From Octopus bimaculoides (Eukaryota): a DNA stretch of 64,000 nucleotides. The stretch lies in assembly GCF_001194135.2 (NCBI RefSeq), contig NC_069005.1, forward strand, positions 15,687,797-15,751,796. The letters run 5' to 3'. Shown piece by piece: positions 1-64,000 of the stretch. A program made the translations under genes and the position numbers. Numbering within the stretch: the first letter of the stretch is position 1; every line of letters begins with the position of its first letter. The notes below the pieces were generated by a model. That model was given only the letters and a program-made list of their open reading frames with translations. It ran no database searches and was not told where the DNA came from.

Positions 1-753
1 TTACAATCGTGAGTCCAACACCCTGACCACTAAGTCACACGCTTCCACTTACAACCTGATTTAATTCTAGTATTTGACAAGTACTATATCTAAATGACCT
101 CAGAAAGATGAAAGGCAAAATGAATGTGGTGGGATTTGAACTCAAAATGCCATGAGCCAGAACAAATAATACAAACCATTTGCCTATCATTCTGATGATT
201 CTACCAACTGACTGGTGTGGCCTGGTAGTTAGGATGTTACACACATGGTCTTATGATGATGGTTTCAATTCCTGGACTGGGGAATGCATTGTAGGAAGGG
301 CAACAAACCATAGAACCCATCCCAAAACAGACAATTGAAGCCTGGTGCAGCTCTCCAGCTCCTGTCAAAAAATCCAACCCATGCCAGCATGGAAAAATGG
401 ACATTAAATGATGATGATTATGATGACAGCTACACCTGATTTTCTTTTAAAATTCTTCACCAAATCTTTTTACATCACACCAAACTCTATGGGGAAAATA
501 TTTCTGTTAGGATTTAAGAATTTTAGCAACTCTTCGACAATAGAAAAACAATATTTTCTTTCTCTCTCCTTCCAATTCATTTTATTTTTATAGTTTATTA
601 TTCAATTTATTTTTTCTCCTGCACACCTTTATGCTTCACCAGTCTAATTCAAGTAAGTGACTTGGCATCAACTGATGAAGTGTTATGTTGTCTTGATACA
701 ACTACACAGGCCTTGGCATTGGAGTGGTGGTGTGGTGCTGGCAAAGAAATGTG

Positions 754-785
<32 letters not shown>

Positions 786-1111
786 TGGGGGGGATGAAGG
801 GAGTGAAACAAAGATAGGGAAGAAGCGATTTTGCTTTATGCTGGCACCGATTCTGTTTCCTTTGATATCCACTGCCTGCAATGCTTTAAAACACTGTTAT
901 ACGGTTGCGAAGGTGAGATGATGAGATTAGGAATTCTGTTGAACAACTGTTGCTGCCATGACCCTCTGGTTGATAGGAAGTGTGGTGAGGTGGTGGTGAT
1001 GTATGGTGGCATGGAGTTGGTGGTCACAATAATACTTAGCTCAGAACATTTTTATATATATATAAACACATACATACATTAATAAACATATATGTACATT
1101 GTACATCTTTA

Positions 1112-1166
<55 letters not shown>

Positions 1167-1188
1167 ATACATATATACGTGTGTGTGC

Positions 1189-1225
<37 letters not shown>

Positions 1226-1414
1226 CATATACATGCATATATAAACACACATTCACAGGTGTGGTGACATTGAGGTGTTGGTTACAATGATACTAAGCAC
1301 AAGACATTTTTTTCTATTACATATCTATGAACACAAACATACATACACATCTTTACCCTGAGCAATGGTCTCTTAGACGATTTATGCACATATATACACA
1401 CACATATATATATA

Positions 1415-1449
<35 letters not shown>

Positions 1450-1644
1450 CAAATGCATATGTATATTTATGTATCTACCAATGACCTGTTTATGTATCAC
1501 ACTGTTTATCTATAGTTAGAAATACAGTAATTGATTGACGGTTTGGAATTATGTAGGAATGTGGCGGGGAGGTCAATGAAGCAGAATAGTAACAGACAAA
1601 ATAATATTTATCATATACACCATGTGATGATATACATAGTGTGT

Positions 1645-1968
1645 GAAGGCACAAAACTCAATGATTAGAGTGTTAGGCTCACAATCATCAGGTAGTTAGT
1701 TCAATTCCTAGACCAGGCTGTGTTGTGTTCTTGAGCAAGACACTTTATTTCATGTTCACTCAGCTGTAGAATTGAATTGCAGCATCATTGGTGCCAAGCT
1801 GGATCGGTCTTTGCCTTTCCCTTGGGTAGCATCAGTGGCATGGAGAGGGGAGGCTGGCTTGCATGGGTGACTGCTGGTCTTCCATAAACAACCATGCCCA
1901 GGGTTGTACCTCAGAGGGGAACTCTGTAGGTGCAAACTCATGGTCATTTATGACTAGATGGGGTCTTT
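1645..1968 (+). mobile_element. tRNA-derived SINE family A
   Basis: tRNA-like head, CTTGAGCAAGACACTT central domain, tail GGTCATT(C/T)ATGAC..GGGGTCT; many similar copies in the window. Confidence 0.85.
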
Positions 1969-2001
1969 ACCCTTTATCCTGATATGAAAGAAGCTTTAGA
2001 C

Positions 2002-2242
2002 CAGTGATTCTCAACCATTTTTGGCCCCTATGGACCCCTTTGATTCCCAATTTACTCTACTGGACCCTCCACAGCCATTTGGTGTATATTTAGGAAAAAT
2101 CTTACTGCATTTCTATAATCGAATATTATTAGGAATTGTATACATAAATTGAAATAATTTGGTTCTTGTAGAATTATGTGCAATTTATTGCACATAAATT
2201 TTAACAGCAAAATCTTGTAAGAGCCCCTGTTAAGAACCACTG
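2002..2242. mobile_element. hAT-Charlie-type MITE
   Basis: TIRs CAGTGATTCTCAAC / GTTAAGAACCACTG; 8-bp TSD CTTTAGAC / CTTTAGAT. Confidence 0.8.
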
Positions 2243-2959
2243 CTTTAGATAGAGGAGGAGACAAGGAAGGATGGGGATATGTATGGAGGAAGAGGGTAAG
2301 AAAGAAAGAGAGGGAAGGGAATGAAAGAGAGGTGAAGGGGTTGAATAAAAAGGGAGAAGGGAAGATAGAAGAGAAGAAAGGAAGACAATGGAAATGAAGA
2401 GAGAGGGAGAAAAATGGGAGAAGGAAAAAACAGAGAGAGAGAGAGAGGGAGAGAGAGAGAGGGAGGGAGAGAGAGAGGGAGGGAGGGAGGGAGAATAGAA
2501 GTGAGAGATATCAAGGTATTGTCCAGCATTTTGATGATATAAGAGGAATATCTGTTTGAAGTCAGTTTAGACAATAAAACAGCTGATTGCTTCAAAGAAT
2601 AACAATGGACCCTCCTCCACCCCCAACACCGGTGCAAACCCAAATGAGGCAACCATTATAGAACCTACTGAACCAGCTCGTTTTTTTTTTATATTTATTT
2701 TATGTTCATGACAGTTGTTCATCATCAGAGAAGCAATGCAACCTTGGTAGCAGTACAAGGCTGGTCAAGGTATGCTGTGGCTGCTATAGATATTGTGCTG
2801 ACACAGTCCAACATGTATTATTGTCAGAGAGGAGGTCAACAACTGAACCACTCCTTCCTCTATTCACTCACTGAGTCAAGTACATTGGAATCAAGCAGGA
2901 TGTAAAATAAGACCTGTAAAATCAAATTCTCAATGCACAAAATCTATTAATTGAAGGGT

Positions 2960-3755
2960 AATAAAGACCCTCACAAAAAAGTTCATCAATCCTGAAGGAT
3001 GAAAAGCAAATATCATTCTTGGCAGAATTTGAACTCAGAATGTAAAAAACTAGAAGAAATGCCACTATGCACTTTGTCTGATGTGTTAACTGTTCTCCTA
3101 GCTTGACACTGTAATAATAATGGTTTCAAATTTCGGCACAAGGCCAGCAATTTTGGAGGGGAGGATAAATCTCTTACATTGACCCCGGTGTTACTTTTTT
3201 GACCTGAAAAGGGTGAAAGGTAAAGTTTATCTCAGCATGATTTGAACTCAGAACATAAAGACAGAAGATATACCGCTAAGCATTTTACCTGGCATGCCAA
3301 CAATTCTGCCTGGCGTGACAGCTCATTGCCTTAATAATAACAATCTTTTCTACTAAAGGCACAAGGCCTGAAATTTTGGGGGATGGGACTAATTGATTAC
3401 ATTGACTCCAGTATTTCACTGGTACTTAATTTATCAACCTTAAAGGATGAAAGGCAAAGTCAACCTCAGCGGAATTTGAACTCAGAACATCAAGGCAGAT
3501 GAAATACTGTTAAGCATTTTGCCTGGAATGTTAACAATTCTTCCAGTTCATTGCCTTAGTAAAAATAATCTTTTCTGCTGGAAGCACAAGGCTTCACATT
3601 TGGGGGAAGGGATTGAGTCAATCACATCGACCCCAGTGCATAACTGATACTTGTTTAATCGACCCCGAAAGGATGACAGGCATTGGCAGAATTTGAACTC
3701 AGAACGTAACGGCAGATGAAATACTACTAAGCATTTCGCCTGGTGTGCTAACGAA
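2960..3755 (-). mobile_element. Head-to-tail cluster of four SINE family B copies
   Basis: Four repeats of GAATTTGAACTCAGAA / GGATGAAAGGCAAAGT / AAATTTCAGGCCTTGTGCC separated by (TAA) tails. Confidence 0.85.
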
Positions 3756-4751
3756 TAATGAAGACTGCATCGAGAGGGATTCCAATCCAAAGGAGTAAAA
3801 TATGAACTAGACCAGGCAAACTTAATCAGGGTTAACAAGATCTATCAAACAAGATTAAATACAGCCCCATTAAATAAAAACCATACAGACAAATCCTTCA
3901 TCACCTCATCTTCCACTCTCTCCCTCGATGAAAAATTTGCACAAAGCTTAAATGCAATTCAATTATATGACCCCAAATCTCCTCACTATCTTGTATCGTA
4001 ATGGCCAGTTAATGGCATCTGGAAGAAAAAAATTAATCAAGAAAAAAAGAACTTTTACCTTTAGTGTTTCAATTGTGTCGTTATGTTGATGTTCTATCAC
4101 ATTTTTGGTCTGTAAAGGAAACCAAATAAAAGATATAAATATTTAAGTGGAATACCAATTAATCAATCAAAAATAGTGAAAAACGGCCTTTTTTTCATCT
4201 TTATTCTTTTTCAATAAAAGTAATCCCTCGCTGTGAGAGTGTTTGTGATAGCTTTAAAGCAAACNNNNNNNNNNNNNNNNNNNNNNNNNNNNNNNNNNNN
4301 NNNNNNNNNNNNNNNNNNNNNNNNNNNNNNNNNNNNNNNNNNNNNNNNNNNNNNNNNNNNNNNNNNNNNNNNNNNNNNNNNNNNNNNNNNNNNNNNNNNN
4401 NNNNNNNNNNNNNNNNNNNNNNNNNNNNNNNNNNNNNNNNNNNNNNNNNNNNNNNNNNNNNNNNNNNNNNNNNNNNNNNNNNNNNNNNNNNNNNNNNNNN
4501 NNNNNNNNNNNNNNNNNNNNNNNNNNNNNNNNNNNNNNNNNNNNNNNNNNNNNNNNNNNNNNNNNNNNNNNNNNNNNNNNNNNNNNNNNNNNNNNNNNNN
4601 NNNNNNNNNNNNNNNNNNNNNNNNNNNNNNNNNNNNNNNNNNNNNNNNNNNNNNNNNNNNNNNNNNNNNNNNNNNNNNNNNNNNNNNNNNNNNNNNNNNN
4701 NNNNNNNNNNNNNNNNNNNNNNNNNNNNNNNNNNNNNNNNNNNNNNNNNNN

Positions 4752-4970
4752 NCACAAGGATGCTGAAAAGTTCCAGGCTTTAAGGGTATTGCGAAGGGCC
4801 TGGTTGGAGGCCCAACATTCTGAGTTCTTTTACATTGCTTAGAAAAACTGAAGGACTGCTGCAATAAGTGTGTGAATCTGAGAGGGAAATATGTCTAATA
4901 AAATCCTAATTAACTGATCCTCCTATATATTTTTTTTACCCAAACCCAGGAACTTTTCAGCATCCCCTTA
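4752..4970 (-). mobile_element. Mariner-derived MITE, same family as 31594-31805
   Basis: Reverse-complement similarity throughout; TIR GATGCTGAAAAGTTCC / GGAACTTTTCAGCATC. Confidence 0.72.
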
Positions 4971-4979
4971 TGTGTATGA

Positions 4980-5011
<32 letters not shown>

Positions 5012-5032
5012 ATGTATGTATGTATGTATGTA

Positions 5033-5077
<45 letters not shown>

Positions 5078-6174
5078 GCAGAAGAATGGCAACTTGTCCA
5101 GACAAAGAGATGTCTCTCAGGGATTTTGTAACCAAGTACAAGGTCTCAAGTGGCGAAACATTTACATAAAATAGATCAATGTGGTTAAAAATGTCAACAG
5201 ATTAGAAAGAAAAAAATTTGAGGAATAGAAAAAAAGTGCCAGTAACTTTCAAACAATTGCAATGGAATCGTGTCGGTAGGTAACATATTTTGAAAATTCA
5301 AGAAATAAATGAAAAATGAATTTCACCCTTTAACCATGAAATCGAATTTCATGGTTATTCCAGAAATAATGTTAAATGTCTACCAAAAATTGGAATTGGA
5401 ATTGGTATTTTCTTACAAGAAGCAAATTTATTGGAGGTTAATGTTTTTTTAGGGCCTGTCAACCTGAGGTTGCATATTATTCCATTAGTGATAAACTTGA
5501 CACATCTCAACAAAAAATAGCTTCAGTCATGACATTCCGCAGCAAAAGATAGATTGGTATATTAAACTGGTTTCTGCAGTTAAGGATAATAAGGTTTTGA
5601 GTGGGCATATCTGATTTCCGCAATAAAAAGGTTAAGAGATTTTGTTTATTCTTAAATGGTCAAAAATTCACTTCTGCAATGTAATTTAAAGATGGACAAT
5701 TGTGAAAGCTTTCTAAATCAAGTTGCTTCTACATCATGAATCAACTTTTCTACATTGACAATCATATCTCTATACACTCCCTCATGCTCTGTTATCTTAA
5801 CATTTCAATGTAACTCAAAAATTCAAAGGATGCTTGATCACTAAACAGAAATGATGTAATTTTAATTATAAATAATTTAATTTTTGATATCACACTTGGT
5901 TACTGTCTTATCTGTTCTTGTAACCTAGCAGTTTGAAAAGTGGAGAATGATAAACCAAGTATCAGCTTGGAATGAATATCAAGATCCACATCATTAACTA
6001 AAATCCTTGATAGTGTTGTCCCACCACAGCCACAATCTAATGACTATAACCAGTAAAAGAATGACTACATCACTGCCTATAAGTTAACAAGGGTGACACT
6101 ATGTAGTCAATCAACCTGGTAGAAATAGCAGCCAAATCTCCCTTGAATCACAGCATAACAGGTTATTAGACAAT

Positions 6175-6507
6175 GAAGGCACATGGCTTAGTGTTTAGAG
6201 TGTTGGACTCACAATCATGAGGTAATGAGTTTGATTCCAGGACCAGGCTGTGTGTTGTGTCGTTGAGCAAGACACTTTATTTCATGTTGCTCCAGTTCAC
6301 TCAGCTGTAGAAATGAATTGCAACACCACTAGTGCCATGCTGTACTGGCCTTTGCCTTCCCCTTGGATAACATCAGTGGTGTGAAGAGGGGAGGCTGGTG
6401 TGTATGGGCAACTGCTAGTTTTCCATAAACAATCTTGCCCGGGCTTGTACCTCAGATGGGAACTTTCTAGGTTCAATTCCATGGTCATTCATGACTGAAG
6501 GGGGTCT
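6175..6507 (+). mobile_element. SINE family A
   Basis: Full-length similarity to 1645-1968. Confidence 0.87.
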
Positions 6508-6972
6508 AAATTAAATAAACAGTCCATTATATCATTTTAACATCAGCTCTTCCATGCTTGCATGTGTTGGGTGGAATCTGTTGAGGCAGATTTTCTATGG
6601 CCAGATACCCTTCTTGTCACCAACCCTCACCTGTTTCCAAGCAAGGTAGTATTTCATCATGGCCAGAAATGTTTTTGCAGAATATTGGAAATGACTGACA
6701 CTGGTTGTATGACAGTGATAACCATTTACAACTGTCATGCTGTATCAAGATCAGAAGATACGTACACACACCTATACACATGTACACAAACACACACACA
6801 CTATGGGCTATTTTCAGTTTCCATCAAGGAAATCCACTCTCAAGGCTTTGGTTAATCTTGGGCTATAGTAGAAGACACTTGCTCAAGGTGCCATCTCGTG
6901 AGACTGAACCTGAAACCATGTTACGAAGTAAACTTTTTAAGCACATAGCCCATAGCCATACTTGCACATACA

Positions 6973-7030
<58 letters not shown>

Positions 7031-7701
7031 TTTTCTGTGTTTATGTTTACATTGCCTTTATAAAAAGTGCTGCTGTTAATGTCTCATAAGTTAGCACTTT
7101 AAAAACAGATTAATAGAATAAGAAGGCAAATGAAATAAATAATGGGGTCATTACAAGCATAAAAAATCCTTTGAAATGCCATGCCTCAGCATGGCGACAA
7201 TCCAATGACTAAATCCAGTAGACCCCACCCCCACCACCACCACCACCACCACCAAAAAAAAAATCTGAGATGTTAGCATGGTGAAAATGATGTAAGTGAT
7301 GGTGGTGGTGGTGGTGAGGAATGGGAGAAGACTTCCAAGATTATTTTGACCAATAGAATCACAGCTTGAAATTTATCAGTTGTATCTAGTGCAAACCACC
7401 AGATAGTATGAGATGGTAATCTATTTTAACACTTTCACTGCTAGTCACTTAGAGTAATTGTCTGACTGGTATTAAGAGAGTGAAAAGAGTAGAATTTCTT
7501 TTTTTATAAAATCAAAGGAAACTTCACGAGGATAAGTAATATTACTACAGCTTTTACTGATCAAGGCCAGTATATATAGATTGTTATCACACATGAAAAT
7601 GATATTGGATGATATTGGGCAGAACATAAAGCATGTTAGCATTTTGTGATTTAAAGCTGTTGGGTTTTTTTTTTTGTTTGTCTTCTATTTTTATTTACAA
7701 C

Positions 7702-8308
7702 TTAACCTTTTTGTTACCATGTTTCTGTTGAAATATACTGCCTTTTGTTTCAATTAATTTTGAAAATGATCTTTATTCTTATTGTTTTATCTTCTACTTG
7801 TTACAGTTGTTTGACTGTGATCATGCTGGAGCACTTCTCTAAAGGGATTTAGTTGAAATGAGTCAACCCTGGTACTTACTTTTTATTTTATTAGTTTCTT
7901 TTGCCAAACTGGTAAGTTTATGGGATGTAAACAAACCAACACTAGTTGCCAAGTGATGGTGGGAGACAAATACACACACACACACACACATATGATGGGC
8001 TTCTTTTAGTTTCTGTTTACCAAATCCATTGCCAAAGTTGTGGTTGACCTGGGGTTTACCCAAAGTGCTGCGCATTGTGACTGAACCTAAAAACACCTGG
8101 TTGGAAAGCAAGCTTCTCAACCACACACTCACGCTTGCACCTGACGGAGAATTCAGGAAAATAACTGTCATTATTATCAAACTGGTATTTGGAACATAAA
8201 TTGACATACAATTTTGATAGAAGGTGTGATTTTAGATCATTTTTAACCATGAAGTTTGCATCATAGAACCAGGAGCAGTCCCAGGTGGTTTGATATCAAA
8301 AGGGATAA
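7702..8308. mobile_element. TTAA-flanked (piggyBac-like) MITE interrupted by a SINE at ~7790-8145
   Basis: Termini TTAACCTTTTTGTTACC / GATATCAAAAGGGATAA; partial second copy at ~51380-51520 ending GGGGTTAA. Confidence 0.55.
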
Positions 8309-8346
8309 TATTTCACATTTAATAGGGTTTATAATAATAAATGCAA

Positions 8347-8655
8347 AGGTGCATGTCTCAGTGGTTAGAGTGTCAGGTTCACAATCATGTGGTAATGGGT
8401 TCGATTCCCAGACCAGGCTGTGTGTTGTGTTCTTGAGCAAGATACTTTCATTTCATGTTGCTCCAGTTCACTCAGCTGTACAAATGAGTCATGATGTCAC
8501 TAGTGCCAAGCTGTATTGGCCTTTGCCTTTCCCTTGGATAACATCAGTGGCGTGGAGAGGGGGGGGGCTGGTATGCATGGGTGATTGCTGGTCTTCCATA
8601 AACCTTGCCTGGACTTGTGCCTTGGAGTGGAACTTTCTAGGTGCAATCCCATGGG
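8347..8655 (+). mobile_element. SINE family A
   Basis: Similarity to the other family A copies. Confidence 0.85.
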
Positions 8656-9864
8656 TGCTTACTCTATAATAACAAATGTAAAGGCAAGTGGACTAATAGT
8701 AATGTTATCAGCATCATGATTGTAAGGTTGTAGGTTCAAGACCTGGATCATGCAGCACATTGGAAGGAAACTTGAAGAATATAATAGGTGTCAGTGTAGC
8801 TGTGTGATCAAGAAGTTCACACTGGAAGTTACATCCTTCTGAATTTTATGCCATTGGTAGTTACATCCTTCTGAATCTTGTGGCATTTTGCAGGGAGTGT
8901 GATACAAAAAAGATTGGCTGCTATTTCTAGCAGGTCCTTTGACAGCATAGTAGCTCCCTTTATGGCTTATCAACAATTGTCTGAATAGGTAGTTTTATTG
9001 TGACAACACTTCATTGCCCACTCAATACTGGTTTCAAATTTTGGCATAAGGCCTGAAAGTTTGTTGGAGGGGTAAGTCGACTGCATCAACCCAGTACTCA
9101 ACTGGTACTTATTTCATTGACCCCAAAAGGATGAAAAGCAAAGTCAACCCCAGTGGCATTGCCACTGGTTTTCTGGTGTCGTAACCATTCTGCCAGCTCA
9201 TCGCCTTATTGCCCACTCAATATTATTACCATCTCACTATTATCACATGACCAAACCTTTGTTCTCTAAAAAGGTACTTCATTTCTAGTTATTCCAGTCT
9301 CTTCAGTTGAAAGGGGTACCAGCAGTGTAAGCAATTGATAGTAATAATACTCACTGACACATGGGAGTCCAAAGTGTGTTCTTATACTCTTAGTTGCTTA
9401 CATTCCTCAAGAACTGAGATATTCTTCGACCTAATGAGGCCTGGAGGCTCAAGACAAACTTTTAAATGACAAATACAAAGAACATCTTGATCTGTTATTC
9501 TTTATTGACAACAGTTGTTGTAGTTACTTAGTCTAGGTCAACCCCTAATCCTAATCGAAGGTGCTTCAGACATGAACAGCCTTTTTTTCCCCCCTTTTAC
9601 AGTGTATCTCAAACTATTCTATTCAAAGTGTCTTTTATTTTTAAGTCATTAATTAGTGCAATACAAAAGAGATTGGCTGCTATTTCTAGTAGGTTCCTTG
9701 ATGACATAATAGCTTCCTCATTGGCTCATCAAGAAATATCTTTACCAACCCTAAGGTGGCGAACTGGTTGAATTGTTAGTAAGCAGGGAAAAATGCTTAG
9801 TGGCATTTTATCTGTCTTTATATACCGAGTTCAAATTCTGCAAGGGTGACTTTGCCTTTCATCA

Positions 9865-9948
9865 TTATATATATATACACATACATACATATATACGCAT
9901 ACACATATATATATATATAACATATATACATACACATACATACATACA

Positions 9949-9984
<36 letters not shown>

Positions 9985-10430
9985 TACATACATACACACA
10001 CGCACACACACATATATATATATATATACACCTACACATACATATATATATATACATACACACATACACATAACATATATACATACACACATGTATACAT
10101 ATATATACATATATATATATATACATACATACATATACATACACACATGTATACATATATATACNNNNNNNNNNNNNNNNNNNNNNNNNNNNNNNNNNNN
10201 NNNNNNNNNNNNNNNNNNNNNNNNNNNNNNNNNNNNNNNNNNNNNNNNNNNNNNNNNNNNNNNNNNNNNNNNNNNNNNNNNNNNNNNNNNNNNNNNNNNN
10301 NNNNNNNNNNNNNNNNNNNNNNNNNNNNNNNNNNNNNNNNNNNNNNNNNNNNNNNNNNNNNNNNNNNNNNNNNNNNNNNNNNNNATATATATATATATAT
10401 ATATACATGTACAAATGCACACACACACAC
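9865..10430. repeat. Compound (TA)/(CATA)/(CA) microsatellite with gap
   Basis: Directly visible. Confidence 0.95.
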
Positions 10431-10444
10431 ACAAACAAACCAAT

Positions 10445-11340
10445 ATGAGCTAAAAATGGCAGAGATCATGATCATGAACAGAGCAAATGGAGATGCATCA
10501 AAATCTCAAGTGAAAACCTTTATAATGAGAGTATCTAAATATGAGTTTATCGACAAACACATCAGTGACAGTTTCAGTGCAGACAAGCTACAGGATAAAA
10601 TGGGTGCTTAGTGACCAACACTGGCTCATGTCAACATTTGTTCAGCTTTAAGCTAGGGCATAAGGAGATATGTGCGCATTATGAATTTATGCACACGGTA
10701 AATCCAAAGTCAACATGAAATCTGCAGTAAAGCTATCTACGGCTCGATATAAACACATTTGTTTGACAGCTGGACAGCAGTTATATGATTGTAGAATAAG
10801 TTTTTTTAAACTCTGTAGAAAATAATCCATTGAACTGAGTTAGCCATTAAGTAATGTAAACAAATTAGAAGTTACAACTGTAAGTAGTTCTATGTAAGGC
10901 AACTATAACAGCAACAGTGGGAACAAGTTTCTAGTTGGTTTTGTTAAAGAATATCAAGATTATGGAGGTAACCAATTGTACAGTTAGGATTAATAACACT
11001 TAAATCTTGAACTCAGGATATATTGAGCCTGTCTGGTTACTATGTAGTATGTATGCTCTGCTGTGCAGTTATCAACACCATGTTGGGAGCGGTTTTTATT
11101 TAAGATCTACTGATGACTGATGGGTAAAAATGGACACAGATGTATTAAAGTCCAAAGTATTTAAGTATTAAGAGCATGTCGGTATTTTGAAAATACCTCA
11201 TGGAGTGACAACTGTACCCTGCATAGTTATGAGTGGCCCTGGCAAGGCATGGCACATGTTCAGCCACTCTACCATGGATACAGTGAAGTCATGGCACTGA
11301 AGCATGGTAGATTGTGAAGAGGTAGCAGAAGAGCTAAACT
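10445..11340 (+). pseudogene. Possible very old RTE LINE RT/C-terminal remnant
   Basis: Weak motifs AEIMIMNR..KYEFIDK and MDTVKSW..SMVDC..AEE resemble RTE C-terminal segments; heavily decayed. Confidence 0.33.
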
Positions 11341-11789
11341 GAACCACTGATGCTTTTTACATTGATGGTGAGCGGGAGAATCCAAGAAAATCAATGGTCA
11401 AGATCAAACTCTATCAAGAGAGTAAGTGCAACACATCCATAGGGGTGGTGTCCATGGTTGTGTAATCAGCAAATGAAAAGAGCCATTATGACTCAAGCTC
11501 CCAATCGAAACATCAATAATAGAATTGAGTCGTAACAGAGAGTCAAGGGAGTCCATGCAAGTGATGTATGTATGCATGCATGTATGTATGTATGTAGTCA
11601 AGCGATGATGTTTTTATTGTTTAACCTCGGATCAGGCCTGAATGAGCAGTCCGATGGGCAAAAACATTTAGTCTTTCACTACTCTAACATTTTATTCAAA
11701 CACAATGCACCTAGGATTAAATTATCCAGTGTGTTCTTTCTTTTTTTTAAGATGGAAGGAGTGTTTGACATAAAAATAAAACTAATGAA

Positions 11790-12060
11790 TTATCATCATC
11801 ATCATTTAACATCTGTTGTCCATGCTGGCATGGGTTGGATGGTCTGACCAGAGCTAGCAAACTGGGGTGGGGGTAGGGGGCTGCACCAGGTTCCAGTCTG
11901 ATTTGGCATGGTTTCTGCAACTGGATGTCCTTCCTAATACCAACCACTCTACAGAGTGTACTTGGTGCATTTACATGGTACTGCACAGGTGCTTTACATG
12001 GCACCACACAGGCACTTTTACATATCATTGCATGGATGCTGTTACATGTCACTGCATGGG
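11790..12060 (-). mobile_element. SINE family D / RTE-type 3' tail ending in (ATG)n
   Basis: GGTTGG(C/T)RTTAGGAAGGRCATCCAG..CCATGCCAGCATGGA..GTTAAATGATGAT, as in RTE-clade 3' UTRs; copies also at 265-425, 22245-22460, 53930-54090, 59930-60060. Confidence 0.78.
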
Positions 12061-12409
12061 CACTTTACACCACCAGAAGGTTCAGTCTTAACACTTCTGC
12101 AGCAGAGTACATTTGTGATACCCTGCCTATGAACAACAACAGTAATACTAATGGACATTACTTCACCAGTGACAAAACAATTGCAAGCTTCCAAAGAAGC
12201 CTGTAAGTGATCACTCAACTTGCTAGACATAACAGCCAAATTTCCTCAACTTATACTTTACCATCTTAAGAGAAAGACACATTGGTAAATGTAGTCTTAT
12301 CTAATCCTAAAATGGATGACTATGGCTGGAAAGTCTTTGATCACAACTCTACTTTATCATGGTTGGCTTGGGCTAAAAAAAGACAACAATAACCAATCAC
12401 TACCATCTT

Positions 12410-12810
12410 TTACATGTTTCCGTCATTAAATTGTGGCAATGCTGGAGCACCGCCTTGAAGAAGTTTTAGTTGAATGAATCGAGTCCCAGTACTTTTTTCT
12501 TTAAGCCTTGTACTTTCTCTATCATTCTCTTTTGCTGAACCACTATGTTATGGGGACATAAACACACCAACACCAGTTGTCAAGCCATGGTAGGAAGACA
12601 AACACAGACACAAAGACACACACATAAATATATATACATATATATATATGACAGGATTCATTCAGTTTCCATCTACCAGATACACTCACAAGGATTTGAT
12701 GAGCCTGAGGCTATAGTATAAGACACTTGCCCAAGGTGCCACGCAGTGGGACTGAACACGGAACCATGTGGTTGAGAATCAAGCTTCTTACCACACAGCT
12801 ATGTCTGTGC
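12410..12810 (-). mobile_element. SINE family C (bipartite, internal TA/CA microsatellite; resembles octopus OK-type SINE)
   Basis: Head GCTGTGTGGTAAGAAGCTTG..GTTCAGTCCCACTGCGTGGCACCTTGGGCAAGTG; tail GTGCTCCAGCAT..; more than 20 copies in the window. Confidence 0.85.
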
Positions 12811-13134
12811 TGATAGTAACAAAAACAACAAAATTAAGAGAAAGAAATCAATTAGAAGCAAAGAGAGGAAGGTAATTTATTCTAATTAGTGTGAGAAGTG
12901 GGTCTTCTTCCTTCTCCAGCGCAACAGGTTTCCAGATGGACCTAATATCCTGAGATGCTATGATGTAAAACAAACAGGAAATTAATTCCGGACACCTAAG
13001 GCAATTGAGGGATGGGGTTGGAGGGTGTTTCTATGTGGACGTACAAAATGCTAGAAATAACAGCAAAATTTCCCTTGAATCACACACCCTACTTTCTTAC
13101 AAGGATCCACTGGATAATGTAGCCATGGATATGC

Positions 13135-13176
<42 letters not shown>

Positions 13177-14025
13177 CATTATTATTATTATTTAAGGCAG
13201 GGAGCTGGCAAAACTGTTAGCATTCCAGGCAAAATGATTAGCAGTATTTTGTCAATCTTTACATTCTTCATTCATATTCCGCTGAGGCCGACTTTGCTAT
13301 TTATCCCTTTATCTTTTTTGTCAATAAAGATATGAGATTTGAATTCAGAAAAAAAAAAGAGAAGAAATACTGGGAAAGCATTTTGTTCAAAACACAACCA
13401 ATTCTGCCATTGCACCATATCAACAACAAAGCAACATATCTAGGTAGACAAGAAACATTTGATNNNNNNNNNNNNNNNNNNNNNNNNNNNNNNNNNNNNN
13501 NNNNNNNNNNNNNNNNNNNNNNNNNNNNNNNNNNNNNNNNNNNNNNNNNNNNTATATAAGAAATAATTGAGATTCACTTGAATTAGGTACTTAATTTGAA
13601 GCATCAAGTCAGTCCAGTATTATCCGCACAGCTTGTAAGGTGAATAAAATCAAAATAATGTGTCCTATTTCTTAAAATTCCATTTACTTATTTGTGCAGC
13701 TGAAGATGGCACTACATTTAAATTGATGTAATGATTGCATTATTCAATTAAATGGAGTTGCTTGAAATGGTTGTACTGCATCACTACTTGATAACCTGTT
13801 GCTTATTTTGATTTTACAGCATGGATAATGGACGTTAAATGATGATGATGATATATATGTATCTATATATACATGTACCTATACACACACACACACACAT
13901 ATATATATATAAGTATATATATATATGTATGTATGCCTATATATATATGTACATATGTGTATATGTACCTATATGTACATATGTGTATATGTACCTATAT
14001 GTATGTGTGTGTATCTGATATATAA

Positions 14026-14330
14026 ATGACAATTTCTGTCTGACTGTCCATCTGTCACTATCTTGCTGGCCAAACCAGGGAACCAATCCTCACCAAACTT
14101 TGTAACATCCAGTTCAATTATAGCTAAATGGATTTTAATAAAAATTGATAATGGACCAACTACAGGGGTGGGCTATTACATGATAAACTGAGAGGGGTGC
14201 AAAAGTGTTAGGTTCAGGGAAATGCGGCATAATGAGGGTAGCTGATATCAGGGAAGGGGAGGAGACAGGAATGGATAGACATACAGGGAATGTGAGAGAC
14301 TGAGAAACGAAAGCAGGTACACTTCAATAT
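14026..14330 (+). mobile_element. Possible non-autonomous Helitron-like repeat
   Basis: 5' TC..TATATAAA..TGTCTGACTGTCCATC and ACCAATCCTCACCAAACTT, resembling Helitron-N 5' ends; 3' CTAG not clearly seen. Confidence 0.3.
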
Positions 14331-14705
14331 ATATAAAAGAGAGAGAGTGTGTGTGTGTGTACACGCATGTGTGTATCTTCCTTATGCATTCCAAAAGTAA
14401 GATGCCGAGTTTGTCGTATGGGGTATCAAAAGATTCAGTAATCTTTTGGCTAACAAATAAATTTTATTTTCATTTACATATTTGCATTACAAAAATTTAA
14501 CATTATAATCTTTCTATAATTCAACTATCCTCAACAACATTTTTTACAACGGCATCACATTTTCTATGAGTGTGTACCTTAAAAAACATCCATTTCTCTA
14601 TAGGTTATGAGGAAATAGTCACTCACTTTCTCTCTCACATGCACAAGTACAAATACAAACAAAAAAGATGCATGTATTTCTATTTATGTACATGTATATG
14701 AAAGA

Positions 14706-14750
<45 letters not shown>

Positions 14751-16363
14751 GTGAGTGCCACTTACAAAAAATACATACATGACAACACACAATTTCACTC
14801 TTTCTCAAGCACATAGATGCATGTCCATTTCACATACATGTACATACACCTTTCACTTTCTGCTCTCACTTCAAAACAAATGTCGCCTTTTCACTTTCTC
14901 CTATCTTTCAGTTTCTGCTCTCTTCAAAGCATAAAGAAATGATAAATTTTTATGGAAATTAACGAACAATCACATGATCCCATATGATCAACCATATGAT
15001 CGAGATGACAACTTTGCTGCTTCAAATGAAGGAATGCCATAAAATAACTTCTTTTCACACACACACACACACTCTGAAGTTAAAATTTCTCTATGAGTTA
15101 TGTTATTTCTTGCTATGTGTACACACAAAATTATAGCTCAAATCCAACTGAAATCATCTTTTTCTATTCTGTAATTCATGTTTGCAATGGGTGTATTTAA
15201 AAACCTGATCCTTGATATTAACTTAAAAGGAAGTTTTCCCAGAAATTCTGTCCTTTACCCATTGTTTCTAGCATGTATGAGGTGACATTTGTGACCTCTG
15301 CACCAATTGTTCTTCCTAAATTTCTTCAAAATACTATATTTTCAATACAGAAGCTTAGGATTTTGCCCAAAAAACATGTTCTCAAAAATTTAATTTTCTC
15401 CTTCCCCATCTCAATTTCTTCATTTTTTTCAAATATTGTCCTTGGTAATCCATGGAGAAAAAACCAGAGAGTCCAAATCTTTAAGAATTTTCTTCTTTCT
15501 TTTTTTCTTAAAGAAACACTAAAATCTCCTTCCCAAACATCCACTTTCAAAAAGCTACAAACTCCCAATGTTTCACTTAACTTTTTGGAAAGTGAGAAAG
15601 TTTCTGCAGAAATAATGTCATTTACCTGTTGTTTCTAGCATGTCGGCTTTTCTGGTGGTACTCTAATATTTTTTAACTCTGCTATTTCAGTACAATTCTA
15701 CGCATGCGTGAAACATCATACGAAAGCGAAACATTGGGTGATTTTAACTTTTTGAAAGGGAGTAGGTAATGGGTGGGTGAGGTGAGAGTGTTNNNNNNNN
15801 NNTTCTAGCATGTCGGCTTTTCTGGTGGTACTCTAATATTTTTTAACTCTGCTATTTCAGTACAATTCTACGCATGCGTGAAACATCATACGAAAGCGAA
15901 ACATTGGGTGATTTTAACTTTTTGAAAGGGAGTAGGTAATGGGTGGGTGAGGTGAGAGTGTTTCTTTAAGAAAAATTAAACTTTAAAGGGAAATATATTT
16001 CCCAGATTGGATGAAAAAAACAATCCGTAAAAAAGTTACAAATTAAGAAATTGTGGTGGAGAAGGGGGGGGGAACTAAAATTTTGAAAACGTGATTTTGG
16101 GGCAAAATCATATTAATCCGCTTTTATATGATGAAATAATACATAGTTTATGATCCTTCTTAAGAACAGAAAGTACTTTCATACAAACCCATGCAAATTG
16201 TACCCCACCTCCTCCACTTTTAAACAAACAAGTTCCATTACACCAATAATCCAGTTCACTATATATCTCAGCTGTGCTGACTCTGCCCATAAGAAAGGAA
16301 CAAATAATACAATGTGGCTGTGGGTTATAACACTCAGGCAATGCCAGGTTGCATTGCTAGTGC

Positions 16364-16364
<1 letters not shown>

Positions 16365-16417
<53 letters not shown>

Positions 16418-16460
16418 CTATATGTGTGTGTATATATATATATATATATATGTACCTATA

Positions 16461-16501
<41 letters not shown>

Positions 16502-16617
16502 CTATATGTGTGTGTGTGTATATATATATATATCTGTATATATATGTGTGTGTGTGTATGTGTGTATGTATGTGTACATACATGTGTATGAGTGTGTGTG
16601 TGTGTGTGCGTGCGCGC

Positions 16618-16654
<37 letters not shown>

Positions 16655-16655
16655 C
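16365..16655. repeat. Compound (TG)/(TA) microsatellite with a higher-order unit TGTACCTATA(TG)n(TA)n
   Basis: Directly visible; unit repeated three times. Confidence 0.93.
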
Positions 16656-16999
16656 CAATAATATTAGGAGATAAAAAAAAAAAGAAAGAAGGGAGAAGGC
16701 AACATGGCAGAACTAAAAATAAATCAAGAGGCATAAAAAGGAATGAAAAGATGAGACTATTAAGTAAAAGCTGGTTAAAGGGAGCCCTGAAATGTGGTTC
16801 ATGCAATGCTAAATGTAATTATCACCTTTGGTAGCCATGGTATCAGAGATAAAGAGATTACATATCCCCATGGTGATATTAGCCATGGAATAAACAATCC
16901 TGCAGGAAAGCTAATGAGAAAGGCTGTGTGTCACTCAACCTGCTAGAAAGAGCAGCAAAATTCTCCCAACCTTGTGTAATGTATGCCATAACATCTTTT

Positions 17000-17380
17000 A
17001 TCTTTCATTTGTTTCAGTCATTGGACCATGGCCATTGGCCATGCTGGGGCATTGACATGAAAGGTTCTAGCTGAACAAATCAACCCCAGTACTTGTTTTT
17101 TTTTTTTAAGTTTGGCACTTATTCCATCAGTTTCTTTTGCTGAACTGCTAGATTTTTTAGAGATGTAAACAAACCAACACCAGCTGTAACGGATAGGGAG
17201 TGGTGACAAACACACACACCTGGTGAGTTTTCTAACAATTTTAATTTACCAAATTCATTCACAAAATATTGGTTGACCCAGGACTATAGTAAAAGACACT
17301 TGCCCAAGGTGCCACACAGTGGGACAGAACCTGAAACCATGCAGTCACAAAATGAGCTTCTTAACCAGAGTGTCATGTCT
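17000..17380 (-). mobile_element. SINE family C
   Basis: Reverse-complement copy. Confidence 0.82.
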
Positions 17381-17649
17381 AACATGTTAGCAAAAAATAA
17401 AACAAAAACAGTGTAGGGCTCAATGGATAAGGTAGTCCTAGATACAGTACATCTGAAGAAGAAAGATAAAAACTTGGTTACAACCAGATTGTCTTTGAGC
17501 TATACCTCAGAATTGTCGAAGTATGGAATAAACTACCTGAGTCCCATATTAGCTATCCTAACACTACACCCTTCAAATATTCCATGCTCCCCAAAATTCA
17601 CCAACTCTAAGCAGCCTTTCCTTATTGTGGCCCTTTTACAGCTAACTTT

Positions 17650-17984
17650 TCCCCTTCAGTCATGAATGACCATGGGCCTGCACTTAGAAATTTCCTCTCT
17701 GATGCACAAGTCTGGGCAAGGTTGTTTGTGGAAGGCCAGCAGTGGCCCATGCATAGCAGCCCCCCCCCCCCTCCATGCCACTGATGTTATCCAAGGGAAA
17801 GGCAAAGATCAATACAACTTGGTACCAGCGACGATGCAACTCATTTTTACAGCTGAGCGAACTGGAGCAACATGAAATAAAGTGTCTTGCTCAAGAACAC
17901 AACACACAGCTCAGTCTGGAAATTGAACTCACTACCTCATGATTGTGATCCCGATGCTCTAACCACTGAGCCATGACCCTTCAC
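17650..17984 (-). mobile_element. SINE family A
   Basis: Reverse-complement full copy. Confidence 0.85.
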
Positions 17985-18370
17985 TCTGTTAAATGTAATA
18001 TTTATTTATTCACATTGTTTTGATTTAATGATTCATTATCTTGTAGCTTTGAAATTTCAATGATGTGATTGTTTAGTTTTAGAATGGCATTGTAGGGTAG
18101 GTGTGAGAGGCCAGATCTTGATGGTTTGAACATAAAGCAGGTAGAATATTTAGATTGGATATGGCCAGTTAAAATACTGAAAGGTTAATGGTATCAATGT
18201 TAAAAGAGTTGTTTTTGTTTTAAGTTTCCAAAGTTAGATCTTGTAAGTGGAGTGTTCTGGAACTTGGTAGAAAGACTGGGCAAAATGAATATTTTGCAAG
18301 GTTGAAAAGAGAATGAAAACAATGAGAACAATAGAAGAAAATCAGTAAAGTAAATGAAAGGAGTTTAGAT

Positions 18371-18618
18371 CAGTGGTTCACAACCTGGGTCCATATAAGA
18401 TTTTGTGGTTAAAATTTATGTGCAATAAATTAGTTTTAATTCTACAATACACAAAATATTTTTAAAAAAATGTTTTTATGGCCATTTCTAATAATATCTA
18501 ATTATAAAAATACAGTAAGATTTTTCTTTATATAGATTGAATGGCTATGGAGGGTCCAGTAGAATAAAATAGGAACCAAAGGGATTCAGAGGTATAAAAA
18601 AAAAATTTAGAACTGCTA
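18371..18618. mobile_element. hAT-Charlie-type MITE (same family, opposite orientation)
   Basis: Starts CAGTGGTTCACAAC; perfect 8-bp TSD GTTTAGAT; interior is the reverse complement of 2002-2242. Confidence 0.78.
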
Positions 18619-18882
18619 GTTTAGATAAAGTGTAGAATAACAAGTTCAAAAGGAGTAAAGAACTGCAGTGTGGGCCAAAGTCACTCAGAGAAAGTTTGGG
18701 TCACCACCATCAGAAAGAAGGGAGAGAGGGGAAAGAGAGAGAGAGAGAGAGAGAGAGAAAGAAAGAGAGAGAGAGAGAGACTGGTGTTGTAATCCAGTTC
18801 AGTGTCCATCTACTTGAAATACAATTTCTCTGTGTAGCAACAATCAAATTTTCCCTTAATGATCGCTCTACAGTATTTAAGT

Positions 18883-19204
18883 GGAGGCACATGGTTCAGT
18901 GGTTAGAGTGTTGGGCTCACAATCATGAGGTAGTGAGTTTGATTCCCGGACTGGGCTGTGTATTGTGTTCTTGAGCAAGACACTTTATTTTACATTGCTC
19001 CAGTTCATTCAGCTGTAGAAATGGTTGTGATGCCAAGCTGTATCAGCCTTTGCCTTTCCCTTGGATAACATTGGCGGCTCAGAGATGGGAGGCTGGTATG
19101 CATGGGCAACTGCTGGTCTTCCATAAACAACCTTGCCTGGACTTGTACCTCAGAAGGAAACTTTCTAGGTGCAATCCCATGGTCATTCATGACCGAAGGG
19201 GGTC
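18883..19204 (+). mobile_element. SINE family A
   Basis: Full copy. Confidence 0.87.
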
Positions 19205-19554
19205 ATTACCCTATAATAACAAATGTAAAGACAAGTGGACTAATAGTGATGTGGTCATTCATGACCAAAGTGGGGTCTTTACCTGTTACAGTACTTAAAA
19301 TGTTGTTCCTCCACTCCCCATGATGTCAACTCCAGCCATTCCAACCATGACCATCTTGTTTTATTTTTATATTTTTCTAAACATATCTTATAGGTTTTTT
19401 TACTTTTGTTGGTTTTTCTTTTGCAGGATACATTTGACTGCTAGTTCTAGCAAGCCAAGCAATTAAATAGAGACCTCCTTCACAAATATGGTTTTGCAAT
19501 GTAGTTAGCCATGGCACAAAGCATAAAATAACTATTTTTGAAGAAGTAAGGTGA

Positions 19555-19840
19555 GGGTGTGTCTGTGTGGTAAGAAGCTTGCTTCCCCACCACATGGTTC
19601 TAGGTTCAGTTCCACTGCATGGCACCTTGGCTAAGTGTCTTCTTCTATAACCAAAGCCTTTGAGCCTGCGTGTGCATTTAGTAGAAAGAAACTGAAAGAA
19701 GGCAGTCATATCTATATGTGTGTGTGTGTTTTGTGTCTGTTTGTGCACCACCACCACCACTCGACAACCAGTGTTGGTGAGTTTGCATCCCCGTAATTTA
19801 GTGGTTTGGCAAAATAGACTAACAGAATAAGTACCAGACT
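19555..19840 (+). mobile_element. SINE family C
   Basis: Forward copy, 3' truncated. Confidence 0.8.
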
Positions 19841-20264
19841 AGGTGGGGGGGGGGGCGGAGCATTAAGGAAAAGGAGAAGAGATATGGAGAGAATGGACCA
19901 AAAATTTGACATTTTAATAATAGCAGAGATGTTAAAGCATCAAACTATATTTCTTCCAGTAGTTTGGTAAAATTCACATGGCTTAGTTGTTAGGGTTTTT
20001 GGTTCATGATTATAAGGTTCTGAGTTCAATTCCTGGCAGCGCATTCTGTTCTTAAGCAAGATTTGTGCTTAAGAAGATCATGCTTAAGCAAGATTCATGC
20101 TGCATCTCCCCAAGAACTATGTTAAGGGTATGCGTGTCTGTGGAATGTTCAGCCACTTGCATGTTAATTTCAGGCTGTTCCATAGGTCAAATGAAGTGGA
20201 ATCGTTGTTGTCGTAACCAATAGAGTACCAGTTGTAAGTTGTTACAATTAATACTACAATAGGC

Positions 20265-20604
20265 ATAGGTATGGCTGTTTGGTAAGAAGTTTGCTTCCCA
20301 ACCACATGGTTTCAGGCTCTGTCCTACAGTGTGACGCCTTGAGAGAGTGGCCCTGGGCCAACCAAATCCTTGTGTGTGGATCTGGTAGACAGAAAGAAGT
20401 TCATCATGTGTGCGTGTGTACCTTTTACTTATTTCAGTCATTAGACTGCAGCCATGTTGGAGCACTACCTGGTATTTATTTTACCGATCTCTTTTGCTGA
20501 ACTGGTAAGTAAACGCACCAGCACAGTTGTCAAGTGGTGATTTGGGACAAATACAGACACAAAGACACACACACATAGACGTTTGTATATATATATATAA
20601 ATGC

Positions 20605-20660
<56 letters not shown>

Positions 20661-20820
20661 GCATAACAAGCTTCTTTCAGTTTCCATCTACCAAATCCAC
20701 TCACAAGGCTTTGGTTGGCTCAAGGCTTTAATAGAAGACACTCACCTAAGGTGCCATGCAGTGGGCTTGAACCTTGAACCATGTGGTTGGGAAGCAAACC
20801 TCTTACCACACAGCCATGCC
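20265..20820. mobile_element. Two SINE family C copies, tail-to-tail (20265-20420 +, 20425-20820 -)
   Basis: Family C motifs on both strands. Confidence 0.8.
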
Positions 20821-20854
20821 AAATATATATATATATTTGTATGTGTGTGTGTAT

Positions 20855-21048
20855 TAAGGATACCCTAGGTGTCATGTTAAGAAAAATATCTTAATATCTC
20901 GTCAATTTTTCAAGCTGATCACATGGAGGAACGGTGTTTGTCTTCATTTTGGTTGAAAACACAAAATGTCTCATGAAATGTCTCGGGAGTTGAAAAATTG
21001 TTAAGATAGTAAGATATTTTCCTTAACATAAAACCAATGGTAGCCTTA
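20855..21048. mobile_element. Fold-back MITE with long imperfect TIRs
   Basis: TAAGGATACC/GGTAGCCTTA outer ends plus ~40-bp ATGTTAAGAAAAATATCTT..CAATTTTTCAA inverted arms; partial copy at 40365-40500. Confidence 0.65.
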
Positions 21049-21094
21049 CTACGCGATTAAGAAACTTTATCCACCAATGTAGCGATGAGCACTC

Positions 21095-21485
21095 ATTTAC
21101 TTGTTTCAGTCATTTGACTATGGCCATGCTGGAGCACCGCTTTTAGTCGAGCAAATCGACCCCAGGACTTATTCTTTGTAAGCCTAGTACTTATTATATC
21201 GATCTATTTTTACTGAACCGCTAAGTTACAGGGACGTAAACACACCAGCATCAGTTGTCAAGTGATGGTGGGGGGGACAAGCACAGACACACAAACATAT
21301 ACACACACATACATATATACGACAGACTTCTTTCAGTTTCCATCTACCAAATCTACTCACAAGGCTTTGGTTGGCCCGAGGCTATAGTAGAAGACACTTG
21401 CCCAAGGTGCCACGCAGTGGGACTGAACCCGGAACCATGTGGTTGGTAAGCAAGCTACTTACCACACAGCCACTCCTGCACCTAC
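21095..21485 (-). mobile_element. SINE family C, CpG-retaining (young) copy
   Basis: Near-consensus sequence with many intact CpGs. Confidence 0.9.
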
Positions 21486-21501
21486 ACATATATATATATA
21501 C

Positions 21502-21557
<56 letters not shown>

Positions 21558-21996
21558 ATATGCATACACACACACATATGTATATACATCTATGTATGCT
21601 TGTGTTTGTCTTCCACCATCACTTGACAACTGGTGTCAGTTAGTTTACATCTCTGTAACCAAGCAGTTCAGCAAAAAGAAACTGATAGAACAAGTGTCTT
21701 GCTGAAAAGAAAAAGAAAGTACTGCGGTCAATTTGCATGAGTAAACCCTTAAAGGCAGTGCCCCAGCCTGATTGCAGTTCAAAACTAACATAAAAGATAT
21801 ATTAAAATACTAACTCCACTTGATACACAAAAGTCTCTGAGTGAAAGATTACAATGCTGTGAATTTGGCATATTCCATTAGGCACACAAGAGAGAAGGAC
21901 ATAATTTCATATAGAATCTGCTGTCATGGCAGAAATCCAATACTGGTAGAAAGACAAATGAGTAGTAAATTTATAAGGTATGCATATAATGAAAGC

Positions 21997-22031
<35 letters not shown>

Positions 22032-22493
22032 NNNNNNNNNNNNNNNNNNNNNNNNNNNNNNNNNNNNNNNNNNNNNNAAAAAGGTAGGTGTGGGTGTAAT
22101 AAAAGCAAAAGCTAATTAGAAATACAAATATGAATAGAGAGATAAAATAAGTACAAGAATGAAATATATACCGAGGTTAGCATGATTGATAAAAAATTTT
22201 GATGGAGATGACCCAACATGGCAATAGACTACTTTCAGACACCATCATCATCATTTAATGTCTGCTTTTCATGCTGGCATAGGTTGGAGAGTTTAACCAG
22301 AGCTGAAAAGGCCAAAGACCACACCAGGCTGCATTGTCTGTTTTTGGCATAGTTTCTATGGTTTGATGCCCTTCATAATGCCAACCACTCTGCAGTGTAC
22401 TGGGTGCTTTTTATGTGATGCTAGCACCAGTGCTTTTAATGTGATACCAGTACAAACATGGAACCAGAACCAACAGAAGAATAATCCCTACAG

Positions 22494-22636
22494 CAGGCAT
22501 GGGCAACCTTTTTTGTGAAGTGGGCCAATGAAACATGGGGTCACCATCAGGCAGGCTGCAGTACTAAGAAACTTCAAGGCAATTTTTTTGTTGGGCCATT
22601 CATAAAGTCCTGCAGGCTACAGTTTGCTCATAATTG
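22494..22636. mobile_element. Small hAT MITE
   Basis: CAGGCATGGGCAA with degenerate right TIR TTGCTCATAATTG; 8-bp TSD CCCTACAG / CCCTACAA. Confidence 0.62.
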
Positions 22637-23286
22637 CCCTACAAGATGATACTTTATAATTTAATCTGTGTATCCTGGTTTTAAAATAGGTACACCACAT
22701 TCCTGTGTATCATAATAGCCAATTAGAAGGGTTGCCAACAGCAAGGGCATCCAACAACCTCAGAAAACCCATGTACCCATACAAGCATGGTGTGGCTCTG
22801 TGGTTAAATAGTTTGTTTCTCAACCATATGGTTCTAGGTTCAGTACCATTGCATGACACCTTTTGAGGAAGAGTTGTCTACGGTAGGCCTGGGCCAAAAC
22901 CAAAGCCTTGCGAGTAGATTAGATTTTGTAGACAGAAACTGAAAGAAGCCCATCATATATGACAAGATTCAGTTGAATAAGGTACTTAAAGGTGAGGAAC
23001 CTAGTTAGGTTGGAATAAAATGAACATACAACAATTAAGGATGAATACCAACCTCGGTACAGAAGTACTGGCAGAATGATATTTGGGTCATGTGTGCAGT
23101 TAATTGGACCCAACTGCCTTTGAGCTATTCAGACATGTACATTTTATTAAATATACAGTCCACGATATGCTTTGGAATATGCAAAGGGCAGGTTCCAAGA
23201 GAGGTTAATTAAAAATAAATAAGTAACAATTGAGGGACAGGTGTCAGTTCAGGTGTAATGAACAGACACCTGTTCATGAATTGCTA

Positions 23287-23333
<47 letters not shown>

Positions 23334-23376
23334 GCTGAGCCAAAAGTCATGCACCAAAAACCGTTGACATTTATAC

Positions 23377-23407
<31 letters not shown>

Positions 23408-23409
23408 AT

Positions 23410-23870
23410 TATTAAGACAGTGAACCAGCAGAATCGTTAGTACACTGAGTGAAATGACTTAGCAGCATTTCTTCCATCTTCACGCTCTGAGTTCAAATTC
23501 CACTGAGGTTGACTTTGCCTTTAATCCTTTCGGAGGTTGATAAATTAAGTACCAGTGAAACACTGGGTTAATGTAATCGACTAGCCCCCTCCCCAACAAT
23601 TTCAGCCCTTGTGCCTATAGTAGAAAGCATCATTATTATTATTATTATACAAGGTGGTGAGCTGGCAGAATTATTAGCATATCAAGCAAAACGCTTCGCA
23701 GCATTTCGCCCATCACTATGTTCTGAGTTCAAATTCTGCTGAGGTTGATTTTACCTTTCATGGGGTCGATGTAACTGAGGTTGATTTTGCCTTTCATGGG
23801 GTTGATGTAACTGACTCATCCCTTTTCTCAAAATTACTGCCCTTGTGGAAAGTTTTGAAACCATTATTAT
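23410..23870 (+). mobile_element. Two tandem SINE family B copies
   Basis: GAGCTGGCAGAAT..TTCTGAGTTCAAATTC..CCTTGTG with (ATT)n tails. Confidence 0.83.
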
Positions 23871-24714
23871 TATTATTTTGTTTTTCAGGTACATGTGCAT
23901 TCATCACTATTTTAGAATAATTGAAGCATGTCTGACAATCCTGGAGTGTATTGAGTGTCTCTTGGTGTGACTTTTGTCACCCCCACCCCACCCCATGTGT
24001 GCATGCACATGTGTGTTTGTGTATCTTTATGTTTATTTTCCATCATTGCTTGACAACTAGTGTTAGTTTGTTTACATCTTTGTAACTTAGTGGTTCAGCA
24101 AAAAGAGTTGATAGAATGAGTACCAGACCTAAAAAAATGTAAGTACACGAGTTGAGCTGTTTGACTAAACCCTTCCAGGTAGTGCCCCAGCATGGCCATA
24201 GTCTAATGACTGGAACAAGTAAGAGATAAAAACTGGTAAAAACTGATGTAAGCCATGAAACTGATGGTGATGATGATGATATTCAGTGATGAAGAAATTA
24301 AAAGAATGGTACATGAAAATCTGCTGAAGCTGAATAAAGAAAACAACTTTTTTTGCTAGAAGGCAAACTTAAAGAGATAACGATTGCCGAGCCATTGAAT
24401 AATTGCAATTAAATGAAATTAAATAACGATCATTATTATTAAATGAAACCAACAAGCTGTTAGGTCAGCGAGAATATTAACCCAGAATAACAGAAACAAA
24501 GACCAAACTTTAATGCATTAACTGGGGTCTGTTTGTGTAGAAGGTGACCTGGAACTCACACACCAACAGAGAGGGTTACAGGACCAGAGACACAGGATTG
24601 TTTCCACCACGGGGAGAGGGGGGAGGAAGGAATGAAGGAATGAGAGTAAGAAGGAAAGAAGAAAGGAAAAAGAGAGAAAGAAAAACAAAAACAAAAACAA
24701 AGAAATAAAAATAG

Positions 24715-24893
24715 AGACAGACAGATAGATAGATAGATAAATAGATATAAAGATAGAGAGACAGACAGCTAGATAAATAGATATAAAGATAGATAGATAG
24801 ATAGACAGACAGATAGATATAAAGATAGATAGATAGATAAAATAGATAGATAGATATAAAGATAGACAGACAGACAGATAGATAGATAGATAG

Positions 24894-24968
<75 letters not shown>

Positions 24969-25023
24969 TAGATAGATAGATAGATAGACATAAAGATAGA
25001 TATAAAGATAGATAGATAGATAA

Positions 25024-25056
<33 letters not shown>

Positions 25057-25057
25057 C

Positions 25058-25096
<39 letters not shown>

Positions 25097-25102
25097 CAGG
25101 AC

Positions 25103-25149
<47 letters not shown>

Positions 25150-25275
25150 AGGATATAGATAGGTAGATATAGATAGATTGATATATAGATAAAGACAGAT
25201 AAAGATAGACAGATACATAAATATATAAAAACAGATAAAGACAAAAAAAACAGATGGATAGATAGATTGATAGAT
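24715..25275. repeat. (GATA)n array with a central (TA)n
   Basis: Directly visible. Confidence 0.95.
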
Positions 25276-25284
25276 AAAATATTG

Positions 25285-25500
25285 GTTTCAAATTTTGGCA
25301 CAAAGCCAACAATTTAGTGGGATGGAGTAAGTCGATTACATTGTCCCCAGTGTTCAACTGGTACTTATTTTATCAACCTCGAAAGGATGAAAAGCTAAGT
25401 TGACCCCTGTGAAATTTGAACCCAGAACATAAAGATGGATGAAATACTGCTAAGTATTTTGCCCCGCATGCTAACCATTCAGCCAGCTCACCACCCTCCA
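25285..25500 (-). mobile_element. SINE family B
   Basis: Reverse-complement full copy. Confidence 0.82.
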
Positions 25501-25634
25501 GATAGACAGAGTATTGGTAAGTCCAATCTCAATACTAGGCAGTGTGTTATGAATAATGGGAAAGGTCTGCTGCCATTCTGAGTTGCATAAACAGTATAAT
25601 GAATAGAAAACAGTGAGTGAAGATGGAGAGATAA

Positions 25635-25720
<86 letters not shown>
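25635..25720. repeat. (CA)n microsatellite
   Basis: Directly visible. Confidence 0.97.
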
Positions 25721-26099
25721 ACACCTTGAAATCTCATATCAACACAAGGCTGAAATAGTTATAAAAGTAGAAGTATAATTGATTAAATTTAGGGCTGGTT
25801 GACATAAATATTGAATGTTGAATAAAGAATAAAGACTAGCATATGTAATGGATCTTTTATTTGTATTCTTTCATTTGTTTCAGTCATTAGACTGCTGCCA
25901 TGCTGGAGCACCATCTTCAAGAATCTTTAGTCGAATGTACCGACCAAGTACTTAACCTTTTTTAGAGCCTAGTACTCGTTCTATTGGTGTCTATTGCTGA
26001 ACTGCTACGATACGAGGACATATACACATCAATGCTAGGTGTCAAGTGGTGACGGGGGACAAATATAAACAGAAAGACACACACAGAGATACATACATA

Positions 26100-26450
26100 T
26101 ATCATCATCATTTAATGTCCATTGTCCATGCTGGCATGGGGTGGACGGTTTGACCTGAGCTGGTAAGCTGGAATGCGGCACCAGATTCCGGTCTGATTTG
26201 GCATGGATTTCTATGGCTGGATGCGCTTCCTAACGCCAACCACTCTGAAAGTGTAATGGCTGCTTTTATGTGCCATCAACATGGGTGCGATTTGCGTAAT
26301 ACCAGAATCTGCCACAACTGCAATTTTGCTTGGTTTGATGGGTCTTCTGCTCAAGCATGACATAATGCCAAAGGTCTTGGTCATTGCCTCTGTGAGGCCC
26401 AACACTTAAAAGGAACTCAGCCACTTTGCCTGTATGTAGCTCAACGCATG
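26100..26450 (-). mobile_element. SINE family D
   Basis: Longest copy in the window. Confidence 0.8.
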
Positions 26451-26564
26451 AAAAGTGTTCTTTACATCTTCTTAGGGCATCAATGGAAGTGGGGTACCAC
26501 CACGGACATGGTAAATGGTTTATAGCACAAAAGAAATCACTTTAAACTTGCTTAAATAAACATT

Positions 26565-27043
26565 ATTGAATGTGCCTTTCCAAATATAGACATTGTCTTG
26601 CGTATATTTTTAACATTAATGGTCACAGATTGCTAAGCTGAGCATTCATTTTCTCATTTGAAGTATGTTAAAAATCCCACAAGAACAACTGTGCAATAAG
26701 GTAGGCTGGATACCTTATCACTGCTTAGTATGGAACCAGATGTCTTACATAAGATTAATTTCAAGGATCTGATCAAAGACTTTGCAATTAAAAAATGTAG
26801 GAGAAAACTTTTTGAACATAAATGAATGGAAGTATGCAAAAATAAACATCATTGATTTAGTTTCATCTTTTTTTTCTATAGTTTCAGCTGAGAGCTGCGG
26901 CCATGCAGATGCACCACCATTTATTTTGGAAAATAAAAATTTATTTTATGGTTTATTATTGTTTATATTTTGAATTACATATATACAGGAGCACCAAAAT
27001 CTTTTAAATGCTTCAGGCCTCCATAGGTCTTAATCTGGCCCTG
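26565..27043 (+). mobile_element. hAT transposon 3' end (dimerisation domain remnant plus TIR)
   Basis: IECAFPNIDIVLRIFLTLMVTDC*AEHSFSHLKYVKN..RLDTLSLLSME..FKDLIKDFAIKKCRRKLF; terminal TTAATCTGGCCCTG. Confidence 0.82.
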
Positions 27044-27474
27044 CATAATTTCACTCCCTGCACCAAGTGACATGTTGTGCCCTTCAGCAAAACACTTTAT
27101 TTTGTGTTGCTCCAGTTTTCTTAGCTGAAAGGGGAACCAGTAGGAGTTGAATGAGGAGGACACCTTGCAACCAATTGCATACTGGAATCCCATACAGAAA
27201 GGGAATTCAAGAGGGAAGAAGTGGGCATAGCAGTTGGTGCAGGTCCCACAATATGGGTGTTGAGAAAAGGAGAGACAAGTGGGGTGAGAAATGCCCATGC
27301 TGAGGTGGCACAATACTAGACAGTCTTGAGGAACAGAGGCAATTGTAATAACAGTGAAAAAGAGAGAGATAGTGGACAGTGCATCTTGCAGCTAGTGATT
27401 GTGCTGTGATCAATCAATCAGATGGCACTTTTGGGGGGTGGGGTAGGAGGCCTAATAGTTCTGCATAGGCGCAG

Positions 27475-27835
27475 GCATGGGTGTATGGTAACAAGTTGCA
27501 TCTCAGCCACATGGTTCTGGGTTCAATTCCACTGCATGGCACCTTGGGCAAGCATCTTCCACTATAGCCTCAGGCCGACTAAAGCCTTGTGGGTAGACTT
27601 ATTTGGTGGATGGAAACTGGAAGAAGCCTGTCTTATGTGTGTGTCTGTCTGGCCCCCATCACTGCTTGGCTACTGGTGTTGGTGTGTTTCTATCTCTGTA
27701 ACTTAGCAGCTCAACAAAAGCAATCGATAGCACAAGCACCAGATTCAACATTAAAAAAAAAAGTATTGGGGTTGATTCATTGAAGACTGTGCCCTGGAAT
27801 GGCATGGGTCTGATACTGAAACAAGTAAAAAGAAA
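27475..27835 (+). mobile_element. SINE family C
   Basis: Full forward copy. Confidence 0.82.
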
Positions 27836-28599
27836 ATAGACAAAGAAAAAGATGTGGTGGTAGCAGGACCACCTCGGATGTGGAAATCCCAGGTCTACTT
27901 CAGGGTCACATCTGTGTTTTGTAGAGGGGTAGTAGTAGTTAGGGGCTGAAATATTTCTTGGCTGTGAAAAATGGAAAGCATGAAAGCAAGATGATTGATG
28001 TGTATAAAGGACAGTTGATCTGGCATTAAATGCATCATATAATGAGCATCCATTACCACGTGGATTATATTATTATATTATTCCAGCTGCAAAGTAAGAC
28101 AATCCACTCACAAGTGAATGCCCTTTCTCTTGGATAGGAATATTTCGAAAGAGTGTGGAAGAAAATACAAAAAGAAAACAGGAAAAATGAAATGGAAAGA
28201 GGAAAACTAAAACAAAGACATAAAAGATACACGGAACATTCTCCATGGAATTATCATCTTGTGATGGAAAAAAAATATTTGGATACAAGAAAAGAAAAAA
28301 GAAGAAAGAAAGAAGCAATCACAATTAAGTTAACACAAATGACCTGATATTTTGTCTAAATGACAGATTAGTTAAATAGTGAGTTTCAGATTGAAAGAAA
28401 AAATATATTAAAAAATGAATAAACAGAAAATAGATTAAGAAAAAGCAGGAAATTATTTTGTAAAAAATATAAGCTGACTGATATGGGAACAGGTGTATAT
28501 CATTTATGATATCTTGCTAACTGATCCATATCTAAATTTCTAACTGGGAAAAAATAAAAAAAATATCAAAACAATATTATGATGATGATGATAATAATT

Positions 28600-29110
28600 A
28601 TAGTTTCTAAATTTGGCACAATGCCAGCAATTTCAGGGAAGGGGTTAAGTCAATTATGTCAACCTCAGTACTTGACTGGGACTTGTTTTATTGACTCTGA
28701 AAAGATGAAATGCTAAGTTGAGCTCAGTAACCATTTCTTCTAAAGGCACAAGGCCTGAAATTTTGGGGAAGGGTTCAAGGTAATTGTATCAACCCCAGTG
28801 CTCAACTGGTAATTTATTTTATAAACTCCAAAATAATGAAAGGCAAAGTTGACCTTGGCAGAACTGAAACTCAGAACATAAAGATGGATGAAATGCTACT
28901 AAGCATTTTGTCCAGATTGGTGACAATACTGTCAGGTCACCACCTCAAATTTTGGTACAAGGGCAGTAAGTTCAGGGGGAGGGATTCAGTCAATTGCATC
29001 ACCCCCACTGCTCAAATGGTACTTATTTCATCGACCCCGAATGGATGAAAGGCAAAGTCAACTCCAGCAGAAATTCAACTCAGAAAGTAAAGATAAATGA
29101 AATGCCACTA
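28600..29110 (-). mobile_element. Cluster of three SINE family B copies
   Basis: Repeated family B motifs. Confidence 0.8.
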
Positions 29111-29802
29111 AGTCTGGTGTGCTAGGTACTGGGCCAACTGGTTTGAAGTTTTGAAGTTGTGATTTTCACCAAATTTTCTTTTTCAGAATTGGAACCTCCA
29201 TAGCTGAAAACGTGGGTTTCCGTAAAAGAAAAAAAAATTTNNNNNNNNNNNNNNNNNNNNNNNNNNNNNNNNNNNNNNNNNNNNNNNNNNNNNNNNNNNN
29301 NNNNNNNNNNNNNNNNNNNNNNNNNNNNNNNNNNNNNNNNNNNNNNNNNNNNNNNNNNNNNNNNNNNNNNNNNNNNNNNNNNNNNNNNNNNNNNNNNNNN
29401 NNNNNNNNNNNNNNNNNNNNNNNNNNNNNNNNNNNNNNNNNNNNNNNNNNNNNNNNNNNNNNNNNNNNNNNNNNNNNNNNNNNNNNNNNNNNNNNNNNNN
29501 NNNNNNNNNNNNNNNNNNNNNNNNNNNNNNNNNNNNNNNNNNNNNNNNNNNNNNNNNNNNNNNNNNNNNNNNNNNNNNNNNNNNNNNNNNNNNNNNNNNN
29601 NNNNNNNNNNNNNNNNNNNNNNNNNNNNNNNNNNNNNNNNNNNNNNNNNNNNNNNNNNNNNNNNNNNNNNNNNNNNNNNNNNNNNNNNNNNNNNNNNNNN
29701 NNNNNNNNNNNNNNNNNNNNNNNNNNNNNNNNNNNNNNNNNNNNNNNNNNNNNNNNNNNNNNNNNNNNNNNNNNNNNNNNNNNNNNNNNNNNNNNNNNNN
29801 NN

Positions 29803-30130
29803 CCTTTCGGTCATGAATGACCATGGGATTGCACTTAGAGAGTTAACCTCTGAGGCACAAGTCCAGGCAAGGTTGTTTATAGAAGATCAGCAGTCACCCA
29901 AGCATACTGGCCTCTCCTCTCCACACCACCGATGTCATCCAAGGGAAAGGCAAAGGGGCCGATACAACTTGGCACCTGTGATGTCACAACTCATTTGTAC
30001 AGCTGAGTTAACTGGAACAACGTGAAATAAAGTGTCTTGCTCAAGAATACCACACACAGCCCGGTCCGGGATTCGAACTCATAACCTCAGTCGTGAGTTC
30101 GATGCTCTAACCACTGTGCCATGCGCCTAC
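29803..30130 (-). mobile_element. SINE family A
   Basis: Reverse-complement copy starting at a gap edge. Confidence 0.85.
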
Positions 30131-30142
30131 ACACACACACAC

Positions 30143-30197
<55 letters not shown>

Positions 30198-30547
30198 TAT
30201 ATAAATAAACACATATTTAATGCTGACATAAGTAGGTGTATACATATGCACACTCACACATGTATATGCATGTGTGAGGATGGGGTTTTGTGCCTGGAAT
30301 ATAAAAGTTTTGTGAAACTTTCCGAATTGTCAGAAGCTTTCTTACTTTCCCTTTTTTGATACTACAATGCATTTATATGAATATGTGTGTGTGTGTGTGT
30401 GAGTATGTGTGCAACAGGTCACTGGGCTTGCATAACAAAACTAATGCTTTCTACATTTGAATTGAATACTTCTGGCGTAACAATGAATATATATATATAA
30501 AGGAGACAAATGCTTGAGATGTTGTTAATCCATTTATATTATGAAGT

Positions 30548-30631
30548 CCTCTACATACGTTTCGATGGGTGGACTCTAAAATGTCTGGCAGGATAAATAA
30601 TGCTCAAAAGTGCACCAATCACTTCAAGAGG
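30548..30631 (-). ncRNA. Degenerate type I hammerhead motif
   Basis: Minus strand reads CCTC-TTGAAGT-GATTGGTGCAC...GTCCACCCATC-GAAA-CGTATGTA-GAGG. Stems I and II recognisable; core decayed. Confidence 0.5.
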
Positions 30632-30667
30632 TTTATGATAACAAGCTCATCAAAAAAAACATGTTAA

Positions 30668-30910
30668 CTGGAAAAGAAAGTCTTACATATGCTCTTCCAT
30701 CTATCTGGTAGACTTACAAGCCTCCTCTTCCAAAATTTACTTGTCTGTGACGAAAAATACTCCTCCAGTACTGTTCTGACCTCACCTACAGAATGCATAA
30801 TTTTTCTGTCCAAATGATTTTGAAGACTAAGGAATATATATAATGTGTGTGTTTCTTTATATATATGCCCCATCTACCATATTTGCCAGACATTGCCCCA
30901 TCTGATTATT
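30668..30910. mobile_element. Rearranged mariner C-terminal fragment (same family as 31816-33042)
   Basis: 30668-30835 minus encodes SLQNHLDRKIMHSVGEVRTVLEEYF..LVSLPDRW. 30868-30910 plus encodes the preceding PYLPDIAPSDYY. Confidence 0.8.
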
Positions 30911-31089
30911 ATTATATATATATAAATATAATAAGGTTTTTAAACTTTTAAATTTTCATATTCAAAATGTATATGTGTGTGTGTATGTATATATGGATAG
31001 GTATACAGGTAAAGTGTATGTATGCATATGTATACGGGTAATATAGTGTAGTAAAGAGAAATAAACAAAATAATTAATTAATCTAGTGG

Positions 31090-31560
31090 AAATCCACAGG
31101 AGAGCAATAAAAATAGAAAATTAAGGAGTTATCTCCCCTATAATAACAAAGACGAAAGCTAACGAGATCCTAAAGACCTAATNNNNNNNNNNTTAAGGAG
31201 TTATCTCCCCTATAATAGCAAAGACGAAAGCTAACGAGATCCTAAAGACCTAATAATAGTTATGTATGTGTTTTTTCGTGTTTTGTTCGAAAGGTAACCA
31301 CTCCTGAAGAAGTGCCAAACGTCTAAATCCAATGGACCAGTCACTGGATAAGTTTGGCACAGAAATGTTAACATAGAGTGGTGAATAAATCGATATATCG
31401 AATTTGAAGTCTCTGTCTCTTTTGAATATGAAAATTTAAAAGTTTAAAAACCTTATAATATAAATATAAACTGTGAGAACGACCCTTAAGGAATCTAGTT
31501 AATGATCTCCTAAGGTAAGTTCTTATGCTATATTGGTAACGGTTGCTACATCCTCTGGGA
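31090..31560 (+). mobile_element. Penelope-like terminal-repeat (pLTR) remnant containing the hammerhead
   Basis: Contains HHR 31297-31382; 31420-31467 has an inverted copy at 30920-30967. Confidence 0.5.
31297..31382 (+). ncRNA. Type I hammerhead ribozyme, Penelope-type with palindromic minimal stem III
   Basis: Stem I ACCACTC/GAGTGGT. Core CTGAAGA 31304-10. Stem II GTGCCAAAC/GTTTGGCAC. GAAA 31362-65. Palindromic ATGTTAACAT stem III. ATA cleavage triplet. A-A mismatch at position 10.1/11.1. Confidence 0.75.
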
Positions 31561-31593
31561 AAATTATTATATATAAATATATATATATATATA

Positions 31594-31805
31594 TGAGGGA
31601 GTGCTGAAAAGTTTCTGGCTTTGGGTAAAAGAAAATACAGGAGGATTAGGATGATTTTATTAAACATATTACCCTCACAGATTCACACACTTATTGCAGC
31701 AGCCCTTCAGTTTTTTTAAGTCCTGTAAAAGAACTTGGAAGATTCGGCCTACAACCAGGCCTTTCATAATACTCTTAAAGTCAGGAACTTTACAGCACCC
31801 TGTCA
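31594..31805 (+). mobile_element. Mariner-derived MITE (~210 bp)
   Basis: Imperfect TIRs TGAGGGAGTGCTGAAAAGTTTCTGGCTTT and rc TGACAGGGTGCTGTAAAGTTCCTGACTTT; TA flanks; second copy at 4752-4970. Confidence 0.75.
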
Positions 31806-31815
31806 TATATATATA

Positions 31816-33042
31816 TTGGGTCATCCAACAAATAATGCAGCTTTTTCAATTGTATGAACTAAAAGTTGGAAGGGGACAGGATAAACTACCTGCATCAACT
31901 TGCTATAAAAGCAAGTAGTAAGTTTAACCTTGTCCTTATTCTTGGTACAAGTTTTGAAGAGTACAGTTTGATTTTAACAGTTATTTTTTCAAAGTTATGA
32001 GAGTGACAAAAGAGTATATTCAGTATATTTCGCTTTCTTTTTTTATTATGCGCCCTTGTAAAGCCTAGCCAGGCTCATGGGCCTGGTTTCCCGGTTTCTA
32101 TGGTGTATGTGTTCCCCCCAGCTGGACGGGATGCCAGTCCATCGCAGCATTACTCAAGAAACAGGAAGAAAGAGTGAGAGAAAGTTGGGGCGAAAGAGTA
32201 CAACAGGGGTCGCCACTACCCCCTGCTGGAGCCTCGTGGAGCTTTATGTGTTTTCGCTCAATAAACACACACAATGCCTGGTCTGGGAATCAAAACCTCA
32301 ATCCTCCGACCGTGAGTCCACTGCCCTAACCACTGGGCCATTGCACCCCCATAGTTTGCTTTATGAGTTCAATAAAGTCAACAATGCCACAGAAAGTGTG
32401 AGGAATATTAATGCAATATATGGGGACGGACAATAAGAGTAAGCCAGTGTCAACAGTAGTCCCCAAAATTCCGTGCTGGAAACTACAGCCTAGAAGATGA
32501 ACCTTGTCCTTGAAGATCTGTAGAGTTCGACAAGGACATCCTGCAAATCCTGGTGGAACAAAATCCCATTGTAACTGTTGAGGAACTAGCAGAGAAAATT
32601 GGATTTGGTCCTTCAACCATTCATTGACACCAGCGCTAGAAAAATGAAAATGACCATCTTTGGTTTCAAGACAAAAGGTGTTCTTCCATCAGGATAATGC
32701 TAGACCATACACAGTGAGGATGACATCCCAAAGGCTGGAGCAGTGTGAATGGAAAACAATGCCCCACACACCATATTCGCCAGACATTGCTTCATCTGAT
32801 TACTATTCATTCTGTAGTCTTCAAAATCATTTGGACAGAAAAAATATGCATTCTGTTGATGAGGACAGAACAGTACTGGAAGAGAATTTTTTATCACAGA
32901 TAAGTGAATTTTGGAAGAGGGACCTTGTAAGTCTACCAGATAGATGGAAGAGCAGTATATTTTAGATTAAAAAAACTTTGTTTATCTTAATTTTGAAAAA
33001 TAAAAGAAGTATAAAAAATGCATTATTTATGGGATGACCCAA
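31816..33042 (+). mobile_element. Mariner (DD34D) transposon, internally deleted, interrupted by a SINE
   Basis: TIRs TTGGGTCATCC(A/C)A(C/T)AAATAATGCA with TA flanks. N-terminus MRVTKEYIQY/LLYEFNK..NATE..RNINAIYG. C-terminus FHQDNARPYT..PHTPYSPDIASSDY. Confidence 0.9.
32037..32348 (-). mobile_element. tRNA-derived SINE (distinct, CpG-rich, relatively young family) inserted in the mariner
   Basis: Head GGTGCAATGGCCCAGTGGTTAGGGC...GATTCCC (A/B-box-like). A-rich tail. Imperfect 13-bp TSD 32024-36 / 32350-62 (10/13). Confidence 0.8.
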
Positions 33043-33357
33043 TATAAATATATACATATATATATATGTGTATATACATATATATATACACAAACACATC
33101 CAAATATGTATATATGTGTATATAGACACAGACACATACAAATAGATATATGTGTGTATATACAGACACAAACACATGTAAATATATGTATGTGTATATA
33201 CACACAGATACATACATGAACACATGCAAGCATACACACACACACACACATATATATATATACACACACACACACATGCATACATATACAAATTTATATA
33301 CAGTTACACATTATACAAACTACTTGTGTGTGTATATGTGTACACAAATACACACAC

Positions 33358-33398
<41 letters not shown>

Positions 33399-33799
33399 GA
33401 GTGAGTAGACAAGCAAAAAAAGGGTACTCAACACATTTACTGAGAACTGTTTTGATCTATCTATCTATCTATCTATCTGTCTACGTATTTATCATATATA
33501 TATATATATATATATNNNNNNNNNNNNNNNNNNNNNNNNNNNNNNNNNNNNNNNNNNNNNNNNNNNNNNNNNNNNNNNNNNNNNNNNNNNNNNNNNNNNN
33601 NNNNNNNNNNNNNNNNNNNNNNNNNNNNNNNNNNNNNNNNNNNNNNNNNNNNNNNNNNTGTGTGTGTGTGTGTGTGTGTGTGCGTGCGTGCGTGTGTGTG
33701 GGTAAGTTAATTTGGGCATGTGTGAATTTTTTAATATTTTGTTCCTGACAAGAAGCTGCAGAGAATGATAAAAAGAAACACGGAACAAACATTAAACGA

Positions 33800-34934
33800 T
33801 TATTTCAATTATTATGTTGTTGTCATCAGAATTGATGCCACCACCATCATCATCATCAACATCATACCATTGCTGTCATCATCAGCATCATACTATTATG
33901 ATTATTGTTGCTGCTGTTGTTGTTGTCATCACTGTTGCTATCATCATCAACATCATATTATTATTGCTGTCATCGTCACCATATCATTACTATTGCTGTC
34001 ATTGTATTTTCATTATTGTTGTCATCGCCAACATTGTCTTCATTATTAACGTCTCGTTATATTTTCAGAGTTAATTTTATTGTCCTACTAACATTGTCAT
34101 CATTATCACCTTCTTCTTCTGATTATTATTGCTATCATCACCACCATCATCATCATCATATTTTTATTATTACTGTTATCATCATCATTTTTAGTATCAT
34201 CATCATCATCATCATCATCATCATTATCATCATCATATCAACCTTGTTATTTATGTTGCCATCTCATTATAATTATTATTATCACTTCCATCATTATAAT
34301 CCTCATCCTAATTTCACCATCATCATCANNNNNNNNNNNNNNNNNNNNNNNNNNNNNNNNNNNNNNNNNNNNNNNNNNNNNNNNNNNNNNNNNNNNNNNN
34401 NNNNNNNNNNNNNNNNNNNNNNNNNNNNNNNNNNNNNNNNNNNNNNNNNNNNNNNNNNNNNNNNNNNNNNNNNNNNNNNNNNNNNNNNNNNNNNNNNNNN
34501 NNNNNNNNNNNNNNNNNNNNNNNNNNNNNNNNNNNNNNNNNNNNNNNNNNNNNNNNNNNNNNNNNNNNNNNNNNNNNNNNNNNNNNNNNNNNNNNNNNNN
34601 NNNNNNNNNNNNNNNNNNNNNNNNNNNNNNNNNNNNNNNNNNNNNNNNNNNNNNNNNNNNNNNNNNNNNNNNNNNNNNNNNNNNNNNNNNNNNNNNNNNN
34701 NNNNNNNNNNNNNNNNNNNNNNNNNNNNNNNNNNNNNNNNNNNNNNNNNNNNNNNNNNNNNNNNNNNNNNNNNNNNNNNNNNNNNNNNNNNNNNNNNNNN
34801 NNNNNNNNNNNNNNNNNNNTTGATATTAACTAAGCAACAACAGCAGCAGCAGGAATGACACAAATAATAATACTAATAACAATAATAATAATAATAATAC
34901 TAATAACTATAATAATAATAATAATACTAATAAC

Positions 34935-34970
<36 letters not shown>

Positions 34971-35080
34971 TATAATAATAATAATAATACTAATAACAAT
35001 AATAATAATAATAATAATACTAATAACCATAATAATAATAATAATGATGATAATAATAATAGTGATGATTAAGATGACGA
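33800..35080. repeat. (CAT)/(ATT) low-complexity tract, gap, then (AAT)n with periodic ACT/ACA variants
   Basis: Directly visible. Confidence 0.93.
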
Positions 35081-35494
35081 TAATTAAATTTTGCAATGGA
35101 TGTATGAGGGGTTACAAAATATATAGGGCAGGGGGAAGGGGTCACACAAAAAAAAATGAATGCATAAAGTGATGGAACACAAAGTGTAGGTGTGTGTGTA
35201 TATATATGTGTGCTTGTGTGTGTGTGAAAGGTATGAAGTCCCAAGAAGAGGGCCACCACTGTGGCCAACCAAGGAACACCACAGATCCAAAAATTATTCT
35301 ATTTACCAACGATCAGTGCTCTGTCACAAATGATGACCTTTAGGTCAACCTAACAGGTGTATGCTGAGAATGGGGCCCATCCACTGTGACCCAGACTGCA
35401 CCCAATGTCTCTCACCAACTTTCCAACAAATTTACCGAAGGACAGCACTTACCTCTCCACTGCCAATTTCATTTCAAAGTGGAACTTGAAAACA

Positions 35495-35499
<5 letters not shown>

Positions 35500-35533
<34 letters not shown>

Positions 35534-35730
35534 CCTTTCTACTTTAGGCAAAAGGCCTGAAATTTTGTAGGAGGGGACTAGTCGATTACATTAACTCCAG
35601 TGTTTCACTGGTACTTAGAACATTAATGGCAAAGTCGACCTCAGCAAAATTTGAACTCAGAACATAGCGACAGGTGAAATATTGCTAAGCATTTCACCCG
35701 GCACACTAACGATTCTGCCAGCTCACCACC

Positions 35731-35764
<34 letters not shown>

Positions 35765-35880
35765 TAATTCTTTCTACTGTAGACAGAAAGCCTGAAATTT
35801 TGGAGGAGGGAACCAGCTGATTATATTGACCCTTATTATGTTCAACTGGTACTTATTTAATTGACCCCAAATGGATGAAA
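35500..35880 (-). mobile_element. SINE family B copies with (TAA)n tails
   Basis: One full and one partial reverse-complement copy. Confidence 0.8.
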
Positions 35881-36285
35881 GAATGATAATAATAATTATT
35901 ATTATTATAGCAACAGCAACAATAATGTGTGAATACACATATATAATAAATGTCAGGAAGACCTTTCTAAGTTGAATACTAGAGGTAATTATAGGAGAGT
36001 AAGCAACAAGCATCAACAACAACAACAATAACAAGAGGAGGAAGCTGAATGATAGAGAGAGAAGGGAAAAAGAAAAGAACAAAAGCTGAATGAAAAAATT
36101 AATTAGTACACTAAAATGAATGAGTATAATTGTAGGAATTGTATGACATTGTTTATACGATGAGTTGAGTATGTATGTATGTAGGTGATTCTGTATAGAA
36201 TAAGCATGTGTGAGTGAGTGTGAATATATACTGATATTTATATATTCACACATACATCTGTAAGAGTGGGTGTATATGCGTGTCT

Positions 36286-36317
<32 letters not shown>

Positions 36318-36500
36318 AACATATACATTGATTGACTAATATAAATATATATATTTATGTATACACATATATACAGACATTAATATATATATATATATAT
36401 ATATATACAAACACAGCGATTTATATATATAGATAGATATACACATGGTGACATTGCATATACACACACCCATATATATACACACAGACATATCTATCTA

Positions 36501-36557
<57 letters not shown>

Positions 36558-36943
36558 CACAGACAAAATACATACATGCATGCTGGTTCATTATTCACAT
36601 AATTATTATAAATAAATAAAAAAAACGGTTTGTCGGTTACACCTGCTCTTATTCTCAAGTCAGTGCAACATAACTAACAACAATCATCAACACAAAGCAA
36701 GAAGAAATCAGCAGGTGCTCCAGCATGGCCAGGTGAGAGCTAAAACAAACACACACATACACACAAAATATATATTTTCGATGGTAAAATAGTTGTTGTC
36801 ATCAGCCTTTCTGCATCTTTCAACTTTCTATCACTCCGTACATGTTTGTATGTATAATGTACACACAGACATACATGCACTAATATAAATATACACACAG
36901 CGATTTGTATATATCTATATATGCACATGTAAGTACACAGTGA

Positions 36944-36976
<33 letters not shown>

Positions 36977-37045
36977 AGCATGTACACACGACACACATAT
37001 ATATATATAGACATATGTATATATACACACAGAGTGATATAAATG

Positions 37046-37082
<37 letters not shown>

Positions 37083-37574
37083 NNNNNNNNNNNNNNNNNN
37101 NNNNNNNNNNNNNNNNNNNNNNNNNNNNNNNNNNNNNNNNNNNNNNNNNNNNNNNNNNNNNNNNNNNNNNNNNNNNNNNNNNNNNNNNNNNNNNNNNNNN
37201 NNNNNNNNNNNNNNNNNNNNNNNNNNNNNNNNNNNNNNNNNNNNNNNNNNNNNNNNNNNNNNNNNNNNNNNNNNNNNNNNNNNNNNNNNNNNNNNNNNNN
37301 NNNNNNNNNNNNNNNNNNNNNNNNNNNNNNNNNNNNNNNNNNNNNNNNNNNNNNNNNNNNNNNNNNNNNNNNNNNNNNNNNNNNNNNNNNNNNNNNNNNN
37401 NNNNNNNNNNNNNNNNNNNNNNNNNNNNNNNNNNNNNNNNNNNNNNNNNNNNNNNNNNNNNNNNNNNNNNNNNNNNNNNNNNNNNNNNNNNNNNNNNNNN
37501 NNNNNNNNNNNNNNNNNNNNATAAGATGTAGGGGGGGGGCGTGTTGAGGAGGTGAGATATAAAATGAATATAGT

Positions 37575-37575
37575 A

Positions 37576-37628
<53 letters not shown>

Positions 37629-37920
37629 CAATCGATGGAAAAGAGAAATACAAGAAACAGGTGTCTGAGAGAATGAGTGTCCATGCGTGTGATAGAGAGA
37701 GAGAGCGTGTATGTAAGAGAATGAGTGTGTGGGAGAGAAAGAGAGAGAGAGATTGTGTGTGTGTGTGTGTGTGTGTGTGTTTGTGTGTGTGTCTGNNNNN
37801 NNNNNTGTGTGTGTGTGTGTGTGTGTTTGTGTGTGTGTCTGAGAGAGAGAGAGAGAGTGTGTGTGTGTGTGTGTGTAAGAGAGTGTGCGCGTGTGTTAAG
37901 AGAGAGAGTGTGTATGTGTG
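37575..37920. repeat. (GA)n/(GT)n compound microsatellite
   Basis: Directly visible. Confidence 0.95.
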
Positions 37921-38055
37921 TGTCAGTGTGAATTTGGCTTTATTTTCAGTGTCTTTTGAGTTTCCCTACTTCCTCGTCTCTTTTCCCCTCCCCCACCCCA
38001 CTATTTCAATAAATGAATGAATGAACGATGGCTAAATGCGTGAAAAGACAACGAA

Positions 38056-38087
<32 letters not shown>

Positions 38088-38278
38088 AGAAGATGTATAA
38101 GTTTTGTTATGAACGTCAATGCTGGTCGTTTGCCTCGTTGTTTTATCATCTACCGGTTGGCTGGTTGGGTGGCTGGTTGGTCTTTACGTAGTGACAATGA
38201 CTTACTTTCTGTTTGTTTCCAGGTGTGTACACACACACACACACACACACACATACATACATACACACATACACACAC

Positions 38279-38309
<31 letters not shown>

Positions 38310-39179
38310 TATACATACATACATACACACACACATATACATATACATACACATAGAATGTAGGTATTTATAGTTTGTTGTGTCACTCCTGTTCGTCCTC
38401 ATTTTACCCTTTCTGTCTGTCATTTCTTTTGCCCTTGCATTTTCGGGTTTTTTTGTTTTTTTGTTTTTTGGTCTCCTCTTAACGACCCACCACTTGTGTC
38501 AAATGTCGAACCCTAAAGTGTCTCTTGAACTCCTTCTCGATTAAGTTACGGATACTCCTTCCTCGTCGTGTGACACAGCCATGTTTTAAACGTGCGTGCA
38601 TGCGTGCGCGTTTGTGTGGTGTGTGACGCACAACATGTGTGAGATTGAACGAGAGAAAATGACACATACACGAACCCACAACAGACAACTGATAGTAACA
38701 GCACGGTGACCACCACGACAATAACGAAAATGAAAGTAGCAATCAAATGCTTTTAAATAATTGTGTCTTCCCGTCCGTCCGTCCATTCCATCCATCCATT
38801 TATCTATCTCTAACTAGGTGCTAATATATCTGCAATCCTGTCAATCAATAGTAACTTTCTATATCTATGCTTATCTTAGCATTTACTTTGTGTGTGTTTA
38901 TGTGTGCGTGTGTCACTCTGCCCAAGTATATTTCTATTAAGATGCTGTCTATCTATCTCTTTCTCATGCACACACATACATCTAAACAAAAACACATATC
39001 TACATACCCACACACACAAGTTTGCATTACAGAGGCACATACACACACTTCTCTGTGCATGCACACACGCACATCACTATAGTGTATATCACAAAAGATG
39101 AATGAATGTTCATCATTCCAATCAGAGACAGTATGTATACTTTGCAGGCACACAGTACCACATTTATATGTGTTTATGT

Positions 39180-39209
<30 letters not shown>

Positions 39210-39213
<4 letters not shown>

Positions 39214-39400
39214 TAGGTTGTCCCATAGGATGCCCCTTTTTAGGGGTTTCAGTCGAGCATACTATAGGAGTCACAGGGCACTGCTCCATGTGGTCCCGCA
39301 GTTTCCATCTAACTAGGAATATTAGGGTCTCATCCATTGTCTTGTATTCAAGATCCTCTGCATGACATCCTACTAGTTCAAAGCCAGGAATCTGATCTGT
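39210..39400 (-). pseudogene. Possible LINE (RTE-like) C-terminal remnant
   Basis: RWKLRDHM..TPKKGHPMGQPR resembles the RWxWxGHV..P.G.R..GRP motif; weak. Confidence 0.3.
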
Positions 39401-39795
39401 TAGTTTTGCCAATAACTAAAGCCACGCTCTGCTGCCGACGCTTTGGTTTATTGTTGTTAAGGTTTTGTCTGTCTCCTACCATTTGACCTGTCTGACCTGG
39501 TAAAACCTGCCTGAAGATTTCTCTCCCTCCAGCATAGCTCTCTGGGTCAATGGAGCACCCAGGCACTTCACCACAACAAGGTACTTGTTGAATTGACTGT
39601 TGACTACACAGTAGTTCTTCCGCCCTTTGACGGGTCTTATTTTCCGTCCCGCAGGATGTCCAATAATTATCCTCCTCACCAAGCAAGCTTGATGGGGTTG
39701 CCAGTTTAGTCGCTGACAACCCGACCATGTGACAGGTTGTACTGGGTTACATGTTACCAGTAGTGCTCAAGAATATATATATTTATTTATTCCAG

Positions 39796-39917
39796 GAAGT
39801 TAAAAGTTATGGCAAGTCATAGAGTAGAGTGACTATTGGTTTCAAACCTATAAAGTGTTTGGCAGAATAGGTGCGAAAGCAATGGTCACTCTATGACTGG
39901 CCATAACATTTAACTTC
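39796..39917. mobile_element. Small palindromic MITE
   Basis: ~40-bp inverted arms GAAGTTAAA(A/T)GTTATGGC(A/C)AGTCATAGAGT..GACTATTG. Confidence 0.65.
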
Positions 39918-40039
39918 GTAAAATAATAGATTACTCCTCCAATGCTTTACAGTCTGATTATTTTTTGGATATAAGAACTGCTGACGAGATCATATATATA
40001 TATATATATATATATATGATCTTACCAGTAGCATGATCT

Positions 40040-40345
40040 TCAAATGTTGGGCCTCACGGAGGCAACAAGCCATTGAGACCTTTGGTGATATGCTGTGATT
40101 GAGGAGATTTGTCAACCCAAGTGAAATCACAGACATGACCGTTGCCATGTAAATGGCTCCAGTGCCAGTGACACGTAAAAAGCACCCATTACACCCTTGG
40201 AGCAGTTGGTGTTAAGAAAGGCATCCAGCCATAGAAACCAAGCCAAAATCAGACTGGAACCTGGTGCAGCTCTCCGGCTTAACAGTTCCAGTCAAACCGT
40301 CTAACTAATGCCAGCATGGAAAGTAGACGTTAAATGATGATGATG
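40040..40345 (+). mobile_element. SINE family D
   Basis: Forward copy. Confidence 0.78.
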
Positions 40346-41764
40346 GTGTTTTAATCTAAAATGCAGGTGAACACCAATTTTTCTGTGATTAGCTTGAAAA
40401 ATTGTTGAGATATTTCTTAACATGAAACTAATGATAGACTTAATACACAAATAAAGAATCTTTATCCACCAATGCGGTATTGAGCACTCATTTTCATTGT
40501 TCGATATTAACACACACACATATGCATGGCTAAATTGTTCAAAGGTTTGTTTCCCAACCATATAATTTTGGGTTTGGTTCCACTGAATGGCCCTCAATAT
40601 GGGTCTTCTACAAGAGTCCCAGCCCAACCAAAGCCTCAGGAGTGAATTAGATTAATGGAAACTGAAAGAAACCTATCTGATGTGTGTGTGTGTTAGCGTC
40701 TATTACAACAAGTTGCTGTATCTTTGTCTAGATATCATACAAGCACAGAATGGTGTCAAGTGTTTCTAATCAGCTATGAAAACATGTCATACAATGGGGA
40801 AGTACTACCTTGCTTGGAAGCAGGTGAAGTTGGTAATAAGAAGGCTACTGCTGCAGCAATATATCTTATCATGTCCAAATACACTTGAATGTGTTAAACA
40901 TAATGTTACATGACTACATTTTATTCAGTACAGCTTCATGTGACATTACTATTTAATTCCAGCTTGATCAAGTGGTATGTACACAGCAAACTTTCTGTTT
41001 GCTTTCTCCATATAATTCTATATTTACTGGGCTGTGAGTGACTGAATTAGTCTTTGTAGCTGACAAAGCAGAATGATACAGAAACACGTGTCCTACAATC
41101 TAATGATATCAGCCACAACCCAAAATAAAATGTATATTTGCACAAGTCTTGGTGGAGAATTTCCTGTTGGGACTATTCCTGCAGTCGTAGGTCTTGTCAT
41201 GTCTAAATGCACGAAAACGTATTAAAGATGACTTTATACAAATATAAATGTGCGTGTGTGTGCATGTGCATATATATACACACACACATATATATATATA
41301 TACACACATACATATGTACACACACATGTATTACATATAGACAACAATACAATACAGACAAGCAAGAGATGAGTTGAAGAAAACACTGGAACAATTGAAT
41401 ATACAAAAATCGATTTTATAAATACAAATATTTGTTCATCAACCCTGATTAAAATTTGTCAAAATTTATATTTCTTTTACAGAGAATGATGTCATAAATT
41501 CAAAGTTTATTTGGTTGATTCTTGAGAGGGAACAAGCTTACAGTAACTTCAAATCAAAAATACAGTGTGATTATTGTTGGAATTAAAAATTAGGAATGTA
41601 TTTGGAGGAGGACGAGGGGATAGGGGGAGGTATCATCATCGTCATTTCAATATCCACTTTTCCATGCTTGCATGGGCTGGACAGAATTTGTTGAGGCAGA
41701 TTTCCTATGGCTGGAAACCTTTCTTGTTGCCAACCTTACCTTTTTCAAGGCAACATAGTATTTC

Positions 41765-42080
41765 CCGTACACAGAACATAAAATGGACAGCTTTGTCAGG
41801 CAGCAAGCCAACAAATACGCTGGCAGACAAGAACTGCTTTTTGCACAGGTAAAAAGACAAAAACCGGCTTGGTACCATTCTTCAGGGCACAGTTGAAGGA
41901 GGGTAAAAGACAGGCAGAGAAAATCCTGGTTTTACAACATCAAAGACTGGACAGGTCACAACACAAAGAACCTGCTACACATGACAGAGAACAGAGACCA
42001 GTGACAATAGATGACTATGAAGGTGTCTACAGTGGCACCCCAACAACTGGCTGCATCACTTAAGGGATCTTGATGATGAG
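41765..42080 (+). pseudogene. RTE-clade LINE ORF C-terminus and 3' end
   Basis: FVRQQANKYAGRQELL..VKRQKPAW..TILQGTVEGG..RKSWFYNIKDWTG..TENRDQ, ending in a TGA-repeat tail. Confidence 0.8.
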
Positions 42081-42229
42081 TATTTCCCCATGATCAGGCA
42101 TGCATTCACAGGAGGCTGGAAAAGAAGGACACTACTAACATGACAGTGAAACTCGTTTACAACTACCACACAATGTCAAGACAAAGAGAAGGTAACAAAT
42201 GCATGTTACACACACACACACACACTTTT

Positions 42230-42610
42230 ATTCTTTTAATTGTTTCAGTGATTAGACTGCAGCTGGAGAATTTTTAGTCAAATGAATAGACCCCAGCACT
42301 TCTTTTTTTTCTTTAAGCCTGGTACTTATTCTATCAGTCTCAATTACCGAACTGTTAAGTTACAGGGTCATAAACACCAGTTCTCAAAAAGTGGTGAGGG
42401 ACAAACAGAGACACAAACACATACACATATGATGGGCTTCTTTCAGTTTCCTTCAGTTTCTCCAATGATGCTGAACCCAGAACTATTTGACTAGGAAGCA
42501 TGCTTCATACCACAGAGTCATGTCTGTGCCTATGATGAGTTTATTTCAGTTTCTGCCCACCAAATTCACTCACAAGGCCTGGGTCAGTCCAGGGCTAAAG
42601 AAGACACTTG
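42230..42610 (-). mobile_element. SINE family C
   Basis: Reverse-complement copy. Confidence 0.75.
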
Positions 42611-42790
42611 CAGAGAGGACAAAAAAAAAAGACACTTCTCTCATGAGTTGTAACTGACACAGTGTCAACAATGGAAATCCAATCAATCCAGCTTTCTTGG
42701 TTTGGTCAGAAGGTCAGCTGCCAACACTATGTCCAGCACATCAATCAACATCCAGTCCTACTTTATCAACCCAATGTTATCACAACATTA

Positions 42791-43669
42791 CAAGGTGGAA
42801 TCAAAATGTTCCTGGACTAGTTATGTTTAATAAAAAATAACTTATTTACCTAAGTTTTAACATCATCACCTTCGAAATAGTCACCTTGCATAGCAATACA
42901 CCAATCCCAGCATTCCTGCCACTTCTGGAATCTGTCCTGGAAGTCGTTTTCTGTAAGCGAGTCAAGGACCTTCTACAATTTGCTCTGGATCTGGACAACA
43001 GTGTTAAAATGGCGACTTTTGAGCTGCATTTTCAACTTGGTGAAGAGATGGCAGCCCACAAGTGCTAAATCTGGCAAATAGGGCAGGTGCCGAAATGATA
43101 CCATGTTGCTTTTGGCAAGAAACTCATGAGTGAGGAGAGCTCAGTAACATTGTCATCGTGAAGAATCCAATTCTTTGTATTCCACACAGATCCAGTCACT
43201 TTCACTGAATGTCCTTCTACAAATGCTTCAAAATGTTGCAGTAGAACTCTTGATTGATAGTCTGGCCCTGGAGGATGAGTTCTCAATGCACAATACCACA
43301 GATATTGAAAACAATTATGAGCATGCCCTTGACTGAACAGCAGATCTGTCATGCACCTGTGTCACTCAAAACATTGCCTCATCACTGTAAGCTTACCAAA
43401 GAATGCTCAATGTCTTTGTAGCAGACTTCTTGAGTTTAACACAAAATTTAATGTTGGCTCTTTGTTCCTATCCATGACAAAATCGCAGACTACAGCATAT
43501 ACGTGATCACAAAAACACAACTTTCACAGCCTCTGAAGTAAACACAGTGATGTCACTCAGCACACTGCTTCATGAACGTCACTGCTAACTTTCACTGCGC
43601 ACACAACTGTGTGCTGCCATCTGTTTGTATGCTACAGAACTAATCCAGGAACTTTTTAATTCTAACTCA
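42791..43669 (-). mobile_element. Mariner transposon, internally deleted, decayed
   Basis: TIRs ..GAAT(C/T)AAAA(T/A)GTTCCTGGA(C/T)TAGTT with TA flanks. Minus frames give GQTINQEFYCNILKHL, WILHDDN, and ENDFQDRFQKWQECWDWCI..QGDYFEG. Confidence 0.85.
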
Positions 43670-43684
43670 TATATTACACTAGGC

Positions 43685-44121
43685 CAATGGTTCTCAAACA
43701 TGGGTCCTTTTGTTTTGGGGGTCCACACAAGTAAAATTTTAAATTGGGACCAACAGTAGTGTATATAGGGCCCATGAAACAATTTTGTATTTATTGCAAG
43801 AAACAACTAAGTTTCTTTCTCTGATGTTTTACATAGTTCATAGCAAGTGAATGTGTGAAAACCAAAATAGGAATTTTGAAACTATTTTTTAAACATTGAA
43901 TAGCTATGGGGGGGGGGGTCACCAGATTAAAACAGTAACCAAAACGGTCTGTAGATTAAAAAAATGGACGAGGACCATGTTTTACAAAGTTCAACCTACA
44001 TAAGTTAATGAGTGTAAAACAAAATAGGTGTTTTGAAAGAAGTGTCTGTAAGACTAGTTTTTAAACCAGAATAAAATAGCAATCAAAGGGGTCCATATGG
44101 GAAAATGGTTGAGAACCACTG
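43685..44121. mobile_element. hAT-Charlie-type MITE, composite or longer variant
   Basis: CAATGGTTCTCAAAC ... GTTGAGAACCACTG termini; partial similarity to 18371-18618. Confidence 0.6.
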
Positions 44122-44214
44122 AACTAGATAATCCAGTATATATATATCTATCATGGGAAAACTGGGGCTTGCAGAACTTTCTGAATACATGCCTAATTTT
44201 TTATCTTTTTTTTT

Positions 44215-44540
44215 TATTTGTTGTAGTCATTAAACAGTTATCATGCTGGAGCACCACCTCAAGAAATTTTAGTCAAATGAATCAACCCCCAGCACTTATT
44301 TTTAAGCCTTGTACTTATTCTCTTGGTGACTTTTGCCAAACCATTAAATTACAGGGATGTAAACATACCAACACCGGTTGTTAAACACATACAAAGACAC
44401 ACATGACGGGCTTTTTCCAGTTTCCCTCTAGCAAATCCAGTCACAAGACTTTGGTCAGCCCATGCTGTTGTCACACAGTGGAACTGAACCCAAAACCATG
44501 TGGTCACAAAGTGAGCTTCTTCACCACACAGACATGCTTG
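44215..44540 (-). mobile_element. SINE family C
   Basis: Reverse-complement copy. Confidence 0.78.
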
Positions 44541-44733
44541 TGTTGAAGAAGCTGTGGAATATGCAGCCACTCATATGCTAATACAAAGATCAAGTAGATT
44601 CAGCTGATTAAAGAACTGAATCCTTATAATCAATATCAATGTAGACCCATTTCGTTAGTTCAGTCCACAACTCTTCACACCACACTCCAGACAATCCTGT
44701 ATGACATCCTTCTACATCAATCCCAGCAGAAGT

Positions 44734-45066
44734 TCCCCTTCGGTCATGAATGACCATGGGATTGCACCTACAAAGTTACCCTCTGAGGCACAAGTTTGGA
44801 CAAGGTTGTTTATGGAGGAACAGCAGTCGCCCGTGCATACCAGCCTCCCCTCTCCATGCCACTGATGTTACCCAAGGGAAAGGCAAAGGCTGATACAGCT
44901 TGGCGCCAGTGACGTCGCAACTCATTTCTACAGCTGAGTGAACTGGAGCAACATGAAGTAAAATGTCTTACTCAATGATGTAACACACAGCCCAATCTGG
45001 GAATCAAACTCACTACCATATGATCGTGGGCTTCATGTGCTAATCACCGAGCCATATGCTTTCACC
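44734..45066 (-). mobile_element. SINE family A
   Basis: Reverse-complement full copy. Confidence 0.85.
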
Positions 45067-45249
45067 ATCAATCCCAGTAGGGATGGTTAAATGAGGTTGA
45101 CTGAGACTGTACAGAACCAAAATCAGGAAAACCTGCAATTATCTAAGACTCCCTGCAGGCATGGCTGAACATGTATTCCTACAACTGGAAAATTCTTCTC
45201 CATGGTACAGGCCAAGAACAAGATGTTTTGTTAAAGAAACCCAGGTGTA

Positions 45250-46020
45250 TAAGAGTGTGTGTGTGTGTGTTTTGTATGCTTGTGAATATGTGCATGTATG
45301 TGTAGGTGGCTGAGTGCATGTGTGTGTGTGAGTTATGTGCATATATATGTGTGTATATGTGCACTTATGCATGTGTGCATATATGGGTGGGTGAATGCAT
45401 TTGTGTATGTATGAGTGAGTGAGTGCATTTGTGTGTGTGTATGTATGGGTGAGTGAGTGCACCTGTGTGTGTATGAGTGAGTGCATTTGTGTGAGTGTGC
45501 ATACACAAACAAGTATGTATACACAAAAATACTCAAGTACGTATTTACACAAGCATACACATGTATGCCTACAGAAACACACACACAAATATGCTATACA
45601 TGAGTGCACATGTGTGTGTGTGTGTATGTAAATATATATATATATATATATATAAACACACACACACATGCACAAGTATGTATATACACAAACACACAGA
45701 AGTGTGTATACACACAAGCATACATGTTTGTATGTATGTGTGTGTATGTATATATATATATATATATATATATACACGCACACACAGGTATGTATATACA
45801 CAAACACTCACAACTATGTATACATACAAACATATACAAATATGCATATACACAAATGCATAGACATATACACACACAAACACATGCAAATATGCTATAC
45901 ATAAATGGACACATATATGTACGTATGTATGTATACACACACACACACACACACAAGTACACATATCCACAAACAGACACATGCATGTATATACATAATC
46001 ACACACATGTACACAATCTC
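45250..46020. repeat. Degenerate (TG)/(CA)/(TA) microsatellite field
   Basis: Directly visible. Confidence 0.93.
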
Positions 46021-46325
46021 AAAAATTGATGAGGGGTGGGGTGAGATGATGGAGGGTTAGACTATGACAAAAATATATCAAATAAAATTATGAAATGAAA
46101 TTGCTTGCTTTTTCAAATCAATCAATATGTAAGAATTGATTTTTTTAAAAAACTTCTTCCAGAAATTCTTGCCTCATGTCTTTGGGTAGAAGACAGAATT
46201 AAAAATTAACGCATCATTATTGGCCTGTCCCTAATTGTCTCTACTTAAGACAATAAATAACAAAATAAAATATATGCAAATGAAATTTATTATGAGATGA
46301 AATCAATACATGTTCAATTAAATAG

Positions 46326-46369
<44 letters not shown>

Positions 46370-46380
46370 NNNNNNNNNNN

Positions 46381-46449
<69 letters not shown>

Positions 46450-46939
46450 ATATGTGTGTATGCATGTATGTGTGCATGTGTGTGTGTGCATTTCGCACAA
46501 ATATGCAAACACTTTATATGCCTACATGTAGACAGCATGAATTTGCTTTTTCCAAAAAGACTTTGCACAGGAATATAAGTTTTTGTGTTTGTTTGCATGA
46601 GAAAGGGAGGGGAGGAGGTGAACGGGAAAGAGAAGGAGGAAGAGGAGTGAGTGAGAAGATGAGGAGAAGGAAGAGGAGGAGGTGAAGAGAAGGACGAGGA
46701 GGGAAAGAGGTAGGGAAGAGGGAGATGGGGAGAAGAGGAAGAGAAAGGTTATGACACTTTTTGTGGGTCTTGTCAGATGAGTGATACTGGAGCTCATGGG
46801 AGTCAATCTGAATGTTATGTGAAAGTCAACAGGAACATTGTGGGCATAGAGTGAACCACTGAAATGATCCAAATGGTTTACTAGCAACAGAGTGAAATCT
46901 GCTAAAGAAGAGCCAAGCCAAAAGACCAAGGTGTAGAAA

Positions 46940-47301
46940 TAAACAGGGCGGGTAAATTTGATGCATCACTTAGGTGTATGCATGTGCTTAAGTCCAGAGT
47001 AGCATTAAGGAAGTTAACCTATGTATAATCATTTTCTATTGAGATAGGGAGACCAAGATGTTTAAAGAATTTGAAAAGATGTTTTTAGGAACTTTCTAAG
47101 TCAACCTTAGTAGATATTATATATAGTGAATAGTGCATCATCTCTATATCCACCCCCTAACTCAGTAAATTCCCTATGTATACAATTAAGAATACAAATA
47201 CCCACTAAATTGGTTACTTGAGCTGAGTCACTGGTCCCCATAGTAATGTTGAAATAATTAGGTGTATCAGGTTCTAGCCCAGTACTTTCCATTGGATTCA
47301 A
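46940..47301 (-). pseudogene. Penelope-like element reverse transcriptase fragment (inverted relative to its endonuclease)
   Basis: YFNITMGTSDSAQVTNLVGICILN...GYRDDALF, then after a frameshift FFKHLGLPISIE..VNFLNATLDL. Matches the PLE RT motifs FDVTMGSxDGAEVCELVG, YRDDGL and VNFLDVTLDL. Confidence 0.85.
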
Positions 47302-47344
47302 TCATGGTTTTCCTAGCAGTTAGTATTATATCAACTTCACATTT

Positions 47345-48033
47345 TCTGATTTCTTCATAGCTGCACTAGATAAATATTTCCCACCTTCAAGTAAATATGG
47401 GAAATTATTTAATTGCTATAGAATACAATCTCCATATTCAATCAAAAGAAATTTAGCTGAGATTATAGCAGCACATAATGAATGGAAAATTAGGGAATAT
47501 CTCAACTCAAAAATCTGTAAACAAGAGTAAAATCGATAGTGGGAATTGTGAAATTAGCTCTAATGATAATTTCCCTGAATTAGCTTCTTTAAGTAAAAGT
47601 AATTCTGACTCTGATAATACAGTTAAAGCCTAGTTTTAAAATCATTAATAATAATAATAATCCTGCCTTAACACCTAATTTTGAGAGGAGGACTAGTAGG
47701 AATTCTTTTAACCATGAGTGCCAAATACAAGTGAATTCCTTTAGAAAATCAGTGTTTAAAGAAAAATATAATGTATCAATGTAAGATAATAACAAAGGAT
47801 CATAAGTATTATTACACAGGTTCATCTGCTACAATTTGGAAATCTAGATTTCATAATCATTCTCATTCATTTAAGTATAGAAGAAACAGTAATTCTACAA
47901 ATCTTAGTAAGTGCATTTGGGATTTAAATGAGAGGAACATTACATATGATTTAAAGTGGTCCATTATTAGTTATGCACCATTGTAGAATATCGGCAATTT
48001 TAAATGTGATCTTTGCCTTGAAGAAATGTATTA
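47345..48033 (+). pseudogene. Penelope-like linker plus GIY-YIG endonuclease fragment
   Basis: ALDKYFPPSSKYGKLFNCYRIQSPYS..IIAAHN; PLENQCLKKNIMYQCKI..YYTGSSATIWKSRFHNHSHSF..TNLSKCIWDL..WSII; CDLCLEEMYY. Contains stops and frameshifts. Confidence 0.88.
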
Positions 48034-49540
48034 CACTGAACGGCAAAAGAAAACACGATTTTTTTCAAATGTCACTTTTATATGGTAAATTCTGAAAATT
48101 TATTTTGGGGATGTAAGTGTAAATATTCCAAGACATGCTGGTTTATGGCTGAGACCCAAATTGCAGGTAACTTTTTGACTTTCCCTGTAACAAGATAACA
48201 AAACATAGCTGCACTGAATGCCGTGGGTTGCAGTCGCAAACAACTGTCATGAAAACTGAAATGCACGTGCAACTCGTGGCGGTTATGGGTATAAAAATCA
48301 ATTTGAACCACATTTCTAGCATTTGTAATTTGGACACATCAGGTATGACCCGATTGTCAGCAGTGCAGAGAAAACAAATAGGACAGCATGCCCTGGTCAT
48401 TGTGAAAGCTTACAATGTCCATTTATCACCTGCAACAGTGATACAACACCACCAACAGTACTGCAGATTGTGCCTGCAGAGGGTGTCCCTGAGTGACCAT
48501 GCCCAGGCAGGACTGCTTCATTCATCTGCAACTCCTCCATGATTGCTTCAGACTAGCCAGTGTGACAGCTTGCGAGACCATTGGTACTGGACAGCGATCC
48601 ATCAGTGACTACATGGTATGACATCAACTGGCTGCCAACAACCTGCATTGTCGTCCATCCTGCTCGAGGGCCTGTCCTTATTGCTCACCACCGTCAGGCA
48701 CAACTACAGTGGGCTACACTGCACCGACATTGATGGCATCAACAATGGCAGTTGACAGTCTTTTCTGACGAGAGCTGGTACTACGTTTCCACCTCAGATG
48801 GCAGAGTGAGGGTGTGGTGAAGGAGGGTGAATGCTACAGAGACACGTGTCATGGAGAGAGATGTGTGGAGTGGCCAAAGCATCATGGTTTGGGATGCTAC
48901 AGGCCTGAATCAGAGAACTGGGCCCCATGTGTTCCAAAATGTTGGTGCAGGCAGAGGGAATGGCATCACAGCACAGCGCTATGTTGACCAGATCCTAAGA
49001 CCTCACATTGTCCCCTTCTTTGCGCATCACCATAGCCACATGTTCCAACAGGACAATGCTCCCTCCAACACGGCCAGAGTCACCATGGACTTCCTGTATC
49101 AGCACAACATCAGAACCATGCCATGGTTGGCTCTCAGCTTGGATTTGAACCCAATTGAACACCTGTGGGAGGAAATCTAGAGATGGCTGAACCAGGTGGT
49201 CCCAAGGTCAAGAACTCATGTGGAACTGGAGGCAGCTTTCCTCAGGGTATGGGCACAGGTGCCAATGGCTTTTGCAAACTGCCTCATGTACTCCAAGTAC
49301 TGATGGTATATGGCTGTTTTGAATACCCAGGGAGGGCATACATGGTATTGGACATGTCACGCCCTACAATCTTGATGTGCTGGATCCACCCACTACCAGA
49401 ACACATGACAAGAACCCATAGACTGTGGTGAAAATGCATCCAAGAAATTGACTCTCAGATTTATCAAAATTTATTTCTGACATATTGAAATTAAAACATA
49501 TTTCAGTCATACACGTCTTGTGTTTCTTTTGAGTTCAGTG
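48034..49540 (+). mobile_element. Tc1-family DNA transposon, full length, decayed
   Basis: TIRs CACTGAACGGCAAAAGAAAACAC and rc CACTGAACTCAAAAGAAACAC. TA TSDs at 48032-33 and 49541-42. 1507 bp. Confidence 0.92.
48345..49351 (+). pseudogene. Tc1 DD34E transposase pseudogene
   Basis: MTRLSAVQRK start; FSDES; FQQDNAP-(34 aa)-SLDLNPIEHLW; GGHT end. Multiple stops and frameshifts. Confidence 0.9.
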
Positions 49541-50050
49541 TATATAATTATTTCTAAATAAATATTACTAAATTTTAATGCTATTTCATAAACTTCAGAA
49601 GGTATTTAAATATTTCAGTTCTTAATTATAATTGCTTTTCATATATTATATAATAATAAGCATAATTTTTCTAAAACAGTTTACTATATTAAACAAATAT
49701 TTAACTAATTGTCAAGATGTAGAATCTTTTTGTTTCTAATTGTCGTAATGTAGAATTCATATATTTGGTTTTTATTCTTTTGTTATCTACTGATGTTACA
49801 TAGAGCTGAACACAAAAAGGTTTTCTTAGATTACATTCTTCTTAATGTTCTTTTTGTACATGTTCATGTTCAATTTGAATTTAACTACTTTTGTATCACC
49901 TTGAAAATGTTGTGTCAACGTGTATTTTCAGATACATTAATATGAATGATATTTTCTGTATCTAAATATGTTGATGCAACAGAAACAATTGTTGGTTTTG
50001 TAAGGTGAATTCTATAATTAAAGATGTGATTTTCTTTATCCATATTTTTG
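49541..50050 (+). mobile_element. Continuation and AT-rich 3' region of the Penelope-like element after the Tc1 insertion
   Basis: Frame resumes as YIIISK*ILLN after the Tc1 TSD; ends with the hammerhead-like hairpin. Confidence 0.55.
49895..50000 (+). ncRNA. Highly degenerate hammerhead-like motif in the Penelope 3' region
   Basis: 16-bp stem TGTTGTGTCAACGTGT/ATATGTTGATGCAACA (mismatches are G-U), followed by GAAA and palindromic ACAATTGT. Upstream core eroded to TTGAAAA. Confidence 0.35.
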
Positions 50051-50051
50051 T

Positions 50052-50090
<39 letters not shown>

Positions 50091-50114
50091 TTTATGTCTT
50101 GCAGACTGCCTTGT

Positions 50115-50325
50115 CGATGAATAACAGGGACCTTCTCTTTGTAGTTGACTATTTCAACGGTGATGTTGGACAACATCCATGAGCTTACATGTGGCAACAG
50201 ATTTGATTCCTGCAATGAGGAAGGAACCAGGTTACTGGAGTTCTGTGATGAAAATGATCTTATGATCTGTAATACTAACTTCAGGAAATCTGCCAGTCAC
50301 CTGTTCTCCTACCAGTCTAGTGGGA
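50115..50325 (+). pseudogene. RTE-clade LINE apurinic endonuclease fragment
   Basis: DYFNGDVGQH..RFDSCNEEGTRLLEFCDENDLMICNTNFRKSASHLFSYQS, a typical RTE APE C-terminal motif set. Confidence 0.85.
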
Positions 50326-50332
50326 CAGAGAA

Positions 50333-50371
<39 letters not shown>

Positions 50372-50431
50372 CACACAAAAATGGAAACAGAAATTAAAAT
50401 TTTTTTAACAAAGTAATGAAAGTAAACCTAC

Positions 50432-50536
50432 TTCATCTAATTTTTTAATTTCTTCATTTTTCATTGACAGTTTCTGCAAAGTCTGTTTATGTTCAGCATC
50501 AAGGATTCTCAACTGCTCATCAGATTTCTGAAGATC
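50432..50536 (-). CDS. Next exon of the same coiled-coil gene (DLQKSDEQLRILDAEHKQTLQKLSMKNEEIKKLDE)
   Basis: Acceptor tattttttatttcag|GAT, donor GAA|gtaggt. 105 nt, phase 0-0, joins in frame to 52634-52756. Confidence 0.88.
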
Positions 50537-50998
50537 CTGAAATAAAAAATATACATACATATATATATCATTTTATACATATATATTTATAAATAGGTAA
50601 GTCAAAACATACTGATTCATACATGCAATGATATATATATATATATTATATGCATGCAAATACATGCAACAATGTTATATTTTCAGGATGGAGAATGGTT
50701 CTTTCATTACTGGTGAGGCATAACTGAAAGTATATGTGTATATATATAGAGAATATAAGGATGAAAATCACGTTAATGATATTTTTCAGGTAGTCAGTAT
50801 GCTATAACAATTTATAGGCAATTTATATGTTAAATTGATAATAATGTACATATGTAAATAATTATATCAAGGGATCTAGGGCAAAAACGACCTATCTCCA
50901 GCATGCTTGAAATGCCAATACCTTAAAAAAAACTACCGAAAACTCCAGATAAATATACACATGTCTGAAAGTGGGCTAGTGAAAGAATNNNNNNNNNN

Positions 50999-51037
<39 letters not shown>

Positions 51038-51784
51038 TTGCCTGTCCCCTTGCCCCCTTCAGCTAAGTGGGCAGCAAGCTTCCATTACCAGCTTCAGTTG
51101 GCTGATACACTTGCATGTACATTCCATATGATGTTATCTTCTGGTCTTCTTCAAATCCCTCCTACCAAATGATCTTCAGCCAGCCCCCTTTTATGCCTGT
51201 TGTTAACTGGCACCCAAGTCGCAGCTATTTTCAAGTGCCATTGATTGGTTAGATGGGGAATGTAGCTAACATGGCAGAATCAGTGATCTGCTACAATCGC
51301 TTGCAGTGGTCATGACTTTGCACTTCTCAGAATCTCTCCAACTGTGACAGGGAAACAAACATCAAATAATAATGATGATGATGAACTTTGTCATTATGGG
51401 TGTTAAGTACATAAATTAACACAAACTTTTGATGGAAGGTTTTAACTTAGTTTTAAAACAGAAAGCTGGTATCATAGAAACAGGAATGGTCTTAGATGTG
51501 TTGGTATCAGAGGGGTTAATTTCTAATTGTCATAGGGCATCTTGTTCCTGGATGTCCAGGTAATACCAGAATGGATTTAAATTCAGAACCTTTATTTCTA
51601 AACTAAGGGAGTAATGGTTCTCTAAACTCAGCCATACTGACACAGATCATCAAAATCATTTAACATCCACTTTCCCAAGCTTGCAAGGGTTAAATGAAAT
51701 TTGTTAAAGACTAATTTTCTACAGCTGGATGCTCTTTCTGTCACCAACTGTCACTTGCTTCCAAGCAAGGCAACATTTATTCTT

Positions 51785-52525
51785 TATCTTTTGTTTCAGC
51801 CATTTCACTGCAGCCATGCTGGGGCACTGCTTTGAAGAACTTTTAGTTGAATGAATCAACCAGAGTACTCATTCTATCAGTCTCTTTTGCCGAACCTCCA
51901 AGCTATGAGGATGCAAACGCACCAACACTGGTTGTCAAGTGGTGGTGGGGGCAAACACAGACACACACAAATGTATATATATATNNNNNNNNNNNNNNNN
52001 NNNNNNNNNNNNNNNNNNNNNNNNNNNNNNNNNNNNNNNNNNNNNNNNNNNNNNNNNNNNNNNNNNNNNNNNNNNNNNNNNNNNNNNNNNNNNNNNNNNN
52101 NNNNNNNNNNNNNNNNNNNNNNNNNNNNNNNNNNNACATACATACATACATACATACATACAACAGGCGTCTTCCAGTTTTCATCTACCAAATCCACTCA
52201 TAAGGCTTTATTTGGTTGAGGCTGTAGTAGAAAACACTTGCCCAAGGTGCCACGTAGTGAGACTGAACCCAGAACCGTGTGGTTGGGAAGCAAACTTCTT
52301 ACCACACAGCCATGCCTGTACCTCTCCCTCTCTCTCTATATATATATACATATGCATACATACAATGGGCTTCTTTCAGTTTCCATCTACCAAATCCACT
52401 CACAAGGCTTTGGTCAGCCTGAGACTATAATAGAAGACACTTTCCCAAGGTGCCATGCAGTGGGACTGAACCTGGAACCATGTGGTTAGGAAGCAAGGTT
52501 CTTACCACACAGCCATGCTTGCACC
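51785..52525 (-). mobile_element. SINE family C with a duplicated 5' half
   Basis: Copy 51785-52320 followed by a second head at 52365-52525. Confidence 0.82.
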
Positions 52526-52633
52526 TTTGTTGAAAATGTTATAATTGTGACTATTGAAGACATATTTGAAGAGGGGAACATTAGAGAGAGACAACATCTA
52601 GCCGAGAAAATTAATATTGAATTATCAACAAAC

Positions 52634-52756
52634 CTTTATGATTTGCTGAAGGGAAGAAATTTTAGCCTCCAGTGAAGCAATCTTTTCCTTTGCTATTTCA
52701 CATTCTTGTTCTTGTTGCTTCAAGCTTAGCTTCAGTGTCGTACATTCTTCACTAAC
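52634..52756 (-). CDS. Internal exon of an unidentified coiled-coil protein gene (VSEECTTLKLSLKQQEQECEIAKEKIASLEAKISSLQQIIK)
   Basis: Minus strand acceptor ...gtcattgtag|GTT, donor AAG|gtttgt. 123 nt, phase 0-0, stop-free, heptad-like E/K/Q/L-rich peptide in unique sequence. Confidence 0.85.
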
Positions 52757-52795
52757 CTACAATGACATCAACAATAACATATATGTATGTGTGTG

Positions 52796-52861
<66 letters not shown>

Positions 52862-53279
52862 NNNNNNNNNNNNNNNNNNNNNNNNNNNNNNNNNNNNNNN
52901 NNNNNNNNNNNNNNNNNNNNNNNNNNNNNNNNNNNNNNNNNNNNNNNNNNNNNNNNNNNNNNNNNNNNNNNNNNNNNNNNNNNNNNNNNNNNNNNNNNNN
53001 NNNNNNNNNNNNNNNNNNNNNNNNNNNNNNNNNNNNNNNNNNNNNNNNNNNNNNNNNNNNNNNNNNNNNNNNNNNNNNNNNNNNNNNNNNNNNNNNNNNN
53101 NNNNNNNNNNNNNNNNNNNNNNNNNNNNNNATATATTTATATATAAGGACTGAATTAACAGATTAAAAGAATGATCAATGCTTACATGAGAAAATGGTAA
53201 ATAAATAAATAAATAAAGAAATAAAGAAATAAAGAAATAAATACAGAACATGTTACCTTTTACCTTTCAATTGGTTCCG

Positions 53280-53660
53280 TTATTAGATTGTGGCCATGCT
53301 GGGACACCACCTTCAAGAATTTTAGCCGAATGAATCGACCCCAGGACTTATTCTTTGTAAGCCTGGTACTTATTCTGTCAATCTTTTTGCCTGAACTGCT
53401 AGGTTACAGGGGCATAAACGCATCAACACTGGTTGTCAAGCAGTGGGGTGGGGGACAAATACAGATACGAAAGCACACACACATACATATATACAAACAA
53501 TGGACTTCTTTTCAATTTCCATCTACGAAATCCACTCACAAAGCTTTGATTGGCTCCTTGCAATAGTAAAGGACACTTGTCCGAGGTGCCACACAGTGGG
53601 TCTGAACCCGGTGCCATGCAGTTGGAAAGCAAACTTCTTAGTTACACAGCTATGCCTGTG
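53280..53660 (-). mobile_element. SINE family C
   Basis: Full reverse-complement copy. Confidence 0.85.
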
Positions 53661-54310
53661 CTTGTTTGTTACAACCCTTGAGGTGAGTATTGCCCCCCAC
53701 CACCCATCCTTTTCTTTGTTTCTGCTTCCTCCCCATCCCTGTGATAAGAAGGCCAGGATTTGAACTTAAAACAGACGAAGCCAGAATGAATGTTGCTAAG
53801 CAACCTGCCCAATGATAATTCTGGCAGTCCACTAACCTGTATAGGTTCTTTATTAACTGACCTGAAGGAGCGAAAGGAAAAGTTGATCTTAGCAAAACTT
53901 GAACTTGGAGTACAGTGATTTGGAGCATTGTCGTTCATCATTTAACATCCAGTCTCCATGCTGGCATGGGTTGGATGGTATGACACAGAGCTGGCTAGCA
54001 GGGAGTTGCCTGGAGTCAAACTGTCTGTTGTGGCATAGTTTCTATAGCTGGATGCCCTTCCTGATGCTAAAAAGCTGGGTGCTTTTACATATCACCGTAA
54101 TTCAGTGGTTCTCAACCAGGGTCCATATGACCCTTGAGGATCCATATAATATGATTTTACTGTTAAGATTTATGTGCAATGAACTGGTTTGTGATTTGGC
54201 AACAAGCCCAACAGTTTTGTTGGGAGGGAATTAGTCAATCCCATCAAGCCCGGAGCTTAAATGGTACTTGACTTACATACCCTAAAAAGATAAAAGGAAT
54301 AAAATTTAAT

Positions 54311-54881
54311 ATTCATAACCACTTTAATATGGCTGTTCACTTGAGTGGACTCTACTGCGATTTTTTTAACCCCAAGAGGATATCTCCTCTAGCTGGTTAA
54401 CAATGCACAGCTGCATCCGATAAAATTACGAGCAGGGGACAAACCCCTACCATCTCCTAAAATGACTGTGAATATTACTTGTCAGTACAACTACTGCAAG
54501 GATCTCTTAGAGAGATTTTAGACGGAGAATTTTTGCTTGTTGCAAAATCAGCAACTGTGTGTTCACATGAAATACATATATCGAGTGCAGAAATGAGCTG
54601 CTATCATCTCTAGCAGACGAGGTGTCCAGTACTGAGGAATGGCAGAAATAGCCTGAAACCAGGACTGGTCTACTGGTCCTGTCGCTAGGAGATGGTAGGG
54701 GTTCGCTCCCTTGCTTGCAATTTTATTGGGTGCAGCTGTGCATCATTAACCAGTTACAGGAGATGTCCTCTTGGGGTTAAAAAATCGCAGTAGAGTCCGT
54801 TCGAATGGACAGCCATGTTAAAGTGGCTATGAATAGGACTTGTCAGTATAACTACTGCCTTGATCTCTTAAAGAAATTTTA
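54311..54881 (+). mobile_element. Non-autonomous hammerhead-bearing retroelement (retrozyme-like), 5'-inverted, ~1.6 monomers of ~361 bp
   Basis: Perfect direct repeat GAATAAAATTTAAT at 54297-54310 and 54882-54895 (TSD). 54311-54459 is an inverted copy (~87% by manual alignment) of 54686-54834. 54469-54522 directly repeats 54830-54883 (46/54). Central hammerhead; no ORF. Confidence 0.78.
54616..54683 (+). ncRNA. Type I hammerhead ribozyme, complete core
   Basis: Stem I CCAGTA(54626-31)/TACTGG(54671-76), extended by GACGAGG/CCTGTC across a TGT/T internal loop. Core CTGAGGA 54632-38. Stem II A(T)GGC/GCCT with loop AGAAATA. GAAA 54655-58. Stem III ACCA/TGGT with loop GGAC. Cleavage triplet GTC 54668-70. 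Confidence 0.88.
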
Positions 54882-56364
54882 GAATAAAATTTAATTTGGC
54901 CATATTATTCTACCAGTTTTATGTTCAAGATCACTAGATCCAGCCTTTCACACCAATCTTACAATGTTGTTCTAAAAACAACATTCTCATCATCGAAATA
55001 TCAAAGGTGTGGGATAATGCATGGTTAATTTAAAACAATGCTAAAGGGTTAAATCACACACTATGGTCTTCTGATCTTTTTTTGACATTGGACAGTGCTT
55101 TAAGAAATTCACAAAGTTAGGACAGTCCTATCTGGAATGTCTTTGATCATAGTTCTGACCAATCATACATGACCTGGGGGTAAACAGCAACAAAAGCAAC
55201 ATCAGCAACAAATAGTCTTTGAACAATGTAATAAGTGTTCGTTATACTGTTTACAACTTTATACATCACTGCTGCTGCCACCAGCACCACCATCACTACC
55301 ACACCAACACCATCACCATCACAGCTTTAGACATCATCAACAGCATCACAATTATCAAAGTTTACCAAAGAATTAATAAACCATTTGAAGCAATACTTTA
55401 GAATCTAAATATATGAAAGGAATTACACCTCGCTTTTACCATTCCAAATAAGGCATTTGCTGTTGATGTTGTAGTTACGCAGCTTAACCTCAGGTCAGCC
55501 CTGAGTTTAGCAGCAGATCAAAGTAGTATGCCAGAAAGAGATTTCCTCATAAAAAATGGCAGAATGATGGACTGAATGTTAAAAAGTATCTGATTTTAAC
55601 TTCCTATGACGTAGCAATTAGTAAACAACTGTTTGATATTGATCTCAAACATTTGTACACTAATTAGTAGTGTGCAGTCAAGCTTTTGTCTGCCCAAAGC
55701 ATTTTCATAAATTTGTCCTAAACACCCAGGCTTGTTTTTAGACTTTTAATTAACACTTATGCCATACATCCCGAGTTAATATAAAGCTTTCCTTTCGCAA
55801 AGTCCGAAGTTATTCTGGTGGTTGAAAAAATAGGATAAGTTTATCATATATGATTCATGGACAGCAAAAGAAATTTATCCACTCTGCTGGGTGGTTGGTG
55901 TTAGGAAGGGCATCCAGCCATAAAAGCCAAACAGAAGTCTGGTATAGGCACCTGCCTGGCCGGCTCCTGTCAAACCACCGAACATGTGATGCACAGGACA
56001 GGCAAAGGATTAAAGAGATGATGAGTATACTCAATTACACTCTGAACCCCAGAACATAACCAGTACTTTATTTTCATTAAGCTTCTTCTTCAGAGGATAA
56101 AATACAATGTCTACTCTGGTGGGACTTGAACTCACTCAGAGCATGCTGCCAACACTACTACCATCAACACCACTACTGCCATCACCACTACCATAAGCAT
56201 CATATGCTCCCTTTTCCATGTTGGCATGGGTTGGGCGAGCCTAAGCCTTTACCAGTTTGATTCAGTTCTTATCTGGGGTTACTCTCCTCCTGGAGAGTTT
56301 GAGAAAAACAGCTCAATTGCACATTATCAGGGACTATGTCTCTTATATCACCATCATCATCATC

Positions 56365-56580
56365 ACCATCATTTAACGTCTGCTCTCCATGCTGGTATGG
56401 GTTAGATGGTTTGACCGGAACTGATGAACCAGTGAGTTGCACCCAGTTTCCAGTCTGATTTGGCAAGGTTTCTTCAGCTGGATTCCCTTCTTAATGCCAA
56501 CCACTCCAGGAGAGTAATGGGTGGTTTTATGTTCCACCAGTATGGGTGCCATTTATATGACACCAGCAGTGGACACGACT
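56365..56580 (-). mobile_element. SINE family D
   Basis: Reverse-complement copy. Confidence 0.78.
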
Positions 56581-57014
56581 ATGATTCAAGGGTGGCAGTT
56601 CTATTTTCTGACAGTTTCTATTGCTGGATCACATTAGCTATCATCAACCATCATACATAATAGACTAGGTTCATTATATTATGATAGTACCACCAATGAT
56701 TTGAGCTCAGAGTACACCGATTCAGAACAAATACTGCATAACATTCAAAATGAAGCTCTATTAACTTTGCCTTATCTATGACTGTTATACAATAAACCAT
56801 AGATATAAAAGCCACAACACAATAAAAATATAAAAGAAATAGTTTTTTTAATATTTTGTTTTTTAATGCCAAAGCAATAAAAGTTAAAAAATTTAAATAT
56901 TCAAGCCGATGGTTAGTACTATTATCTGATATTTTAAAATGTCAAGGTTAGGACATCTTCAGGAAATCTATAACAATATTGCTAACCGATGACTCTATAT
57001 TTTAAAAATGTTAA

Positions 57015-57215
57015 CCTGCGGTGAGCTGGCAGAATTAGTAGTATGCTGGGCAAAATGCTTAGTAGCAATTCATCTGTCATCATGTTCTGAGTTCAAATGC
57101 TGCTGGGATAGACTTTGTTTGTCATTCTATCTGGGTTGATAAAATAAGTACCAGTTAAGTACTGAGGTTGTTGTAATCAAAATTTCAGCCCTTGTGCCAA
57201 TAGTACAAAGGATTA
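57015..57215 (+). mobile_element. SINE family B
   Basis: Full copy. Confidence 0.8.
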
Positions 57216-57294
57216 TTAAAAAACAAAATATTTAAAACATATATATAACACAACATGTAATGTAAACTATAACAAATAGTTCTTATCTTTTATC

Positions 57295-57780
57295 TTTTGC
57301 TTGATATTCAGTCATTAGACTGTGGCCATGCTGGGGCAACACCTTGAAGCATTTTAAATTGAATTAATCGACTCAGTACTTATTTTTTTCTTTTTCTTTA
57401 AGCATGGTATTTATTTTATTGGTCTCTATGCCAAACCACTAAGTTATGGGATGTAAACACACCAACAGAGGTTGGCAAACATTGATAGAGGACAAACATG
57501 GATGCACTAAGCGTTTTTCCCAGTGCAGCAATGATTCTGCTAGCTCACTGCATTAAAAGATTTTAGATTATTGAAAAAATAACTGTTTTCCCTCCTATCA
57601 CGGAAAGGACATTCACTTTCACACAATGAAACTTCATCCACAAAATTCAGTCACAAGGCTTTGGTTGACCCAACACAAAAGTAGAAGACAACTTGCTCAA
57701 GGTGTCACACAGTGGAACTGAACCCAAAATCATGTGGTTGGGAAGCAAATGTCAACCAAAAAGCCATGGTTGCACCTATG
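57295..57780 (-). mobile_element. SINE family C, interrupted
   Basis: 3' half 57295-57500 and 5' half 57640-57780. Confidence 0.72.
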
Positions 57781-57808
57781 AGTCAAACACAATCAAATAT
57801 ATTAATTC

Positions 57809-57995
57809 TAACCATTTAACATTTAAACCACTGACATCTGACCCCCAAATTCTGCCTGTTTTATGTTCAAACCAGTCAGATCCAGCCTCTCACACCTATC
57901 ATACATCTAACAGTAACCACATCATTGAAATCTCAAAGCTTTGAGATAATGCATAATTAATTCAAAGCTGAATAATTTGAATGCTAAAGGGTTAA
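57809..57995. mobile_element. TTAA-flanked MITE family 2 (other copies 17989-18188 and 54896-55052)
   Basis: Ends GCTAAAGGGTTAA; three mutually similar copies in the window. Confidence 0.6.
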
Positions 57996-58240
57996 ACACA
58001 GCTTAATGGATTGACAGAATCAGTCAAGTAACAGACAAAGTGCCTTAGTGTATTTCGTTATGTCTATCACACAGTCATTTGACTGCAGGTTATACTAACT
58101 TGTTATCTCTGCTAGGGTAGCAGACATAGAGCATACAGTACACTTCATACATAAAACTGGTTTGTGTTCATTTACCTGTCAGGCTGAGCGAGGCATTTTG
58201 AGAGTGGATTTGAAAGACAGAAACTAAAAGTAAGTAACCC

Positions 58241-58285
<45 letters not shown>

Positions 58286-58890
58286 ACAGGTGTGGGTGTG
58301 TGGTAAGTAGCTTGNNNNNNNNNNNNNNNNNNNNNNNNNNNNNNNNNNNNNNNNNNNNNNNNNNNNNNNNNNNNNNNNNNNNNNNNNNNNNNNNNNNNNN
58401 NNNNNNNNNNNNNNNNNNNNNNNNNNNNNNNNNNNNNNNNNNNNNNNNNNNNNNNNNNNNNNNNNNNNNNNNNNNNNNNNNNNNNNNNNNNNNNNNNNNN
58501 NNNNNNNNNNNNNNNNNNNNNNNNNNNNNNNNNNNNNNNNNNNNNNNNNNNNNNNNNNNNNNNNNNNNNNNNNNNNNNNNNNNNNNNNNNNNNNNNNNNN
58601 NCTTGCTTCACAACCACATGGTTCTGGGTTCAGTCCTACTGCTTGACACCTTGGGCGAGTGTCTTCTGCTATAGCCCCAGGCTGACCAAAGCCTTGTGAG
58701 TGGATTTGGTAGATGGAAACTGAAAGAAACCTGTCGTATGCGTGTGTGTGCGCGTGTGTGTATCAGGCAAATGTTGATTTATTGGAGAGAGTGAGCTAAT
58801 GTACATTTGGTCACTATAAAACAAATCATTTGTGCTGGTCATTTGGCAAAAACTGAAAACTCATACACAGTCTTCAACAGAAGAGACCAC

Positions 58891-58952
<62 letters not shown>

Positions 58953-58964
58953 TAACGGTAAAGA

Positions 58965-59275
58965 TCCCTTTCGATCATGAATGACCATGGCATTGCACTT
59001 AGGAAGTTTCCCTCCAAGGCACAACAAGTCCAGACAAGGTTGTTGTTCATGGAAGACCAGCAATTGCTCATGCATATCAGCCTCCCCACTCCACAGCACC
59101 AATTTTATCCAAGAGAAAGGCAAAGGATGATATAGCTTCATACAAGTGACACTGCAACTAATTTCTACAGCTGAGTGTCCTGCTCAAGAACACAATACAC
59201 AGCCTGGTCCATGAATTGAACTCACTACCTCATGATTGTGAGCCTAACACTCTAACCACTGAGCCATGCACCTTC
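58965..59275 (-). mobile_element. SINE family A
   Basis: Reverse-complement copy. Confidence 0.83.
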
Positions 59276-60474
59276 TTTATATATATATATATGTGTGTGT
59301 GTGTGTATATATATATAGTTGGAATTTACAAAAAAACAAAAGACGAAAACAGGTGTGTAAACAACAAACAGGTGTATTAATTTAATGCTTGGGAAGGTGA
59401 GAAAGTCTTTTACATTCNNNNNNNNNNNNNNNNNNNNNNNNNNNNNNNNNNNNNNNNNNNNNNNNNNNNNNNNNNNNNNNNNNNNNNNNNNNNNNNNNNN
59501 NNNNNNNNNNNNNNNNNNNNNNNNNNNNNNNNNNNNNNNNNNNNNNNNNNNNNNNNNNNNNNNNNNNNNNNNNNNNNNNNNNNNNNNNNNNNNNNNNNNN
59601 NNNNNNNNNNNNNNNNNNNNNNNNNNNNNNNNNNNNNNNNNNNNNNNNNNNNNNNNNNNNNNNNNNNNNNNNNNNNNNNNNNNNNNNNNNNNNNNNNNNN
59701 NNNNNNNNNNNNNNNNNNNNNNNNNNNNNNNNNNNNNNNNNNNNNNNNNNNNNNNNNNNNNNNNNNNNNNNNNNNNNNNNNNNNNNNNNNNNNNNNNNNN
59801 NNNNNNNNNNNNNNNNNNNNNNNNNNNNNNNNNNNNNNNNNNNNNNNNNNNNNNNNNNNNNNNNNNNNNNNNNNNNNNNNNNNNNNNNNNNNNNNNNNNN
59901 NNNNNNNNNNNNNNNNNNNNNNNNNNNNNGTGGATGGTATTAGGAAGGGCACCCAGCCATTGAGAACTTGCCAAAGTTGATGCTGGAGCTCAGTACAGCC
60001 CTTTGGCTTGCTGGATCCTGCCAAAAACCACCCAACCCATGTCAACATAGAAACCTGGATAGTAAATGATGTTGATAGGGTATGTGCATGTATTTGCATC
60101 TGCACTCCCATCATTTGACAACAGTGTTGGTTTGTTTACATCCCCATAATTTAGTAGTTTGGCGAAAGAGACTGATATAATGAGTACTGGACTTAAATAT
60201 AAAAATAAGTACTTGAGTCAATTTATTTGACTAAAACCGTTGAAGGTGGGGCCCCAGCTTGGTTGCAGTCCAAGAAAGGAAACCTGACCACAATACTTCA
60301 ATAGGTCTTAGTTTATTGCCCCTCCCTCTCCATTAATGAATAAAAGACAAAGACAACATCAGCAAGACTATATCAGCAAGATTTATATTCACATTATAAA
60401 AAGGACATAGCTAACTACTTTAAGGTATTACCTTTTCCTGACCAATTCTGTCATATTGCTTTCAAAATTATAAT

Positions 60475-60940
60475 AATTCTTTCTAATGCAAACACAAGGC
60501 CTGAAATTTTGAGAGGAAGGGACAGATCAGTGACATTTAATCCCCACCCTACTCCCAGACCTTGATTGGTACTTGCTTTGTCAACGCCCAACCCCTAAAA
60601 GATAAAAGCAAAGATGACCTTGGAAGAATTTGAACTCAGAATGTAAAGCTGGAAAACTGCCACCAAGCCCTTTGTCCAGCAGACTAAGGGTTCGGCCAGT
60701 CCACTGCCTTCTTCATGATAATAACAGTTTCAAATTTTGGCACAAGGCCAGCAAGTCTGGGGGAAGGAGTAAGACAATTACATAGACCCTACTGTTCAAC
60801 TGGTACTTATTTTATCGACCCTGAAATGATGAACGGCAAAGATGATCTCGGTAGAATTTGAACTCTGAACGTAAAGACAGACAAAATGCCGCTAAACATT
60901 TTGCCTGGTGTAGCAACAATTCTGTCAGCTCGCTGCTTGC
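60475..60940 (-). mobile_element. Two tandem SINE family B copies
   Basis: Repeated family B motifs. Confidence 0.8.
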
Positions 60941-61461
60941 TTTAAAATTACAATAATAACAATCTCAATTAACATTAGTTGAAAAAATGACAGTCCTAAA
61001 CCTCCAAATAACTCCTCTCGTTAAGATTATGACAAAGTAATTAAGATAAAATGAGAAGGGAAGGAATAACATCATCATTCTTTTTTATTTTTCAGCTTGT
61101 TCTATTTGAATAATCGCCAGGAACCAACAAGCTATGGTTTTTTATTCTGTCTGAGAGAATCAAAAAGAAATAATCTTCAGCAGAAGCTGTGTCAGATTAT
61201 TCTACAGTTGTTGTGGTTTACATTGTGTTTTGTAGCACACATTCCTATAATGTTGTTGAATAATTTGTCTAGCAGATAATATGGCTGACTTTATCCCAAA
61301 CATCTGAACTATAATCAGAAAAAAAATAGAACGGAGAGATAGGGAAATAGACTGAGAGAGACAAAAATAAAAGGACAGTTATATAAAAAAAATAGATAGA
61401 TAGTCACACAAAAGGATATATAAATTAAAAATAATAGTAAAAATGTAGATAGACAGAGATA

Positions 61462-62331
61462 CGAGATGTATTCAAGAAGTACCCGACCATTGGGTATTAA
61501 AAAAATGATTTCGTACTTTTCACAAATTCTATTTGATCACCTTCAAAACACTCCTCGGGAGTTCACACCCTTCTCCCAGCAGTTCTGCCACTGCTGGTAA
61601 CACCTATGGACTGCCCTCTCTGGATTGCTATGGATCTCTGCTGTCACTTTTCTCATAATTTCCTTTTATGACTCAAACTGTTTCCCTTTTAAGCATGGTT
61701 TCCAGTTTGGGGAAGAGCCAGAAGTCACATAGTGACAAATCAGGAGAGTAGGGAGCCTGTCAAGTAAGTGAGGTTTTGTTCTTGCCTAGGAAAGCTTGGA
61801 TTACGAATTGCATCCCAAAAGTATTTGACTTTATTTTTCACCAACACTCTCTGCATGCACAAATCCCCCATTAAAATGAAATGCCCTTATCCTCATTTTG
61901 TGAGTAATTTCCTGGTTTGTTACCCAACAGTCTTCCATGACAATTTGCTGAACCTTCTCAATCAACTCCTCATTTCAGCTTGTGGATGGCCTGCCTGACA
62001 GTGCTTTGCCCTCCACTGAGATAAGGCCATGTTAGAAGCAGTTGTACCACTGCTTGACCTGAGTTTTGCTCATGGCATCATCCCCAAAGGCCTACTGAAT
62101 CTTTTGGTTGATTTGAGCTTATGCATTCAGTTATCTTGTGTTAAAACAACAATCCAAAGAGCATGCACTGCATGTCTGTACTCTAAGCATAACAGCTGGG
62201 AAATGACATGGCTTACCGGTGCAAAAATGTTCATGCATGCACAAGAAGGGTGGTGCCACAAGAAGGATGGCCCACGCAGCACAAGTCTTGGCAAGAGAAA
62301 ATAGAGCTGGAAACTTTTTGAATGCACCATA
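61462..62331 (-). mobile_element. Mariner transposon remnant
   Basis: Minus frame PYSPDLSLCDFWLFPKLE..LKGKQFES..CYQQWQNCWEKGV; degenerate TIRs ..ATTCAA(G/A)AAGT. Confidence 0.8.
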
Positions 62332-62789
62332 TAAATAGATAGAACAAGATTAGCTGAAAGCTGGCTGGTTAGATAGATTGCAGGTTAAATATTGAGTTAT
62401 ATATCTAATCTGCTACAATGAATTTCATCTGACCCATGCAAGCATGGAAAAGTAGGTATTAAATAATGGTAATGATGGCATAGACAAGTGAGACACAGAT
62501 GACCTACATTACACACATAAAAGAGGCAGATGAAATATAATGTGAAGTAGACAAAAAAAAAAAAAAATTACAACAGCCTATTCACTAAAGCATGACTAAT
62601 GTAAAAAAAAAGAAGTTAATAATTTCTTAGTATAATCACTGCACCACCAAAAATGTCTGAAACAGACCCTAGTTCTTCTATAACACAAAACCTTTCATTT
62701 TAAAACAGCCACATAAAGATTACAACACAAACTTATCCTTGGCTTGTCCAAAGCATTTTCATATGTTTGTCTTAAACATCCATGCTAGT

Positions 62790-63120
62790 TCTGAGTTCAG
62801 TCCCACTGCATGGTACCTTGGGCAAGTGTCTTCTACTATAGCCTCAGGCTATAGTGAATGGATTTGATAAATGGAAACTGAAAGAAACCTGTCATATATA
62901 TATATGTATATGCATGTTTGTCTTCCTCATCACTGGTTGACAACTAGTATTGTTGTATTTATGTCCCTATAACTTAACAGTTCGGCAAAAGAGACAGATA
63001 AAATAAGTGGTCAGTTTAAAAAAAGTCCTGGGATTGATTTGTTTGACAAAAACCCTTCAAGCTGGTGCTGCAGCTTGGCAGCAGTTAAATGATTGAAGCA
63101 AGTAAAAGAATAAAAGAATA
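62790..63120 (+). mobile_element. SINE family C
   Basis: Forward copy ending in AAAAGAAT repeats. Confidence 0.8.
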
Positions 63121-63454
63121 NNNNNNNNNNNNNNNNNNNNNNNNNNNNNNNNNNNNNNNNNNNNNNNNNNNNNNNNNNNNNNNNNNNNNNNNNNNNNNNN
63201 NNNNNNNNNNNNNNNNNNNNNNNNNNNNNNNNNNNNNNNNNNNNNNNNNNNNNNNNNNNNNNNNNNNNNNNNNNNNNNNTATATATATATATATATGTTT
63301 GTTCATATGATGATATCTCCACAATGTGTATTCACATACACATACATGCACCACAAACTGCAGCCAGCAAGCATGTGAAAAAGTGTCAACACACCTGCAA
63401 CCACACCCAGAGATCAGCTCAATGAATCTGTTGTGTAAACCATGACAACAAAAG

Positions 63455-63492
<38 letters not shown>

Positions 63493-63649
63493 AGAAGAGA
63501 GGCAGAATGACAGCCAATAAGATGATTAATAAGCAAACAGGATCTAACTTAGGATGAATATGAAACATTATGACGTCAGCGACAGAGGGTTGGGTGAAAA
63601 TGTGACAGCAACTGGAGGCAAGACTTTTTAACATATATGCATATATAAT

Positions 63650-64000
63650 TACATGCATATGCAAACACACACACACACACACACACACATACACACACAC
63701 ATATATATATATACACACAGACATATATATTACAAACACATACATATATTACAAACACATACATATACACACAAACATATATACGTACATGCACACACAC
63801 ATATGCATACACACACATATATACATACACAAACCTATATATACACATGCATACACTATATATAAACACACACACGCATGAGCATATAACAATATGTGTT
63901 CAAATGCATGGCACATGCGTGTGTGTGTTAACAGATGGATAATGAGACACAAATCTTTATCACATGTATGTCAATCACACACACACATTCATGTGCATAT
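63650..64000. repeat. (CA)/(TA) microsatellite field
   Basis: Directly visible. Confidence 0.93.

What the first reader, a model, noticed from the sequence alone, without database searches (positions are those of the whole stretch)
54297..54895. Candidate retrozyme-like element: TSD-flanked, hammerhead-bearing, longer-than-monomer insertion with a 5' inversion
Seen: a 571-bp non-coding insert (54311-54881) between perfect 14-bp direct repeats GAATAAAATTTAAT. Its layout is rc(A)-D-X-HHR-A-D. A (54686-54834) recurs inverted at 54311-54459 (~87%). D (54830-54883) recurs directly at 54469-54522, giving a 361-bp period. Established: metazoan non-LTR retrozymes are non-autonomous tandem repeats of a few hundred bp, each with a type I hammerhead, that yield circular RNAs; TSD plus 5' inversion is the twin-priming signature of target-primed reverse transcription. 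Inference: un-inverting the 5' arm gives a ~1.6-monomer template that starts 8-15 nt after the hammerhead cleavage site and crosses one intact ribozyme junction. That is expected if RT copied a circular monomer more than once around, or copied a partially cleaved multimer. I do not know of a described octopus family of this kind.
Basis: partly seen in the sequence, partly recalled or inferred. Interest (0 to 1): 0.9.

Follow-up and report, generated by a model that had tools for sequence, protein, structure and literature searches.

The report
Old hammerhead-bearing retrozyme-like retroelement insertion
This is a real but old and decayed insertion of a short, non-coding mobile element that carries a hammerhead self-cleaving RNA motif, a new member of a known kind (animal "retrozymes", relatives of Penelope-like elements), and not a new kind of element.

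Summary
There is a perfect 14-bp direct repeat (54297-54310 / 54882-54895). A 150-nt inverted arm matches segment A at 87%. A 65-nt direct repeat gives a 361-bp period. One complete type I hammerhead motif is present (CUGAGGA 54632-38, GAAA 54655-58, cleavage after C54670).

A descriptor scan finds only this motif in the window, against 0.003 expected by chance. No Rfam hammerhead model reaches its threshold.

The family has several hundred copies in the source species and occurs in three related species. Two of them share this same insertion. Family reads restore the canonical G10.1-C11.1 pair. They vary mainly at positions the ribozyme tolerates. They also show A-D-X head-to-tail continuity. 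The majority-sequence unit folds unusually stably as a circle (z = -6.4).

All three junctions carry 2-4 nt microhomologies. A partial tandem plus an inverted 5' copy is the published insertion signature of Penelope-like elements (PLEs). Animal retrozymes are thought to derive from PLEs.

Circular RNA and self-cleavage were neither shown nor excluded, and RNA reads are few. The mobilising partner is unidentified.

Verdict: new member of a known kind, moderate interest.

The parts
54297..54310 (.). Left copy of the 14-bp target-site duplication GAATAAAATTTAAT. Its last 4 nt (TAAT) are also complementary to ATTA at the A/D boundary of the family majority sequence, giving a 4-nt microhomology.
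   Evidence: Inverted pair I5 extends the homology back to 54307. Family read depth collapses here.
54310..54459 (-). Inverted copy of segment A, the 5' inverted arm. It reads from A's 3' end at the TSD to A's 5' end at 54459.
   Evidence: 86.8% to 54686-54835; 10 arm-private, 8 A-private and 3 shared differences from the family majority. This means both arms were made in one event and then decayed about equally.
54458..54522 (+). Partial upstream unit: the last 17 nt of A plus segment D (D1). This is the pseudo-LTR-like partial tandem. The junction with the inverted arm shares TA (54458-59).
   Evidence: 65 nt, 83% to 54819-54883. D1 and D2 each differ from the majority at 7 sites; depth falls to about 10 at 54441-54469, so this junction is unique to this locus.
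54523..54615 (+). Segment X, the 5' part of the 361-nt unit. Its 3' half (54580-54625) forms the 5' strand of a long stem that extends hammerhead helix I.
   Evidence: helices 54580-54619 paired with 54680-54721. X is present in fewer copies (depth about 100) than the hammerhead-plus-A part.
54616..54683 (+). Type I hammerhead ribozyme motif. Extended helix I is 54616-31 paired with 54671-83. The core is CUGAGGA 54632-38. Helix II is 54639-54654 with a bulged U at 54640 and a 7-nt loop. GAAA is 54655-58. Helix III is 54658-54669 (4 bp plus a GGAC loop). The predicted cleavage is between C54670 and U54671.
   Evidence: unique hit, 0.003 expected. (all 19 pairs are standard). (family majority has G54639 and C54654, i.e. 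G10.1-C11.1; the most variable sites are N7 54636, bulge 54640, and 54672 A>G which keeps a G.U pair). (weak RAGATH-1-hammerhead alignment with the same architecture). Rfam thresholds are not met.
54686..54835 (+). Segment A in direct orientation. It is the most abundant part of the family. Its 5' part is the 3' strand of the long stem flanking the ribozyme.
   Evidence: depth 400-620 per run against 0-2.6 in unique flanks..
54819..54883 (+). Tail of A plus segment D (D2), the 3' end of the insertion. There is no poly(A). The last GA(A) overlaps the right TSD, a 2-3 nt microhomology.
   Evidence: in other copies, reads that reach 54884 continue into X-like sequence (34 reads, consensus CTAGCATTTTTGCTTGTT), which shows head-to-tail units.
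54523..54883 (+). One complete 361-nt unit (X, hammerhead, A, D). GC content is 43.8%. The longest stop-free stretch is 71 codons (minus strand) and has no Pfam match.
   Evidence: As a circle, the majority sequence folds at -134.9 kcal/mol against -98.9 +/- 5.6 for shuffles (z = -6.4). This copy gives z = -2.8.
54882..54895 (.). Right copy of the 14-bp target-site duplication.
   Evidence: Depth collapses at 54876-54904.

Best explanation
The 571-bp insert is one old, fixed retrotransposition product of a short, non-coding, hammerhead-carrying retroelement. The family fits the animal 'non-LTR retrozyme' class, which is thought to be a non-autonomous derivative of Penelope-like elements (PLEs).

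Proposed sequence of events:
1. An RNA longer than one 361-nt unit served as template. It was either a read-through transcript of head-to-tail units with one hammerhead left uncut, or a circle copied past its start.
2. Reverse transcription was primed at a staggered chromosomal break. First-strand synthesis started on 2-3 nt of homology at the end of D. It ran back 426 nt (1.18 units).
3. A second priming event from the other target end used 4 nt of homology (TAAT/ATTA) at the A/D boundary. It copied segment A in the opposite sense.
4. The two cDNAs were joined on a 2-nt overlap (TA).
5. Repair of the stagger produced the 14-bp duplication.

Since then both halves have diverged about 6% from the family majority sequence. 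The ribozyme core is still intact, but the G10.1-C11.1 pair has become A-U. The locus is not detectably transcribed.

Shown: the repeats, the TSD, the motif, the multi-copy family, its presence in four species, orthologous presence of this insertion in two of them, head-to-tail continuity in the family, and the high predicted structure of the unit.

Inferred: RNA-mediated insertion, the order of priming events, the PLE enzyme as partner, and ribozyme activity and circular RNA in active copies.
For: TSD and boundaries:
- A perfect 14-bp TSD sits exactly at the limits of family homology.
- Chance expectation for such a repeat is 0.01.

Hammerhead motif:
- It is unique in 128 kb of sequence scanned (both strands), with 0.003 expected.

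Family size and spread:
- Raw DNA reads were sampled at roughly 0.7x. Depth is 400-620 over the hammerhead plus A, against 0-2.6 in unique flanks. That indicates several hundred copies.
- Family contigs are abundant in organisms B, C and D.
- Contigs from B (54038-54336) and D (54185-54396) span the left flank-to-insert junction of this very locus.

Family variation fits a hammerhead:
- 81% of reads have G at 54639 and 65% have C at 54654, which restores G10.1-C11.1.
- The other frequent variants are at N7 (36%), at the bulged 10.2 (24% plus 6%), and a G.U-compatible change in helix I (17%).

Head-to-tail units in the family:
- Reads passing the end of D continue into X.
- Contigs cover 54484-54863 in another species, and there is a joint 54884->54531.
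- RNA contigs carry A->D joints with at least 74 nt on each side.

Other inverted arrangements:
- Other loci carry head-to-head A arms (table 5c).

One event, then decay:
- The two A arms carry 8 and 10 private differences and 3 shared ones.

Unit properties:
- GC is 43.8% and there is no coding capacity.
- The majority sequence is highly structured as a circle, z = -6.4, with a roughly 40-bp stem extending helix I.

Literature:
- Animal retrozymes are 150-450-bp low-GC tandem units with type I hammerheads and TSDs longer than 4 bp (PMC7229834).
- PLE insertions are partial tandems, often with an adjacent inverted 5'-truncated copy (PMC8557442).
- Retrozymes are related to PLE pseudo-LTRs (bioRxiv 10.64898/2026.07.22.740005).
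- Penelope elements are abundant in octopus genomes (PMC13282606, PMC8967140). This applies only if the window really is from an octopus, which I could not verify.
Against: - No Rfam hammerhead model reaches threshold. The best is 11.6 bits against 56.3.
- The hammerhead fold is about 7-9 kcal/mol less stable than an alternative local fold.
- Within the family, core G and C positions show the same 6-10% transition decay as stem positions. There is no extra conservation of the core among dead copies.
- RNA support is weak. There are 24-51 family reads per roughly 1.8 Gb of RNA-seq. Reads cross the cleavage site. There is no pile-up of ends and no signal specific to circles.
- This locus's own 31-mers are absent from RNA runs.
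- No reverse transcriptase or GIY-YIG remnant is nearby. No YxDD motif occurs in any long, non-repetitive stop-free stretch of the window.
- No sequence link to an autonomous PLE or LINE could be tested.
- The inverted arm lacks D. The simple picture of an 'inverted 5'-truncated copy' would be expected to include it.
- No 30-40-bp PLE 'tail' is seen.
- X and D are present at only about one fifth the depth of the hammerhead plus A. Either many copies have diverged or different flanks, or this copy's own divergence lowers read mapping.
Confidence: 0.7

Rival explanations
1. The element is the same kind, but it was mobilised by a LINE (for example RTE, CR1 or Dong-R4, all abundant in cephalopods) through classical L1-style twin priming. 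Segment D would then be a LINE-derived 3' recognition tail, and no Penelope-like enzyme would be involved.
For: - The TSD is 14 bp.
- The 5' inversion comes from template immediately upstream of the direct part, with a 17-nt overlap.
- All three junctions show microhomology.
- These features match the geometry described for L1 twin priming (my own knowledge of Ostertag & Kazazian 2001, not re-read here).
- LINEs dominate octopus retrotransposons (PMC13282606).
Against: - There is no poly(A) or simple-repeat tail at 54883.
- Type I hammerheads in animals are linked in the literature to PLEs, not LINEs (PMC7229834, PMC8557442, bioRxiv 10.64898/2026.07.22.740005).
- Head-to-tail partial tandems are typical of PLE products, not of LINE-mobilised SINEs.
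- No similarity of D to anything else in the window.
Confidence: 0.15
2. It is not an independent non-autonomous family. It is a severely 5'-truncated insertion of an autonomous Penelope-like element, so that only its terminal, hammerhead-containing non-coding region (pseudo-LTR) is present.
For: - PLE insertions are frequently 5'-truncated, and the hammerhead lies in the pseudo-LTR (PMC8557442).
- The hammerhead-plus-A part is about 4-5 times more abundant than X and D. This would be expected if that part is shared with other, longer elements.
- Some contigs carry hammerhead plus A embedded in unrelated flanks of 150-350 nt (records 15, 21, 24).
Against: - The unit closes on itself. D is followed by X, and X by the hammerhead and A, both in this copy and in other copies and species. 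That gives a 361-nt period with no room for an ORF.
- The ribozyme has a 4-bp helix III and a 6-bp helix I with internal loops. This is the 'canonical' retrozyme type, not the minimal dimeric PLE type described in PMC7229834.
Confidence: 0.1
3. The hammerhead resemblance is fortuitous or long dead. The element is an ordinary structured short repeat or satellite unit, and its inverted and tandem layout arose by DNA-level rearrangement (replication slippage or fold-back repair), not by reverse transcription.
For: - Rfam thresholds are not met.
- The alternative fold is more stable.
- No RNA evidence for cleavage or circles.
- No extra conservation of core G and C among copies.
Against: - Chance expectation for the full motif is 0.003 per window.
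- The family majority restores the canonical G10.1-C11.1 pair.
- Frequent variants fall at N7, at the bulge and at a wobble-compatible site.
- A 14-bp TSD lies exactly at the homology limits, with microhomologies at all junctions.
- Copies are dispersed, each in a different flank.
Confidence: 0.05

Closest known systems
Metazoan non-LTR retrozymes (Cervera & de la Pena 2020, PMC7229834)
   Same: - Non-coding unit of a few hundred bp (361 nt).
- Low GC (43.8%).
- One type I hammerhead per unit, with helix sizes of the 'canonical' kind.
- Head-to-tail unit continuity in the family.
- A TSD longer than 4 bp.
- A predicted highly self-paired monomer RNA.
   Different: - At this locus there are only 1.18 direct units plus an inverted arm, not an array.
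- Circular RNA and high expression, the hallmark of the described families, were not detected in the runs available.
- No cephalopod family appears in the papers I could search.
- Helix II has a bulged U. This copy has A-U at 10.1-11.1.
Penelope-like element insertions with pseudo-LTRs (Craig et al. 2021, PMC8557442)
   Same: - A partial tandem of the 3' part of the unit upstream of the full unit.
- An inverted 5'-truncated copy directly adjacent at the 5' end.
- A hammerhead in the terminal non-coding region.
- No poly(A).
   Different: - No RT/GIY-YIG ORF, so it is non-autonomous.
- The hammerhead is the canonical monomer-type, not the minimal type.
- The inverted arm lacks the 3' terminus (D).
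- No 30-40-bp tail.
- Sequence relationship to any autonomous PLE is untested.
L1 twin-priming inversions
   Same: - TSD.
- An inverted 5' segment taken from template just upstream of the direct 3' segment.
- A small duplication (17 nt) and microhomology at the junctions.
   Different: - No poly(A) tail.
- The template is a repeated or circular unit, not an mRNA.
- The likely enzyme is a different class of reverse transcriptase.
Plant LTR retrozymes (Cervera et al. 2016, PMC4918200)
   Same: Non-autonomous elements whose RNA is bounded by hammerheads and can circularise.
   Different: - Plant elements have type III hammerheads inside true LTRs.
- They have PBS/PPT motifs and 4-bp TSDs.
- Their GC is above 55%, and they have Gypsy partners.
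- None of this applies here.

Membership tests
Hammerhead ribozyme (type I) | Conserved catalytic core: C3-U4-G5-A6-N7-G8-A9, G12-A13-A14, A15.1-U16.1, and H17 at the cleavage site | tested here: met
   CUGAGGA 54632-38, GAAA 54655-58, U54669, C54670. The weak RAGATH-1-hammerhead alignment places the same core.
Hammerhead ribozyme (type I) | Three helices around the core, with helix I open (type I topology) | tested here: met
   Helix I is 6 bp plus extensions, helix II is 4 bp with a bulged U, and helix III is 4 bp. All 19 pairs are standard in both this copy and the majority sequence. The descriptor hit is unique, with 0.003 expected.
Hammerhead ribozyme (type I) | Score at or above the curated threshold of an Rfam hammerhead covariance model | tested here: not met
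   No hit at gathering score. None at E<=10 over 801 nt. Only RF03152 at 11.6 bits against 56.3 on the 77-nt stretch.
Hammerhead ribozyme (type I) | Variation among relatives respects the structure (free N7, canonical G10.1-C11.1, compensatory or wobble changes) | tested here: inconclusive
   Read-level frequencies fit: N7 36%, G10.1 81%, C11.1 65%, 54672 A>G 17%. Linkage between sites cannot be seen in the tables. Core G and C decay like stem G and C.
Hammerhead ribozyme (type I) | Site-specific self-cleavage | not testable with these tools
   Needs in vitro transcription. RNA reads cross the site without a drop. One RNA contig ends exactly at 54670 (record 10), which is anecdotal.
Metazoan non-LTR retrozyme | Short (150-450 bp), low-GC, non-coding unit carrying one type I hammerhead | tested here: met
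   361 nt, 43.8% GC. ORFs are at most 50 aa from a start codon, and the 71-codon stop-free stretch has no Pfam hit.
Metazoan non-LTR retrozyme | Units arranged head to tail (dimers to multimers) at dispersed loci | tested here: inconclusive
   This locus has 1.18 direct units. Family reads and contigs show A-D-X continuity. Array lengths could not be measured because no assembled genome or long reads were available.
Metazoan non-LTR retrozyme | Abundant monomeric circular RNA | tested here: inconclusive
   Low RNA depth and no circle-specific signal in three raw RNA-seq runs and four RNA contig sets. Library selection is unknown. No RNase R or total-RNA data were available.
Metazoan non-LTR retrozyme | Highly self-paired monomer RNA | tested here: met
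   Circular fold of the majority unit: -134.9 against -98.9 +/- 5.6 kcal/mol, z = -6.4, 65% paired.
Penelope-like element (as insertion type) | Partial tandem (pseudo-LTR) plus an adjacent inverted 5'-truncated copy | tested here: met
   54458-54522 duplicates 54819-54883. 54310-54459 is inverted A. Other loci also show head-to-head A arms.
Penelope-like element (as insertion type) | ORF encoding a PLE reverse transcriptase and a GIY-YIG endonuclease | tested here: not met
   No ORF in the insert. No YxDD motif in any long, non-repetitive stop-free stretch of the window. The element could therefore only be a non-autonomous derivative.
Penelope-like element (as insertion type) | Sequence similarity of its termini to an autonomous PLE of the same genome | not testable with these tools
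   No eukaryotic genome or repeat library could be searched. The protein-handle attempt and the metagenome pattern scan found nothing.

The most novel reading that the evidence does not exclude
This locus may be a molecular fossil of how a retrozyme integrates. On this reading, the cDNA was made from an RNA whose 5' end lay at or near a hammerhead-cleaved end. The inverted arm stops 15 nt after the cleavage site. The RNA ran through a second, uncut ribozyme. Such a template would be a circle copied more than once around, or a partly processed multimer. Both target ends would have served as primers. That would be the first single-locus structural evidence for the proposed circular or multimeric transposition intermediate of animal retrozymes. 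It would also be a previously undescribed cephalopod family.
Probability: 0.25. Interest if true: 0.55.

Novelty: new member of a known kind. Interest (0 to 1): 0.35.

Why it matters
Animal retrozymes are a recently recognised class. Two things about them are still argued mainly from co-occurrence and sequence similarity, mostly in vertebrates: their integration mechanism and their link to Penelope-like elements.

This locus is a clean, TSD-bounded single insertion. It shows a partial tandem, an inverted arm and microhomology at every junction. It therefore ties a canonical-type hammerhead unit to the PLE-style insertion architecture in a mollusc-like genome.

The family gives a concrete 361-nt unit to test for self-cleavage and circular RNA. 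It does not change the overall picture. It extends a known class to a new lineage and offers a convenient model locus.

Tried and rejected
- tRNA or SINE origin. A B-box or T-arm-like hairpin (AGGGGTTCGCTCCCCT, 54697-54712 in the majority sequence) suggested a tRNA-derived SINE. ARAGORN finds no tRNA in the window or in a dimer of the majority unit. In the predicted fold this stretch is simply one strand of the long stem. Rejected.\n- MIR869 hit at 54396-54750 (28.8 bits against 330). It only reflects the long inverted repeat. Rejected.\n- Fetching other copies through spurious ORFs. A 59-aa stop-free translation across the hammerhead and A gave no candidates in the protein database.\n- Exact-pattern scan of metagenome contigs for the ribozyme core found 0 hits.\n- Long-read runs for measuring arrays: none are served.\n- Orthologous empty site. 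Contigs of organisms B and D carry the insertion junction instead.\n- Paralogous empty site in copies of the flanking repeats. No 'skips 585' joint was seen.\n- 'Opposite strands' joints between 543xx-544xx and 547xx. Most are artefacts of reads from other A copies aligning partly to each arm. The coordinates are mirror images, for example 54424 against 54720. They were not counted as evidence.\n- Search for RT or PLE remnants in the window. There is no YxDD motif. Only a weak DDE_3 transposase remnant was found.\n- RNA read depth at the cleavage site shows no step at 54670/71. The step at 54686 reflects extra copies that contain only A.
Full report
**Observation**

The region was read directly and scanned for repeats.

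- The 14-mer GAATAAAATTTAAT occurs perfectly at 54297-54310 and 54882-54895.
- It is the only exact direct repeat of 14 nt or more within 1 kb in 53800-55400. Composition-matched random sequences give 0.01 such repeats.
- Segment A (54686-54835) recurs inverted at 54310-54459. Identity is 86.8% over 151 columns, E = 3e-46.
- A 65-nt direct repeat (54458-54522 against 54819-54883, 83%) sets a 361-bp period.
- BLASTN of the insert against the whole window finds only these internal matches.

**The hammerhead**

By eye, the motif is:

| Part | Sequence or span |
|---|---|
| Helix I | CCAGUA (54626-31) paired with UACUGG (54671-76) |
| Core | CUGAGGA (54632-38) |
| Helix II | 54639-54654, with a bulged U |
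| Core | GAAA (54655-58) |
| Helix III | CCAG/CUGG within 54658-54669 |
| Cleavage | after U-C (54669-70) |

I wrote a descriptor requiring the core, helix I of at least 5 bp, helix II of at least 4 bp and helix III of at least 3 bp.

- It finds exactly this site on either strand of the window.
- Random windows give 0.003 hits with the strict version and 0.06 with a relaxed version.
- All 19 proposed pairs are standard.

Evidence against:

- No Rfam hammerhead family reaches its threshold.
- None appears at E<=10 on 801 nt.
- On 77 nt, only RAGATH-1-hammerhead aligns. It scores 11.6 bits against 56.3 but uses the same core and helices.
- The minimum-energy local fold is a competing structure, -22 against -13 to -15 kcal/mol.

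**The family**

Organism names are coded in the tools.

Copy number in the source species:

- Raw DNA reads of the source species were laid at 80% identity or better, about 1.9 Gb sampled per run.
- Unique flanks have depth 0-2.6.
- The hammerhead-plus-A part has depth 400-620 per run.
- X and D have depth about 80-130.
- Depth collapses exactly at 54296-54324, 54441-54469 and 54876-54904.
- The family therefore has several hundred copies. The insert limits coincide with the TSD. The junction between the inverted arm and D1 is private to this locus.

Other species:

- Contigs of three other species carry the family abundantly.
- Contigs from organism B (54038-54336) and organism D (54185-54396) span the left flank-to-insert junction of this same locus.
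- The insertion therefore predates those splits, and no empty site is available there.

**Family variation across the ribozyme**

About 700 reads cover each site.

- The majority has G at 54639 (81%) and C at 54654 (65%). This is the canonical G10.1-C11.1 pair. This copy has A-U.
- The other frequent variants fall at three sites:
  - N7, 54636 (36%);
  - the bulged 10.2, 54640 (24% plus 6%);
  - 54672 A>G (17%), which keeps a G.U pair with 54630.
- All remaining sites show only 6-10% G>A or C>T decay, in core and stems alike.

I read the frequent variants as changes that happened in active source lineages. They sit where a hammerhead tolerates change. This is supportive but not a formal covariation test.

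**Unit organisation**

- Reads that reach the end of D in other copies continue into X-like sequence. There are 34 such reads in one run, with consensus CTAGCATTTTTGCTTGTT.
- A contig in another species covers 54484-54863, and a joint 54884->54531 is seen.
- RNA contigs contain A->D joints with at least 74 nt on each side.
- Head-to-tail A-D-X continuity is therefore a family feature.
- Several other loci carry head-to-head A arms with short spacers (table 5c). One of them is transcribed.

Properties of the unit:

- 361 nt, 43.8% GC, no meaningful ORF.
- I replaced this copy's letters with the family majority at 30 sites.
- The corrected unit, folded as a circle, gives -134.9 kcal/mol against -98.9 +/- 5.6 for shuffles (z = -6.4).
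- This copy gives z = -2.8.
- The fold places the ribozyme at the tip of a roughly 40-bp imperfect stem, 54580-54625 paired with 54677-54721, that prolongs helix I.

**One event, then decay**

- Against the majority sequence, direct A has 8 private differences.
- The inverted arm has 10 private differences.
- The two arms share 3 differences.
- D1 and D2 each differ from the majority at 7 sites.

Both halves were therefore near-identical when inserted. Each has since drifted about 6%. This fits the cross-species sharing.

**Junctions**

- Left junction: the last four bases of the TSD (TAAT) are complementary to ATTA at the A/D boundary, as it reads in D1 and in the family majority.
- Internal junction: the two segments share TA.
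- Right junction: the end of D and the start of the TSD share GA. They would share GAA if the template continued into X.
- There is no poly(A).

**Mechanism**

These features fit target-primed reverse transcription of an RNA longer than one unit. A second priming or template switch then produced the inverted arm.

- Un-inverting the arm gives a template of about 559 nt (1.55 units).
- The same layout, a partial tandem with an adjacent inverted 5'-truncated copy, is the described hallmark of Penelope-like element insertions. Their pseudo-LTRs carry hammerheads (PMC8557442).
- Animal type I hammerhead repeats were defined as non-LTR retrozymes: 150-450 bp units, low GC, TSDs longer than 4 bp, and circular RNAs (PMC7229834).
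- A 2026 preprint argues that these retrozymes are non-autonomous PLE derivatives (10.64898/2026.07.22.740005).
- I found no paper describing a cephalopod hammerhead or retrozyme family.
- Octopus repeat surveys list Penelope elements but do not mention ribozymes.

**What is not shown**

- RNA evidence is thin. There are 24-51 family reads per run.
- Coverage is continuous across 54670/71 and there is no pile-up of ends.
- RNA contigs have word depths of 2-12, and one contig ends exactly at 54670.
- This locus's own 31-mers are absent from RNA runs.
- Circles and self-cleavage are therefore neither shown nor excluded.
- The mobilising enzyme is unidentified. There is no RT remnant in the window, and no searchable eukaryotic genome was available.

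**Verdict**

The retrozyme-like reading is largely right. The 'twin-priming' layout is better described as the known PLE-type insertion architecture. The element is a new member of a known kind. It is old and decayed, and of moderate interest as a clean model locus.

Noticed in passing
window 53908-54069 (extending to about 54177): A very high-copy repeat lies just upstream of the insert. Raw DNA read depth is 10,000-50,000 per run, against about 1 for unique sequence, which implies tens of thousands of copies. It is abundant in all four species and well represented in RNA reads. It is probably one of the major SINE families of this genome. No tRNA or Rfam match was found.
   Followed up: partly
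window 54905-55045: A separate moderately repeated family (read depth about 100-250 per run) starts about 10 bp after the right TSD. The retrozyme-like insert therefore sits between two other repeats. No paralogous empty site was found.
   Followed up: partly
other loci of the family, seen through joints 54400->54767 (+TCC) and 54621/54685 (opposite strands): At least two other family loci are head-to-head palindromes, and both are transcribed. The 54400->54767 joint has 21-32 RNA reads against 2-3 DNA reads at equal sampling. A contig with the 54621/54685 joint reaches word depth 216 in one RNA run. These transcripts would form long hairpin RNAs.
   Followed up: no
window 54697-54712: AGGGGTTCGCTCCC(C/T)T resembles a tRNA T-arm or B box and is strongly conserved in the family. 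ARAGORN finds no tRNA in this copy or in the majority unit. In the predicted fold it is one strand of the long stem beside the ribozyme.
   Followed up: yes
window 48827-49180: A 117-aa ORF gives a weak DDE_3 (Tc1/mariner-type transposase) match, E = 8e-4, below Pfam's cut-off. It is a decayed DNA-transposon remnant. Further mariner-like and LINE endonuclease-like stretches seen by eye near 50-51 kb and 61-62 kb gave no Pfam hit.
   Followed up: partly
whole window: The window contains 3,906 N in several assembly gaps, and many TA/CA-type microsatellites. GC content is 34.7%. No tRNA and no Rfam family reaches threshold anywhere in the 64 kb.
   Followed up: no
RNA run X26, contig record 10 (aligned to 54470-54670): One RNA-derived contig of another family copy ends exactly at the predicted cleavage nucleotide C54670. 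This is a single observation and could be an assembly break.
   Followed up: no
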